From positions 465,062,001 through 465,126,000 of the forward strand of contig NC_067399.1 of the NCBI RefSeq assembly GCF_016432865.1: DNA of 64,000 nucleotides, given 5' to 3'. Source of the stretch: Antechinus flavipes. Taxonomy: Eukaryota. Below, piece after piece: positions 1 to 64,000 of the stretch; the stretch's first letter is position 1, and the number at the start of each line of letters is the position of its first letter. The notes below the pieces were generated by a model. That model was not told where the DNA came from. It saw nothing but the letters and a program-made list of their open reading frames with translations, and searched no databases. The translations under genes were made by a program, and so were the position numbers.

Positions 1-712
1 TAAATGCTATGAGAACATGGTTTGCAGGGAAATAAAGACAAAATGAAAACTCTCCAAGTACAACAAAAATCAGGAAAAAACTAAATTTCATTCATTCAAA
101 GCGCTAAGCACAATATTTAAAATTAACATTTCAAGTAAACTTGTAGTTACTCAAATTATATGATAATTAAATAGGGAATTTCAAAAAAATCTAAATTTGA
201 TATATTGCTTGATATAATTGCCTGGAACAGTTATGCTCATATGTAGACATTTAAATGTTTTTCTGAATAAGTGTGACCTTGAGGAATTTTTCTATTCTAA
301 AAGCTTTTCAAGTTATAAGCTGCTCTGTGTGTCATTCGCTGACATGTAAAACTGCAGAAAAATTACTAATTTCTCACAAATATGATGGAAGGATGAAAAG
401 ATTGTTTAAAAAGAACCAATGTATAACATTTCACTTTTTGTTATTGGTAAACCACAATCTGTTAATAAGAATAGCTCACTATTTGATTTCATACTAGTGT
501 AGAAAAAGATTTGAGTCTAACACTGCAAAAATTTCTAACCCACTATTTTAGATTAATAGAAACAAAAAATACAAAAACTATTTTGAAGTTCAGCTATTAC
601 ATGTAAATCAGTCTTACAATTAAACAAATCTTTGTTTCAAATGTGTGCATTATTAGAATTTTAAATCATGTAGAAAATGCTACACATAGCATCTACTATT
701 TTATGCTTACCA

Positions 713-836
713 GTATGACCTTGGCCAAGTCACTTTACCTATCTAAACCTAAATTTCTTTAACATGGAAACATCCACCTGGGGTGGAACCAACTGAATAA
801 TCTCTTAAATTGCATCTAGTTCTGAAAGCTATGATC
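713..836 (+). mobile_element. MIR/CORE-SINE fragment
   Basis: tatgaccttggccaagtcactttacctatct...tttctttaacatggaaa resembles the MIR core; the 3' part resembles the MIR tail. Confidence 0.55.
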
Positions 837-3269
837 CTACATACATATACCTAGAAAAGGAAGCAGATAAGTCATTCTGCAAGAAATTTCAGATGGGACA
901 GTCCAAGTAACTTCAAGGATACCAAGAAAATATCAAAGAAACAATGCAAGAAAACCAGAACATTGGAGGATTTATAGAAATGAAACCCTCCTCCTACAAA
1001 AAAAAAAAAAAAAAAATTAAAGAAAGAAAAAGAAACAGAATGGAAAAGCATGGATAGCTTACGATGGAATTTAAGTACAGAAAAGTATTATTTAAAATGA
1101 ATAGTAGTAGCTTTAAATTTTCAAAGGAATTTCTTAATAATATTAATGAAATCTAGAAGAAGTTGGGAAGGATGATTCAAATATGTGATTTCAACCGTTG
1201 AAGGAACTCTTGCAAGAAAACTCCATCATTTCAGATCCATAAATTTTCTACAACTTACAGTGTTTGTGTGGACCACTGAGAAGTTAGGGTCTTGACTTCT
1301 AGATATGATTTCTGTTCATTATGATAAACTATCTTTCACTTTAAGTACTATTACCACCATTGTTTAACCACAAATTGCAGAAAAGATTTTAAGGGAGAAA
1401 AGGCTCAAATATATAATTTTGATGAATTTCTCCATAGTTCAACTATCTAAACTCTACTACAAGTTATTTTGCAGTTTAAATCAATTATTTAATGGATTTA
1501 AGATTAAACTTTTAATGACAGTTTCTAAAACACAAATTCTTTTTTCTGTTTATTATAACTATCACTTCCAATAAAATTCAAGATCCTTCAGAAGTTATAA
1601 GGACTAAAAATGAAAACATATTGCTTTGAGTAGCACAATTGTGTTTATTATATCGTATCAAGTAATTTTTCCTAGTATATTTATCCTTACTAGAGAAAAT
1701 CAAGTTCTTTATTCCTCTAATGACATTAGAAATCAATCAACTTGTTTTCATATGTCCGTTTTTAGAGAAATAATTTACTTCTTGGATAAGTGGCCATGCT
1801 CTGAAGTCTACTAATTATAAGAGGATTCAAAAGCAACTTTACTTTTTGCAGAGGAGATGTCTCTTTACTCAGAGTAGTGTGGGTGTACAAAAGTCACTCT
1901 GAAAAGTCTCACATAATTATAAAGACATAATAAGGACAATTAAGAAGATAACATTAACAGTGATATGGATACAGAACAACAAGTTTTTTTTGTTTCTTCA
2001 GCATGCTTTATTTTGCCTGCTTAATTTTTCAAATCTAGGGGAAAAAATGCTTCTGGCTAATACAATAAAAGAATACTACTTGAAATATACAACCTCTAAA
2101 ATGCTAAACTTATATACAAATTTCTAAAGTTCTTAAAATTAAAAAAACTCTAGCCAAAATAAAAAATCCATCAAAATGTTTGTTTTTAAAGTTGTAAACA
2201 GAGCAAAATAACAAGTTGGCAATTTAGTAAGGAAATTGTCCCACTAGTACAGTCATATTTGATCAACAATTAAAGGGTTCTAATGCATGTGATCTTGAAA
2301 AGGATTGTCTTTAAAGTTGTAGAAAACATCCATATTTTTCCTAAATATAACAGAAATTGAATTTTGTGACCTTTTTTTCTTCAAGTAATTTCCCCAATTA
2401 TCAACTCAGAATTTGATATATGAATGTTAAAAGGAATAAAAGCTAGAAAAACTATAATATGGGATGGGGAAGAGAAGAGAGTAAATTTATTGAGATATAA
2501 TAGCTTTCAAATATGATCCAGGAAAAAACTCAACATTTTAAATAAATGCCCATAAGAGAGGTAGGAGGATTCAGGTTAAGCATACTCCACATAACAAATA
2601 CTACATTTAGATCTATTTTTATTACTGTCTTTTTTCTGTTTGTCACATTTCTTTATTATTGAAACTAGAGGTGAAGACAGCCACATAATCTTTTCCATCC
2701 CTTATTCTTAAGGACGAAAAGTAGATACTATTCCCTCTTATGCATTCTCTAACATGATGCCCAATTCAGTTTCAAATGCCTGTAAAAACAATGATGCTTT
2801 ACACCATTCCTCTAAGATGGTGGAAAAGTCGCCCCAAGAGGCTTTCCCACAAGGAGGGGGGGCTAGGGGAGGAATACAGACACACAAACACACCAATAAA
2901 TAAATTCCCTGGCTCTCTTTCATTCAATTATCCTAGTCACATCCCCAGAGCCATCCTGTAGCCAATCCTCTCTTCTCTTACTGCTGAGACCCCTTTACAT
3001 GGCACCAAGGGGCATTGTTTGGCTTGGGTCAAAATATAGTGGCTGTTATTCGAAAAGAGAGGTGTTTGTGAATGTAAAGGAGGTCTTCTACTTAGTAGAT
3101 TCTCCTTATGTTCGGATTCCACCCCCTACCTGGGCCTCAGAAGAAATGACACACTGGCAGAATTGATGATGCTTAACTCCATTCAAACTAAAACATCAAG
3201 ATTCTCTGTTAATTTTAGAATCATACCTAGTCGTCTTCTCTGCGTGTTTTGTTTTGTTTTGTTTTTTAA

Positions 3270-3700
3270 TGAGGAAAAAAAGGAAGGAAAAAGACAAATG
3301 GGAATGGGGAAAGGAAAAAGATAGAGTGAAGGAAGAGGGAGAAAGGGGAATAAATGTTGAATGATTGAGAGAAAATATAAATGGAGAGGATAAGAGAAGA
3401 AAGTGAGAAAGGAAAGAGGGAAAACTAACAGACATGGAAAGGGGAACAAGAGGAAGGTGAGGGAAACAGGGAGACTGGGAAGGAGAGAGGGAAGGGGGAA
3501 AGAGAAGGGAGAGGTAGGGAAGAGAAAAGAGAAGGGAAAACGAGAGGGGAAGAAGCAAAAAGAGGGAGGAGAATAAAAGGGAGGGAGAGAAGAAAAGAGA
3601 AAGAGTGGGAAGGCATAAGGGGAAAGGGAGAGAAGCAAATATATTAGGGAAGAAAGGAAAAAAAAAAAAAACATAAAAGAGAAAAATAAAGAGGTCCTTC
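3270..3700. repeat. ~430-bp polypurine (GA-rich) low-complexity tract in the intron next to the first exon
   Basis: Plus strand is almost entirely G/A (gaaaaggaaggaaaa, gagagggaagggg...). Confidence 0.9.
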
Positions 3701-3719
3701 ATAGAGCTCTGAGAGACCC

Positions 3720-4400
3720 TAACCCCGATAGCCCCTTTCTGCGGGCCACAGCTCCGGCCTGGGCGGGGCGAGGGGAGGGAAGAGTGGCTGATGCCTGGCC
3801 CCTTCGGCTGCAGTCAACCAGCAGAGTAGAAAGAGGTAGCTGCGGGAACCCCGAAGGGGAAGGGAGTGGGAAAGATCGTAGTCAACCAGGCGGGCACCGA
3901 CGCTGTCAGGCACAGACGTTCTCTCAGGGCGCCCCCTCACGGCCTCCCCACGGCCCAGGCCCCGGTTCCCGCCCGTCCGCCCTACCTGAGGGCCCGGGCG
4001 GGGTCGCTACGGACCGCTCCGGGGAGCCCCGGGGCGACGGCGGTGACGGGGGTCGGCGACGAAGGCGCCTCCTTTCCCCGGGGCACAGCTCGGCTGCGGC
4101 TCCACGGCCTCAAACTCCATCGGGAGCAAGCGGGAAAGCCCCGTTGGCGTTGGCGGTGTAGGCGGCGGCGGCGGCGGCGGCCGCAGCGGCGCCTCCTCCT
4201 CCTCCTCCTCCTCCTCCACCTCCTCGCGAGAGGCGGACGGGGAGGGAGCCGGGCCCCGGGATCCTCTCGCGAGGAAACACGCCCCAACTCGCGCGAGAGT
4301 TAGCTCACAACACTTTGCTTCGCCCTCAGGGCTTTCAGGTTAATCCACCCCTATCACGTGACGAAGGAGCAAAGCTGGGGTACTCTGGGAAACGAGAACT
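3720..4400. promoter_or_regulatory. CpG-island promoter of the minus-strand gene (RC3H2 by synteny)
   Basis: High GC and CpG density; TCTCGCGAGG motifs at 4222-4231 and 4265-4274; TCACGTGAC E-box at 4354-4362; (GGC)6 at 4161-4178 and (CCT)8 at 4192-4215. Confidence 0.85.
3986..4260 (-). other. RC3H2: Non-coding first exon, probably of RC3H2 (Roquin-2); 5' boundary approximate
   Basis: Minus-strand donor CTCAG|GTAGGG with exon end 3986 inside the CpG island. Identity is inferred from recalled gene order RC3H2-ZBTB6-ZBTB26-RABGAP1; no RC3H2 coding exon is in the window. Confidence 0.6.
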
Positions 4401-7114
4401 GAAAGAGAGACTTCTGGGAAATTCCCGTCCATCCCCTGTTTCTTAGTAGCCCGTATTCAATAGTTCAAGCTAAAGTTGTCCGAGGCATACTAGCTCAAGG
4501 ACAATGGTGATATTTGATTTCTCTCCATCTACATCTCCCCACAAAGTTGGCAGGATTTGACATATAATTATCTTATTTTGCAAACAATATTTACCCTAAT
4601 AAGAACTACTAAGAGCAAGTGTCAAATGTAAGCCCAGGCTTGTAAACTAAGCCCTGCATAAGAAAATCACTTGATATTGCCAGACTTTTACATGTTAAAT
4701 GACTATTCTTTAGACCTATTCTAAGTCTAAAATTGTATGATAGCCCCTTGAATTGGGAAGAAAGTATTTTTCAAATATTGAACTGAATTAAGATGTTCAA
4801 TCTCCAAAAATGTTATTTTTTATGAATCATTCTATCTACCCATGTAATGTTTTAAATTTTAAAACATGAAACTCATGGGGGAAAATACTTAGTAGATACA
4901 CAAATCTATTGCTATAGATTTAAAAGCAGTCTTATACTTAAATTTTTTTTTCTTTTAAAATTCCCTGCTCCATTTTGACCATTAAAAACAAGCAATTACG
5001 TAGTTGTTGATAAAATGTTCTGTTGCTATGTTTTTGAAATGAAGGAACTCCCATGTTACAGAATAAACCAAAGGTAATATAAAAATTGCTTAATGGCTGA
5101 CTGACCAAAGCACTTCACCCATCTTGAATCTCTTTCCTCATTTGTAAATTGAAATAATACTTACTCTGCCTACCTCAGTGTTAATGTGAATTTATGTATT
5201 TGTTAGATTATAAAGTTTGCAAGGAAAATATTTGTGTAAACCGCAAAGTCCTGCCTTTTCTTGAAAATTCACAAATTCCCCCAAACCCATCAATGGTTTA
5301 TCCAACCTCCATTTAAATATCCTAAGTATTAAAAAGTTAGGTATATTTGAGAAAATGATACAAGTCAGGTGAACAAAAGAGGTATTTCATTTAGAAGAAA
5401 TCAGTTTTCTTCAAGATTTTTAAAACAAATATAATAAAGTTAAAACTTTAATTCATGGGCCTTTCAATTTTCTCTTGTCCATGGGGGGGGAAAAAAAAAA
5501 ACCAAAACATTGCATTTCTCTACAAAGAAAAATTTATATTCTATATTAAAAAATATTATAAAAGGAACTTAGCATAGCATCTCGTATATAGTAGGTACTA
5601 GATAAATGTTTCTTTTTCTGTCCCCTTTTCTACCCAAACACACCTGCTTTTCTAAAATTAGGTTTCATTTTCCAAAGCTTATTTATATCATGCAAGTAGA
5701 CACTGTTGAGAATTCCTTCTTGTGGAAACATTGTTATTGGAAAATACAACCAATATTTCTAACCTTTCTCTCCATTTCAAAGATTTAAAAGTGCTTTATC
5801 AAAGGATTCTCATGACATAAGGATATGTGTGATACACATATACATATATACATATGTATAGATGTGTGTTTATGTCAGTATCAAAATTAGTTACAATTGG
5901 AAAGAAAATATTTTTCAAATATTGAACTGGGTTAAGATATACATTCCCCCAAAATGTTATTCCTTATGAATCATTCTGGCCACCCATAAAATGTCTTAAA
6001 TTTTAAAAACATTAAACTATTAATGAGGAAAAATAAAGATTCAAAGTAAATCTCAAGAAAATTTCATCTGAAAGGTAAAGTTTATCTAAATACAATCATT
6101 TTAGAGATCCAGGTCAAAAGCAGTTAAAATTGCGAAAAAGTGAGATCCTTAAAGGCAATATTCTTATTTTATTTAACCATATTATTTGATATATTTTGGG
6201 TAAGGCCCTCTTTACCTGTTTCATCATCTATCATATCAGGATAATAACTGTACTTCCTATTTCATCAGATTTTTGTAAGTAAAGTTTTTTGCAAAAATGC
6301 AAAATATAGCACATAAGCCTTTTTCTCCACTCATAAATGATAACTTTACAAATGTTTAGTGAATATTTTCTAACAGAGAAAAAAATAACTATTTTGGTTA
6401 AATTCTAAAACTACTACATTTACAACATTTTAGATAGATCTATGAATCCCTCTCAAGTTTCCCATCCATTAGCTCAAATGATCAGTAAAATTTAAATTCA
6501 CAAATTAGAGCTAATACCTTACAAATCAAATTCACTCTCTTTATTATGCAGATATGGGAGAGAGAGTGGTGGAAATGCAGATATGGCCCAGAAAATCTAA
6601 ATGACATTTTCAAAACTTACGATTCTGTGTTTCTATTGTGATTTCCACATTGAACTGATGAAATGTAATCATTTAGCAATTATATATTAATTGATCTTCA
6701 GCTAATGGATGGCAGGAGCTATTGAAAGGCCTTCCTTTAATGTAAGGCAGACACACTAAGAAGTCTTAAAATGGGAAATTCATTTAACTTCTCAGTATCC
6801 CCAGGCAATAAAACTATTAAAGAAGAGACAATATTGCTTTTCCACAATCCTACAGGGATAGTCCATAATGGAAATTTCCCTACACATGCTGAAATCAGTT
6901 TTGGAAATTTTTTTTTTTTTATCTTGTTTAAAGCCTTACAAATAGCTGAAATGTAAAACACTTGAAAATAATAGTTTCAAAAGAAATATCCCACAGAATG
7001 CCTACAATAACATTAGAATGGGATGATGGAAAGGATAACATTTGCCTTTTAGGTTTATTTGTATTTTTTCAGTTTTCTTACACAACATAATTGCCACATT
7101 GCAGGAGGCACAAC

Positions 7115-7700
7115 CAATCAATCAACAAGCATTTATTAAATGTCTACTATGTACCGGGCACTGGGACTACATAGACACAACAATCCCTGCCCTCAAGAAG
7201 CTTACATTCTATTAGAAGAAACATGTACACATATAATACAAAATTTATACATAGTAAATATAAAGTAAATGGAAAGTGGGTAGAAGACAGGGGAAGGATA
7301 CTAGGAGAATCAGTAAAGGCCTCATGTAGGAGGTGGCACTTAAGATAAGCATTAAAGAAAGAGAAGGATTCAGAGGCAGAAGTGGGGAGAGAATGTATTC
7401 CAGGAATAAAGATGTTAAACCCATGAAGAAATGTTTTATCCAGATAGGAAGTAGCAAGGTCAGTTTTGCAGAATTAGTGTGTAAATGTGAATAATGTAGT
7501 AAGGATGGAAAAATTAATGGGCTTTAAATGACAAAGAACAAAAATTTGTACTTTTTCCTAGAGAAAATAGGGAGTCACTGGAGCTATAGGGATAGGGAAA
7601 TGTTTTGTTAGAACTGTGCTTAGGAATACTGCTTTGGCAGGATGTCTGGGAGAGGGGAGAGGGGAGAGTTCTGATGAAGGGAAAATAATTAGGAGCCTAA
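7115..7700 (-). mobile_element. L2 LINE 3' fragment
   Basis: aatcaatcaacaagcatttattaaatgtctactatgtaccgggcactggg is the reverse complement of the L2 3' terminus, followed by typical L2 purine-rich sequence. Confidence 0.75.
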
Positions 7701-9564
7701 TGAAATATGATTTAACACTAAATTACTTCTCATAGGTTGACACAATGTCTTATCCAACAAGGTTCTACTGTACCATAAGTATATAGAAGTAACAAGGAGC
7801 TTTAGCATTTAACAAAAATTTTACTTGTACTACACTCACTGCAAATGTTTTTACTTTTGACACAACAGTATTCTCTTTGTGTATTCTCTTCATGGAGAAT
7901 ACATATATCTGGATAAAGAAAAAAGCACTCAAATTATTTTAATATCAATCTTTGAAATTCAACCCTAGCCACATGAATAAAAATTTAGCACTAAGAAAAA
8001 TCACAACTACCCATGTACAATACTAAGGCTAAAATAAAAATCTAGATTAAAGATTGCCATGAGAAAAAAAAAAAAAAAAAAGACATTGCCTAGACAAAGT
8101 AAAAAGAGTAATGATATATAGAACAAATTCAATTTTTTTTATAAATTGTGAATTTCTAACAAATGCTATTTTTCATTGGTTACATAATCAGACTGATGAT
8201 GAAAATATCTGATGTTTGTATTAAATATAATCTAAAGACCACAGCCAATTTAGTATTCATTTCCAAAGTATGTGAACCAGTAATTCAAACAAGTAAAATT
8301 TATTTTCAAATGGAATTAAATTAAAATATATATTTAAAACATTATGAGTATAATTACTTTTTATTCCAGTGAAAGAATAAAAAGAAACTTTTTATTCCAG
8401 TTTTATGTATGAAAACATATAAAGAAATGTTTATATCCTTTTATCTCTATGTGTGTATACTTACATATACATATGTTTCCATATAAAACACGAATACACA
8501 TATAGTGGTGTGTGTATATGGTATGTGTGTGTGTCTGTCTATAAAACAAGTTTAATATAACCTTTTGTTTTCTTTTGGTGGAACAAGTAGGATGCAACAT
8601 ATTCACAATGATTTGTGCCCAAGAATTTGTATAGAAGATATTAATAAGGATCAGAAAAGAAGATTGGCAAATAATGTAGCAAGAGGGAGAAATAACAGAT
8701 GTACAGAATGATCCAAGTGCTGCAATATTATCCAAAAAATAATAAATTAAAATGACATCTGATGTGTTAGGTTGAATCTTTATGGAAGATTGACATAAAG
8801 ATAAAGCCAGAAATACAGGATGAAAATAAGTATGGATGAGTTGCCCTTTGGACAAGCAGAGAATACTCACACTAAAAGAAACGATATGCTGAATAATTTC
8901 TCAGGAGGCAATAGGAATTTTTTTGTACACAAGGAATATTATTCTTTTATCATTTCAACCACGTAACTGCCCTACTGTATGGTTTAGAAAAGTGGTAGAA
9001 TTTATAAAGGCAACCAATATATTTTTTCCCAAATAGGGAAAGATTTATCACACTTGCTTTCACCCACAGGACAAATAGTTTTCAAAAGTGATTCTAAAAT
9101 GAACCAAGACTGGCAAAGTCCCAGATTTCTTTTCTTTTAATGGTCACCAAGATAAAGGTACAAGTAAAATATGGTTGCTGTTCGTGTATGAAGCACTAAC
9201 AATGCAAATTCAGTAAAAAATCTGAAAAATACCATTGAGTTCTTTCTTCCCCTTAGCCAAGAGTCAGTTAATAATATTAACCAAATACCTATGTTCACAA
9301 CACTCTATAAAGCACCAAAGAGGCTGGCTATCAAATCACCTAATATTTTGGTAATGATACTTAATAAGGCAGCCTAGAATTTCATCAACCATTCCATAAA
9401 CTCCAACAATTTTTAACAAGAAATATTACAAAAACTTTAGTATGCCAGTACATCAAAAAATAAGACAAATATAGGAAGGAGGGAATGCGGAATTACAAAA
9501 GAGTATTTTTGCAAAACTCAAAATAATGGATTATAATATCCAAATTTCCAAGTGTTTACTACTA

Positions 9565-10845
9565 TTAATCATAGTCTATTTTGACTTTTGTGATGATATC
9601 AAGGTTTGCCCTTTCACCACTATTTCTCCCATGAACAGAGGTCAAGTGTTTTTTGAGGGCAGATTTGTGCTTGAAGTCCATGTCACAACAGTGGCACTTA
9701 TATGGGCGATCTCCACTGTGAATGTTCAAGTGGTCCTGAAGAGTGCTCTTGGCAGTAAATGTCTTTAAACACACAGAACACTGGAATGGCCGTATGCCCA
9801 TATGTCCTCGAATATGTCGATTAAGATTTTTCTTCTGTGTAAATGTTTTTCCACATTGCAAACACAAAAACAGTTTGTGCATTTTCAGATGGCGCAGATA
9901 GTTTTCAAGATGAAGAAATCCTCGTGGACACTTAGGGCACTGGTGTCGCCAGGAATAACCCTCTTCTAAACTTTGAAGCCCATTTGTTACACCAACATTG
10001 CCTTCTGTACTTTCACCAATAAACCCCTGAAAGTGACTTCCAGGAACTTCTGTCATCCTACTTTCCACTGTCGAATTAATAAGTGAATGCTGTGTTTCGG
10101 GAAAATATATATTTGTTTTTGAAGAAGTACAAGGTTGTGAAAACTGCTCACTTTCTACAGTAGGCACATTGATAGAATCCATTCGGAAGATGCAAATTTC
10201 ATCATTTTTATACCCTATTTCAACTGCTGAAATCTCTGATGTTTTCATATCTTTTTTGTCCAATATCAAGCCCTGTATAGTAGGCTGCAAAACATTGTCT
10301 TTTTCTTGTTTAACTTGGATGTCCAAATTTACAGGACTGTCTTCAGAAATCTCAATTATTTCACAGTCTTTCTCTAAATTTTCATCTTCATCCTTTAGTT
10401 CTGGATAAGAGGAATGACATGTCTCAGCACCCTGGCTATTGTTCTTCATGGAAGAATCTATTTCCAAATACTTGGACAAAGCTTCTGTGCACTTCTCCAC
10501 AATATGTACCATTTGAAGGTAACTTGCAGCAGTCAAATATTTCAAAAGCTCTTTCCTTTTAACCTCCAATGCACCAGTATAACAAGAGAGCAATAACTTT
10601 CTGCCAATCTCTGCACTCTGCAAGATGGTGATTCTGACCTGCTTTGACTGGTTGAGTAAAAACTGATCTCTCATGAAAGTAGAGCAAGCAGCAAAAATCA
10701 CTTTGTGGCCCTGGAATTCCGTGTCATTGATATAGATGGATACATCACAAAATAAATTCTGCTGTCTCAAGAGGTTCATTTTCTGTAGGACAGCATCACC
10801 TTGCTGCTCAAATTGGAAGTGCAGGACATCAGATTCAGCAGCCAT
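9565..10845 (-). CDS. ZBTB6: Zinc finger and BTB domain protein 6, single coding exon, 426 aa
   Basis: MAAESDVLHFQFEQQGD... N-terminal BTB domain plus four C2H2 fingers (HQCPKC...H, FLCLQC, FQCSVC, YKCHCC), matching recalled human ZBTB6. ATG at 10845-10843 lies 7 nt after acceptor ttttttttaataag|TGTGACC (exon starts 10852). Confidence 0.96.
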   Translation of the reverse strand: MAAESDVLHFQFEQQGDAVLQKMNLLRQQNLFCDVSIYINDTEFQGHKVIFAACSTFMRDQFLLNQSKQVRITILQSAEIGRKLLLSCYTGALEVKRKELLKYLTAASYLQMVHIVEKCTEALSKYLEIDSSMKNNSQGAETCHSSYPELKDEDENLEKDCEIIEISEDSPVNLDIQVKQEKDNVLQPTIQGLILDKKDMKTSEISAVEIGYKNDEICIFRMDSINVPTVESEQFSQPCTSSKTNIYFPETQHSLINSTVESRMTEVPGSHFQGFIGESTEGNVGVTNGLQSLEEGYSWRHQCPKCPRGFLHLENYLRHLKMHKLFLCLQCGKTFTQKKNLNRHIRGHMGIRPFQCSVCLKTFTAKSTLQDHLNIHSGDRPYKCHCCDMDFKHKSALKKHLTSVHGRNSGERANLDIITKVKIDYD

Positions 10846-11009
10846 GGTCACACTTATTAAAAAAAACAAAATATAAATGTTATAGTGGGAGATGAAGCTC
10901 CAACTTAAAGATTGCTATAAATCACTATAGTTTAAACAAAATCAATTAGAAGTCAGATCTAAATGTTGGCATCTATGGCATTATATTGCTATATGACCTT
11001 GGATGAGTC

Positions 11010-11400
11010 AGAATCATAAATTTGGAAATGTGAGGAGGAAGGAGCCTTTATCCAACTTCTAACTGAAGGCCAAAACACAACATTCATGAAAGGCAGGTAA
11101 CCTAATTACTTGCCTAAAAAGTAGTCAGCCTTCTCCTGAACACTTACAGTGAATAGCTTACTACCTCACAAGACAACTCTTTCCATTGTTAGACAATTGT
11201 TAAGGTCTCCCTCATATTAAGCCCAAATAGAGCCAAAACCCACCTTTCTAACAATTCCACTCACAAACCTTGCTTCTCATTTTGTCCTTTGGGGTCTAGT
11301 GGAAATCTAAGCTCTTTCACAATAAGTGACAAATATTTGAAAAGAGTATTCATGTCCCCTCTCCCAAGATTGCTTTTCTCTGGGTAAAATCTCTCTCCTA
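11010..11400 (-). mobile_element. L3/CR1 LINE fragment (old)
   Basis: ctactacctcacaagacaactctttccattgttagacaatt... and aaatatttgaaaagagtattcatgtcccct resemble the reverse-complement CR1/L3 3' region. Confidence 0.5.
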
Positions 11401-11574
11401 CCTTAGATGTTTCACTTCTCCTCTCTTCAGTTTATTCGTCCGTAAGAAGAAAGGTTGAACTAAATAAAATGTAAGTTGCTGTTGAACAACGCAAACCCCA
11501 AATTCATTCAGAAAAGGATGTGAGGGTAATACCCGGACAAAAACTCTTAAAAACTCTATTCCTTCTAGTTAGAT

Positions 11575-11765
11575 AAGCAATGATACAGTGAAAGGAGCAC
11601 TGGGCTAAAAGTTAGGAGACCTGTATTGAAAATAGGGTTCTCACACCCAAACTTGCTCAATCACCACAAACGAATCTTTGGAAACTACCGGTTTGTTTTC
11701 ACATCTATCAAATAAGGGAGTTAGAATGATTGTCTGTAAGGTCCCTTTCAAACCTAAAAGATCAT
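11575..11765 (+). mobile_element. MIR SINE
   Basis: acagtgaaaggagcactgggctaaaagttaggagacctg...tctatcaaataagggagttagaatgattgtctgtaaggtccctttca. Confidence 0.65.
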
Positions 11766-11899
11766 AAATAGCAGACCATAAATAGCCTCCAGGTGTCTCG
11801 CCTTCTAAATATATCAAAAGCGGAGATTATAATTCCTGCCGATCTCATAAAAGTGTGGTGAGAGCAGTTGTGACCATCGTATTGAGTCTGACCCCTTGA

Positions 11900-12400
11900 C
11901 AAGGTGGTCATCTCCAGAGCCTGTCTCTCCTCCTCCGGTCCCTTCTCTCCAAACTCCGGCAACGGGGAACTGGGAAAAGCTAGCGAACAGACTTCGACCT
12001 CGACCTCTGCCCACCGTGAACCTCAAACCAACCCGAGCGTTCCCACAGTCCACACTCACGCGTTCTGGCTGTGGACTGGCAGGAAACTGCGCCCTCCAAA
12101 GCAAGGCCACTCGGGCAACAGCTGCGGAGACGGGAGCAACGGCTGTCCAGTCCGGAAGTTTGGCCCAGCCTGGGACAAAACCCTTCCGGGGTAAGCCTAC
12201 TTCACCCTCCGCTGGCCGCTCCACCCGATTCAGCTGGGGCGACAGCAGCAGGACTGGGAGCTGAATAGCGAACCGGAAGCATATCCCAGCGGCCATCCTA
12301 TCCACCCCAAAGACTGACCTGCACGCGACTCTGTTTGGCCCCGTCCTACTTCCGACGAGCCCCCGGAAGTGGTTGTTAAGGGACATTTTAACTTGCTTTA
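11900..12400 (-). promoter_or_regulatory. ZBTB6: ZBTB6 promoter and non-coding exon 1
   Basis: Small CpG island with several ETS/GABP CCGGAAG motifs (~12152, 12183, 12273, 12363), a YY1-like GATGGCCGC on the minus strand (~12289-12297) and a candidate donor CGC|GTGAGT (exon end 12060). Confidence 0.7.
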
Positions 12401-12869
12401 CTTTGCCTTCTCCCTCGCAATTAGGGAATCTCACTGGAGGTTATTGTTAATCCATGAAAGAGCATTGTCTAGTCATAAGCAAAGAGCTTAGCTCCTCTCA
12501 TAAATTGTCAATAATTCTTATTCCGTAGGTCTTAATTTCAATTTCCTTATCTGAAAATTTTGGAGGGAATAAGAACAAGACCCTTTATAGTAGAAGAAAA
12601 GGACCATGTAATGTGCTGTGTCCTGAGGTTTCTTCCAGTTATGACATTCCATAATCCAACATTCGTTATGAAGTGGTATCTAATAGAAGCATTTTTCTCA
12701 GGAGTCAGAAATCTTCCCGAAGATAAAAGACATTTTATCGAGAGGGGCTGGGGGAAAACAACTACATTGCTGCACCATTTGGTAACATTGCAAATTGGCC
12801 CAACCATTCGCAAAAGAGCAACTTAACTACACCTCTATAGATACTGTACTGCAAACCCTCAGACAATGA

Positions 12870-13440
12870 TAACTACTACTGACCATATACTCCAAAGAGA
12901 TCAAATAAAGATGAAAAGGTATATGCACAAAATAATTCATAGCTGCTCTTTTTGTAATTGCAAGAACTATAAAATAAGGCAATGCCCATCAACTGGGGAA
13001 AAATTAAACAAATCTAGGTAAAAGGACACTACTGTGCTAAAAAGAAATGACATAAGAGATGGTGTAGAAGAAAAACCTGGGAAGATTTGCATAAATTTTT
13101 ACAGTGAAATAAGTAGAACCAGAACAATTTGCAAAATAACAAAACATTATAAAGTTAAACAATTTTGAAAGATTTAAGAATTCTGATCAATGCAATGACT
13201 GACCACAATTCCAGACCAATGATAATGTGTGAGTACTCCCTATGTTCTCACAGGAAGAAATGGATTCCAGGTGTTGAAATATATATGTATATGCATACAC
13301 ATATACAAACAGGTGTATATATACACATATATATTTGGACATAGCTCTTGTAGGAACTTGTTTTTGCTTTAAGCATATTACACATTTTTTTCAATTATAA
13401 GGGGAGAAAATAATAAAAATAGACAGTGACATAAATGATA
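12870..13440 (+). mobile_element. Old L1 3' region (ORF2 end / 3' UTR)
   Basis: ctccaaagagatcaaa...atagctgctctttttgtaattgcaagaac...tgcccatcaactgggg is typical of the L1 3' end. Confidence 0.7.
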
Positions 13441-13589
13441 CAGATAAATTTAGAAATCCTCAGATGCAGTCCTTGCTATACCATTGATTAGCTGTTCAAA
13501 CTGGGTAGGTCAATTCATCTGAACTAGATTCCTCATAAAATGCAAGAATACTATCGGGTCTTTTCAACAATTTCTAATGTCAATAAAAG

Positions 13590-14400
13590 AAACTAGCATA
13601 ATAATATGAATAGGAAAAAACAAATGAAGAATGCTTATTGGCAAAATTATGACAAGTAGTTGGATGGACAGCTCACTGAGTTGGTATATCCATACATGCA
13701 TATTAATTACTACATAGAAATGAACAAGCTGGGATCACAGCTAGACAGGAAAAGAATGGGCTGTATTTCATTCTGAAAATGTGCAACTTTCAACAGTTCC
13801 AATTTGATCTCTGACACAAAAACTCATTTCTTAAACAATATTATCCTAATAATGCTATATTAAAACACAACTGAAAAAAAATTGTGGATGACTTAAGGAC
13901 CAAAAAAAAAAAAAAAAGAGTAAGCATAATGCAGCATATTACCAATAATGACCATAGAAAAAGGAGTGGCATGAAAGGTTTCTTTAGATTTGTAACTGAA
14001 AAAGGTGAGCAAGTCAAGGGCATGGCAACAATAAAAATCAACAGATGGACACACTGAGTATCAGTTACTCTGGTAGCTACAGCTCCCATATAAGTCTAAG
14101 AGTACTATATAGATCTAGGATAATGAAATACTCTAAGAGTAGAATTTAGATCAGTGGGATCAAGAATATAGGACCAGAGATCAAGTCCAGGAAAATAAGA
14201 TTATAAAATAGGAGATGGGGAAAAACTCCAGAGATGTGCAGCTCCAAGTCACAGAGATCCTGTTTTGATCATAGTGATACCTTTCCATTCCAGCAGTACT
14301 CAGCTTTAAGGGACAAAAAAAAAAAAAAAAAATTGCAAAAATGAGGTAGTTTTTCTTCTGATCCAGCAAGCCCCTCAACTATTGAAGACTACACATTATC
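13590..14400 (+). mobile_element. Degenerate RTE-clade LINE 3' fragment
   Basis: aatgaacaagctgggatcacagctagacaggaaaagaatgggctgtatttcattc resembles the RTE ORF2 C-terminal N.L..EL.RR...GW.AF motif. Confidence 0.5.
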
Positions 14401-14669
14401 AAGACTTTGGACAAGCCTCTTAAAAGGGATGCTTCAAGAAGTGGGGTGGCTGGGGAGTAGGGAATAGTCACAATGTGTTATTTACCAAATGCAAAGTACC
14501 ACTGGGTCTGATTTTGCATTATGCATCCTTAATTCCTCTATCTATTGATGATTCTCAATTTTCAGTAATGATATAGTAAGACATTGTTCACTGTGAAGCA
14601 AATCTGGAACCAGAAGCCTTCCAGCTGGTTGATATCCACTAAATTGTTAAAAGACCTAATGCAGTAGTT

Positions 14670-14810
14670 TTTAGCTTTTTTGTTTTGGGGAGGTGTGTCA
14701 TGGACCTCTCTGGAAGGTTGAAAAAGCCTATGAACCTCTTTTCAGAACATTTTTTAAAATCATAAAATACATATGAAAATAAAAATAATAAAAATTATAT
14801 TTTAAATTGT
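14670..14810 (+). mobile_element. hAT/Charlie-type non-autonomous DNA transposon fragment
   Basis: tgtgtcatggacctctctgg...aagcctatgaacctcttttcagaa; same family as 36145-36330. Confidence 0.5.
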
Positions 14811-14818
14811 CTATGTGC

Positions 14819-14825
<7 letters not shown>

Positions 14826-14857
<32 letters not shown>
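14826..14857. repeat. (TG)16 microsatellite
   Basis: Direct reading. Confidence 0.95.
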
Positions 14858-14858
<1 letters not shown>

Positions 14859-15279
14859 TTTTTTTGTGTGTGTGCATGTGTGTATATATATATTTACATT
14901 TGTGTACCCAAAGTTTGGGGAAGAAGACTTCCCTAAGTTGGGAATAACTGTACTAAAGGGAATACTACACCAACTAGAATTCAGTTGTTCATCAAACAGA
15001 GCTAGTCCACTGTTATGCTATACCAAAATTTGTTGTTGTTGTTGTTCCAATCTTATCAAGTTTACTAGATATCCAACCTTCTATTATTCGTAGATTTAAT
15101 GTCTATCCATTTTACCTTGATCCAAGACACAAATAAGAATAAATAAAATGGCACCAAGGGAACATTCTCTTACCTGTTCCACTAGAGAGAGACCTTTATA
15201 CAAAATGTCACTGGAGCTATTAGCAGTGGGTGAGAGGATTCAACCAGTTCAAAACCCAAATGAGTAAAATTGTTTACTT

Positions 15280-15480
15280 TAGTGATATTAAACTCAAAAC
15301 AGAAACGGGGATCATTAATTAGAAGACTAGAATAAACATTAGAATACTGGACAGTAGTAAACTGACTAATTTTAAAATGTTATATAACCTATGTCCCATT
15401 ATATTTTTGTTAACTATTTTATTTTAATCTGGGTTAGCTGCAGGCAACATGGCTGGATTGCATGCTGAGCACCCCAACCC
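15280..15480 (+). mobile_element. hAT-type MITE fragment
   Basis: aaactcaaaacagaaacgggg...ttttaatctgggttagctgc; same family as 62355-62540. Confidence 0.45.
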
Positions 15481-16279
15481 AAATGATCACTAAGGTACCT
15501 TATATTTCTAAATCCCATGATTTATGAATATCTCTATTGATTACAACTCCCTAGTATATTGTAAGTTCCTCAAGAAGTAAAGTTGTATTCTTTTTCATCT
15601 TTGGAAATCTTAGTAAGGAGGACAGACAGCAAGCATATCAGGTACTTAATATATATTATTTTCTATCACTTCCACAATTTGGTTATTAATACCTTCAGAT
15701 TAGTAACTTTAATTAATAACTACTTTCCCTCTTTGCATTTCCATTAATCATAACTGATTGGAGGGAACCTTAGGTACTCAAAGGTTTTATCAACACATTA
15801 CAAACTTTGGCTGGCCTATCAAGCAAAAAGGCTATGTGAGTCTACAGTTGAAAAATAGACTTAAGTATGACAAAGTCAGTACCAAAGGTTTGGGCACCAG
15901 AGTAAAGACTTATTCACAAAGGAGTACTGAAGGGAAAATACTCTTCCAATGCAATCTTACATCTTTTAAATTATTTCCTGTTAGATGTGAACTTAGATTA
16001 TAACTCATTATTAGTGACTTTATTTAGACATAAGTGAGAGCAATAGTAGCTTTATAATCTAACTAACCTCCAAACTACAGGTGTTTTATGATTTTGAAAT
16101 AATTTAGACCAATAATTTGGTCATTTTTCTAGCAATAAAATATCTTAAGATTTTTCCTAAAAGTGACACCATCCTATACATAAAAAATGTAAAAATTACC
16201 TTCAGAGATATTCAAGGATTTCAGAAGAAAATGGGAGAATGAAGCAAGCCATTGACACCAGGATTTTAGTTGTCACACT

Positions 16280-16285
16280 TTTATT
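16280..16285 (-). terminator. Candidate ZBTB26 polyadenylation signal
   Basis: AATAAA on the minus strand followed by a CA dinucleotide and a U-rich downstream stretch; implies a ~3.2-kb 3' UTR. No transcript evidence. Confidence 0.35.
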
Positions 16286-19200
16286 AAGGAAACTTCCTCA
16301 TAATAGGTGAAGAGGTAGTTTGTAGTCAGTATGTGTAACATACAACAAGTTTATGACAGCTGTTCATTAGCTGAAAGTAGACAATGGAAATAAGTACTTT
16401 GCTATGTATTTGACAGTAGTGAAAAGGTGAACCTGGTCTCAGAGGAATGCCCTATTTATACAGCTTCTAGTGAAAAAATTTTAAAGGAGTTAAACCCATA
16501 TCTAATTTACCTTTCTAGATGTTAGTCACTTCAACTAAGTGCTTTTAATTTTTTAAATTCTAAACTGTAGTGCTAAAACTTAACAGGATTCCTTCTTCCT
16601 TTTGTGCTTTATAGGGTTATAACATCAAAGATCTATAAAATTCTAATGCTGAGTGAATAAAAAGTTTTAGTCTTTCTACCACAAGAATTTCAAATAGTTT
16701 TCTATGTCATTCAGTAGTCTGGTCAAATTTCAATACAAGCTAGGAAACCTACATATTTGAAAAAATCAAATTCTAGCTAAAATGCAAATTTAATATAGTG
16801 TCATTGAACTTCATTAAGAAAATCTCACAGAAATGAAAGGGACTTTCACTCCAGCTAACAATTAGAGGAGAGTTCAGTCACTTTAGTGATTTATATTTGC
16901 AGAGAAGTGCAAACTAAAGGTTTTCCTAGGAGGAAATAATGATAGTAAATAAAGCCAAAGTGTCAGGATATTCTTATTTTAAGTGCTCTTAATAATCCAA
17001 GGTAGTCTTCATTATTTTTTGTTGTTAAGTCAGAGACCACATGAGGCAACTGTGGAATAACAGGGAAAACACTGGCCGGGATGGGTATCAAGACTTTTTT
17101 TAGTACCTGTCATTGAGTCTGCCCCTAAGATATTTTGAGAAGTTCTAGTTCTGCCATTACATTGGCAAGTTAACTTCCTGGTGTTTTGTTTACTCCTCTG
17201 AAAGATGAGGGCACTGGACTTGTCCTAATTTTCTACATTATCTGATAAAAACCCAGGAAGTCAAGTCTTAAGTAAAAGAGCTGTAAATTTGAACTCTTGC
17301 CTATTTAGTCAATACACTAAGACAAAAACATCACAAGAATGGCAGTACAACTGTCATTTAATGAACTTAAGTCCCTTGACTATGCCATATAATTTTCCTA
17401 TAATCAAATGTTACTCAAACATAAAACAAAATGGTTTAAATATCCTGTTGTAATTTCTCATTGTTGCATAGCATTGGTATCTTCAGTTAGACTTTGTAAA
17501 AGTAGGTATTGTCAGGGAGCAGCTATATCACAATCTGCTCTGCTTATTATAATTAAGGTTAAGTGCTTACTGGCTCTACCCTTCAACATATTCTCCATTT
17601 AGGTTGTCTGGCAAATAACACGGGAAAGTATTTTTTAAACTATATTGATCGATACAATGTTTCCAACTAGATTCACAAGATATAGCATTCAATATACCAA
17701 CCACAGGAATTCCCTCAAATCATCTAAGTTTCTTTACATGCACTCAAAAAGAATTTTTTTTTTAATTTGATGGAAATGAACACAATCTAGTTTAGAAAGT
17801 GTTTGGGTTTAGTCCCCATTCAACTTCCACTATGTATTCTTACTTGCCAAAGGAAGGAACAATATAGCAAACAAGCATTACCACTAAGCAAATTTATCTC
17901 AGAGTTTGTAACAACAGAATATTCTTCAAACTACTACTTTTGAAGTAGAAAAGAATTTCTAAATGGGAATGAATATTATGTGATAGTTAGCTAGTAAACA
18001 ACTTTCTTGGCCTAAAACCCAGCAATGATTTAAAGAGGAAACATAAAACCTCCAGTTAACATGTAATATTTTACCTTGAATATCAAATAGTTATTAATAA
18101 AGCCTTGAGGAACATGTGAAGTAAAAGCTTTGTTTTAAATGATATTGGGTCAGTCATTTCCCACTCTGGAAATCAGTTTCCTCAACTGTGAAAAGGAACT
18201 CAACTAGTTTATCTCTAAGGTCCCTTTCAGCTCTAATATTCTATGATGCTAAGACTATCTAAATCTAACTCATATGTCATATAATAGTTAAGAATCCAAA
18301 ATATTATTCAAGAGGCAAAGGAAAAAACCTATACAAATGGATTGACATGGTGCTAGTGAGTCTTACAGGTAAGGAAATAAGATTGGACACCTTCAAAAGA
18401 AAAATCTGATTGTAATATGTGCCCTTTATAATTCATTAAGGATTTTTTCAGTTATTTTAGGTTTGGAAGTACACTATAACTACAGAAAAGTGCACTTATA
18501 ATTTGTGGAGATTTTGTAAACTTCTACAAAGTATCAAACAGTATACATTTTTTTTTTAAATCAAACACACTATGACTGTGGCTCACCTGACAAAGTATAT
18601 CAACTACCAAGTTGATTTACCAGTTGTTTTTTTTTTTTTTTTAAAGATCATTACTCTTCAACACATCCATTAAGTACTTTTATCATCTGTTGTCCTAGCT
18701 TTAAGAAAATCAATAGATGAGTAACACTGTTATTAGATGCAAATGGCCTTTTCATGTAATATTTTAATTGAAAAACCAAAGATATCCATTTTGTTAACAC
18801 AGTGATTTCAATTGCTGTCTTTTATATGTGATTATATTAGTATTAACAGCGCTCTGTACTTGTATAAGCAAGTGAGGCTGAAAAAAACAATGTGTATCAT
18901 CTGATTCATGTGAATAACTTAGAAAATGGAAATCAAATATTAATACTGTTTAAAAGTACATAAAATGAACTAAATATGCTTCCTGTGAACTTTAAGATGA
19001 ACTCAAATGGAGTTTGTGGAAGAAATAAAATGTTAACAAAAACAAATGACTTTACTATTGAGCAGCCAGTGGTTCACGCTATCTGAAGTCAAGGTTAAAC
19101 ATTATAAACACTTTTTTAAAAATTTCAGCCACTTTTGTTCACAATCTACAGTGTTTTTCATTTCCCCTAACATGGCATCTATTGATGAAAAATAGTTGAG

Positions 19201-19523
19201 GTTAATTTGTTGTTACCATGCCCCACAAACAAACAGAAATGGAACCAGTCAGAAATAGGAGTCCATATTATTGACCTTCAGTGTAGTAATTTCAAAAAAG
19301 AAAACCAGATACTTATAGAAAGAAAATTTATCACTGAAAATAGGGTAAAAAGGGAGTTAAAACACCTCGATGTAGCAATAGCAACTCAGCAGGTGCTTTC
19401 ATTGAGCCCCAACTGTTTACACTAGTCAAATTAACCAAAATGCTCCCCACCCCATCCCCAAGGTCACACTTAATTGTTCTTCATGCTTTCTTGGTTAACC
19501 ATTAGTTATTTGTAGAACTCTAC

Positions 19524-20849
19524 TTAATTAACACAAGTACCATCACTCCTTATAGTCAGTACAGCCTGGGCCAGTTTACCTGCATCTAATACCTGGGATG
19601 CATCTGATGGCTGCTGGCACCCTTTAGTTTCTGTTACTGTGGTACAAGCAAAAGAATCAAAATCCACTGTGAGGTCTTGCACATTTCTTTCATTAGCATT
19701 ATCAAAGCTGTTTTTACNNNNNNNNNNNNNNNNNNNNNNNNNNNNNNNNNNNNNNNNNNNNNNNNNNNNNNNNNNNNNNNNNNNNNNNNNNNNNNNNNNN
19801 NNNNNNNNNNNNNNNNNNNNNNNNNNNNNNNNNNNNNNNNNNNNNNNNNNNNNNNNNCAGATTTTACACTGAAAAGGTTTGATGCCTGCATGTACTCGCA
19901 TATGTCGGTGGAGGTTGCCTTTCTGAGTGAATGTTTTTCCGCAGAGTAAACACATAAAGAGTTTATGCATTTTTAAGTGGTTAGCATAGTTCTCTAGATG
20001 ACGAAACACCCTGGTACACTTTGGGCACTGGTGATGCCACTGAAGGCCTTTGTCTATGCCACGATTATTAGGACCAAACAAGTCTTTAGAGGCCATAATG
20101 ATATTATCACTACCTGCATAAGAAAGAGCATAATTGTGGAGATGGTTTTGTTCAATTTCATTTACTCTGTTTTCCACAGTTGAATTAATGAAGGAGTGCT
20201 GGGGTTCTGAGGAATGTAAAGCAGATGGTTCAGAAGAAATAAACTGATTTTGATCTTTTTTATTCCTAACTTCTGAAACTTCCCCAATTGATTCTACTTT
20301 AACAATCTGAATGTCACTGTCCTCCATGTCCATACTATCCTCAGAGGGTTGAATACAGGGGGAATCCTGCTCCTGTGAGTCTCTGTCATCTACCTGCTGT
20401 TCTTTTGTCTCTGAAGAATCACTCTGCTGTTCACATTCCTCTTTGCCTTCCAAAGACTGCTTGGGCTTTATAAACTTCCAAAGGGCCTGTGTGCATCGTT
20501 CTACAATGTGGCTCATCTGAAGAAAGCTTGCAGCTGTCAAATAATTTACCAGTTCCATCTCAGGAAATTCCAGAATGCCACTATAACAGGATAGTAGCAA
20601 TTGTCTCCCCACTTCTGATCTCTGCAATATGGAAATCTTTATTTCTCTGGAATCATTCAGTAAAAACTGGTCTCTTAGGAAGGGTGAGCCTGCGGCAAAC
20701 ACAATTTTATGTCCCTGAACCTCAATATCATCTATATGAACTGCGACGTCACAAAACTTATTTTCTTCTCTTAACTTGTTCATTTTTTGTAACATTGAAT
20801 CTCCATAATTTTCAAACTTGAAGCGAAGGAGATCTGATCTTTCAGACAT
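19524..20849 (-). CDS. ZBTB26: Zinc finger and BTB domain protein 26, single coding exon, 441 aa including the gap
   Basis: MSERSDLLRFKFENYGDSMLQKMNKLREENKFCD... BTB domain, HQCPKC/FMCLLC/FQCKI fingers and ...RSDGTCVN terminus match recalled human ZBTB26. ATG at 20849-20847 lies 10 nt after acceptor ccctttag|GTCTGCCACA (exon starts 20859). Confidence 0.96.
   Translation of the reverse strand: MSERSDLLRFKFENYGDSMLQKMNKLREENKFCDVAVHIDDIEVQGHKIVFAAGSPFLRDQFLLNDSREIKISILQRSEVGRQLLLSCYSGILEFPEMELVNYLTAASFLQMSHIVERCTQALWKFIKPKQSLEGKEECEQQSDSSETKEQQVDDRDSQEQDSPCIQPSEDSMDMEDSDIQIVKVESIGEVSEVRNKKDQNQFISSEPSALHSSEPQHSFINSTVENRVNEIEQNHLHNYALSYAGSDNIIMASKDLFGPNNRGIDKGLQWHHQCPKCTRVFRHLENYANHLKMHKLFMCLLCGKTFTQKGNLHRHMRVHAGIKPFQCKIXXXXXXXXXXXXXXXXXXXXXXXXXXXXXXXXXXXXXXXXXXXXXXXXKNSFDNANERNVQDLTVDFDSFACTTVTETKGCQQPSDASQVLDAGKLAQAVLTIRSDGTCVN
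19718..19857. other. Assembly gap of 140 N inside ZBTB26 zinc fingers 3-4
   Basis: Run of N; reading frame is preserved across it. Confidence 0.99.
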
Positions 20850-21048
20850 TGTGGCAGACCTAAAGGGTGGAAATGTAGAGATGTTGAGATAGGGGAAAAA
20901 AAAGTCAAAAATGTAAGAAACCTGGGCTTGATTTGGGGAAAAAAAAAAAAAATTACCCATTTGCTTTTTAGGAAATGTTCTTAGAAAGAAGATAGCTTTC
21001 CAAGACAACCAAAAAATTAACCCTTTTCAACAGTGTCAAAAGTACTTA

Positions 21049-21934
21049 CGAGCCCAGATTAATAGAGGAAGAAGTAAATTTCTTAAACAATCCCATTTTA
21101 GAAAAAGAAATAGAAGAAGCTATTAATAAACTCCCTAAGAAAAAATCCCCAGGACCAGATGGATTTACATGTGAATTCTACCAAACATTTAAAGAACAAT
21201 TAACTCCAATGCCATATAAACTATTTGAAAAAATAGGGAATGAAGGAATCCTACCAAATTCCTTTTATGACACAGCAATGGTAATGATACCTAAACCAGG
21301 CAGGACAAAAAAAGAGAAAGAAAATTATAGACCAAGCTCCCTAATGAATATTGATGCAAAAATCTTAAATAAAATATTAGCAAAAAGATTACAGAAAATC
21401 ATCCCCAGGATAATACACCATAACCAAGTAGGATTTATACCAGGAATGCAGGACTGGTTCAATATTAGGAAAACTATTAGCATAATTAACTATATCAATA
21501 ACCAAATTAACAAAAACCATATGAACATTTCAATAGATGCAGAAAAAGCATTTATAATGTCCAACACCCATTCCTTTTAAAAACACTAGAGAGTATAGTA
21601 ATAAATGGACTTTTCCTTTAAATAGTCATTAGCATCTATTTAAAATCATCAGTAAGCATCATATGTAATGGGGATAAACTGGAGCCATTTCCAATAAGAT
21701 CAGGAGTGAAACACAATTGCCCACTATCCCCAAGTTTAGCACCAAAAATTATAAAGCAAAGTAATTTTAAATCACAGAACAAAACCTTTTGAGAGTTTAC
21801 TCATTACAGGTTCCATTAGGCCTTACCATTGTCTAGCCCAAACCAATATTTCCTTCTGTGGAATCATTAGGGAATTACTATTCAATATTGTATTAGAAAT
21901 GCTAGCTTTGGCAATAAGAGATGAAAAAGAGGTT
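21049..21934 (+). mobile_element. Internal L1 ORF2 (reverse transcriptase) fragment, interrupted at 21735-21874
   Basis: ORF 21209-21580 ...[24 protein letters not shown]...[16 protein letters not shown]...SIDAEKAF is L1 RT; flanked by direct repeat AAAAGTACTTA (21038-21048, 21935-21945). Confidence 0.92.
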
Positions 21935-22889
21935 AAAAGTACTTAGAAGTGGAAAAATAAATAGCTCAACACTTCTCTTTGATCAGTACTTATAATAAGA
22001 ACTGCAAATCATTCATCAATTCAAAGGCATTTTTCCTATCTTCAAATAAAAATCTGACCAGATTTTAATAATAAACTGTAATGAATCCAAACAAGTTCAG
22101 TTAACTACTGAGTTAGATTTTACTCAGTACTAAGAACTACAACTCAAGGTTTTCATGTTCTCCTCAAGGTAAGGCCAAACGCTGGCAAAGATGCTTGCTT
22201 CTCATGAGAAGAAAAGAAAAATCTCATTGATTTTCCTCTTAAAATATTGCAAACAACTTGACTGTCTTATCCCAGGACAGATGACAAAATGGCAGGAATA
22301 TAAAAGGGTAGAAATATTAAAAAAAAAAAAAAGTCAAAAATGAATTAAAGGATTTCTGGGAAAATAATAATTCTAGTAATAGAAAAACTGGGTTGGAGGT
22401 ACAAATAGAAGGAAGAGGTAAAAGAGCCAAAAAAACTTTAAAACTCCACGGAGTTTTTTGGCATTTTATATAATTTTATAGAGACAGTATAAAAGCTTAT
22501 CAATACCTTGCAAGCAACATAAATAACAAATACCACAGTTTAGATATCAAAAGATGTCAGATGATATAGAAGAGAAAATATTGCATTTGTGGCAAAGAAA
22601 ACCCTTTATAAAAATCTCAATTATATCAAGACAATTGGTGACAACTTAGAAAGGAAAAAAATTAAGGATGAGAATTCATTTCTATCCTGTACTTTTAAGT
22701 TTTAAATATTTATTTAAAATGTCTATTCTAAAAATACATAGCATTATAATTTAGCACCAAAAATTATAAAGCAAAGTAATTTTAAATCACAGAACAAAAC
22801 CTTTTGAGAGTTTACTCATTCCAGGTTCCATTAGGCCTTACCATTGTCTAGCCCAAACCAATATTTCCTTCTGTGGAATCATTAGGGAA
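21735..22889 (+). repeat. 140-bp dispersed direct repeat (21735-21874 and 22750-22889)
   Basis: Base-by-base comparison gives 139/140 identity; the only mismatch is a21806 vs c22821; offset 1015 bp. Confidence 0.95.
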
Positions 22890-23311
22890 AGTTAATTGCT
22901 GAAAATCATCCAAATACGTTTGAATATTCTTGCCAACAAGACAGATAGGTCCAATCTCCCTCTCATGGTTTAAGAAGCAAGTGCTATTATTTGCTTTATA
23001 TTCATTGGTTTTATGAAAATTATCTTTCTAAAAGCAATGTGAATATTGTAAAGACAATCAATTTTGAAAGAACTGAGAAATCTAATCAACACAATGACCA
23101 ACCACCATTTCAGAGGACTAATGATGAAACAGGCCATCTACATTCCAATGGAGAGAGATGATGGACTCAAAGTACAGATGAAGATTTTTTAATTTTTAAT
23201 ATGGTCAATGAAGAAATTTGTTTGATTACACATGTTTATAATAAGGGATATTGGTTTTTTCCTTTCTCAGTAGAGAAGAAGAGAGAATGATGGAAAGAAG
23301 GTAAGATTATG

Positions 23312-23472
23312 GGGGATTTTGGGAGGGGTTTTTTTGGCTGAGGCAGTTGGGGTTAAGTGACTTGCCAGCATCACACAGATAGGAACTATTAAGTGTCTGA
23401 GATGAGATTTGAACTCAGGTCCTCCTGACTTCAGAGCTGGTGCTCTATCCACTGTACCACCTACCTGCCTCT
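23312..23472 (-). mobile_element. WSINE1-type marsupial CORE-SINE
   Basis: ggggttaagtgacttgcc...tttgaactcaggtcctcctgacttcagagctggtgctctatccactg; TSD AGATTATG at 23304-23311 and 23473-23480. Confidence 0.85.
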
Positions 23473-23729
23473 AGATTATGATTTAAAAAGAAAAAAAAAA
23501 CCCTTTAACTTTAAAGAAATAAGCCAAATCAACATAAACCTCAAAAGAAAAAAATAATTTTAAGTTATCTCAAATATTCACCCAAATGGGCAAATATGTT
23601 GACTATAGTTTGGGGGAGGCTTAAGTTCACATTTAAGTATTAAATATTAATCTATTCTGAAGCTTCTTTAGGCCAAGTTTAAGAAATAATGACTTCTGTA
23701 TTAAATCTAATTTATTCTTTTATTCTACA

Positions 23730-26130
23730 TCAATTTATTAAATGTCATTTATGTTACAACCTTTGAGCTACAAACTGAAAATACAAAAATAAAAATAAAA
23801 AAAGTATCTGCCCTCAAAGAGCTTGTGTTCTATGGAAGGGAAGAGTGGGCTTTTGAATAACACATACAGGCACAGAGACAAAGTAACTTCCAGGGGAAGG
23901 GATTTTATAACTAGAGATAAGGATTTGCTTCTGGTAGGTGGTACTTTATCTCCTAAGGAAAGTATGATCTCTCAGGGACATCAGTGAATTGGTATTACAT
24001 TCCTGGCCTAAGGAAATATGCAGTCATAGGAGATTCAGTGCCTGGAAAATAGCAAGTAGGTAAGACAGGCTGGAATAATGAATTAATTTGAGGGAGTAAT
24101 AATAGGCAATAAGCCTAGAAAGGTAGATTGCTGCCAGATTGTGAAGGGTTTTATAAGCCAAATAAAAAAGTTCTTAGAGACGTAGTAGTGTCATTGCAGC
24201 TTCCTGAGCTGGGAAATGAAACAATCAGATATGTTTTTTAGAAATATCACATTGGCATCTCTGTAGAGGACAGATCAGAAAAGAGAGAGATTGGCGTCTA
24301 TGAGACCATTTAGGAATACATTACAAAATCCAGACAAAAGGTGATGCAGCTTGAAACTTTGCTGGGGAATGGGCAACTTGAGGAATAGGGAAAATTGAAG
24401 TAGCATTAATTACAAATTTGTAAATGTGTACTTTATAAACTCTTAAAAGTTGACTAGAAGGGATACCATCATCTCCAGGCAACTAGAAGGTTATAGTATT
24501 CTCAAAAGAAATAGGAAAATTCGAAAAAAGGAAGGTTGAAAAGGTGTGGTTAAAGAAGGAAGAGTGGTTTCAAATAATCATTGCTATTTTTTAAAAATTC
24601 AGTCTGTTATGACTAAAAAGCATTTGGAGATGAATCAAACTGGAAGTTGGTGGCATGGGACTGGACTTAAAAATTAAGGATACACAGATCTGAGAATTTG
24701 ATGTAGAGATGCCAGTTGATGAGATCCCTCAGACAAGGTACAGAGAAGGAGACCCAAACTAAAGTCCTGGCTTATATAATTATGAAAAGGGATGATTGAT
24801 GTTCTGTCATCAGTCAACAAAGACGACTTAAAAGAAACAACCAAACTGATGATGTGTATGAATGAGATCCCTTCTGCTTGGAGACATAGATTTAGAAGCA
24901 AAAGAATTCGCTAACCCCAAAGTCTGTGGCAAAAAGAGGAGGTTTTATTTTTCACTAAGAGGCTTTCCCTTAGCGGGCATATTTCTTAATTAAGAAATTT
25001 GCCAAGAATAGTTAGCAAAGACCTATTTTATGAGCAAATCTGGAAGCAGTTTGAACTGATTATCAGACCAGGATCTCCCAATTGAATGAAAATCACTTTG
25101 AAAGCTTTTATAGCTTGAATGGGGGATCTGGTTTTCCAAAAAGATCAATGGGCGTGATTTTCCTTGAAGGATACTCCTTATCTCAATCTAGAAGGATGTG
25201 CTTTCTTTCAAGACTCTCTGGAACCTGGAAGATCCCAAGTCTCTCTTTCTTTGCAGACCAAAGGAGACAAAGTTTCAGTGATTATTTTATACAATTTTTA
25301 CAAAGTTCACCTGCAGTCAAAATTGGTAAAAAGAGATCTAAGAGAGAGTTGTGTCATTAAGATCCAGAGAAGAAAGCAAGATCAATAGAACTGATGCAGT
25401 TAGTAGCAATGCAGAGTTGAGTTGTGAAAATCCCCTTCAGGTCAGTACAGGTTCCTGAAAGAATTCAAGAACCCAAAATATTAATGGCAAAAAGGAAGTT
25501 TTATTGGCACTGAAGAAGTCAGCTTTGCTAGGAGACTTACTTCCTCAGTGGCAGAGAAATAACAAAAGGTTTTTCGCTGAGAGGAGAGTCTTTTCACAGT
25601 GAGCAGCAGTCCATGGCAGGCAGCTATGCCAAGAAGTTCCTTGACAAGGCATAAACCTTGAAACTGGAGTGAATACAATCAGTACAACTGCAAGTCTCCA
25701 GGAGCATTCAGCAGCAGTATATAAGAGCTAAAAAGGCAAGTGGGAAACAGTACTAAGTTGGGTTTTAAAAAAGCAGATTGAACAAAAGGATTTAACCATA
25801 AACAACTATAAACTAGTTTATACTATAGAGGTCAGGATTTTGAAGGTGAAAAAGTAAAGCCAGAGCAGGGATAACTACCTGGAAAAGCAAGGAGGATTAG
25901 AATATCTAGAGGCTGCAATAAATATAAATTCTAGGATAAGAAGGGGGTAAGAAACAGAGAGACATCTTAGGACATCTCTGATTAGATAAAATAATTTTTA
26001 AGTTTTGGATTGTAAAGGTAGCACCTATGTTAAGATCAAAAGTTCATGACCACTCCTATATGTGGCAAAGGTAGAGTGAAGCAGCAGCTTATGGGAGTTG
26101 AGGAAGTAATGAACTATGAAAGCAAGGAAG
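23730..26130 (-). mobile_element. Fragmented L2 with LTR-like interruptions (~24900-25340 and ~25450-25900)
   Basis: L2 3' end (catcaatttattaaatg...tgccctcaaagagcttg) and downstream L2-like segments; the intervening blocks have minus-strand AATAAA and different composition. Confidence 0.55.
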
Positions 26131-27990
26131 AATAGTTGAGAAAACATTTGCATTTTTTTGTTTCTATGTTAAATATCTGCCATGTCTTCTTAACTAGAAG
26201 CCAAGAATGATGTCTCGGTTCCTGGCATAGAGTCAAGTACGTTAGATATTCAGGAAATATTTTTTGATTATTCAATTCATTTATCATATTCAATTATCAT
26301 ATATCTAATATTTTCAAGGCCTCCACTAAAGATTTCTAATAGCTCATTGTAATCCATAGAACAATGGAGCTCAAAATCTGGCAGTCTCAATGACTTTATC
26401 TGTAGTCCAAGAATCACTTTAGAGAAGTTAAAAAAAAGCTCATTCCCTACCAGTCATTACCACCTCGTTAAACCATCTTACAAAAGGTTACAATCCATCA
26501 ATATAGCAAGTATTTGACATAGTATGAGAATAGGAATGACATAAAATTGGAATGACATTACTTGACTTTAGAATTAGAAGGAAGTTTAAAGCTAATTTAC
26601 TCAAACTCACTTTACAATTCTTTTTCTGTGTTGTAAGGGAGGAGAGGAGGAGTAGGGGAGAAGAAAAGAGATAAGGTCAAGGATGGCTAAAGGTTCAAGG
26701 TTACACAATCAGTGACTAAGCTGGAATGAGAACCCAACCAGACTCCTAGTTCAAGATTCTTTTTCTTTAGACCATTTTATTTCCCAAGAGAAAAGAATAC
26801 CTACAATATAATTGCCTCATTGTTTACTATGAAAAATAGAATGCTGGCTTGTAGTCATATAAAACATACTCAAAAAAAGGACACAAAGCTAGGAAAAAAG
26901 CTGATAAGGCTTCTGTCTACCATATGCTATACTGACATTCTGTACATAAAGACAGGATTCATTTAAAGTTCACTAATTGTCCAGTTCCAACATCTGTCAT
27001 AATAAAGTCCAAAGGTCAGAACCTTATAGAATTACTTAATTGGCCAACTAAAGCAAAAGACAGTTTTGCAGAAGATGATGAAATTTTAATAGATAATAGA
27101 AAAGGAAAACATTAATTTTAGAAAAAAATGGAATCTATTTCAACTGAAAGGAAAGGGTGCAGTAGAGTTGGAAGTGAGTTTCTCTTTCTATTGAAGGACT
27201 CACTGGCTAAAAGGCGGTAACCCAGTGTCTTATACATCAAAACTAATTAAAGGAAAGAGCTACAGAAGAGCAATGTTGTGATGTTCCAAACTAACAGATT
27301 TTGCAGTGATGTTAGAACTAAATTTCACATGTGCCTAAAACTAAAATAATTTCCTTAACTAATTTTCCAAAATCTCTCCTCAAACAAATGTTCTCCCCAT
27401 TACAACCAAAAAAAAAAAAAAAATTGTTTTAATCCATTATCCAACAATGTGTGATGTTGGCCTCTTTCTTAAGCAATACCAAGGGATTGGCAAAAAGTTT
27501 GAAGTATTCATTCCTCAATTAGTAAATCCCATGAGAGGAAGGACTACTACAGTATTCCTCACAAAGCATAAGTCTTTAAAAAGAGTAAGAAGTTTAATAC
27601 TTGCTGACTGATAATATTTTCTAAACAGGGAATTTGGTAGAAAAAGCAATAGACTTCAGTGGCCCTGGAGTTCAAACCTTGCATTACTAGTTATATTACT
27701 TCATGTGCTTTGTGCTTCAATTTCCTCGTCTGTAAAAAAGGTGCTTGGATTAAACTAGCTTCCAATTTCAAATCCTATGATTTTAAATATTACATTTCTC
27801 AGTAGTGAATAACATACAAATTAGTTTAAATAACGTATTTTGCTTAACAGTTTTCAAAGTACTTTCCCTGAGTGGTATCTTATTTGCTTATCTGAACAAT
27901 TCTGAGATGTTAACATTCACTTTGCAGATGAGAAAACGGAATCTCAAAAAAGTTAAGTGATTTGTCCAAGATCACATGGATATTTTAAAC

Positions 27991-28130
27991 TTTTTTTTTT
28001 TTTTTTTTTTGCTTAGACAATTGGGGTTTAATTGACTTGCCCAGGGACACAAAGCTAGGAAGTGTCTGAGACCATATTTGAACTCTGGTCCTTCTGACTT
28101 CAGGGATGGTGGGAGCCACCTACTTGCCTC
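27991..28130 (-). mobile_element. WSINE1-type SINE with A20 tail, nested in a MIR-like element (~27880-28180)
   Basis: T20 followed by gcttagacaattggggtttaattgacttgcccaggg...tttgaactctggtccttctgac. Confidence 0.8.
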
Positions 28131-29379
28131 AGCATTTTTAATTCTTACTAGAACTTCAGAGTCTTTTGACTTCATGCAATTTCCACTACACTGTATGTTT
28201 TTTTTTAAATTGAAATGTCTTATTTTTTAAATATTATTAATAAAATATCTTCCAGTTCAGATGATTCTATCAGACTTTAAAATTACATTATTCTTATATT
28301 TATTGCCAACAATATTGAAAATTCTCACTTATGAAAAAAAAGAATGCTAGAACAAGTTTCATGGAACAGTATTTACTTCCTTCTATGGGTCCATACTGTC
28401 TTCTGAGCTCAAGCTCCAGTCTTTTCCAGACCTCTTCCTTTCCCCTTCCATCCTCACATGTCTATATAATTGTTTGAGGCATTATACAACCACTTCATTT
28501 TACATATTAGGAAACTGAGGCTCAAGCTGATACTGTGCTGTCCAAAGTAATACAATTAGTGACAGAGGAGGCAGACACTCAAACCTCCCCCACTGCTCCA
28601 AATCCAGCATACAGTCTATTATATCTGACTAATTCTAGCTCTGATATTGTTATGATTGTGCTCAGTTCAATGTCTTTCTTTAACTGAGTTCATCTAAATA
28701 AGCATTTTCCTTCTGCTGGAATCCTCAACTGTTTGTATGTTAAAAGTTTCTCTAATGCTTAACCATAACATGACCCATCCACATGACAACACATCCATTC
28801 AAAAACTTTATGAAAACTTAGTGGTTTTCATAAAACTTTCATAAACTCGGTGGGTTGGGTTTTTTTTTTTTTAAAGACAACTAGTTTGGTTTCTTCTTGT
28901 AACCATTGCTAAGTAATAGTTTATAAATGAAAATTCCCTTTTCTCAATGTGTTTTTCTCCACCCTCAAAACTTTTGGTGCTTGGTGTTAGAATGAATGTG
29001 ATGGACAATCTAGTATTATCTATCTCCTTACAAAAACCTCAACTAATTATGAAGAGAGCAAGAGGGCATTGAGAATATTAATACTCAAGATTTGGCTTTT
29101 ATGACTACAGGAAGGTTTTACATCTCCCAGGAGTCAAACAGTGTCAACCTAATTCACCACTGCCGTTACCGCCACCAGCCAAAGATGCTCTTTAAACCCT
29201 GGAGCCTAAGCATCTGGACAAGTTCCGCTCTTCCAATGGCTTATACCTGCCTTTGGCTTGTAACTTCTCCCACTGATCTCTAAGGAAAACCCCAGTCTAA
29301 CAGACAATCCGCACTGGAACAGCAATTTGCCACCTTCGTCACCTGCTAAAACTTAGGGCTATGGCTTGATTTGCTCCCA

Positions 29380-30110
29380 GAGATGGAATGGGGAGGGCGG
29401 AGGGAGGGCGGGGGAGAGGGGGCGGTACCTCACCGGAACTCGGGACCGGTGTCTGGAGGGGCTGGAAAAAGTCTGCCGGCAGCTGCAGCAAGGAGACGAG
29501 GAGCCGGAGGGCCGGAGCCCCTGCAGCACCTACCCAGCCGGTGCAACCTCCCCTACTGTTCCCTACTCCCTGGGCTTCGGGGAGCGCTATGTTGCCTTTC
29601 ACCCAGAGTTAAATAGGAGGAAGTGTCTGGACCGAAAGAGGAACCCAAGAGATGGGGCCATGCGGAAAGACGACAGCCCCGGTTTCCAGCCCTTGTGGCC
29701 GGAGCCGATGCGTCCTGGGCCCTCAGTCCAGTCGTAGTCCCTGCCTAGAAGCCCACCTTGGGACCTACAAGGGAGGGAACGGCTGGGATGGCCAAATAGG
29801 GACCCCCTTGGCCCCGCCCCCTATCAAGCCCCGCCCCACATCCGCGCCCCTCTAGCCCAGTCCCGCACTTACCAACCTAGAGTAGCTGAGGCTGGGATCC
29901 CGCACAGCCTGGAGCTCCGGCCCCTCGGGGGCTTCGGGGGGGAAGGGAGGGGGAGGGGACTGTAGCCAAAGGGGGGGAGGGGATACAGACAGGAAGCGGA
30001 AGGGAAGCCTTTGAACTCCCGAGAATGCTTCCAGGTTTTTAGTGACGTGCTCCTTCCTATCTCCAGCCAATCAGGATTCCGGGAGAGGAGCGTATATCCG
30101 ACATCCGAAA
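29380..30110. promoter_or_regulatory. ZBTB26: CpG island / ZBTB26 promoter
   Basis: GC-rich; GC boxes near 29812 and 29829, ETS-like GGAAG repeats near 29992, TGACGT near 30043, CCAAT near 30067. Confidence 0.8.
29873..30040 (-). other. ZBTB26: ZBTB26 non-coding exon 1 (5' end approximate)
   Basis: Consensus donor TTG|GTAAGT with exon end 29873 inside the CpG island, same strand as the CDS; implies a ~9-kb intron 1. Confidence 0.7.
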
Positions 30111-32039
30111 CGGTTTATGCAAATTGTTAAGGGGGGGTCGTTGTGTGTCTGTGTGTGTGTCTTTGTGTGTGTCAGGAGGAATGTTTGGGATCTCGAGAAC
30201 GAGGCACTTTTCTTTCAGAAAGTGCTCCCATTCTTCCTCCCAGATGTGCTTAAAGTCATTTTTCCCCTTCTCCACTTCTACCCTTCCTCTTTGCATTTCT
30301 TCTTTCTTCCAACATCCCACTCCTGCCCTAGACAGTGTTGTGAACATTCTAACCACAAGATGGGCATCAAGATGTTAAATCTCTCTAGACTTGGCACAAC
30401 AAATCAACCCCCTGGGAACCTTCATCAAATTTTCTAGTATGAATCCTCTCCATCTGCTCTCCCCTCTATTTTTTGAATCCTTTCCGGATCTAGTGCCAGT
30501 GTTATAAAAGGTAAAGACACAGACTGCTCCAGTCCTCAGCAATTGTTACTGCCTCAGATTTCTTTTAAAACTTACTGTTCATTTGGTATTTAGCAGTGTC
30601 GAGTTTGGAAAATACTGGTGGATTTCTAGTCAAAAGATTCTAATCTTGTATTGTTTCTACTTGTTAGGTAAGGTGTCATTTCCACTCTCCCCTCACCAGT
30701 AAAATAAAAAGGCTGGTTTTGATAAATATTCCTAATCGCTCTTTCCAATATTTAATCCTATGTACCTCCAGTCATTGTTCTATTTGTTTGAATAGTTATC
30801 TTTTAGCAACTAGAATGTAAGTTATTTAAGGGGATGTACTATTAAGAAGGTTCTTTGAATACTTGTTAAATTGAATTAAATATCCTGCTTCTCCAAAGCA
30901 GACACCTTGTCTTCTAACTCTCTGTATTCCCACTACCGTAAAGGCACTCTAGAAGTGTTTGATAATAAAGATGGAAGTCTACCTAAAGCTTCATTTCCAA
31001 ACTACTTTATTTTGTATTATTTAAGTTTACCACTTAATAAACTGTTATTTGCTATGCATCTCCTAATAACGACATTTGACGATCAAAACTGTAGAGACAC
31101 AAAAACAAAATATAAACAGTCCCTACTATAAGGGAGCTTATATTCTATTCATGTCTTGTTTTAAGATTGTCATCTCTGAGGAGGCAGGGCACAGTGTCCA
31201 TTTCAAATGTCCTATTATAAAATTACTTCTTGGAAGAAACAATCTGAAGTAATGAAAATACTTACCATTTCTATAGTGCTTTAGGTATAAATATTATCCC
31301 CATTTGGTATAAGGAAACTGACTCTCCTTGAGTTGAAATAAACTTTCCAGTCTATTTTTCCAGACAAAAACATAATTCCCTTTCACAAACTCTGATCCAG
31401 CCAAATTGGAATATGTGCTATAACTCATCACACTAAGCATTACAGCTCCAATCTCTGTGTTAAGACAGGTTGTCCGCCCTGCCTCCCTCTTCAGTTCCAC
31501 CTTTTGAAACATTGTACCTTCTTTCAAAGCTCAGTTTAAGTGCCACTGCCTAGGCACAGGAAGCCTCTACAGATGTGGATCCCAACAGTTGCTAATCTTC
31601 CTCTATACCAGGCCATTTCCACGTATTTATTTTGTATACTTTTTTTTTGTACTTACTCACACGGGTGATGTTTCCCTCTATAAAACGTAAATTCCTTGAG
31701 GGAAGTAGTGTTTAGTCTTTCTATCTGCAGTATCTAACACAGAAGTGTACGTAGCTAAATGTCAAGTACTGGAACTAGACCATCAAACTCCCAATTTCTT
31801 CCGTTCCTCCACACACCATAGCAACAGAAAAGATCTGGGTTCTAACACCCATCTAAGAGCCTGGGAAAGTTAAACAATTACTCTATCTAGCCACTAGTTT
31901 CCGCCTCTGTAAAACAAGTGGATTGTAATAAAATGCACATCCTATGCTCCCGATTTCCCTTTTAAGTCCCAGCACAAAATTTCCCTGGCTGAGCTTCTTG
32001 GATCTATTAGTTCTAGCCGCCAGACCTGGTAAAAAAAAA

Positions 32040-32240
32040 AAGATGCGCAGGCGCAGCGGCTCCGGCAGTTGGGGAAACTGGAAGGAATCCTGTGTGGGGA
32101 GACCCAGGACTGCGTGCCGTATCTTTTGACCAATAGGAACCGTAATACCCAGTGTGTGGCTTATGGCTTAACATGGGAGGCGGAACGGAGGGCGGAAGGA
32201 GTGCAGTTCACGTGACGCGGGAGGGGCGAGGGGCGGGGCA
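32040..32240 (+). promoter_or_regulatory. RABGAP1: RABGAP1 CpG-island promoter
   Basis: NRF1 motif TGCGCAGGCGCA 32044-32055, CCAAT near 32130, TCACGTGAC 32208-32216, GC box near 32230; a second NRF1-type CGCATGCGCA at 32592-32601. Confidence 0.8.
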
Positions 32241-32311
32241 GGGAGGCCCTGGCTGAGGAGCCTCGGGGACAGGACGGCTGCTGCTGAGGAGGAGACGGCG
32301 GGTCGGGTCGG
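32240..32311 (+). other. RABGAP1: RABGAP1 non-coding exon 1 (candidate)
   Basis: Follows the promoter motifs; donor CGG|GTAGGG with GT at 32312-32313; implies a ~19.8-kb intron 1. Confidence 0.55.
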
Positions 32312-33494
32312 GTAGGGCCGCGTTCCCCCCTTCTAACCCACCCACCCACCCACCAACCATCCTCCGCGGGCGGGGAGGCAGCTCCACTCACTGTGATCCC
32401 TTGGAGCCCTGTAAGGGGGGAAGCCTGGCAGTCTTCTGTGCTTCCCTCTCTTGGGGGGGGTAGGGCCCCTGAGTCGGCGTCTGCTTTTAATCCCACCTCT
32501 TTAGCGTGGCTTCGGCCCGAAGCCCCTATAAACTACTGGGTTAGGTTTGGGGGGGAGGGGGAAACCCGGGAGAAGCAATGATGGGGATGGACGCATGCGC
32601 AGGAAGGGGCCCCTGACCAAACCGGTTGCCCCTGTCTGGGTAGGGGTTTCTGCTTGTCTTCTTTTACCCCTTTTCTTGAAAGGGAGACCACCCTCCTTGT
32701 TATCCTGACCCGCTTGACCACTTCCCCAGCCTTTGAACTTGGAGTATTCAGGCAGGAAGATAATTCAATCCCAGAATTACAAATTGTTATTTCTAGTAGA
32801 GTCGATTATCTAATGCTGCCTCAGTTTTCTCATTTGTAGGTTTGGAAGGGCTTTGGTAACTAAGAGCCTTTACTCTGACGTAAGTTCTAAGGTCCTTCGA
32901 AGCTCTAAGTCTCGTGTAACCTTTATTTTGCAGACAAGCTGAAGGAGGCCCATTATTTGGGGTTCCTCAGCTTGTTGATGACAGAACTGGGACTAGAAAT
33001 ATTTTCCTGAATTTCATGTTTTCCAAGGCACCAAGCTTCTTTTCACTCTCTCTCCAGTAATTCCTTCTGTTTCTGCAAGTATTCTTAGGCCTCTCCTATC
33101 TTAAAAACAAAAACAAAAAAATAAGCACAACTTATTATTAAACTATTTCATTTTTGTAGATCAGAAAGAACTCTTAAGAGAGAGGGACTTGCTTAGGGTC
33201 TCGTGGCTGAGTGTTAGAGCTAGATCTTGTCCAAGTCCAGTGTTCGAACCATACCACTTAGTGCTAGACCCGCCTCCTCTCCCATTAAGGAATGTTTCTC
33301 CCTCAAACTATCTTTGCCCTTCCTTTTGTAGCATGCTAGTGAATCAGTCTAGGCTATAATACTGACTTTTTGAAAAGTTATCTGAGTATTGGTCAGCCGT
33401 TTTCTCTGTGATTGTGAGCTCTTCCCTTCCTGCTTCTCCTATCATTGATCATTTTTTTAGTTCATCCCTGTAACTCATCTCTTTCTAGCACTCA

Positions 33495-33850
33495 AAACTT
33501 CAACATTTACTAAGCACCAGCTATGAAGAGAGTGTCGTCCTTATTGCTGATGAACAAAATTTAGGTAACACTTGATTTCTGTCCTCATTGAATTGATGGA
33601 TTAGTATAATGATAAAACATAAGAAATTAAATTATCTGGTATCATATGTTAGTATAAGTGCATAAGGGGAGTAAAAGCAAAGTGCCCTTTGTCAAGAGGG
33701 AGATTCCCTGGGAGAGAAGGTTCATGAAGTGAAATAGTGGAGATTTTGAGTTAGACTTGAAAAGAAAGACAGTATTTCACTAGGCATATAGGACAGTAGT
33801 CCAGTGTTAAAGAAAGTTTAGAATCAAGTGTATATATGGGATAGGGAATC
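33495..33850 (-). mobile_element. L2 3' fragment
   Basis: caacatttactaagcaccagctatg... followed by L2-type sequence. Confidence 0.55.
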
Positions 33851-35369
33851 CAGTTTGATCATTGCCCTAATATCTCATAGTTGATATCAGTCAGTGCTAA
33901 TAAATCACAATGTTCATAGAATGATAGAATTTTAAAATGGAAAAGTACATTGTAAATCATAGTCCAACCCTTTTATTTTATAGATAATGAAACTGAGAGA
34001 GGGTGATTGATTTGCCCCAAGTTATATGGGTAATAACAGAATCAAGATTTGAACCTTAGTCTTTTAACTCTAATCCCTTACTCTTGTTGATAAGTATATT
34101 TTGTTTTGGCAGAAAGTAAAAGACAGGGAAGGGTGGTCCAGACTCATGATTTCATTGGTATAAGAAATTTCCTCTACCAGCACTGATTTGTAATTGCTCA
34201 TCAATTTACAGCCATAGAAAAATGCCTAGGGCTCAAAGAGAATCATTCACATAGTGCTTTTCAGAGGCAAGATTTGAATCCTAAGCCTCCTACTCCTAGG
34301 TTTTCACCACTCTCTCAATGCCTATCAAGGATAGCCATGAAAATGACATGCCTTAGCTCTTTAAGATTTGTCACCATCAGCTTATAGAGTACTCTTGTGC
34401 CTATTGAATCTATCATACTATTTTTATCATCATATCTCTGTTTTTATTTTACTTATGGCTTCAGTTATGGATTATATTGTTTATTTTAGGAAGCTAATGC
34501 CCTTGGACTTGTTAAGCTAACATATTACTATTACATAGTCATTTTAACATTAACTTTAATTTTTAGGCTTAGAGGCCTTGTTTTTTTTTTTTTTTTTTTT
34601 TTTTAACAGAAATAAATGGTCATTTCTTTTGAAATTTTTATTAAAGCAAATACCTGGCTTCTCAGGCAATTGTAGTTGTCCCTTCCAGCTGCTTTATTTT
34701 ATATAAGCTAGTGGTTAGGGACTGTTCAAAAAAGTTGAAATTTGTTATCTTAAATTCCTGTAGTTGAATAGCTAAAGAAACTATTTCTAATACTACTATC
34801 AGAATGTATCAAGGAATAAGTGAACTTTTTCTTTCATGCATGACCTATAATAATCTGGTGTCTGAATTCTACATAAATATGGGATGTATGAATAAGCACA
34901 TTGAAATCTTTTCACATCAATGTTTGCCTTTGTATAACTATAGTTTTTTATATTTGAAAGTTAAAATCTAGAATTGACAGTTTTTGTATATGTGACGACT
35001 TGGAAATTCTCTAGAACTCTGTAATTTAAAAAAAATAATAAATCTTCATTACCTTCTAAAATATATTTAAAGTAATACCCAAATAATTTATAATTGATTT
35101 TGTAGTGTATTGTGTTCTTTCAGGTTTTTCTAATTTTTAATTTTCTAACTCAGCACATTGAATTTTCTAAAATGTCTCAAATATTAATTAATTGCATGTT
35201 AAAAGTATTATTTTGTGATATATGAATACTCTTATAGATAAAAGTTAATCACTTAATCCCATCTATGAAATAATAGGATTGGATAGGTGATTTCTATGAT
35301 CGATTTCAGTTTTAAGCTGAATGGTCATTGTTATAATGCTGATGTAGTGATATAAAATTACTCTGTTTT

Positions 35370-35830
35370 ATGCATTTTCTTATCAATAAGCATAGATGAA
35401 GAGCCTCCTAAAAATTAAATACAATTAGTGTTTCCTTCAAGGAGCTTGACTGTCTAATTTACAATCACACAAATAATTATGTGAAGGAAAATGAGGTAAG
35501 TGCAAGATAAAGATGGGCAGAGGCTGTGTGAAATGTGAGGAGATGGAATCTCAGACCTTTTAAGGAAAGGGGAGAGTTAAGTCTTAATAGATAGATTTCT
35601 AGAGAGAGTTGAGGCATGGGGGATGTCTTGAGGTATTACAGAGAGAGAAAAAAAGAAGATGCAACTTTGGTAGGAATGAAGGGTGTATGTATAGGACTAG
35701 TTTAAATTAAAGCCAGAAACATAGACTTTGGTCAGACTGTTGAAAGCATTGAGTACTAGTGTTTCTATTTTGTTTAATAGACAGTAAGGTCACTGAACGT
35801 TGTTGAGTTGAGATGTATGGAGAAAATGTG
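35370..35830 (-). mobile_element. L2 3' fragment
   Basis: atcaataagcatag...ccttcaaggagcttgactgtctaa... is L2 reverse complement. Confidence 0.55.
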
Positions 35831-36144
35831 CTTACAATCTAGACAAAAATTACTGCACTATTCCTTATGATATTGTTTACTACCTCATCAAAAAATAATA
35901 TCCACTGCAGAGAAAAAAATTCAGTTATAGTGCCCCCACTCTAGTCATTTTATCGGTAGGGTAAATATACCTGAACCAGAAAACCTGGATTTTGGTTTTG
36001 CTTCAAACTCATTGTGAAATTTCACTTAACCTTTTGAGCCTCAGTTTACCATTCTATAAAATGAGGGAGTCAGATAAGATGCCTGTGTCCTTCAGAGAGC
36101 CAATGATATACTTTGTGGACTTGTTCAAATGATTATTAATCTAA

Positions 36145-36330
36145 AATAGGTTCTTAATCTTTCTGTGTCGTGGAATACTTGGTGAAACCTCTAGACACCT
36201 TCAATAATAATGTTTTCAAATATGTAAAATGAAAAATGTAGGATTACAAAGAAAATAAATTATATTGAAATTCAAGGATTAAAATATTAAAAAACAAATT
36301 CATTGACTATATCTTAAGAATTCCTGGTCT
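36145..36330 (+). mobile_element. hAT/Charlie-type MITE
   Basis: Ends aggttcttaatc... and ...ttaagaattcctg form imperfect TIRs; internal sequence like 14670-14810. Confidence 0.55.
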
Positions 36331-36343
36331 CAGATCTGTGCTA

Positions 36344-36644
36344 GCAGGTACATATTGGTGCACACCTGTAATCCCTGCTACTGGGAAGACTGAAATTGGT
36401 GCATCATTTGAACTCTGTAGTTCTGAGCTGCCATGAGCTAAATTGGATATCTATATCTATACTAAGCCCAGCACCAAGATATTGAGCTTCTGTGAGTAGG
36501 AAGGCCATCACACTGCCTAAGATAGCCAAACTAACTCAGATGAGAAATGAGTAGGTCAAGAATTCCTGTATTGATCCATATGTAGGATCAGCATGTTGGG
36601 ATATTGTCCTTCCAACCTAGGTGAAATAGGAAAACACAATCTCA
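36344..36644 (+). pseudogene. Full-length, degenerate 7SL (SRP) RNA retrocopy (P7SL-like)
   Basis: Colinear with recalled 7SL over ~300 nt: cacacctgtaatccctgctactgggaagactga (Alu domain), actaagcccagcacc, tgcctaag, gagtaggtcaagaattcctgtattgatc (S domain), tccaacctaggtgaaatag...tctca (3' end). Confidence 0.85.
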
Positions 36645-37584
36645 GAATAAAGTCTATGCTAAGTAAACTTGACCTTTTTGACAAATGTTTTTATATTAAA
36701 TGTATTTCCTTATGTAGCTTTTGCTAAGCTGTTTAACAGTCTTATAGTCTTTAGTGTAATTATACATATTATCAAACTTTCAAAGTATTTGGGGTATAAT
36801 TTGCATAGGCTTCATTTAAATAACTTAATGGAAGTATTAATAAATGCCATATTAACTTAAGATTATAGGGAAATTTATGGAATCTTATTTCATGTCTTTG
36901 TGGTTAACTATATATTTGCCTTTTAATATCTGTATTTAGTTCTTGAGAAAATGTAAATATAAGGAATTGCTACTTGGTGAATGTTCCTGAAGGAAACACA
37001 AGCTTATATAGATTCAAGGGTTCATGGAGTGTTTGAGCTAAAGGGGACTTGAGAGATCCAGACCAAGATGAAGTAATGTGCCCAGAGTCACTTAAGTTAG
37101 TTGGTAGCAGAGCCAAGACTAGAAATCATTTCTCCTAGTTCCCAATCCAGTGCACTTTTCTTCATGCCCATTTACATGAGCAGTATTTGTTGTTTATTTT
37201 TTCTCTCCAGAAAAAAAGTATTATTGAATAGGTGTATAAATTGGAAATTTGTGTGACCTTAGCAGGCATCTTTTTCTGCAAAATATTAGAAAAGTAATGA
37301 TGTGACCAAATATTTCCGAGTCCATGTCCTAAATACACTTAACTGATGGGTTTTGTCCTTCAGAATCCAGTTAGATTACATTTGAAGTAGTCATCAGTTT
37401 ATAGTATTGTTAATTAAATAAGCTTTCTGGAAGATTGCCGTGGTGGTGTCAAATAAAGAGGTTTTTGAAGTTTGGCTCTTCCAATAAATGTTTTTTGGTG
37501 GTGGTGTATTTTTTTTTTCCTCTTTGATTCAGTGAATATATAAGCTTTATACAAGGTATCCCTAAAATATTAGTACAATTTTTA

Positions 37585-37729
37585 AAAAAAATTTTTTTTA
37601 CAAGGCGATTGGGGTTAAATGATTGGCCTATGGTCAAAATGCTAATATGTATCAAATGTCTAAAGCTGGATTTGAACTCAGGTGGCTTCTGACTCCAGGT
37701 TTGGCACTATCCACTGAGCCTGGCCTCTC
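37585..37729 (-). mobile_element. WSINE1-type SINE
   Basis: gattggggttaaatgattgg...ggatttgaactcagg...gactccagg...ctatccactg; imperfect TSD agtRcaatttt at 37572 and 37730. Confidence 0.75.
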
Positions 37730-37923
37730 AGTGCAATTTTAAGCATAGCATAAACTTTGGGGAACATTCTGTCTTCACTTAGTTCTGCCATTGATACTGA
37801 GAAGACTTAAATTGATCCCATATCATTTTCTCATTGTTTCTTTTTATAAGTAATTGATTTTACTCTGTAACTACTTAAATCATGATTCTTCATTTCTAAA
37901 CTTAGTTCAGAATTCAACTGATT

Positions 37924-38457
37924 TGTAATGGGTTAAGTTTAATCCAACTCTCCTGTCTCAAAGAATTTGTGACCTTGGAGGATGTGTGAGAATGCAATAG
38001 TTTTGGTCTGATATCTTTACCACCACGCAATTCTTCAAGGATGTCTGGTTTGCACTCCAAAAGTCTAGGCCACTATCTTTCACTTGCACTCAAACAGTGA
38101 GCACTTTTTAATCTCATAAAAGAAAGTGGGGGGTGGGAAGGGAGGGAGAAAGGGTATCATTGCTAGTCCTCCATTACCAGACTTCCACCCAGTGGAAGTT
38201 CATGTTCTTCTCTATGACTCAGCTCTGTAACCAGTCATGTTTCCCTTAGTTCTCTGATGTCATCTACCCTATTCTGATCTTTATTTTGTATTCCCAAAAA
38301 CCTATAAATGGGGTACTGTTCTTTTGTTCAGGGTCTTTGGCATTAATGGAGGCAAGCTACTGATCCATTTATTGGCCAAATAGCATACTCCTGCTAATAT
38401 AGGTTATGTTGCTCAGAGATCTGTTTCAGTTTACCTTTTTGTTAAAATTTAATCACA
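37924..38457 (+). mobile_element. Candidate solo LTR
   Basis: Starts TGTAA, ends CA, ~530 bp, TATA-like cctataaat at 38301-38309; no TSD found. Confidence 0.45.
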
Positions 38458-39039
38458 ACAACATTGAACTGCACGTAGTATCTTGCATAATAACTTGAGG
38501 AATCAGTTCTTCATACTTTGGACCAAAGGATTTGGAACTGGAGAAAATCTTAGAGATCATCTGGGTCTATCCATTTTACACATGAGGAAATTGAAGCCTA
38601 GAGAAACTTAAGTAATTTGTTTTATGTCACAAGATAAATGATAGTCACATTAGAAGGAAGAAAGCACACTCAGTCTTATCTAAATTCACTGCTTTTTCCA
38701 CTTCATGCCTACTTTTCGTGTGTGTGTGTATGTGTGTTTTATATATACATGTGTGTATATAAAATCTAAAAGTATGCTGACTTTGATGTGCATTTTTCTT
38801 TTAATAATTTTGCTAGATTCCTGTGTTTTGATCTCCCAAGGATTAATGATCAGTGACATTCATATGCTGTTCTCTTAGGGTTACATTTGCATACAACTTC
38901 CAGTGATCTTTAACAAAGACAAATTTTTCTGTGTATTAAAATCTGACAGGACTCATGCTTTATAAATCCTGTTGCCAAATTAGAAGCGTTTGTGGAAATT
39001 TAATTATTAGTCAGTTTTAAAGATTAAATTTGCATGACC

Positions 39040-40230
39040 CCTTTTCAAATTGTTAGGTATTTGGTACCTACTAAATATAGGGTACTGTGCATAGCAGGGA
39101 AGATAAAAGAGGAAAAAAACAGTCCCTGCTCTCAAGGAGCTTGTACTCTTTTGGGAATACAGTTGCACAGAAAAGTATAGTACCATTTGAAGATTAAATT
39201 AACAGCGCAGGGAATTGGAAAAGTTATCTCCAAGAGGTGGCCCTTAGATTGAATTTAGAATTGTGAGAGATAGACCTGAGAAGTGAATTCCAGCCCATGA
39301 GTAGATAGGAGATGTAATGCAGAACTCTGGTAACAACAGTAAATAGGCCAACTTAGTTAGAAACTTGGACTGTGTGAAGGAGAGTAGTGTGATATTATGC
39401 TTGGAAAGGTAAGTTGGAGCCAGATTTTAAATGTCTTTAAGAGCTGAGTTGAGGATTTTATTTTTTTATCCTAGATACAATAGAGAGCCTCTAAAGATTC
39501 TTGGCAGGGGAGTGATTTGGACCTGTGCTATTGAAAGATTATTTCATGGAGAGTAGGAGAGGGGAAAAGAGCCCAGAAGCAGGGAGACCAATTAGGAGAC
39601 AAAATAATCTAAACAGAGATGATAAGTTCCTGAATTAGGGTTGTAGTTGTATGAGCAGAGTGAAGGAAAAAGAAAGGAGAGAGAGGATGTATTGGTAGAA
39701 GTTTGGTGAAGTGATAAGTTTAGAAAGGAAAATAAATACTCTTTTAGACATGTAGGATCTAAGATACCTACAATATAGCCAAGTGGATTTGCCAGTGGGT
39801 GATTTTGGACTAAAACTCAGGTCAGAGTTTAGATGTATTAATTCTGGAGTCATACACATATTTATGATAACTGAATCCATGGCAACTCACCAAGAATTTT
39901 AGGATATAGTGAGAAAAGGGCCTGGAGCCCTGGAGATGATATTCAGCAGGGTAGATAAGAAAGGATCAGACCAACTGAAATAGAACTATAGAGAAGGAAT
40001 TGGTCCAATCTGTAGAAGTACAGAATTGGGGGAACCAAGAAAAGGACATCAGTTTTGACATTGAAAATCATTGATAACTTTGGAAAAAAGAGGTTGGGTT
40101 AGAAGCCATTAGATTCTAAGGAGTTGAGAAGTGAGTGGAAGTTGAGAAACTTAAGACTGAAAGTAGAGGCTTGTTCAGGAATTAGGCTATTGATTGATAA
40201 ATGATCAAAGGATATGAACAGGCAGTTTTC
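39040..40230 (-). mobile_element. L2 fragment
   Basis: ctactaaatatagggtactgtgc...agtccctgctctcaaggagctt and following L2-type purine-rich sequence. Confidence 0.65.
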
Positions 40231-40234
40231 AGAT

Positions 40235-41130
40235 AAAGAAATCAAAGCCATAGTAATCACTATTGATTAGAAAAATGCAAATTAGAACATCTCTGAAAGT
40301 GTCATCCCCTAACAGATTGACTAATGTGATAGGGAAGTTGATAAATGTTAGAAGGAATATGGGGAAATTAGGACGCCGGTATACTGTTGGTAGACTTTTG
40401 AGTTGATTAAGCCATTCTATAGAGCAGGTTGGAACTATACTCAACCCCCTTGACTCAGCAATACTACTACTAAGTCTGAATTCCAAAGAAATTTTTTTTC
40501 AAGATGGGGGTGAGAGAAGAGAGAACCTATATATATGAAAATATTTATGGCACTTTTTGTGGTGGCAAAGAATTGGAAATTAAATGAATGTCCATCAATT
40601 AAGGAATGGCTGAACAAGTTATGGTATGTGATTGTGTTAAAACATATTATGCTTGTAGCACTATTAGAAATGGTGCTATAAGAAATAGGATGGTTTCAGA
40701 AAAAAAATTGGAAAGACATATGAATTGATGCAAAGTACAGCGAATAAAACTGGGAGAACACAGTACAGAATAACAGTAATATTTTAAGATGATAAACTGA
40801 ACGATTTACTTATTCTCAGCCATAAAATCCAAGATTGTATTATATAGTCCAAGACAGTTTTGAAAGACTTATGATGAAAAATGCTATCCATTTCCCGAGA
40901 AAGAACTGAGGGAGGCTGAATGTATACTTTATTACTTTTTTTGTTTTTCCTTTTTGTTGTTATTCCATGTTTTCTTTCCTAATGTGACTATTTTGAAAAG
41001 ATGTTTTGCATGACCACATACATTTAATCATTATCAAATTGCCTTCTCAAGAAGAAAGTGGTAGGGAGAAAGAATTTGGCCCTCAAAATTTTAAAAAAAG
41101 AAATGTTTAAAAAAAAACATTTTTTATGTA
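40235..41130 (+). mobile_element. Old L1 ORF2 C-terminus and 3' UTR
   Basis: gaaaaatgcaaattagaacatctctg, atactgttggt, gcaatactactactaagtctg, ttttgtggtggcaaagaattggaaatt...tccatcaattaaggaatggctgaacaagttatggtat. Confidence 0.8.
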
Positions 41131-42199
41131 ATTTTATGTAATTGAAAGAAAACATATATGTATATGCACATATATGTATTTTAAAGGAATTCTGCTAATA
41201 GCTGCATGTTGATAGTAGGTTCTAGTAAAGGCATAAGGGAGGCATGTTTCTAGATGGGAAAAGTGGAGTAGGTAAGGAAAGATTGAAGTTGGAGGAGGTG
41301 GTAAGAGGTTAAAGAGAACTAGCATCCAGATAAGGAAACAATGGGATTATGGACAAGTAGAGGAATTAGCTTTGACAGTCGTTAAAAAATGGTTCACTAG
41401 CATGGAAACAAGAACAGTAAAGGGAGAGAGTCGAGATAACCCAGGATTGGAGGTTTATATAACATAAGTGGCTATTTCCATGATTTATACCTTATATTTC
41501 CAAATTCTGACAACTCTATAAGAACTGGTGCTTTCATAATAATAAATGTTCTGTACTGGTATGCAAAATTTCTTTTCCTTGAAAAAAAATTTTAAAATGC
41601 AGCCAGGATTGTAAGGAGCAAGTTTATCTCAGGTTAAATTAAATTGTATTGGGCAAAAGAAATCATGTTAAGCAGATTAACACTTCTGCCTAGTAGAGAT
41701 GAGTGAATCTCTTTTGCCTAGATTCAGTCCTGTTATATACTACTTCTGATTATGAATAAAATAGGATATAGCAAGTTTAAATTTATTCATATTTCTGCTT
41801 ATGACTATTTAGCCTCTTCAGGATAAGAAAAAGAATAATGATAATGCATTTTCCTACTTTATTGCAAGGTATTCAGTAATTAGAGCATAAGAAAAAAAAA
41901 CTTAGAAGATCTGGCTTTGAAACTTATCACCCATGTTTATTAGCCATATACTCCTGAACTTGTTTCCTTATCTAAAAATTGAATACTTATGCTACCTACT
42001 TCATAGAGTTGTTGAAAAATGTGAACTGCTGTTATTTATTATATCAGACAAGTGACCTTCTTAAAACCTGTAAAAAGCTATTTTCTTTTTATTTATTTTA
42101 TTTATCCTCTCTTAAACAATTTTTCAAGACAAGTTAGAAAATCTGGATTCCAATCCTAGTTCTGTTACAGTCTCATTTGCCTTGAGCAAATCAATTAAC

Positions 42200-42690
42200 T
42201 TCTAAATTTTAAAATAAGGAGATCATTAAAACCTGAGCCTGTCACTCCCCATCCTTATTCAATGAATTCTGGTGGCTCCCTAGTCATTTGTCTTACTCCT
42301 CTTCACATATTCTCCCAATCCAATGGCACTGGCCTCTTTGCTATTCTCAAATATAACATTCCATCTCTCATCTCTGTTTTCACTGGCTGTCCCTCGTCTG
42401 GAATTTTCTCCCTCTTCTCTACCTTCTGGTTTCCTTCAAGTCTCAGCCAAAACCCCTCCTTTGGCAAGAAGCTTTTTGAGGTCCCACATAATGGTAACAC
42501 TTTCCTCTGAGATAATCTCCAAATTATTCTGTATAAATCTTGTTTGAACAGTTATATGTAATATGTAACAATTTGAACATGTTATATCCTCCCATTATAC
42601 TACCTTCCTTTAGAGCAGATAGTTTTTTGCCTTTCTAGTATCTAGCGCATAGTAGGTACTTAATAAATGCTTGTTGGTTTGATTGGATAA
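42200..42690 (+). mobile_element. L2 3' end
   Basis: Ends gcatagtaggtacttaataaatgcttgttggtttgatt, the canonical L2 terminus. Confidence 0.75.
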
Positions 42691-43862
42691 GATAGATGAC
42701 ACAACTAAAAACTCTGAAATCCTATGGTTATATTAAAAAAAATCCATAGTCCTGAAAAAAGAACCCTTCCCAAAGTACATTGGGAACATTGCCTTTAGTA
42801 TTAAACTCCATATGTCTAGTATGAGTCTATTATATAGGAAGAGTCGTTGCATTTTGTGTTAGAGGACCTATAAATCTCTGCTGCTTCAAGTGATCACTTA
42901 ATGTTGTTTGACTACCTTGCTCATTCACCCTCACTTTAAAATGTTATTCCAGCCTTGTCTAGAACAAATCCTAGCTCCTCCTGCTCGTATCACTATACTT
43001 CAGAGAACGTCTTCTGCCAACTATTTTTGGTTTGCCCTCGGCATTCTGAAAATTAACAGAGGTCATTGTTAAGTTAGATAATGTTTATTATTATTTCATT
43101 TCTCTCAAGTATTGGCCACAGGTTAATTTGTTTTAATTTTCATTCAGCCACTTAGGTAAAAGAGAAATTTAATGTAGTATCCTGGAGCTGAACATAAAAG
43201 CACCTAAGCATGGTCTCATCTAAAAGGAACAGAATAATTGTTGTTGGTTGGAAAGAAAAACAATCTTTGAGTATTTCTGTAAAAGGCAAGGAATTTTTTT
43301 TTCACTTAATAACAAAAAACTATTTTTATACATAATTGGAATAAAATTAAATACTATTAAGCTTTCAGTAGTTTTCAACATTTCATCTTTATAAGATTTT
43401 GCATTCCATATTTTTTCTCCCTCTTACCTGTTCCTCCCCTTTTAAAGGAGAGGCATTCTAAAGGAATTTATTAGTATCATTTCAGTGATAACACTTCTCT
43501 AAAGGTGGGAACATCCAGGTCCAAATCCCAATTTTGCTACTAACTTCCTATGTTATTATAGGTGAGTCACTTCTGCCTTTCTGGGTTTGTTTCCTCCTCT
43601 GCAAAAATAAATAATTAATTTCTATCTCTAAATAAAATTTATAAGCAGCTCCATGTTGCTCTCATAGATTCACAATTCTAACTGGACAAATGAAGAAATC
43701 ATGTTAAGCACATTGATACTTCTTCCTAGTAGAAATGAGTCCCATGCTTTTCCCACACCACCACAGTAATTATTCCACGAAATGACTAAATTGTTTCCAT
43801 TCAGATAGAGCCCTCTTAAGAATATAATTGTTTTTTAATCCCAGACTTTTGCCTTGTGCATA

Positions 43863-43864
<2 letters not shown>

Positions 43865-43910
<46 letters not shown>
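43865..43910. repeat. (GT)23 microsatellite
   Basis: Direct reading. Confidence 0.97.
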
Positions 43911-43914
<4 letters not shown>

Positions 43915-43984
43915 CTCTACCTAGTTAACCCAGGATCTCATCATATATGTGTGTATGTATCACAATGAAGTGGAAAAAATATTT

Positions 43985-45698
43985 TTGTTATTCAGTTGTT
44001 TCTGATTCTAAATGACTCAGTGATCATAGCATGTCCAGGTCTTTCTATTCTCCACTATTTCTTGAAGTCTGTCTAAGTTCATTTCTTTGTTTCAATGATC
44101 ATTTTTTTTTCCTTTCTTTCTTTCTTTTTTGCTGAAACAATTGGGATTAAGTGACTTGCCCAGGGTCACACAGCTAGGACGTGGTAAGTGTCTGAGGTTG
44201 GATTTGAACTCGGGTCCTCCTGACTTAAGGGCTGGTGCTCTATCCACTGCACCACTTAGTCACCCTGATTATTTTCCATAATCTTATCCTCTGCCAACTC
44301 CTTTTCTTATCTACAATTTTTCCCAACATCAAGGTCTTTTTCAGTGAGTTCCATCTTCTCATTATGTAGTCAAAGTATGTAAACTTCAGCTTCAGTATTT
44401 GACTTTCCGATGAAAAACTTGATTTTTGTATGTCTTGATTGATTTGATCTCCTTCTGTGCAAAGAACTTTCAAACATCTTGTCTATCACAGTAATTTGAA
44501 AGTGTTGATTCTATTATGCTTAGCTTTCCTAATAGTGCAACTTTCACAACCATATATTGCTTCTGGAAAAACTATCTCTTAAACTGTACAAACCTTTGTC
44601 AGAAAAGTAATATCTCTGTTTTTTTAATCTGTTGTCCTGAATTATCATAGCTTTACTTCCAAGGAGCAAGTGTCTTAATTACGTGACTACAATCTATTTT
44701 GATCTTTGAATTCACGGATATAAAATCTGACAGTGCTTCCATTTCGTTTCCTTTTGTTTACTGGGAAGCAATGGGACCAGTTGCCAAGATCTTAGTTTTC
44801 TTTTGATGTTAAGTTTCTAACCAGCTTTTACACTATCTTCTTTCATCCTCATCAAGAGACTTTTTAATTCTTCATTTTTTGCCAAAATAATGGTATCATC
44901 TTCATGTTGATATTTCTCTTGGCAAACAATTCCAGCGTTTGATTCATTTTTTATAATGTACTCTTTATATAAGTTAAATAAGATAACAACATACGGCCTT
45001 GTTGTACTTTTCCAATCTTAAGCCAGACAAGTGTTCCATGTTCAGTTCTGTTGTTTATTATCCTTGTTTATTGGTCTGTAAATTCCTCAAGAGACAAATA
45101 AGATGTGATCAGGTACTCCCATCTCTGGGAGTAATTTCTACAAAATTTTGTTGTGATCCACCCAGTCAAAGGCTTTCGTGTAGTCAGTGAAACAGAAGAG
45201 GGCATTTTTCTGGAACTCCTTTGTTTTTTCCACAATCCTGCAAATGTTGACAATTTGGTCTCTAGTCTAGCTTCCTTTTCAAAAACCAGCCTGCTCTTCT
45301 CATCATTCTGAGTTCTTATGTGGCTGAAGCCTATTTTTCAGAAGCTTAAGCATAATCTTACTGGTATGTGAAATGAGTGCAACTGTTCAATAATTTGAAC
45401 ATTTCTTGGCATTATTCTTCTTTAGAATTAGGACATGAACTAATCTTTTCCAATCTAATGGCTACTGTTATACCAGCTTTTAGAGTTTTAAATAGCTCTG
45501 CTGGAATTCCATCACTTCTACTTGCCTCATTGTTAGGAAGGCTTCACAAGACCCATTTGACTTCATGCTCCATGATAATATGACTCTAGATCAGTAATCA
45601 TACCATCATGGTTATCAGGGATGTTAAGGTCTTTCTTGTATCTCCTTTTGTGCATTCTTACCCCCTCTCCTTAATCTTTTCTGCTTCTGGTAAATCCC
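43985..45698 (-). mobile_element. BovB-like RTE LINE, 5'-truncated, covering the RT domain and 3' end
   Basis: Colinear with recalled BovB consensus, e.g. cttccaaggagcaagtgtct, tataagttaaataag, ttgtgatccacccagtcaaaggctt (YAKAFD.VDH-type motif), gaaatgagtgcaactg, ctggaattccatcac; ORFs are broken. Confidence 0.85.
44106..44265 (-). mobile_element. WSINE1-type SINE inserted into the BovB/RTE element
   Basis: attgggattaagtgacttgcccagggtcacacagctagg...ctctatccactgcaccacttag; imperfect TSD tgatYatttt at 44096-44105 and 44266-44275. Confidence 0.85.
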
Positions 45699-47356
45699 TA
45701 AGAAATCTGTGGTTCAACAAAGTAACTAAAAACACTGAGTTTAAATAAAATTTAGCCACTCTCTTAATGTTTTCATTTACAGACATCTTAATTTGATTTC
45801 CATTGAAACTATTAACCTTGTAACACCTGCTGGTTTATGACATGGCTTTTCATACTATAACCCTATGAGAGATAGGTAGCACATCTCTTCTTACCTTCAT
45901 TTTAGAAATGAGAAAGCTGAGACTAAAGGAGATAAATAAGACTTGCCTAAGATTATATTGCTAATAAAAAGGCATAAGGTAGAGACAACAGTATAATGTA
46001 CCAAACTAATCCCAGATTTGTAATCCTTCAATTTAGAACCCCAAGAGATCTAATAAGAAACTTGAAATTAGAAGATCCAAGTTTGAGACTTGTTTTCCTC
46101 CCCCACCCTCAACTCTGTATTCCTGCCTTTTCATAATATGATCTTAGGTAGATCTTCTTATCTCCCTTAGCCTCAGTTTTTTCATTTCTGAAATGAAGAT
46201 AAGTAAAGATGTACTAACAGCCTTATACAGTTATTGTAGGAAAGCATGTCATAAACTGGCATGTGTTTTAAAATTAATAGTTGTAAAAAAACTAAATTAT
46301 TAGATATTTGTAAACAAAAACACTAACAGAATGGCTAAATTTCATATAAACTTTGTATTTTTAGTTAGCTTCAGTTGAACCATAGATTTCTTATGCTCAT
46401 AAAGATATCTGTCTAGTTTTTATTCTGTATTTAAACAGAAGCATTTGGTTGGAGAGTTAACAAAATAAAATGAAATCTTCCTTTCATCAAGGAATCCAAA
46501 GGAACTAACCCTCAGATTCAGAGGAAGTTATATGCATTGTTCATAATGGTTGTAGAAAGAAATTTATTTTATGAAAGAAGGGGAGGTTTTCCGTTAAGTT
46601 TTTTAGACTGTCCCATCCATCCAAGGGAAAAGCTTTTTAAGAAATATAAGTTTCAGAGACAGAAAATATGTTAACTGCTTTAGTGGAATTTTGGTAGGAT
46701 TTTTTCCTGCTTTTCATTTTAAAGGATGAATATCCACAAGTCACAATCAGTTCTAGGTTTCTTTCTTTTTGTGTCTCCAGATTCCACAAGTAATCTTAAC
46801 TACACTTATTTTTTTGGTTGAATAGAAAGGATGTAAACATAGAAAAAATATTAAGGAAACCTCTGCCAAAGGAAACCATAGGCATTTTGGTAATGCTATG
46901 ACCCAATTCTAAACTTGGTGGGGAAAAAAATTGAGAGCACATTCATCATTCTCCTACCTCATACTGCCCTTTCCTCCAAGTCCACATCTCCTTAGGATCA
47001 TTAATATTCTTTTCTGTCTTATTCCACATGCCTACTAGTCATTCTCAGTCCTACTTCTACTATAGTCTTTGAGTCATAAAAAAATATATGTGCTAGGACC
47101 TGAAGACAATACCAGTTTATCCTGACATATTGGTTAGAAAACAGTGCCTTATATTCATATGTCAACTATATTCAACTCAGTTGTTAGTATCAAGATTTCT
47201 TCCAATTCAATTAAGTCATGTATAGGAAGCCAATATTGTTTAGTTACCAATTCATTAAAATACCAGGCATTATATCTACAGATTATTTTCCATTCATTTC
47301 TTCTTGCTTTTATTTATTTCAGTGCATCTACTTCAAATTTGCATTTTTTTTTTTAT

Positions 47357-47580
47357 GTTGTTTAGTCATTTTTCAGTTGTGTCTAACTCTTTATGAGGTC
47401 ATTTGCAGTTTTCTTGGCAAAGATATTGGAGGGGTTTGCCATTTACTTCTCCAGCTCATTTTACAGATGAGGACCTGAAGCAAATGGGATTAAACGACTT
47501 GCTATGGGTAGCACAGTTAGTAAGTGAGGCCAGAAGATGAGTTTTCCTTATGCCAGACTTGGCATTCTATCTAGCTGCCC
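47357..47580 (-). mobile_element. MAR1 CORE-SINE (RTE/BovB-derived tail)
   Basis: ttcagttgtgtctaactc...ttttcttggcaaagatattggaggggtttgccatttacttctccagctcattttacagatgagg...ctagctgccc. Confidence 0.8.
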
Positions 47581-48333
47581 ACCCATATTTTTTTGCTTTA
47601 TGGGAAAAGTGGTATAACACTAGGGTAGTTCAGATCTTTGATTAGCTAGAAAGTAATTATTTTTAGAATTTTAGAATTATAGTAGTAAAGAGAATTTACC
47701 TGCTTTATATTTTGAGTACATTTTAAGGAATTCCTATTTAAAACTGAATTTTCACACCTTAGTTTTCTGTGGTCTTACTTTTTTCATATATTGGACAAGC
47801 AATATTATGTTATCACAACAGGTAGATTTGGAAAATTAAACTAAAGTGAATAAGAGCAAAGCCCAGTAATGGAGTCCTGTCCTGAGATCTGTTCTTATTC
47901 ATAAACTAAAATTTCTTTCAACTGCTATCTTGGGAAACCACTGAGTCCCAGAAGTATAAAATACCATGTCATGCTCAAACTGTGCAGATTCATATATTTA
48001 GAACTGAAAAGGACCATAACCTAATCCTTTCATTTTTTAGATGAGGAAAATGGGGTGCAGAGAAGTTACATAATCTTCATAATTATACAGGTACCTTGTA
48101 AGTGTCAACAGATCAAAATGAAATCCTCTCATTTTAGATCTCATGCTGTTTTCCACTGTCCCTTCCTCTCTCCCCTACCTCTCATTGGGAGTCCTGTGTT
48201 CTGATCATTACATTTTTAGAAGAACATTGAAATGTTAGCATAAAGGCGCATGTTGAGAATGGGGACAGAACTGGATACCATGCTATATTATTTCCAGCAG
48301 ACTTAGAATATTTATCCCCACATATTTATGTTA

Positions 48334-48815
48334 CCTGTTCCTTATCATAAGTTTTCCCATCATGGTTTCACTATATCGTGGGTGGGCATAAGAAATTATA
48401 TAGGAAATTTTGCAGAAACTACACGACATGCTAAGGCTAACAGATAATACAGAAAAGATTTGGAATCTCAGACATGTATAAAATATATTGAATAATATCA
48501 ACATTTTACCTTTTAATATTATAAATGTATACAATTTCTTTTTTAAAGTTAAAATAAATAAATTAAAGTTTGAGAAAAATGCAAAAGTCAGCAGATATCA
48601 CACAAAGGTTAGTATTTTTACTTAACATTGATTTACATATAGCCTATGACCATAAAATACTTAACCCAAATTTTACAATAAAGTCTACAAACACCCCATA
48701 AAAAAAGAAAAAAAAATCAGACTTCTTTTCTGGTACAAAGATAGGGCAAAAAAAAAATTTACGTGCATTTTCCAGATCATGCTTCTGACACTGGAGATGG
48801 GGAAGGGATAATTTG
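48334..48815. mobile_element. TcMar-Tigger-like non-autonomous DNA transposon
   Basis: 5' ttttcccatcatggtttcactatatcgtgggtgggcataagaaatt and 3' gatggggaagggataatttg|ta resemble Tigger-type termini with a TA target; TIR is degenerate. Confidence 0.5.
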
Positions 48816-51800
48816 TAATAGGGATTAGACTTTTTCTGCTTGAACTTCCAGAGTGAACTTGAAACAATGGGTAGAAGTTGCAGAAAGACTAATCTGTATC
48901 TGTGTCCTAACTATATGACTGTGGAATAGGCTTTGTGGAAGAAATTTTGGATTATTCTTGCTTACTGAAGATCTTTGGTTAGAAACTGTATAACCAGTTC
49001 TCTGGGATGTTATAGAACAGCTTCCTTTTCAGAGAGAACTTTGGGCCAGATGGTCTCTTACTTCTTTTATGATTGAGATTCAATAGGAAGGGCTCTAACA
49101 CACTGAATTTTAGAATACAACTCATATTTCTTCAGCATTTAGAGGTTTACAAAGTGCTTTCCCAAAAACAGTCCTGGGAAGTTGTAAAGGGCTTTAAAAG
49201 CTAAAGATGGAAATTTATACTTTATTTTAGAGGCAACAGGAAGTCACTGGAGTTGGTTGAATAGGGGAGTGGTGACATGATCAGTTTTCAGCTTAAAGAA
49301 AATGACTTTGGGAAATGTGTGAAATTAATTGAGTGTTGAAAGACTTGAAGCCAGGGAACCAATTAGAAGGATGTGATAATCTAGGTGAAAAGTGATAAGG
49401 GCCTTACTAAGATGATAGCAATGTCAGAATAGAAAAGTGGTTGGGAGTAAGAGATGTGGTAAAGATAGAAATAGCAGTGTTTGGCAAGTGATTGATACAT
49501 GGAATGAGAAAACCATGGTGATGCCAAGGTAACAAATTTGGGAGCCTGGAAGGATAATGGTGTCTTCATCTCATGTGTCATGAGTCCCAACTTCTCCCAG
49601 TTCATCTGTAGGGGGTAGAGAGAGCAACAGTGTGTAACATTACACATGTTTGTCAGATTTTATTTCAGTGCATACTAGTCTTGTTTGGTTTCTTTTTTCT
49701 TTTCCCTCTTTTTCCTTTAAAAAATTCTTTATTATTCAGAATAACTCTCTAGGAAACGGGCAAGAGAGAGGGGAAGTTTAAGTAATGTAAAAACAAAAGA
49801 TATCAAAAAATTTTAAAGTGAAGTCATAAATATTTAGGTATTTCTTTTTATGATTTATATTGTTGGTTAATATGCTTAGTCCTAGAATCACTGTCAAAGA
49901 ATTTCAACATTTTAATTGCTTTCTTTGCCTAATTTGCTTTTAATTATTCTACTGACTTTGTCTCCCCCTTTTTCGATTTATCTTCCACATAAGTGATCTT
50001 AACTTATAAATCACAATATTACTGCCCTCTTCAAAAAGCTCTTGTAGCTCCCTATATGATGATGATGCCAATAATAGCTAACATTTATATAGCACTTACT
50101 ATGTATCAGGTACTCAAATGTTATCTCATTTAATCCTCATAACAATCTGGAGAGATGGTGCTATTATTATCCCCATTTTGCAAATAAAGAAACTGAGTTG
50201 AGCAACTTGCCTAGGATTACACAAATAGCAAGTATTTGAGGCCATTTTGAAGTTGGGACTTTCCGACTCCAGGCCCAATGCTCCATCTACTCTGAGTTCA
50301 AATTTAATAATTACCTCTGAGTTCAAATATAATCTCATCTGTTTGGCTTATAAAACCCTTTTACAAGCTGGCCCTGTGCCTCCTTTCCAGCCTTGTTATT
50401 CAATACCTCTTCCTTCTTGCTAATTTTCACATACAACATACTGCCTCCTGTCTTTATGCTTTCATACCAGCCCTTTCCCATGGAATGAATCTCTTTGATG
50501 TGTAGCACTTTCATATTTGAAAATATGACAGATCACAAAAGTACACATTTTTGGTAGTCCCGGTGACTAGTGTAGGACTTGATCTAATAGGCCCTTATTA
50601 ATTCATTTTTGATTGATTGTTGCTGACTCGACAATCAGATTGAGAAGTTTTCACAAAGTATATTTCAGTATGTCTTAAATTTAGTCATTTCAACAAAGGT
50701 GGGTACTTCCTTTATAGATAGGTCTATTTTATGAAATGGACTTTGTGATTTGAAGTAGTCATAAAGATTCATAATTTTCTGCTAAGGAATACCTCCAAAT
50801 GTAGCTGGGCTTATCCTTAGAAAAGACATATCCTCTTGCTGGGTTCAAGATCATATTCTTTCTAGATAGACATAGGGTCCATCGAAGCTCAATGAAAAAC
50901 CTCAGAAGAATCTTCATGGTAAGATGAAGCATTGGAATAGGATTTTAGTAATACAGAGCATTCTAAAGACTACACAGCTAGCAAATGACAAGCTGGTATT
51001 TGAACCCATATTCTCTAATGCCATACCAAGCTTTCTCTTTCTGAAACATCCCATATTGAATTAAATTAAATTAAACTAATGGATTGGGAGTTTATGTTAT
51101 GAATAAACTTGTTGTTTATCAGAATAACCCTAGGCTCAAAAACATATAGATAATCTCTTTTTTGTGTTTATCTCTTTTGGTTTTAACGTAAAATTGTGGT
51201 TCAATTCCCATTTCTTTTATTTCAAAGAATAATGTAATAAGTTTCTTGTTTCAGGCTTAAGTTTGACTATGGAGAACCTTGTGGACTTATGGAGTTTATG
51301 TTTTAAATCTAGTGACTTTTATTAACTTTGACATTTTTAGAAATTAAGAAATAGATTTTTAAAATTTTACTTTAGTTTCAATTAACAGGAATCTCATTTT
51401 TTTTCCCATACCATCTTCCCTTTATTGGGCAGAAAAAAAAAAAGAATAAAATCCTTGCATCAAATATGCATTGACAAGCAAAACAAACTCCCATAGTGAT
51501 CCTGTCCAAAAAATATCTTTCTTATTCTTCATCTTGAGTCATCACCTTTCTTATGTGGAGGTGATTAGCATGCTTCATCTTGAGTCCTCTAAAATCAAGG
51601 TTGGTCAATTATGTTGATTTCATCTCTTCAGTCTTTCAGAGTTTTTATCTTTACAATGTTGTTCCTATTGAATCAGAAGTAGAAGTTTAAATACTGTGAT
51701 TTACTATGCACAGAATCAGGAAATAGAATTTATAGCCTATAATTATCCTAGGTAGGTAGAGTTCTTTCAAATGGATTGTGCATTTTTTTGAAGCACAGAA

Positions 51801-52198
51801 TATTGAGGCACTGAATAACAACATTTTTTTTCATTGCCTAAAATATTGAATTCATTATTCTAATTAAGCAGTGATAATCCTGGAAAATTATTTTTTAAAA
51901 GACAATATATATTTCTTTTAAGAATTTCTTTATGACCCTTTTTATTTCAATGCAGTTTTATAAGAAGGAACTTGAATGTTAAATATGAAATAAAATTTGA
52001 ATAAAAATAATTAGCCATCTTGTTTATTGAGCTCAGTTTAGTTGTATTCAGTCAGAATTTTATTTTTCTTTTAAATGATGACTTATTGGGGCAGCAGATT
52101 TTTGGTAGACTTTTTTTTATAAAGATCTTTATGATTTTTGTTTTTCAGGAGTTTTTAAAATATTTAATCATTCATGAGTTGAGCTTCCTTCTTGAGTC

Positions 52199-52348
52199 AT
52201 GGATGACAAGGCCTCTGTTGGGAAAATCAGTGTCTCCTCAGACTCGGTATCAACTCTTAACAGTGAAGATTTTGTCTTGGTTTCCAGGCAAGGGGATGAA
52301 ACACCATCTACAAATAATGGTAGCGATGATGAGAAAACAGGACTGAAG
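52199..52348 (+). CDS. RABGAP1: RAB GTPase-activating protein 1, first coding exon (exon 52149-52348, 50 codons, phase 0)
   Basis: MDDKASVGKISVSSDSVSTLNSEDFVLVSRQGDETPSTNNGSDDEKTGLK is identical to the recalled human N-terminus; acceptor tttttcag|G at 52148/52149; donor AAG|gtaaga at 52348/52349. The next exon is not in the window. Confidence 0.95.
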
Positions 52349-53799
52349 GTAAGAATTCTGACCCTAAGTTTATTATGCTTTCCTCTAAGTGGAACTTACT
52401 CATGACCATTTGACTTGAAAACATTGGAATTGATATTTTTGTCAGTAAATTTCTTTTCCACTTAAATGAATTTGATGGAATTTTTGTTTGATTAAAGACT
52501 TCCTCATTGATCTTTTTCTGCTTAATCATGCAGTAGTCATAACTATCAAAATCACTTGTTGCAAGACAAGCATTTGTATCATCTTAGCATTTTTATGACT
52601 CCTATAATGATAATAGCTCACATTTATGTGGTATTTTACAGGTTAGACAGTAATTTGCTTCAGAAACCATTTATTTGCCATTTTTATCTACAATTAAATA
52701 GAAACTATTCCTCCTGCCTCTATATTACTCTCATCATCAATCTTGAGCTTCAGCTCAAGAAGCCAACAGCTTATGAATGTCAGCCAGCTAGTCAGTCAAG
52801 GAGCAGATGCTACAATCTAGGTCTTCCATATCCCACACCCAACATTCTTCTCTGAGTCATAATGTACTGCAATGCATGAAGAAGATTTGGAGGAAAGTAT
52901 TTGTTTTCTTTAGGGCCTAATGTATCTTATAAAAGGACAGTGCCATTTATTAAATTAAGTTTTAGATTTACTAAAATAACTTTAAATATTTGACCTTTTT
53001 AACCACTTTCTTTTATTTTCCCATTGCTATACAACTTTACTTTTCTTATATACCATTGCCATCTTGCTTCTTGGGGTGTCAAGGAGTTGGAGTTGTGATA
53101 CCATGTTGCATTCATGGTTAAAGTTAGAAAGGAATTTACATGTCATTTAAGTCCACTTCTTGTGTTACAAATAAAGAAACTGAGGCTCAGAAAGTGATTT
53201 GCCCAAGTTATATAGCTTAATAAGTAACACAGGTAGGAGGTGAACAATGTCCACTGATCTCAGTTGTAACTGTTTTTCCATAGTACCAGGCTATGATTTT
53301 ATTAGAATGTTTAGAAAAAAATCATAGTTTTAAAAATCTTGCCATTCTTATCACCATCAGAAAAGAGCTTCTTCTCAAATACCAAATAACTTGTCCCTTT
53401 TTTTCTTTGATTTGAAAGTTTCTCTTTAAGAATCATAATAGTACAGTAACTTATTGAGTTGAACTTATTAAATTCAGGCATATGAATATTGGGCCTAGAA
53501 TCACGAAGATCTGAGTTTAAATCTGATCTCAAATACTAACTATATAACCTTAGTCAAGTTACTTTACCTCTCTTTTCTTCAGTTTCTCCAACTACAAAAT
53601 GAGAATGATAGTAACACTTGCCTCCCAGGGTTGTTGTGAGGAAAAGTGAGATATTTGTGAAGCACTTAAAACAGTCCAAGTATTATATAAATGTTATTGT
53701 TGTTATTATTGTTATATCACATATAATCATTTTAATTTCTTGCCCTTTTGCAACTAAGGAACATTTTGTAGATAGTAGTAAAGAAACAGTATCTGCCAG

Positions 53800-53960
53800 C
53801 TAAGGGGAGGGAGTGGTGGGAAGGAGGGGAAATTTTGGAACAAAAGGTTATGCAAGGGTCAATGTTGCAAAAATTACCCATGCATATGCTTTGTGAATAA
53901 AAAACTTTAATAATAAAAAAGCATAATAAAATAAAATAAAATATATAAAAAAAATAAATA
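53800..53960 (+). mobile_element. Short L1 3' end with A-rich tail
   Basis: gggaaattttggaacaaaaggttatgcaagggtcaatgttgcaaaaattacccatgcatatg...aataaaaaactttaataataaaaaa is typical of a younger marsupial L1 3' UTR. Confidence 0.75.
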
Positions 53961-53964
53961 AACA

Positions 53965-56500
53965 TGAGGCACTTAATAAGTGGGAAACAAAAATAGACAA
54001 AGGCTGTCTCTGCCCTCAAGAAGCTCAAAAGCTAATAGGGAAGGACTATAAACAACTGTATAAAATAAGTTGTGTGCAAGATAAGTAGAAACAATTAAGG
54101 GAAGGAAGGAGCTAGAATTAAAAAGGGTTGGGAAAAGACTGCCTGTAGAAAATAGGATTTTCATTGGAACTTAAAAAAAGCCATTAAGGAAGAATAGGAG
54201 GGAGAGCATTACAGGCATTAGAGAGAGCCAGGGAAAAAAAAGGTTCAAAGCCTTTCGTTCAAAGAATGAAGTATCTTGTTCTAGGCCTCCTATCAAGGAG
54301 GCCAGATCTATTGGATTAAAGAATACATGGTGAAGAGAAAGGAATAAAAAGCCTGAAAAGGTAAAAGGGATTAGATTATGAAGAACTTTGAATATCATAT
54401 AGAGAATATTATATTTAATCCTGAGTTCAACAGGGAGTCACTAGAGTTTATTAATAAAGGAGTGATATAGTCAAAATTGCCATTTAGAAAAATTATTTTG
54501 GTGGTTAACTGGTGAATAAATTGGAGTGGAGAAAAAACTTGAAGTTGGGACATCCACCTGCTAGCAGGTTTTTGTAGTAGTCTAGGCATGAGTTGATGAG
54601 AACCTGTATCAGAGTGACTGCACTGTCAGAGAAGAAAAAGGGACATATTCAGAAAGTGTTGCAGTGAAATAAACAGACCTTGGCAACATCTTGGATATGG
54701 GAGGTGAGAGATGGTCAAGGATGTCACTTTGGTGTGAGCCTGAGATACTGGGAGTATGATATTACCTGTACAGTAATAGGGAAAACAGAAATTGAGAAGA
54801 CTTTAAAGGGAAAGATAAAGAGTTCATTTTAGGACATGTTGAATTTTAGATGTCTGCTTATTACCTAGTTCAGATGTCTGAAAGATAGTTGGAGTGGAGA
54901 GATTCGAGATAGATTTGAGAATTGTTATCATAAAGATGATAATTAAATCCTTAAAAGCTGATGAGATCACTAAATGAAGTCGTAAGAGGTAAAGGAGAAG
55001 AGAGCCCAGGATAGAACCCCTGGAGTTTCTAACCCATGGTTAAATGGTATGAACAGAATGAGGATCCATTAAGGAGACTGAGAAGGAACAGTAGTAGTAG
55101 AAGGTGATAGAAAAGAATATTTGAGAGGAGAGAGTGATCAGCAATGTCAGAGGTTTCAGCGAGGTCTTGGAGGATGAAAATTAAGAAAAGGCCACTGGGC
55201 CTCCTACATTAGTAGGAGAGAATAGTTTCAGTAGAATAATTAGGTTGGAAGCCAAATTGTAAAGGATTAAGAAGAGAGAAAATATGTTACACACAATCTT
55301 TTCAAAAAATTTAGCTATAAAGAGCAAAAGAGATATAGGACAGTAGCAGGAATAGAAGGATCAAATGAGGATTTCTCTTTTCTTCCTTCCCTTCCCTCCA
55401 GCACCTTCCTCCCTCCTTCCCCATTGGAAGGGAAGACATGTTTGTAGACAGTAAGTTAAGGAGCTAGTAGACAGGGAGAGATTGAAAAATAAGTGAAAGA
55501 CTAAGAATAACATAGGAGTAAATCTGTTAAGAGGAGTTTGGATAGGATGAGATCACTACAGGAAAGTTTCTTAAACTTTTTCCATTCATGAACTTTTTTT
55601 AACTGAGAAATTTTTACACAACCCCAAGGATATAAGTATACAAATCATATATTTATGATAATAATTCATAATTTTAGACGCTATATAGGGGCATGCTTCC
55701 CATTTAAAGAAGCTTTAGGAAGGAGTTATCCTTGATAACAACTACTAAGGTTGCTTATGAGATAAGGATAAATGAGGGAATAGGAGCAAAAGGCATATAA
55801 GTGATTGGAGATGAGGAAGAGAGGAGAAGAAGCTCATTAAAAAATGATCTCAGCTTTTTCTGAAAATATGAGACAAGGTTCTCATCTGGGAGACTTAGAG
55901 GGAAAGGAGCCATGAGAGGTTTGAGGAGGAATGAAAAAGTTTGGAAGAGCTGTGGAGAGTTGGAATAGTGAGTTTTTGAGGAAGTTTAATAGGATTGCCT
56001 AACAGCAGTGAGGTCCCTGTTGAGATTATAAAACATAAATTTGTAGTACACCTAGTTAGAATGGTTACTTGGTTTTCTCTATCTTCATTCAGCAGCTCTT
56101 ATGTAAGAATAATGAGAGTAATGCAGAGATACAAAGTATTTGGCAAGGTATAATTAGCAAAACAATAAAGAAGCTAGAAAGTCAAAGGAAGAAAACAATC
56201 TAGAGTTGAATTGGTTCAATAAAGGGTCAAGATGGGGAAAAGAGGAGAGTGTGCTAATGCAGGGAATATAACCTGGGAGAGAACCTGGGTTCCTGGGATT
56301 AGAGACCACAATGTGGGCAGAATGAGAAGTAGAAAGCCAATAGCTTATGTTCAGATAAAGAGACTGGAATTATTGAACAAGGGGGTGGTACATTTGTGAG
56401 TGATTAAACCCTTTGTGTTTGACAGAGATGGGTAGAGAGGAATAAGTCATGGGAAGTGAGAAGAACTAAGGAAGTTAAGGTGTTTGAGGGAGAGTTTTAA
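53965..56500 (-). mobile_element. Long L2 relic (~2.5 kb)
   Basis: Begins with an L2 3'-end match (gcacttaataag...tctctgccctcaagaagctc) and continues as L2 ORF2-like antisense sequence. Confidence 0.7.
55564..55715. mobile_element. hAT-type MITE nested in L2
   Basis: Imperfect terminal inverted repeats aaagtttcttaaa (55563-55575) and tttaaagaagcttt (55703-55716). Confidence 0.5.
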
Positions 56501-56657
56501 TATATGTTGGTAGGCTTATAGGAATGTCATCTAAATCTTTGGATTAGTTACTAATGAATCTTAAGGGAACTTTTCTTACTCCACTATGAAATCTGGCTTA
56601 TATGCATTTAATAGCAAATTAATTCTACAAATTCTATTGTACTTCCCCAAGTGTTTT

Positions 56658-56772
56658 TTTTGTTTTTGTTTTTGTTTTTGTTTTTTTTAGATCTCTAGAA
56701 GCAAAGCAAAGTTTATTTACATTCTCGAGAACGGGCGTCCCACCAATCAAGCAGATAATCGAAGGGAGGAGG
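56658..56772 (-). mobile_element. Short polyadenylated retrocopy with 12-bp TSD (ERV-LTR-like 3' end)
   Basis: TSD CCCAAGTGTTTT at 56646-56657 and 56773-56784; minus-strand AATAAA (56717-56712) lies 23 nt before an A-rich tail (56688-56658). Confidence 0.8.
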
Positions 56773-59229
56773 CCCAAGTGTTTTCATATAAGATAAAATA
56801 GAATTTATATAGAAATAAATAGAATTATGTTCTATTTATAGATATACTATAAATATAATAATATAGTAAATAAATAGAATTTATATAGAAACCTATATGG
56901 AAGAGTTGGAAAATTAGTTGAGTTACAGGTGACCTTGAGAAAGTCTTTTGATATCTGTCACTGAGAGGCATCTTACAGGAGATATTCATTTGTATTCTCT
57001 GGATTATTCAGGATGCAGAATCCTTTAGAGTAAAGAGCCCAGGGCCAGTGTTCAAAAGATATGAATTCAGTCACTGCTACCAGTTAGGGAATTTTAGGCA
57101 AGTGTCCTCCTCTGTTTCTGTTTTTTTCATCTTTGAAATGAGATGATCGTACTATATGATTATTATATTTTTTGACATTTTACATTTTAAGCAGTACCTC
57201 AGTATTCACACTTGTTATAGTGGAGGAAAGTGGGCAAGACTTTTGGAATTTTCTTTGTGAAAGCCAAATATTTTTGAATGGATCTATTTGCCTTTTCTTT
57301 AATATGCACAAAGTGTATTTTACAAATTTTAGGGCTTGAATCAATCCCAATATAAGGGCTTACCTTTTCCCCCTTTTACCTTCTGTATATATAAGTAGTG
57401 TAATAATTATGGCAGCATTGTTATTCTTAGCAGGACCAGAAATTTTATGAGACAAGATGCAAAGAGATGCATAAAAAAATTATTTCATTTACATGCTGTG
57501 GCCATGATTGTTGTGAAGAAGGCAAGGCACTTGAGAGTACTAAATAAATGTTGAGCAAGAGGAGTTATTTACAACTTCTCTAGTCCCAGTTTTTTTATCT
57601 ATAAAATGAGGCTAATGAAACTTATACTCCATTTTCATAAGATTATTTATAAAAACAGTGTTTTGTATATCTCAGAGTTATTGGCTTGTTTTTATTATTT
57701 TTAAGAGACAAGATATAATACCATGGCAATGGTACTAAGGCCTCTTTCTATTTCATAGGGTTACAATGAGAATTAAATTACTATTTATGCAAATGTTTGG
57801 GGACTTAGAAATTATTCTGAAATCTGGAATGGTTCTATTAAATTGAATTTTAAATTTAGTTTAATTCATCAGAATTCATTCCTTAGGACAGTCTCTGCCC
57901 TCTCTTCAGCATTCTGGCTATGTAATCTAGTAAGAGTTTTCTGTTTTGGGGGTTGTTACTACTAAATTTTAAATAACTTCTTCTTTCGCAAGACATTTTG
58001 CCAACCCATATCAGAAATAGAGATATTTCTTCAAAAGAGGATGAGAAAAGCAATTATCTAAGAGAATACTATCTCAGTGATCTCTTTATGGTCAAGGCCC
58101 TTAAAATTTAGCTACCAACTGCTGGTGATTCCTAGGAGACTAAAGTCTATTCAAGAACATCCTGAGTTTTCTGACTTGAGATGTTAAACAAAGGGATTAG
58201 TTAGTTGGAAGGGAATTCTCCAAACTTTATGAAAAAAAAAAAAAAAGAAAAGAAACACAAATAAAATTTTATCTCCTCCCACCTAGAAATGCCTAAATCA
58301 TAATTTCCCAACCTGTTCCCAGAACTATCATGTTTAGCCTAAAATGGCCAGGGATTCAATTCTGGCAGTATTTTCCCACTAAATATGAAATTAAGTTCTT
58401 TTCTACTTTGGACTTGTGATTGTACAAGTGTGGGTAATTACTTCTTCCACCAGTACAGATTTAGTGCCTCTAAACTATTTTGTCCAACTAAATCCTCTGT
58501 GAAGGATCTACCCAAAGTGCTGGATTCCTTTAATGATTAATATACAAGCTATCAATTTTATCATTCCTTCACCTTCTCACTTCTTTTACCACCTTACATT
58601 TCCTTGATATTCTCTTCATTGTTTCCCTATGGATAACCTATGATTTCAATCTTCTGAGATTGTGTTGGCTCATACTACACAGCTATTTAATATCACCAGG
58701 GTCATGTTAGTTTTTAAAAGGCTACTTTTTTTTTGTTTGTTTTATTTTGGTTTGGTGGGGGAGGGGGAAATTTGAGGGTCAAGAGCTGCAAGTGATCAAA
58801 CCTGCTCTCCTTCTATTCAATATTAAACCTAGATTTCTATCCATAGTGTCTCTCTAGTGGATAAACTTAGTGGGCTGATATCTGGGTTATAAGCCTATTG
58901 TGTCTATTTTATTTTTTATCTGTGGCTTACTAGACTTTTAAATTTAATTTATTTTAACTATAAATTTTTCCATTTTCTTTCTATTTATAATCTCATGGGA
59001 TATTCTAGTTCTTCCATATTTATATTTTTTATCAGTGTATATCAGGTGCTCTAAGGCCATATGAGTCTGTGAAACACTGAGTTATTTAGTCATTTAAATT
59101 AGCCAGTTTTTTTGACATGATTTTTCATTTTCTTTTAAATCACTTTTGAAAGGCATTCTGATAATATTCAAGAAATATGACTCTTGACCTAAGTAGAATT
59201 TGAAGTCACGTGAATATTACCAGTACTTT

Positions 59230-61700
59230 TCCAATCTAATCAGTATTTATTACCTACTTCATGCCAAGTTCTGTGCTAGGCCCTGGAATATACCCAAAAA
59301 AAGTACACAAATGAAATAGTTCCTACATGTATGAGCTTTCATTCCATTGAGAAAGACAAGTATAAATAAATATATATGTGACCCAAATGTTTAATAGATA
59401 TAGATGTATGTATACATATATACATATACATATAAAATAGTTAAATAAATGACAGTTTGGGGAGGATGATAGTTCTAGTATTTGAAAGAATCAGGAAAAG
59501 CTTTATGTCTCCGGGTAATACCAGAGCTTAATGAGAAGAGCTCTGAGGTATAAATGGAAGGAGTACATTATAGTCTTGTGGCACAATGTTGGGAGATGGA
59601 ATGTTGTGAGTGAGAAGCAGGGAAAAGACAAGTTTGGTTAAATTACCAAGCATGAGGAAAATAGTATACCCAGTGAATTTGGAAATGTAGATGAGGGGCA
59701 TATTGCAAAGGGTTAACCTTTGTCAGAATTAGGAAAGTTTGGGAGAGGGATAGTTTAGAAGGAAAAGTAATGAATTCATTTTTAGACATATTAAACTGTC
59801 AAATAGTCTTAAAGATATTCAGTTTTAAAATGTTTAATAGCCAATTGATGATGTGGAACTCTTATCTAAGGGACAGATTGGTGCTGGATATGTATACCTG
59901 GGAGTCATCCATGGGAATTGAAAAGATTACCAAAAGAATGTATAAAAGGAGAAGGGAAGAGGACCCAAGATACAACTTTAGGAAATTACCATGGTTAAAG
60001 GATGTGGTGTGCATAATGAGTCAAAAAAAAAAAAGAAAGAAAGAAAGAAATTGAGAAGGAACATTCATACAAGTAGGAGGTAAACCAGAAGAGAGTAGGG
60101 TTTCAAAAACCCAAAGATAAAAGTATTCAAAATGGAAAGGGGTATCAATATTATCAAATGCAGCAAATAGGTTGATAAAAGTCCATCTGATTTGGCAATT
60201 AAGAGATCACTAGTAACTTTAGAGAAAACAGTTTCAGTTGAATGATGGTGAAAGCCAGATTATAGCAGGTCGAGTGTGAGGAAAGGAAGCAGAAATAATG
60301 AATATAGATAACTTTTCCCAAGCAGTTTGGTTGCACAAAGGAGAAGTGTAGTAAATGATTGTTTATTGGGGGGAGGGTTGTTTTAGTTTAGGAAAGTCTT
60401 GAGATTTCTTTCAGGATAATAGGGGGAAAAGTTTTTAAGGGGAGCTAAAGATTCAAGAGAGGGGAGGATCATTGAGTATGAAATCTGCTGGAGAAGATGG
60501 GAGTAGAACCAAATGCACATATATGGGAAGGTCAGTCTTTCCAAAGAGAGGGTCCATTTTTTTTCCATCATAGATTGGGGAAAAGGAAGAGAGAGAAAGT
60601 TGATGTTAGAGGATTTTGAGATAAGAATTGGAGCAAAGAGAACTTATGTCAAATGACCTGAGTTTTTCCACTGAAGTAAACAGGCAAATTATTCAATAGA
60701 AAATGTGATGGTGGAAGGAAGTGTGAAGGAACTTCAGGAGAGGAGAGAAGGTTTACAGTATGTGTTGGGGGAATGACTTGGAAAAACAAAAGGACTTTCT
60801 TGTAGTGAGGGCCCAGTTAAGATTGGATAACATGAATTTGTAATGTATCCGATGAATAAAGTTGTGAAAATTTCTCCAACTTCATTCAACAGCTCATGAG
60901 CAAAACTGAGAGATACAACTAATGAGAATAATGTAGGGTTAGATATTTATTAAAAGAAAACCATCATTTGGGCTAGGGATCAATGGATTTGAAAACAGAA
61001 GATAGTGTGAAATTGAAGTTGAGATTGGGAGGAGAGTGAAGTCAGAGAAAGGATAATATCCTGAGAAGGTACTGAGGGATGAGAAGAGATACAGGAATGT
61101 AAGGAAAGAGGGAATAATGATAGTGATCATAAGATATGAGAATGTCAGTTTCTAATTAGGAAGTGTGCATAATGACATTTTGAAGGATATTCTGAGGTCT
61201 CTTCCAATAGAGAGGTTGAGTGACAAAATGTTCATTCCACACTTAATAATGGCAAAATTTAATGTGTGATCCTATATGTAGCTGAAGTGGATTGGAGTAC
61301 ATTATGAAGTTGAGGAAATGGAGATTACAGAGTTTGAAGGAATATCTACATAAATATTAACATCCCAGTATACAGTAGGAGTTAGGGAGGAAAATGATGT
61401 GGTTAGCCAGATGCTAAACTTCTTATTTAAAGAGAGACTTAGAGGCCAAAATACTATGGTTAATATTATTTTGATTGGGTGGAAAATTGTATCTATCACG
61501 AACTTCTTCAACAAAGAAAAGGTTGTTGAATAAGGCAACAAAAGGAGAATCTGGAAATGATAATAGGGAAAAATGACCATTGTGGCAAAAGAATGTGAGA
61601 GAAGGTATAACCTGTAGAGGAAAGGATACCTAGGGATGCAATGTCATCAGAGGAGAATCAGGTGCCTTTTGGGGCTAATGGATGACACCAGTACCTCAGA
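59230..61700 (-). mobile_element. Long L2 relic extending towards the endonuclease region
   Basis: L2 3'-end match near 59240; translation ...FSIWLTTSFSSLTPTVYWDVNIYVDIPSN resembles the APE-domain (ILGDFNIH.D.PSN-like) segment. Confidence 0.65.
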
Positions 61701-62354
61701 TGTGATCTTTTTTGTCCTCATTGCATATCGAGAAGGTAAGGAAATGGGTCAGTGTTTATCTTCATTTATAGTTGAAATATAACTCAGAAATAAAGAAATT
61801 TAGTGATTTGAATAAAACCACATAACAATAAGTGAATAAAATTATAAATAGTAACTAAATCTTCCACTGGCTGACTCCAGTCTTCAGAATTAGTATGTGA
61901 AATTTCTTCATCTGTGCAGAATATTTAAAGTGTTTGCCTCATGACTACATTAGATTTATTTTTTTTTTTTTTATGGCTCAGCTTTAATTTTAATTTTGTG
62001 ACTAAAGATGTTACTCAATTTGAACCTTTTCCTGTTAATATTGTGGTATGATCTAGGAAATGAGAATTGGGGTGTTTTGAGAAACTGTATAATGTACCTT
62101 ACTCATGGGTTGCAGCTTAAGACTTTTAGCACTCCCGTTTTACTTCTTTCATACTAAAAAGGTTTATCTTATTAGTCAACTCACATGAACTAATAGTCTG
62201 ACCTCTTAAGATTTTTGACTTTGTGAATGAGTGTTTACATGGAAGTAAATTCTTTTAAGTGAAATTGCAGAAATTAGACCTGACAGCCATAAATTAATGA
62301 CATTAACTTAGAGTTAGAATTGAGATACACCCTCACAGCTCTTGCTGTAATTTA

Positions 62355-62540
62355 GTACAGTGGTGTCAGAGTGAAATGGCGGACCATTAAACCAGACGTA
62401 AGGATCTCTACAGCCTACCTACTGACTTAGAAAACCATGTATTAATATTGTCTGTATTTTATCATATTTTATTTCTAATTATATTTTAATTTGATTCAGG
62501 CTATGCCAGGAAGTATTGTAGCTACATACCATAACGAAGA
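62355..62540 (+). mobile_element. hAT-type MITE
   Basis: cagtggtgtcaga...cattaaaccagacgtaaggatctct...gacttagaaaaccatgtattaat; same family as 15280-15480. Confidence 0.5.
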
Positions 62541-62999
62541 TCTCCTTATGGTATCTCTGATTTAGCATATTCAAATGAAGTCTAGGGAAACTGAGGCCCA
62601 GAGAGGCCAAGTGACTTACTTGTAACACATATATTCAAGTTGGTAACCTGGAATCAGACTCAGATCTCTAACTTCTAAATCCATTGTGCTCTTTTCTCCA
62701 CAACTTCTGCCTCACTTGTTTACAAATAATCAGCACTAGCCTTATCAATATGCACTTTTATATTTTAAAAAAAAGTTGCATAAGTATTTTGGGCAACTCC
62801 TTTTCTAATACTATTAATCTACATATAAGGGAAAGTCAATAATATTATCAATAAGCTTATAGTAACTACTAATAAAAAAATCCATATTCTTTAGAAATAG
62901 GTAGAAATTAGTTATTGTTCATAAGAAATTGTGAGACTACCCAAATTTACATACAAGTTTAGCACTATTCTAGTTGAATTTTCCAATCACATTTTAACC

Positions 63000-63610
63000 T
63001 TAATAATTAATTATACTTTATAGAATCAGATAATCACAAAATTCATTTAGAAGAGCAGAAGGTCTAGAATTTCATTGGAAATAATGAGAAAAAATACTAA
63101 TGAAGGGAACATAGCATTACTAAACTTTTAATTATGTTACAAAGTAATAGCCATTAAAATTATTTGTTCTTGGTGGAAAATATGTTGTATACCAATGGAT
63201 ATCTAATTTGGATATATCAATTTCAAATTATGTAAGAAAAGAAAGTAAGCTTATGATACCCTTTGATTCAGTGGTTCAATTGTTGGACAAATATTCCAAA
63301 GATACCAAAGAGAGAAATTAATATTGCATATATGCTTAGTAGTCATAATAGCACTCTTTGTGGTAAGCAAAAAACTAGAAATAAAGAGTGTAGGGATTTT
63401 TATTGTAAAATAACTAAACAAATTATATGAATAATGGATTTCTATTGTATAGTAAAAAATGACAAATGAGAAATTTAGAAAAAATAAAAATATTTGTATG
63501 AATTGATGTAGCATGACATAAGCCTCACCTGAAGAACAATATACACATTGACTAAAAATAACAAAAATTTAAAGACCACTGAATAGGACTGATTGGGTGA
63601 AGTATGTCTC
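63000..63610 (+). mobile_element. Old L1 ORF2/3' fragments
   Basis: aaaattcatttagaagagcagaaggtctagaattt...aaattatgttacaaagtaatagccattaaaa...; gcactctttgtggtaagcaaaaaactagaaa. Confidence 0.6.
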
Positions 63611-63615
63611 AGTAT

Positions 63616-64000
63616 TGTCACATGATCCAGAACTGGGACCTTGGGGAGGTCATTTGATCTCTGGAAGGATGAATTTTGAATCTGAGATACAGGAAGTTGC
63701 AGGAAATGACGTGATCTTGTGGGAGGCAGCCAGCATGGGTGATTATTGGTCAAGGATGGTTATGTCCTTTTTATCTATCCAGTGAGGAGGGTCCAATCTT
63801 CTGCTTTTAAACCCTGGACAAGCTGGAAGCAGGTTAGGTTCCAGGAGTAGATGGTGGAAGTTGGGATGGCTCCCAGGTGTGTGTCTGGGCTTCTCCCTGG
63901 CCCAGGGGATTAAATAAATGTTTTCTCTTTGTAGCTGATGTCTCTGATTAGTTAATTGGATTGGGAAAGGGGATCTTGCACCCAACCCGTCCCACATACC
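63616..64000 (+). mobile_element. Candidate ERV LTR, cut by the window end
   Basis: Abrupt GC rise starting TGTCAC; TGACGT at ~63707, TATA-like ttttaaa at ~63806, AATAAA at ~63914. Confidence 0.55.

What the first reader, a model, noticed from the sequence alone, without database searches (positions are those of the whole stretch)
21721..22889. 140-bp copy of nearby genomic DNA inserted cleanly into the middle of an L1 RT fragment
Seen: 21735-21874 is 139/140 identical to 22750-22889, same orientation, 1015 bp downstream. Inside the L1 the insert splits ...cccactatccc|...|ttactattcaatattgtattagaaatgc. My recalled L1 consensus reads ccactatcaccattactattc here, so almost no L1 bases were lost and only a few nt (aag) were added. 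Inference: the RT or a repair polymerase jumped from L1 RNA onto the local chromosome and back during integration, or a later polymerase-theta-type templated insertion repaired a break. The near identity suggests a recent event. An assembly artefact is a real alternative, since the N gap 2 kb away is also exactly 140 nt.
Basis: partly seen in the sequence, partly recalled or inferred. Interest (0 to 1): 0.72.

Follow-up and report, generated by a model that had tools for sequence, protein, structure and literature searches.

The report
Nearby DNA copied into dead L1
A 142-base patch, 140 bases of it copied from the same intron 1 kb away, sits cleanly inside a dead L1 element next to a marsupial ZBTB26 gene; it looks like an ordinary scar of DNA break repair, and I could not confirm it with sequencing reads.

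Summary
Positions 21735-21874 and 22750-22889 are 139/140 identical, direct, 1015 bp apart and sharp-edged. They are the only near-identical pair in the 64 kb.

The insert splits an L1 ORF2 fragment exactly between the residues matching human ORF2p 665 and 666. No L1 base is lost or duplicated. There is no target-site duplication and no poly(A), only 2 bases of filler (ag).

The L1 is broken: a frameshift, stops, and nothing after residue ~687. The patch therefore entered pre-existing L1 DNA, and an L1 RT jump during integration is not supported.

The 140 N lie inside the ZBTB26 coding exon and keep it at 441 codons, so they are a mask and not a gap.

Best reading: a locally templated patch at one repaired break. 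A single 140-nt tract from 1 kb away with 1 nt of microhomology or less does not fit classic polymerase-theta insertions or microhomology-driven switching. It most resembles class 2 templated sequence insertions, but with a local donor.

The scan has noted the same kind of scar many times elsewhere in this genome. Known kind, low interest.

The parts
21040..21732 (+). Left part of a decayed L1 ORF2 (reverse transcriptase) fragment, ending with the codon that matches ORF2p residue 665
   Evidence: Translation. 21212-21577 hits Pfam RVT_1 at E 4e-14 and ORF2p residues 494-605. 21622-21732 matches residues 630-665. The frame changes between the two pieces and there are stops at 21578-21580 and 21619-21621. 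The left edge near 21040 is read from the translation only.
21733..21734 (+). Two filler bases (ag) at the left junction, matching neither the L1 nor the donor flank (donor has aa here)
   Evidence: Junction print-out; alignment A2.
21735..21874 (+). Inserted 140-nt copy
   Evidence: 139/140 identical to 22750-22889. It interrupts ORF2p between residues 665 and 666.
21875..21943 (+). Right part of the L1 ORF2 fragment (residues 666-687); L1 similarity ends here
   Evidence: E 1e-3, residues 666-687. No ORF2p match for 21961-22065.
22750..22889 (+). Donor segment in the same intron, 1015 bp downstream on the + strand
   Evidence: No other copy in the window. Not a known or structured RNA (Rfam blank; fold z-scores 0.06 and -1.5).
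19524..20849 (-). ZBTB26 coding sequence (context). The L1 and both copies lie 0.9-2 kb upstream of its ATG, presumably in the 5'-UTR intron
   Evidence: Translation. Best hits are all ZBTB26, 88-92% identical. 441 codons to the stop. An AG acceptor-like site lies 10 nt upstream of the ATG, read; the upstream exon was not identified.
19718..19857 (.). 140 N: a length-preserving mask inside the ZBTB26 zinc-finger coding region, unrelated to the repeat

Best explanation
After an L1 fragment had long been resident and had decayed in the intron upstream of the ZBTB26 coding exon, one break occurred in it, between the codons matching ORF2p residues 665 and 666. The break was closed with a patch of 2 untemplated bases plus a 140-nt copy of sequence lying 1015 bp away in the same orientation. 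The donor stayed in place, so the patch was made by synthesis and not by cut-and-paste.

The route I think most likely (about 40% within this class) is this. A 3' end at the break primed on the nearby duplex or on the sister chromatid with little or no homology. A fairly processive polymerase copied about 140 nt. The new strand was released and joined to the other end by end joining. This is synthesis-dependent 'filler DNA' repair. Because 3' ends are kept during resection, no target base was lost.

Other routes within the same class:
- a replicative double template switch (about 25%);
- a cDNA patch copied from the nascent ZBTB26 pre-mRNA, which contains both sites (about 20%);
- capture of a free DNA fragment (about 15%).

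Shown: the copy, its exact position, the intact flanks, the filler, the absence of a target-site duplication or poly(A), and the decay of the L1. Inferred: the break, the polymerase, whether the template was DNA or RNA, and the timing.
For: - Exact 139/140 copy with sharp edges; the only such pair in the 64 kb.
- L1 residues 665 and 666 flank the insert with no loss or duplication.
- 2-nt filler and at most 1 nt of shared sequence at either junction, as at end-joined breaks.
- No poly(A), no target-site duplication and no TTTT/A-like site at the junction.
- The L1 is truncated on both sides, frameshifted and stop-ridden, while the copy has one change, so the L1 is older than the insert.
- Donor and acceptor are 1 kb apart in the same orientation, which fits a local search by a broken end.
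- Class 2 templated sequence insertions in people show the same junction features (PMC5110952).
- If the genome is the yellow-footed antechinus assembly, as earlier scan notes say, it was built from 100x PacBio reads with contig N50 51.8 Mb (PMC9290055). That leaves little room for a fabricated 142-nt insert.
Against:
- The age gap between L1 and insert rests on the L1's broken state, not on a measured divergence from a subfamily consensus.
- I could not check that the 140 nt is single-copy elsewhere in the genome.
- One mismatch in 140 dates poorly (95% interval 0.02-3.9%) and could equally be a copying error.
Confidence: 0.7

Rival explanations
1. Assembly or library artefact: the 142 nt is not in the animal's DNA, or is present on only a minority of molecules.
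For: No reads could be laid. The scan has logged many similar 'templated insertions' in this one assembly (19 notes), which could reflect a pipeline quirk as well as biology. A single mismatch is also what a sequencing error would give.
Against:
- An artefact that inserts 142 nt and resumes at exactly the next base, with 2 filler bases, is not a usual failure of long-read assembly or of polishing.
- The presumed assembly has 100x long reads and 50x short reads for polishing.
- Public runs of the best-matching organism hold 79-86% of the sampled 31-mers of 21500-23100, although this is not specific to the junctions.
Confidence: 0.12
2. The L1 reverse transcriptase switched template from L1 RNA to local chromosomal DNA or RNA and back while this L1 copy was being integrated.
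For: L1 RT can switch templates, and chimeric retrocopies such as U6-L1 are known (my own knowledge). The insert lies inside an L1.
Against: - The L1 lacks its whole 3' part, poly(A) and target-site duplication and carries a frameshift and stops. The copy is 99.3% identical to its donor, so the two do not look the same age.
- A return to exactly the next nucleotide of the L1 RNA after 140 nt elsewhere is implausible.
Confidence: 0.03
3. Classic polymerase-theta end joining made the whole insert in one aborted synthesis round.
For: This pathway gives direct-repeat templated insertions copied from the other side of a break and adds untemplated bases. The copy is AT-rich (34% GC), as reported for such insertions (PMC7165422).
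Against: Reported insertions are 3-30 bp from DNA flanking the break. Single tracts are rarely over 10 bp, and longer inserts are composites of several rounds. Here there is one 140-nt tract from 1 kb away, with at most 1 nt of microhomology.
Confidence: 0.08
4. The 140 nt is a small dispersed repeat or mobile element, and the copy in the L1 came from another genomic copy and not from the neighbour.
For: A genome-wide copy number could not be obtained with the tools at hand.
Against: No other copy in the 64 kb. No terminal repeats, target-site duplication or poly(A). No Rfam match and no significant fold. A 99.3% match to a neighbour 1 kb away would be a large coincidence.
Confidence: 0.04

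Closest known systems
Class 2 templated sequence insertions (TSIPs; Onozawa et al., reviewed in PMC5110952)
   Same: A copied patch closing a double-strand break. No target-site duplication, no poly(A), a few untemplated bases, little microhomology. Intronic transcribed sequence can be the donor. Heritable.
   Different: TSIP donors are by definition distant, often on another chromosome, and are thought to be RNA-derived. Here the donor is 1 kb away in the same intron, and RNA or DNA origin cannot be told apart.
Synthesis-dependent 'filler DNA' at end-joined breaks (plants, Drosophila SD-MMEJ; my own knowledge, not checked in a paper here)
   Same: Local donor within a few kb, copy-and-paste, donor retained, junctions with filler bases.
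   Different: Those fillers are usually tens of bases and often patchworks primed at microhomologies. This is one long tract with almost none.
Polymerase-theta templated insertions (PMC7165422)
   Same: Direct-repeat copy of DNA from beside the break, AT-rich, untemplated additions.
   Different: Length (140 nt against 3-30 bp), distance (1 kb against the immediate flank), single tract, microhomology of 1 nt or less.
MMBIR/FoSTeS templated insertions (MMB-TIs, PMC8421209)
   Same: Two template switches that return to the starting point. Such events accumulate as germline variants in non-genic DNA.
   Different: The signature searched for there is an inverted copy within 100 bp, with 2-12 bp of microhomology at most junctions. 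Here the copy is direct, 1 kb away, with 0-1 nt.
L1 RT template-switch chimeras (e.g. U6-L1 retrocopies; my own knowledge)
   Same: Foreign sequence joined to L1 sequence.
   Different: Those are end-to-end fusions made during one retrotransposition, with poly(A) and target-site duplication. They are not a clean internal insert in a decayed, 3'-truncated L1.

Membership tests
Class 1 TSIP / L1-mediated (TPRT) insertion | Target-site duplication of at least 5 bp at both junctions | tested here: not met
   L1 residues 665 and 666 flank the insert with no repeated bases.
Class 1 TSIP / L1-mediated (TPRT) insertion | Poly(A) tail after a polyadenylation signal, and insertion at a TTTT/A-like site | tested here: not met
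   The insert ends ...tagggaa directly on L1 sequence. The site reads cccca|ttact.
Class 2 TSIP (break patch) | No TSD and no poly(A); end-joining features (microdeletion, microhomology or untemplated bases) at the junctions | tested here: met
   2-nt filler, 0-1 nt of microhomology, no deletion. Definition from PMC5110952.
Class 2 TSIP (break patch) | Donor in a distant genomic region | tested here: not met
   The donor is 1015 bp away in the same intron.
Class 2 TSIP (break patch) | Insertion polymorphic or heritable in the population | not testable with these tools
   Read laying spent; no other genomes reachable.
Polymerase-theta templated insertion (TINS) | 3-30 bp identical to DNA flanking the break; single synthesis tracts short | tested here: not met
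   One 140-nt tract from 1 kb away, against PMC7165422.
Polymerase-theta templated insertion (TINS) | Dependence on POLQ | not testable with these tools
   Needs genetics.
MMBIR / FoSTeS template switch | Microhomology (typically 2-12 bp) at each switch point | tested here: not met
   At most 1 nt at either junction, and filler at the left one. Figures from PMC8421209.
L1 (LINE-1) ORF2 fragment, the host of the insert | Reverse-transcriptase domain homologous to ORF2p | tested here: met
   Pfam RVT_1 at E 4e-14. ORF2p at E 5e-47 over residues 494-605, plus 630-665 and 666-687.
Small RNA retrocopy (snoRNA or other) | Match to an RNA family, or a significantly stable fold | tested here: not met
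   Rfam blank over the segment. Fold z-scores 0.06 and -1.5.

The most novel reading that the evidence does not exclude
This is one of many long (about 60-550 nt), single-tract copies taken from 0.5-8 kb away that the scan keeps finding in this dasyurid genome. If a like-for-like census showed a real excess over other mammals, it would point to a lineage-specific bias in break repair: a processive, homology-poor copy-and-paste route. That would be of interest in a family known for transmissible and frequent cancers.
Probability: 0.1. Interest if true: 0.55.

Novelty: new member of a known kind. Interest (0 to 1): 0.2.

Why it matters
On its own it matters little. It is a neutral scar in an intron, inside a dead retroelement, with no sign of function.

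It is a clean textbook example, because the L1 reading frame serves as a ruler showing that not one target base was lost. It also shows that long single-tract local copies can form with almost no microhomology, which none of the standard signatures (polymerase theta, MMBIR) describes well.

The two 140-nt direct repeats could also mediate a later 1-kb deletion. Any wider value lies in a genome-wide count of such events, not in this instance.

Tried and rejected

2. Orthologous loci.
- The ZBTB26 N-terminal 330 aa found only clusters represented by birds, reptiles and placentals.
- Listing ten clusters showed no marsupial member.
- I did not use a full ZBTB26 protein, because that would have meant looking up the masked letters.

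3. Exact look-up of the 48-aa ORF that crosses the left junction, with five control ORFs from the locus: none on record, so uninformative.

4. A metagenome scan for a 29-nt word of the segment gave nothing.

5. Pfam on the two short L1 pieces was blank. The PDB sequence search then settled the contiguity.

6. My recollection that the L1 continues to about 22065 was not supported.

7. A small-RNA or snoRNA retrocopy was rejected.

8. A target-site duplication or tandem duplication reading was rejected. R...R' flanking an 875-bp insert would require L1 residues 665 and 666 to meet by chance.

9. The two bases after the donor (ag, 22890-22891) equal the filler at the left junction. This hints at a circular permutation, but it is a 1-in-16 coincidence and I did not pursue it.

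10. I ran no further search on dating the L1, because the result would not have changed the verdict.

Full report
**What is in the sequence**

The window holds two 140-nt stretches, 21735-21874 and 22750-22889. They are identical at 139 positions (A at 21806, C at 22821), lie in the same orientation, and are 1015 bp apart. A pairwise alignment with 45-nt flanks shows identity falling to random at both edges. Self-comparison of the whole 64 kb finds no other pair above 91% identity apart from a simple repeat, and no third copy of this segment.

**Setting**

On the minus strand, 20849 down to 19524 is the ZBTB26 coding sequence. The first 330 codons hit only ZBTB26 proteins at 88-92% identity. 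A paralogue, ZBTB6, lies at 9568-10845 on the same strand. The repeat pair lies 0.9-2 kb upstream of the ZBTB26 ATG, presumably in the 5'-UTR intron. I inferred this from an AG acceptor-like site 10 nt before the ATG; I did not find the upstream exon.

**The N run**

It sits inside this coding exon. Counting the N as 140 real bases gives an in-frame CDS of exactly 441 codons, and only that frame reads on after the N. 441 is the length of most ZBTB26 orthologues listed. The N run is therefore a length-preserving mask and not a gap.

**The L1 and the exact site**

From about 21040 the + strand encodes an L1 ORF2 fragment.
- 21212-21577 matches Pfam RVT_1 (E 4e-14) and human ORF2p residues 494-605 (E 5e-47).
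- After a frameshift and stops, 21622-21732 matches residues 630-665.
- On the far side of the insert, 21875-21943 matches residues 666-687.

The two pieces abut residue to residue and are in frame once 21733-21874 is set aside. The insert is thus 142 nt: ag, then the 140-nt copy. No L1 base is lost or duplicated.

Beyond residue ~687 no ORF2p similarity is found. The catalytic centre downstream, the 3' UTR and the poly(A) are all missing. The junctions read cccca|ag|tttagc on the left and tagggaa|ttacta on the right. The donor flanks are ttataa|tttagc and tagggaa|agttaa. At most one base is shared at either junction. There is no target-site duplication, no A-tail and no TTTT/A-like site.

**What the segment is not**

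Rfam finds nothing in it. Its fold is no better than shuffled sequence on either strand (z 0.06 and -1.5). It has no terminal repeats. It is not a small-RNA retrocopy or an obvious mobile element, although I could not count its copies genome-wide.

**Mechanism**

The donor is retained, so the patch was synthesised. The L1 is a broken piece truncated at both ends, whereas the copy has one change in 140 (95% interval 0.02-3.9%). The patch therefore entered DNA that was already an old L1.

Among repair routes, three published signatures can be compared.
- Classic polymerase-theta insertions are 3-30 bp from the immediate flank, with tracts rarely over 10 bp (PMC7165422). Not met.
- MMBIR-type insertions, as catalogued, are inverted, within 100 bp, and use 2-12 bp of microhomology (PMC8421209). 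Not met.
- The junctions do match class 2 templated sequence insertions: no duplication, no poly(A), untemplated bases (PMC5110952). Those donors, however, are distant.

I therefore read it as a locally templated break patch sealed by end joining. The most likely route is synthesis primed from one break end on the nearby duplex or the sister chromatid. This keeps both 3' ends and so explains the zero loss. A replicative double switch, a cDNA patch from the nascent ZBTB26 pre-mRNA (which contains both sites) and capture of a free fragment remain open. The sequence cannot tell them apart.

**Real or artefact**

I could not test this directly.
- The look-up of sequencing runs listed runs of seven coded organisms. 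They hold from 86% down to 17% of the sampled words, a ready-made series for an empty-site test.
The cap is one.
- Cluster listings showed no marsupial ZBTB26.
- Exact look-ups of a junction-crossing ORF and five controls were all blank, as was a metagenome scan.

Indirect points favour reality. An artefact that inserts 142 nt with 2 filler bases and resumes at the very next base is unusual.

The identity of the assembly also bears on this.
- Earlier scan notes call the genome the yellow-footed antechinus.
- The offsets quoted put this piece at 601 Mb or more. That fits the published chromosome sizes of 86.6-727.3 Mb.
- That assembly was made from 100x PacBio reads (canu correction, wtdbg2) polished with 50x short reads, with contig N50 51.8 Mb (PMC9290055).

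I put an artefact at about 12%.

**Context from the scan**

The same kind of event has been noted repeatedly elsewhere in this genome. There are 19 notes on templated insertions, among them four 75-170-bp copies within one 64-kb window and an 83-bp two-piece insert. These are unchecked leads. They suggest that this is one more member of a class the scan already knows, and that the only open question of interest is whether the class is unusually frequent in this lineage or in this assembly.

**Verdict**

- The N-gap argument for an artefact is refuted, but an artefact is not excluded.
- It is a new member of a known kind, of low interest.

Noticed in passing
window 4751-4887 and 5895-6035: A second local direct pair of similar size and spacing: about 140 nt, 82% identical, 1144 bp apart, with fairly sharp edges and no other copy in the window. 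It could be an older event of the same kind or two copies of a rare repeat.
   Followed up: partly
window 41657-41704 and 43693-43740: A 48-nt direct pair, 90% identical, 2036 bp apart, with no other copy in the window.
   Followed up: no
window 22890-22891 and 21733-21734: The two bases that follow the donor (ag) are the same as the two filler bases in front of the inserted copy. The insert therefore reads like the 142-nt donor stretch 22750-22891 rotated by two bases. This is a 1-in-16 coincidence unless other events in the genome show the same thing.
   Followed up: no
window 21735-21874 and 22750-22889, minus strand: Read in the sense of the ZBTB26 pre-mRNA, the segment contains AUG|GUAAGG, a good 5' splice-site-like motif, which the insertion duplicates within the intron. 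There is no evidence that either copy is used.
   Followed up: no
window 9568-10845 (-) and 19524-20849 (-): ZBTB6 and ZBTB26 lie in tandem on the same strand, about 9 kb apart. Their DNA similarity is still detectable (66-72% over parts of the BTB and zinc-finger regions).
   Followed up: partly
window 22659-22709 (+): A weak match to the C/D-box family snoZ175 (25.8 bits against a gathering score of 43, E 0.49), just upstream of the donor segment. Most likely chance.
   Followed up: no
window 23329-23442, 28003-28111, 44125-44195: Copies of a SINE-like repeat (78-82% identical) bound the unique stretch to the right of the donor.
   Followed up: no
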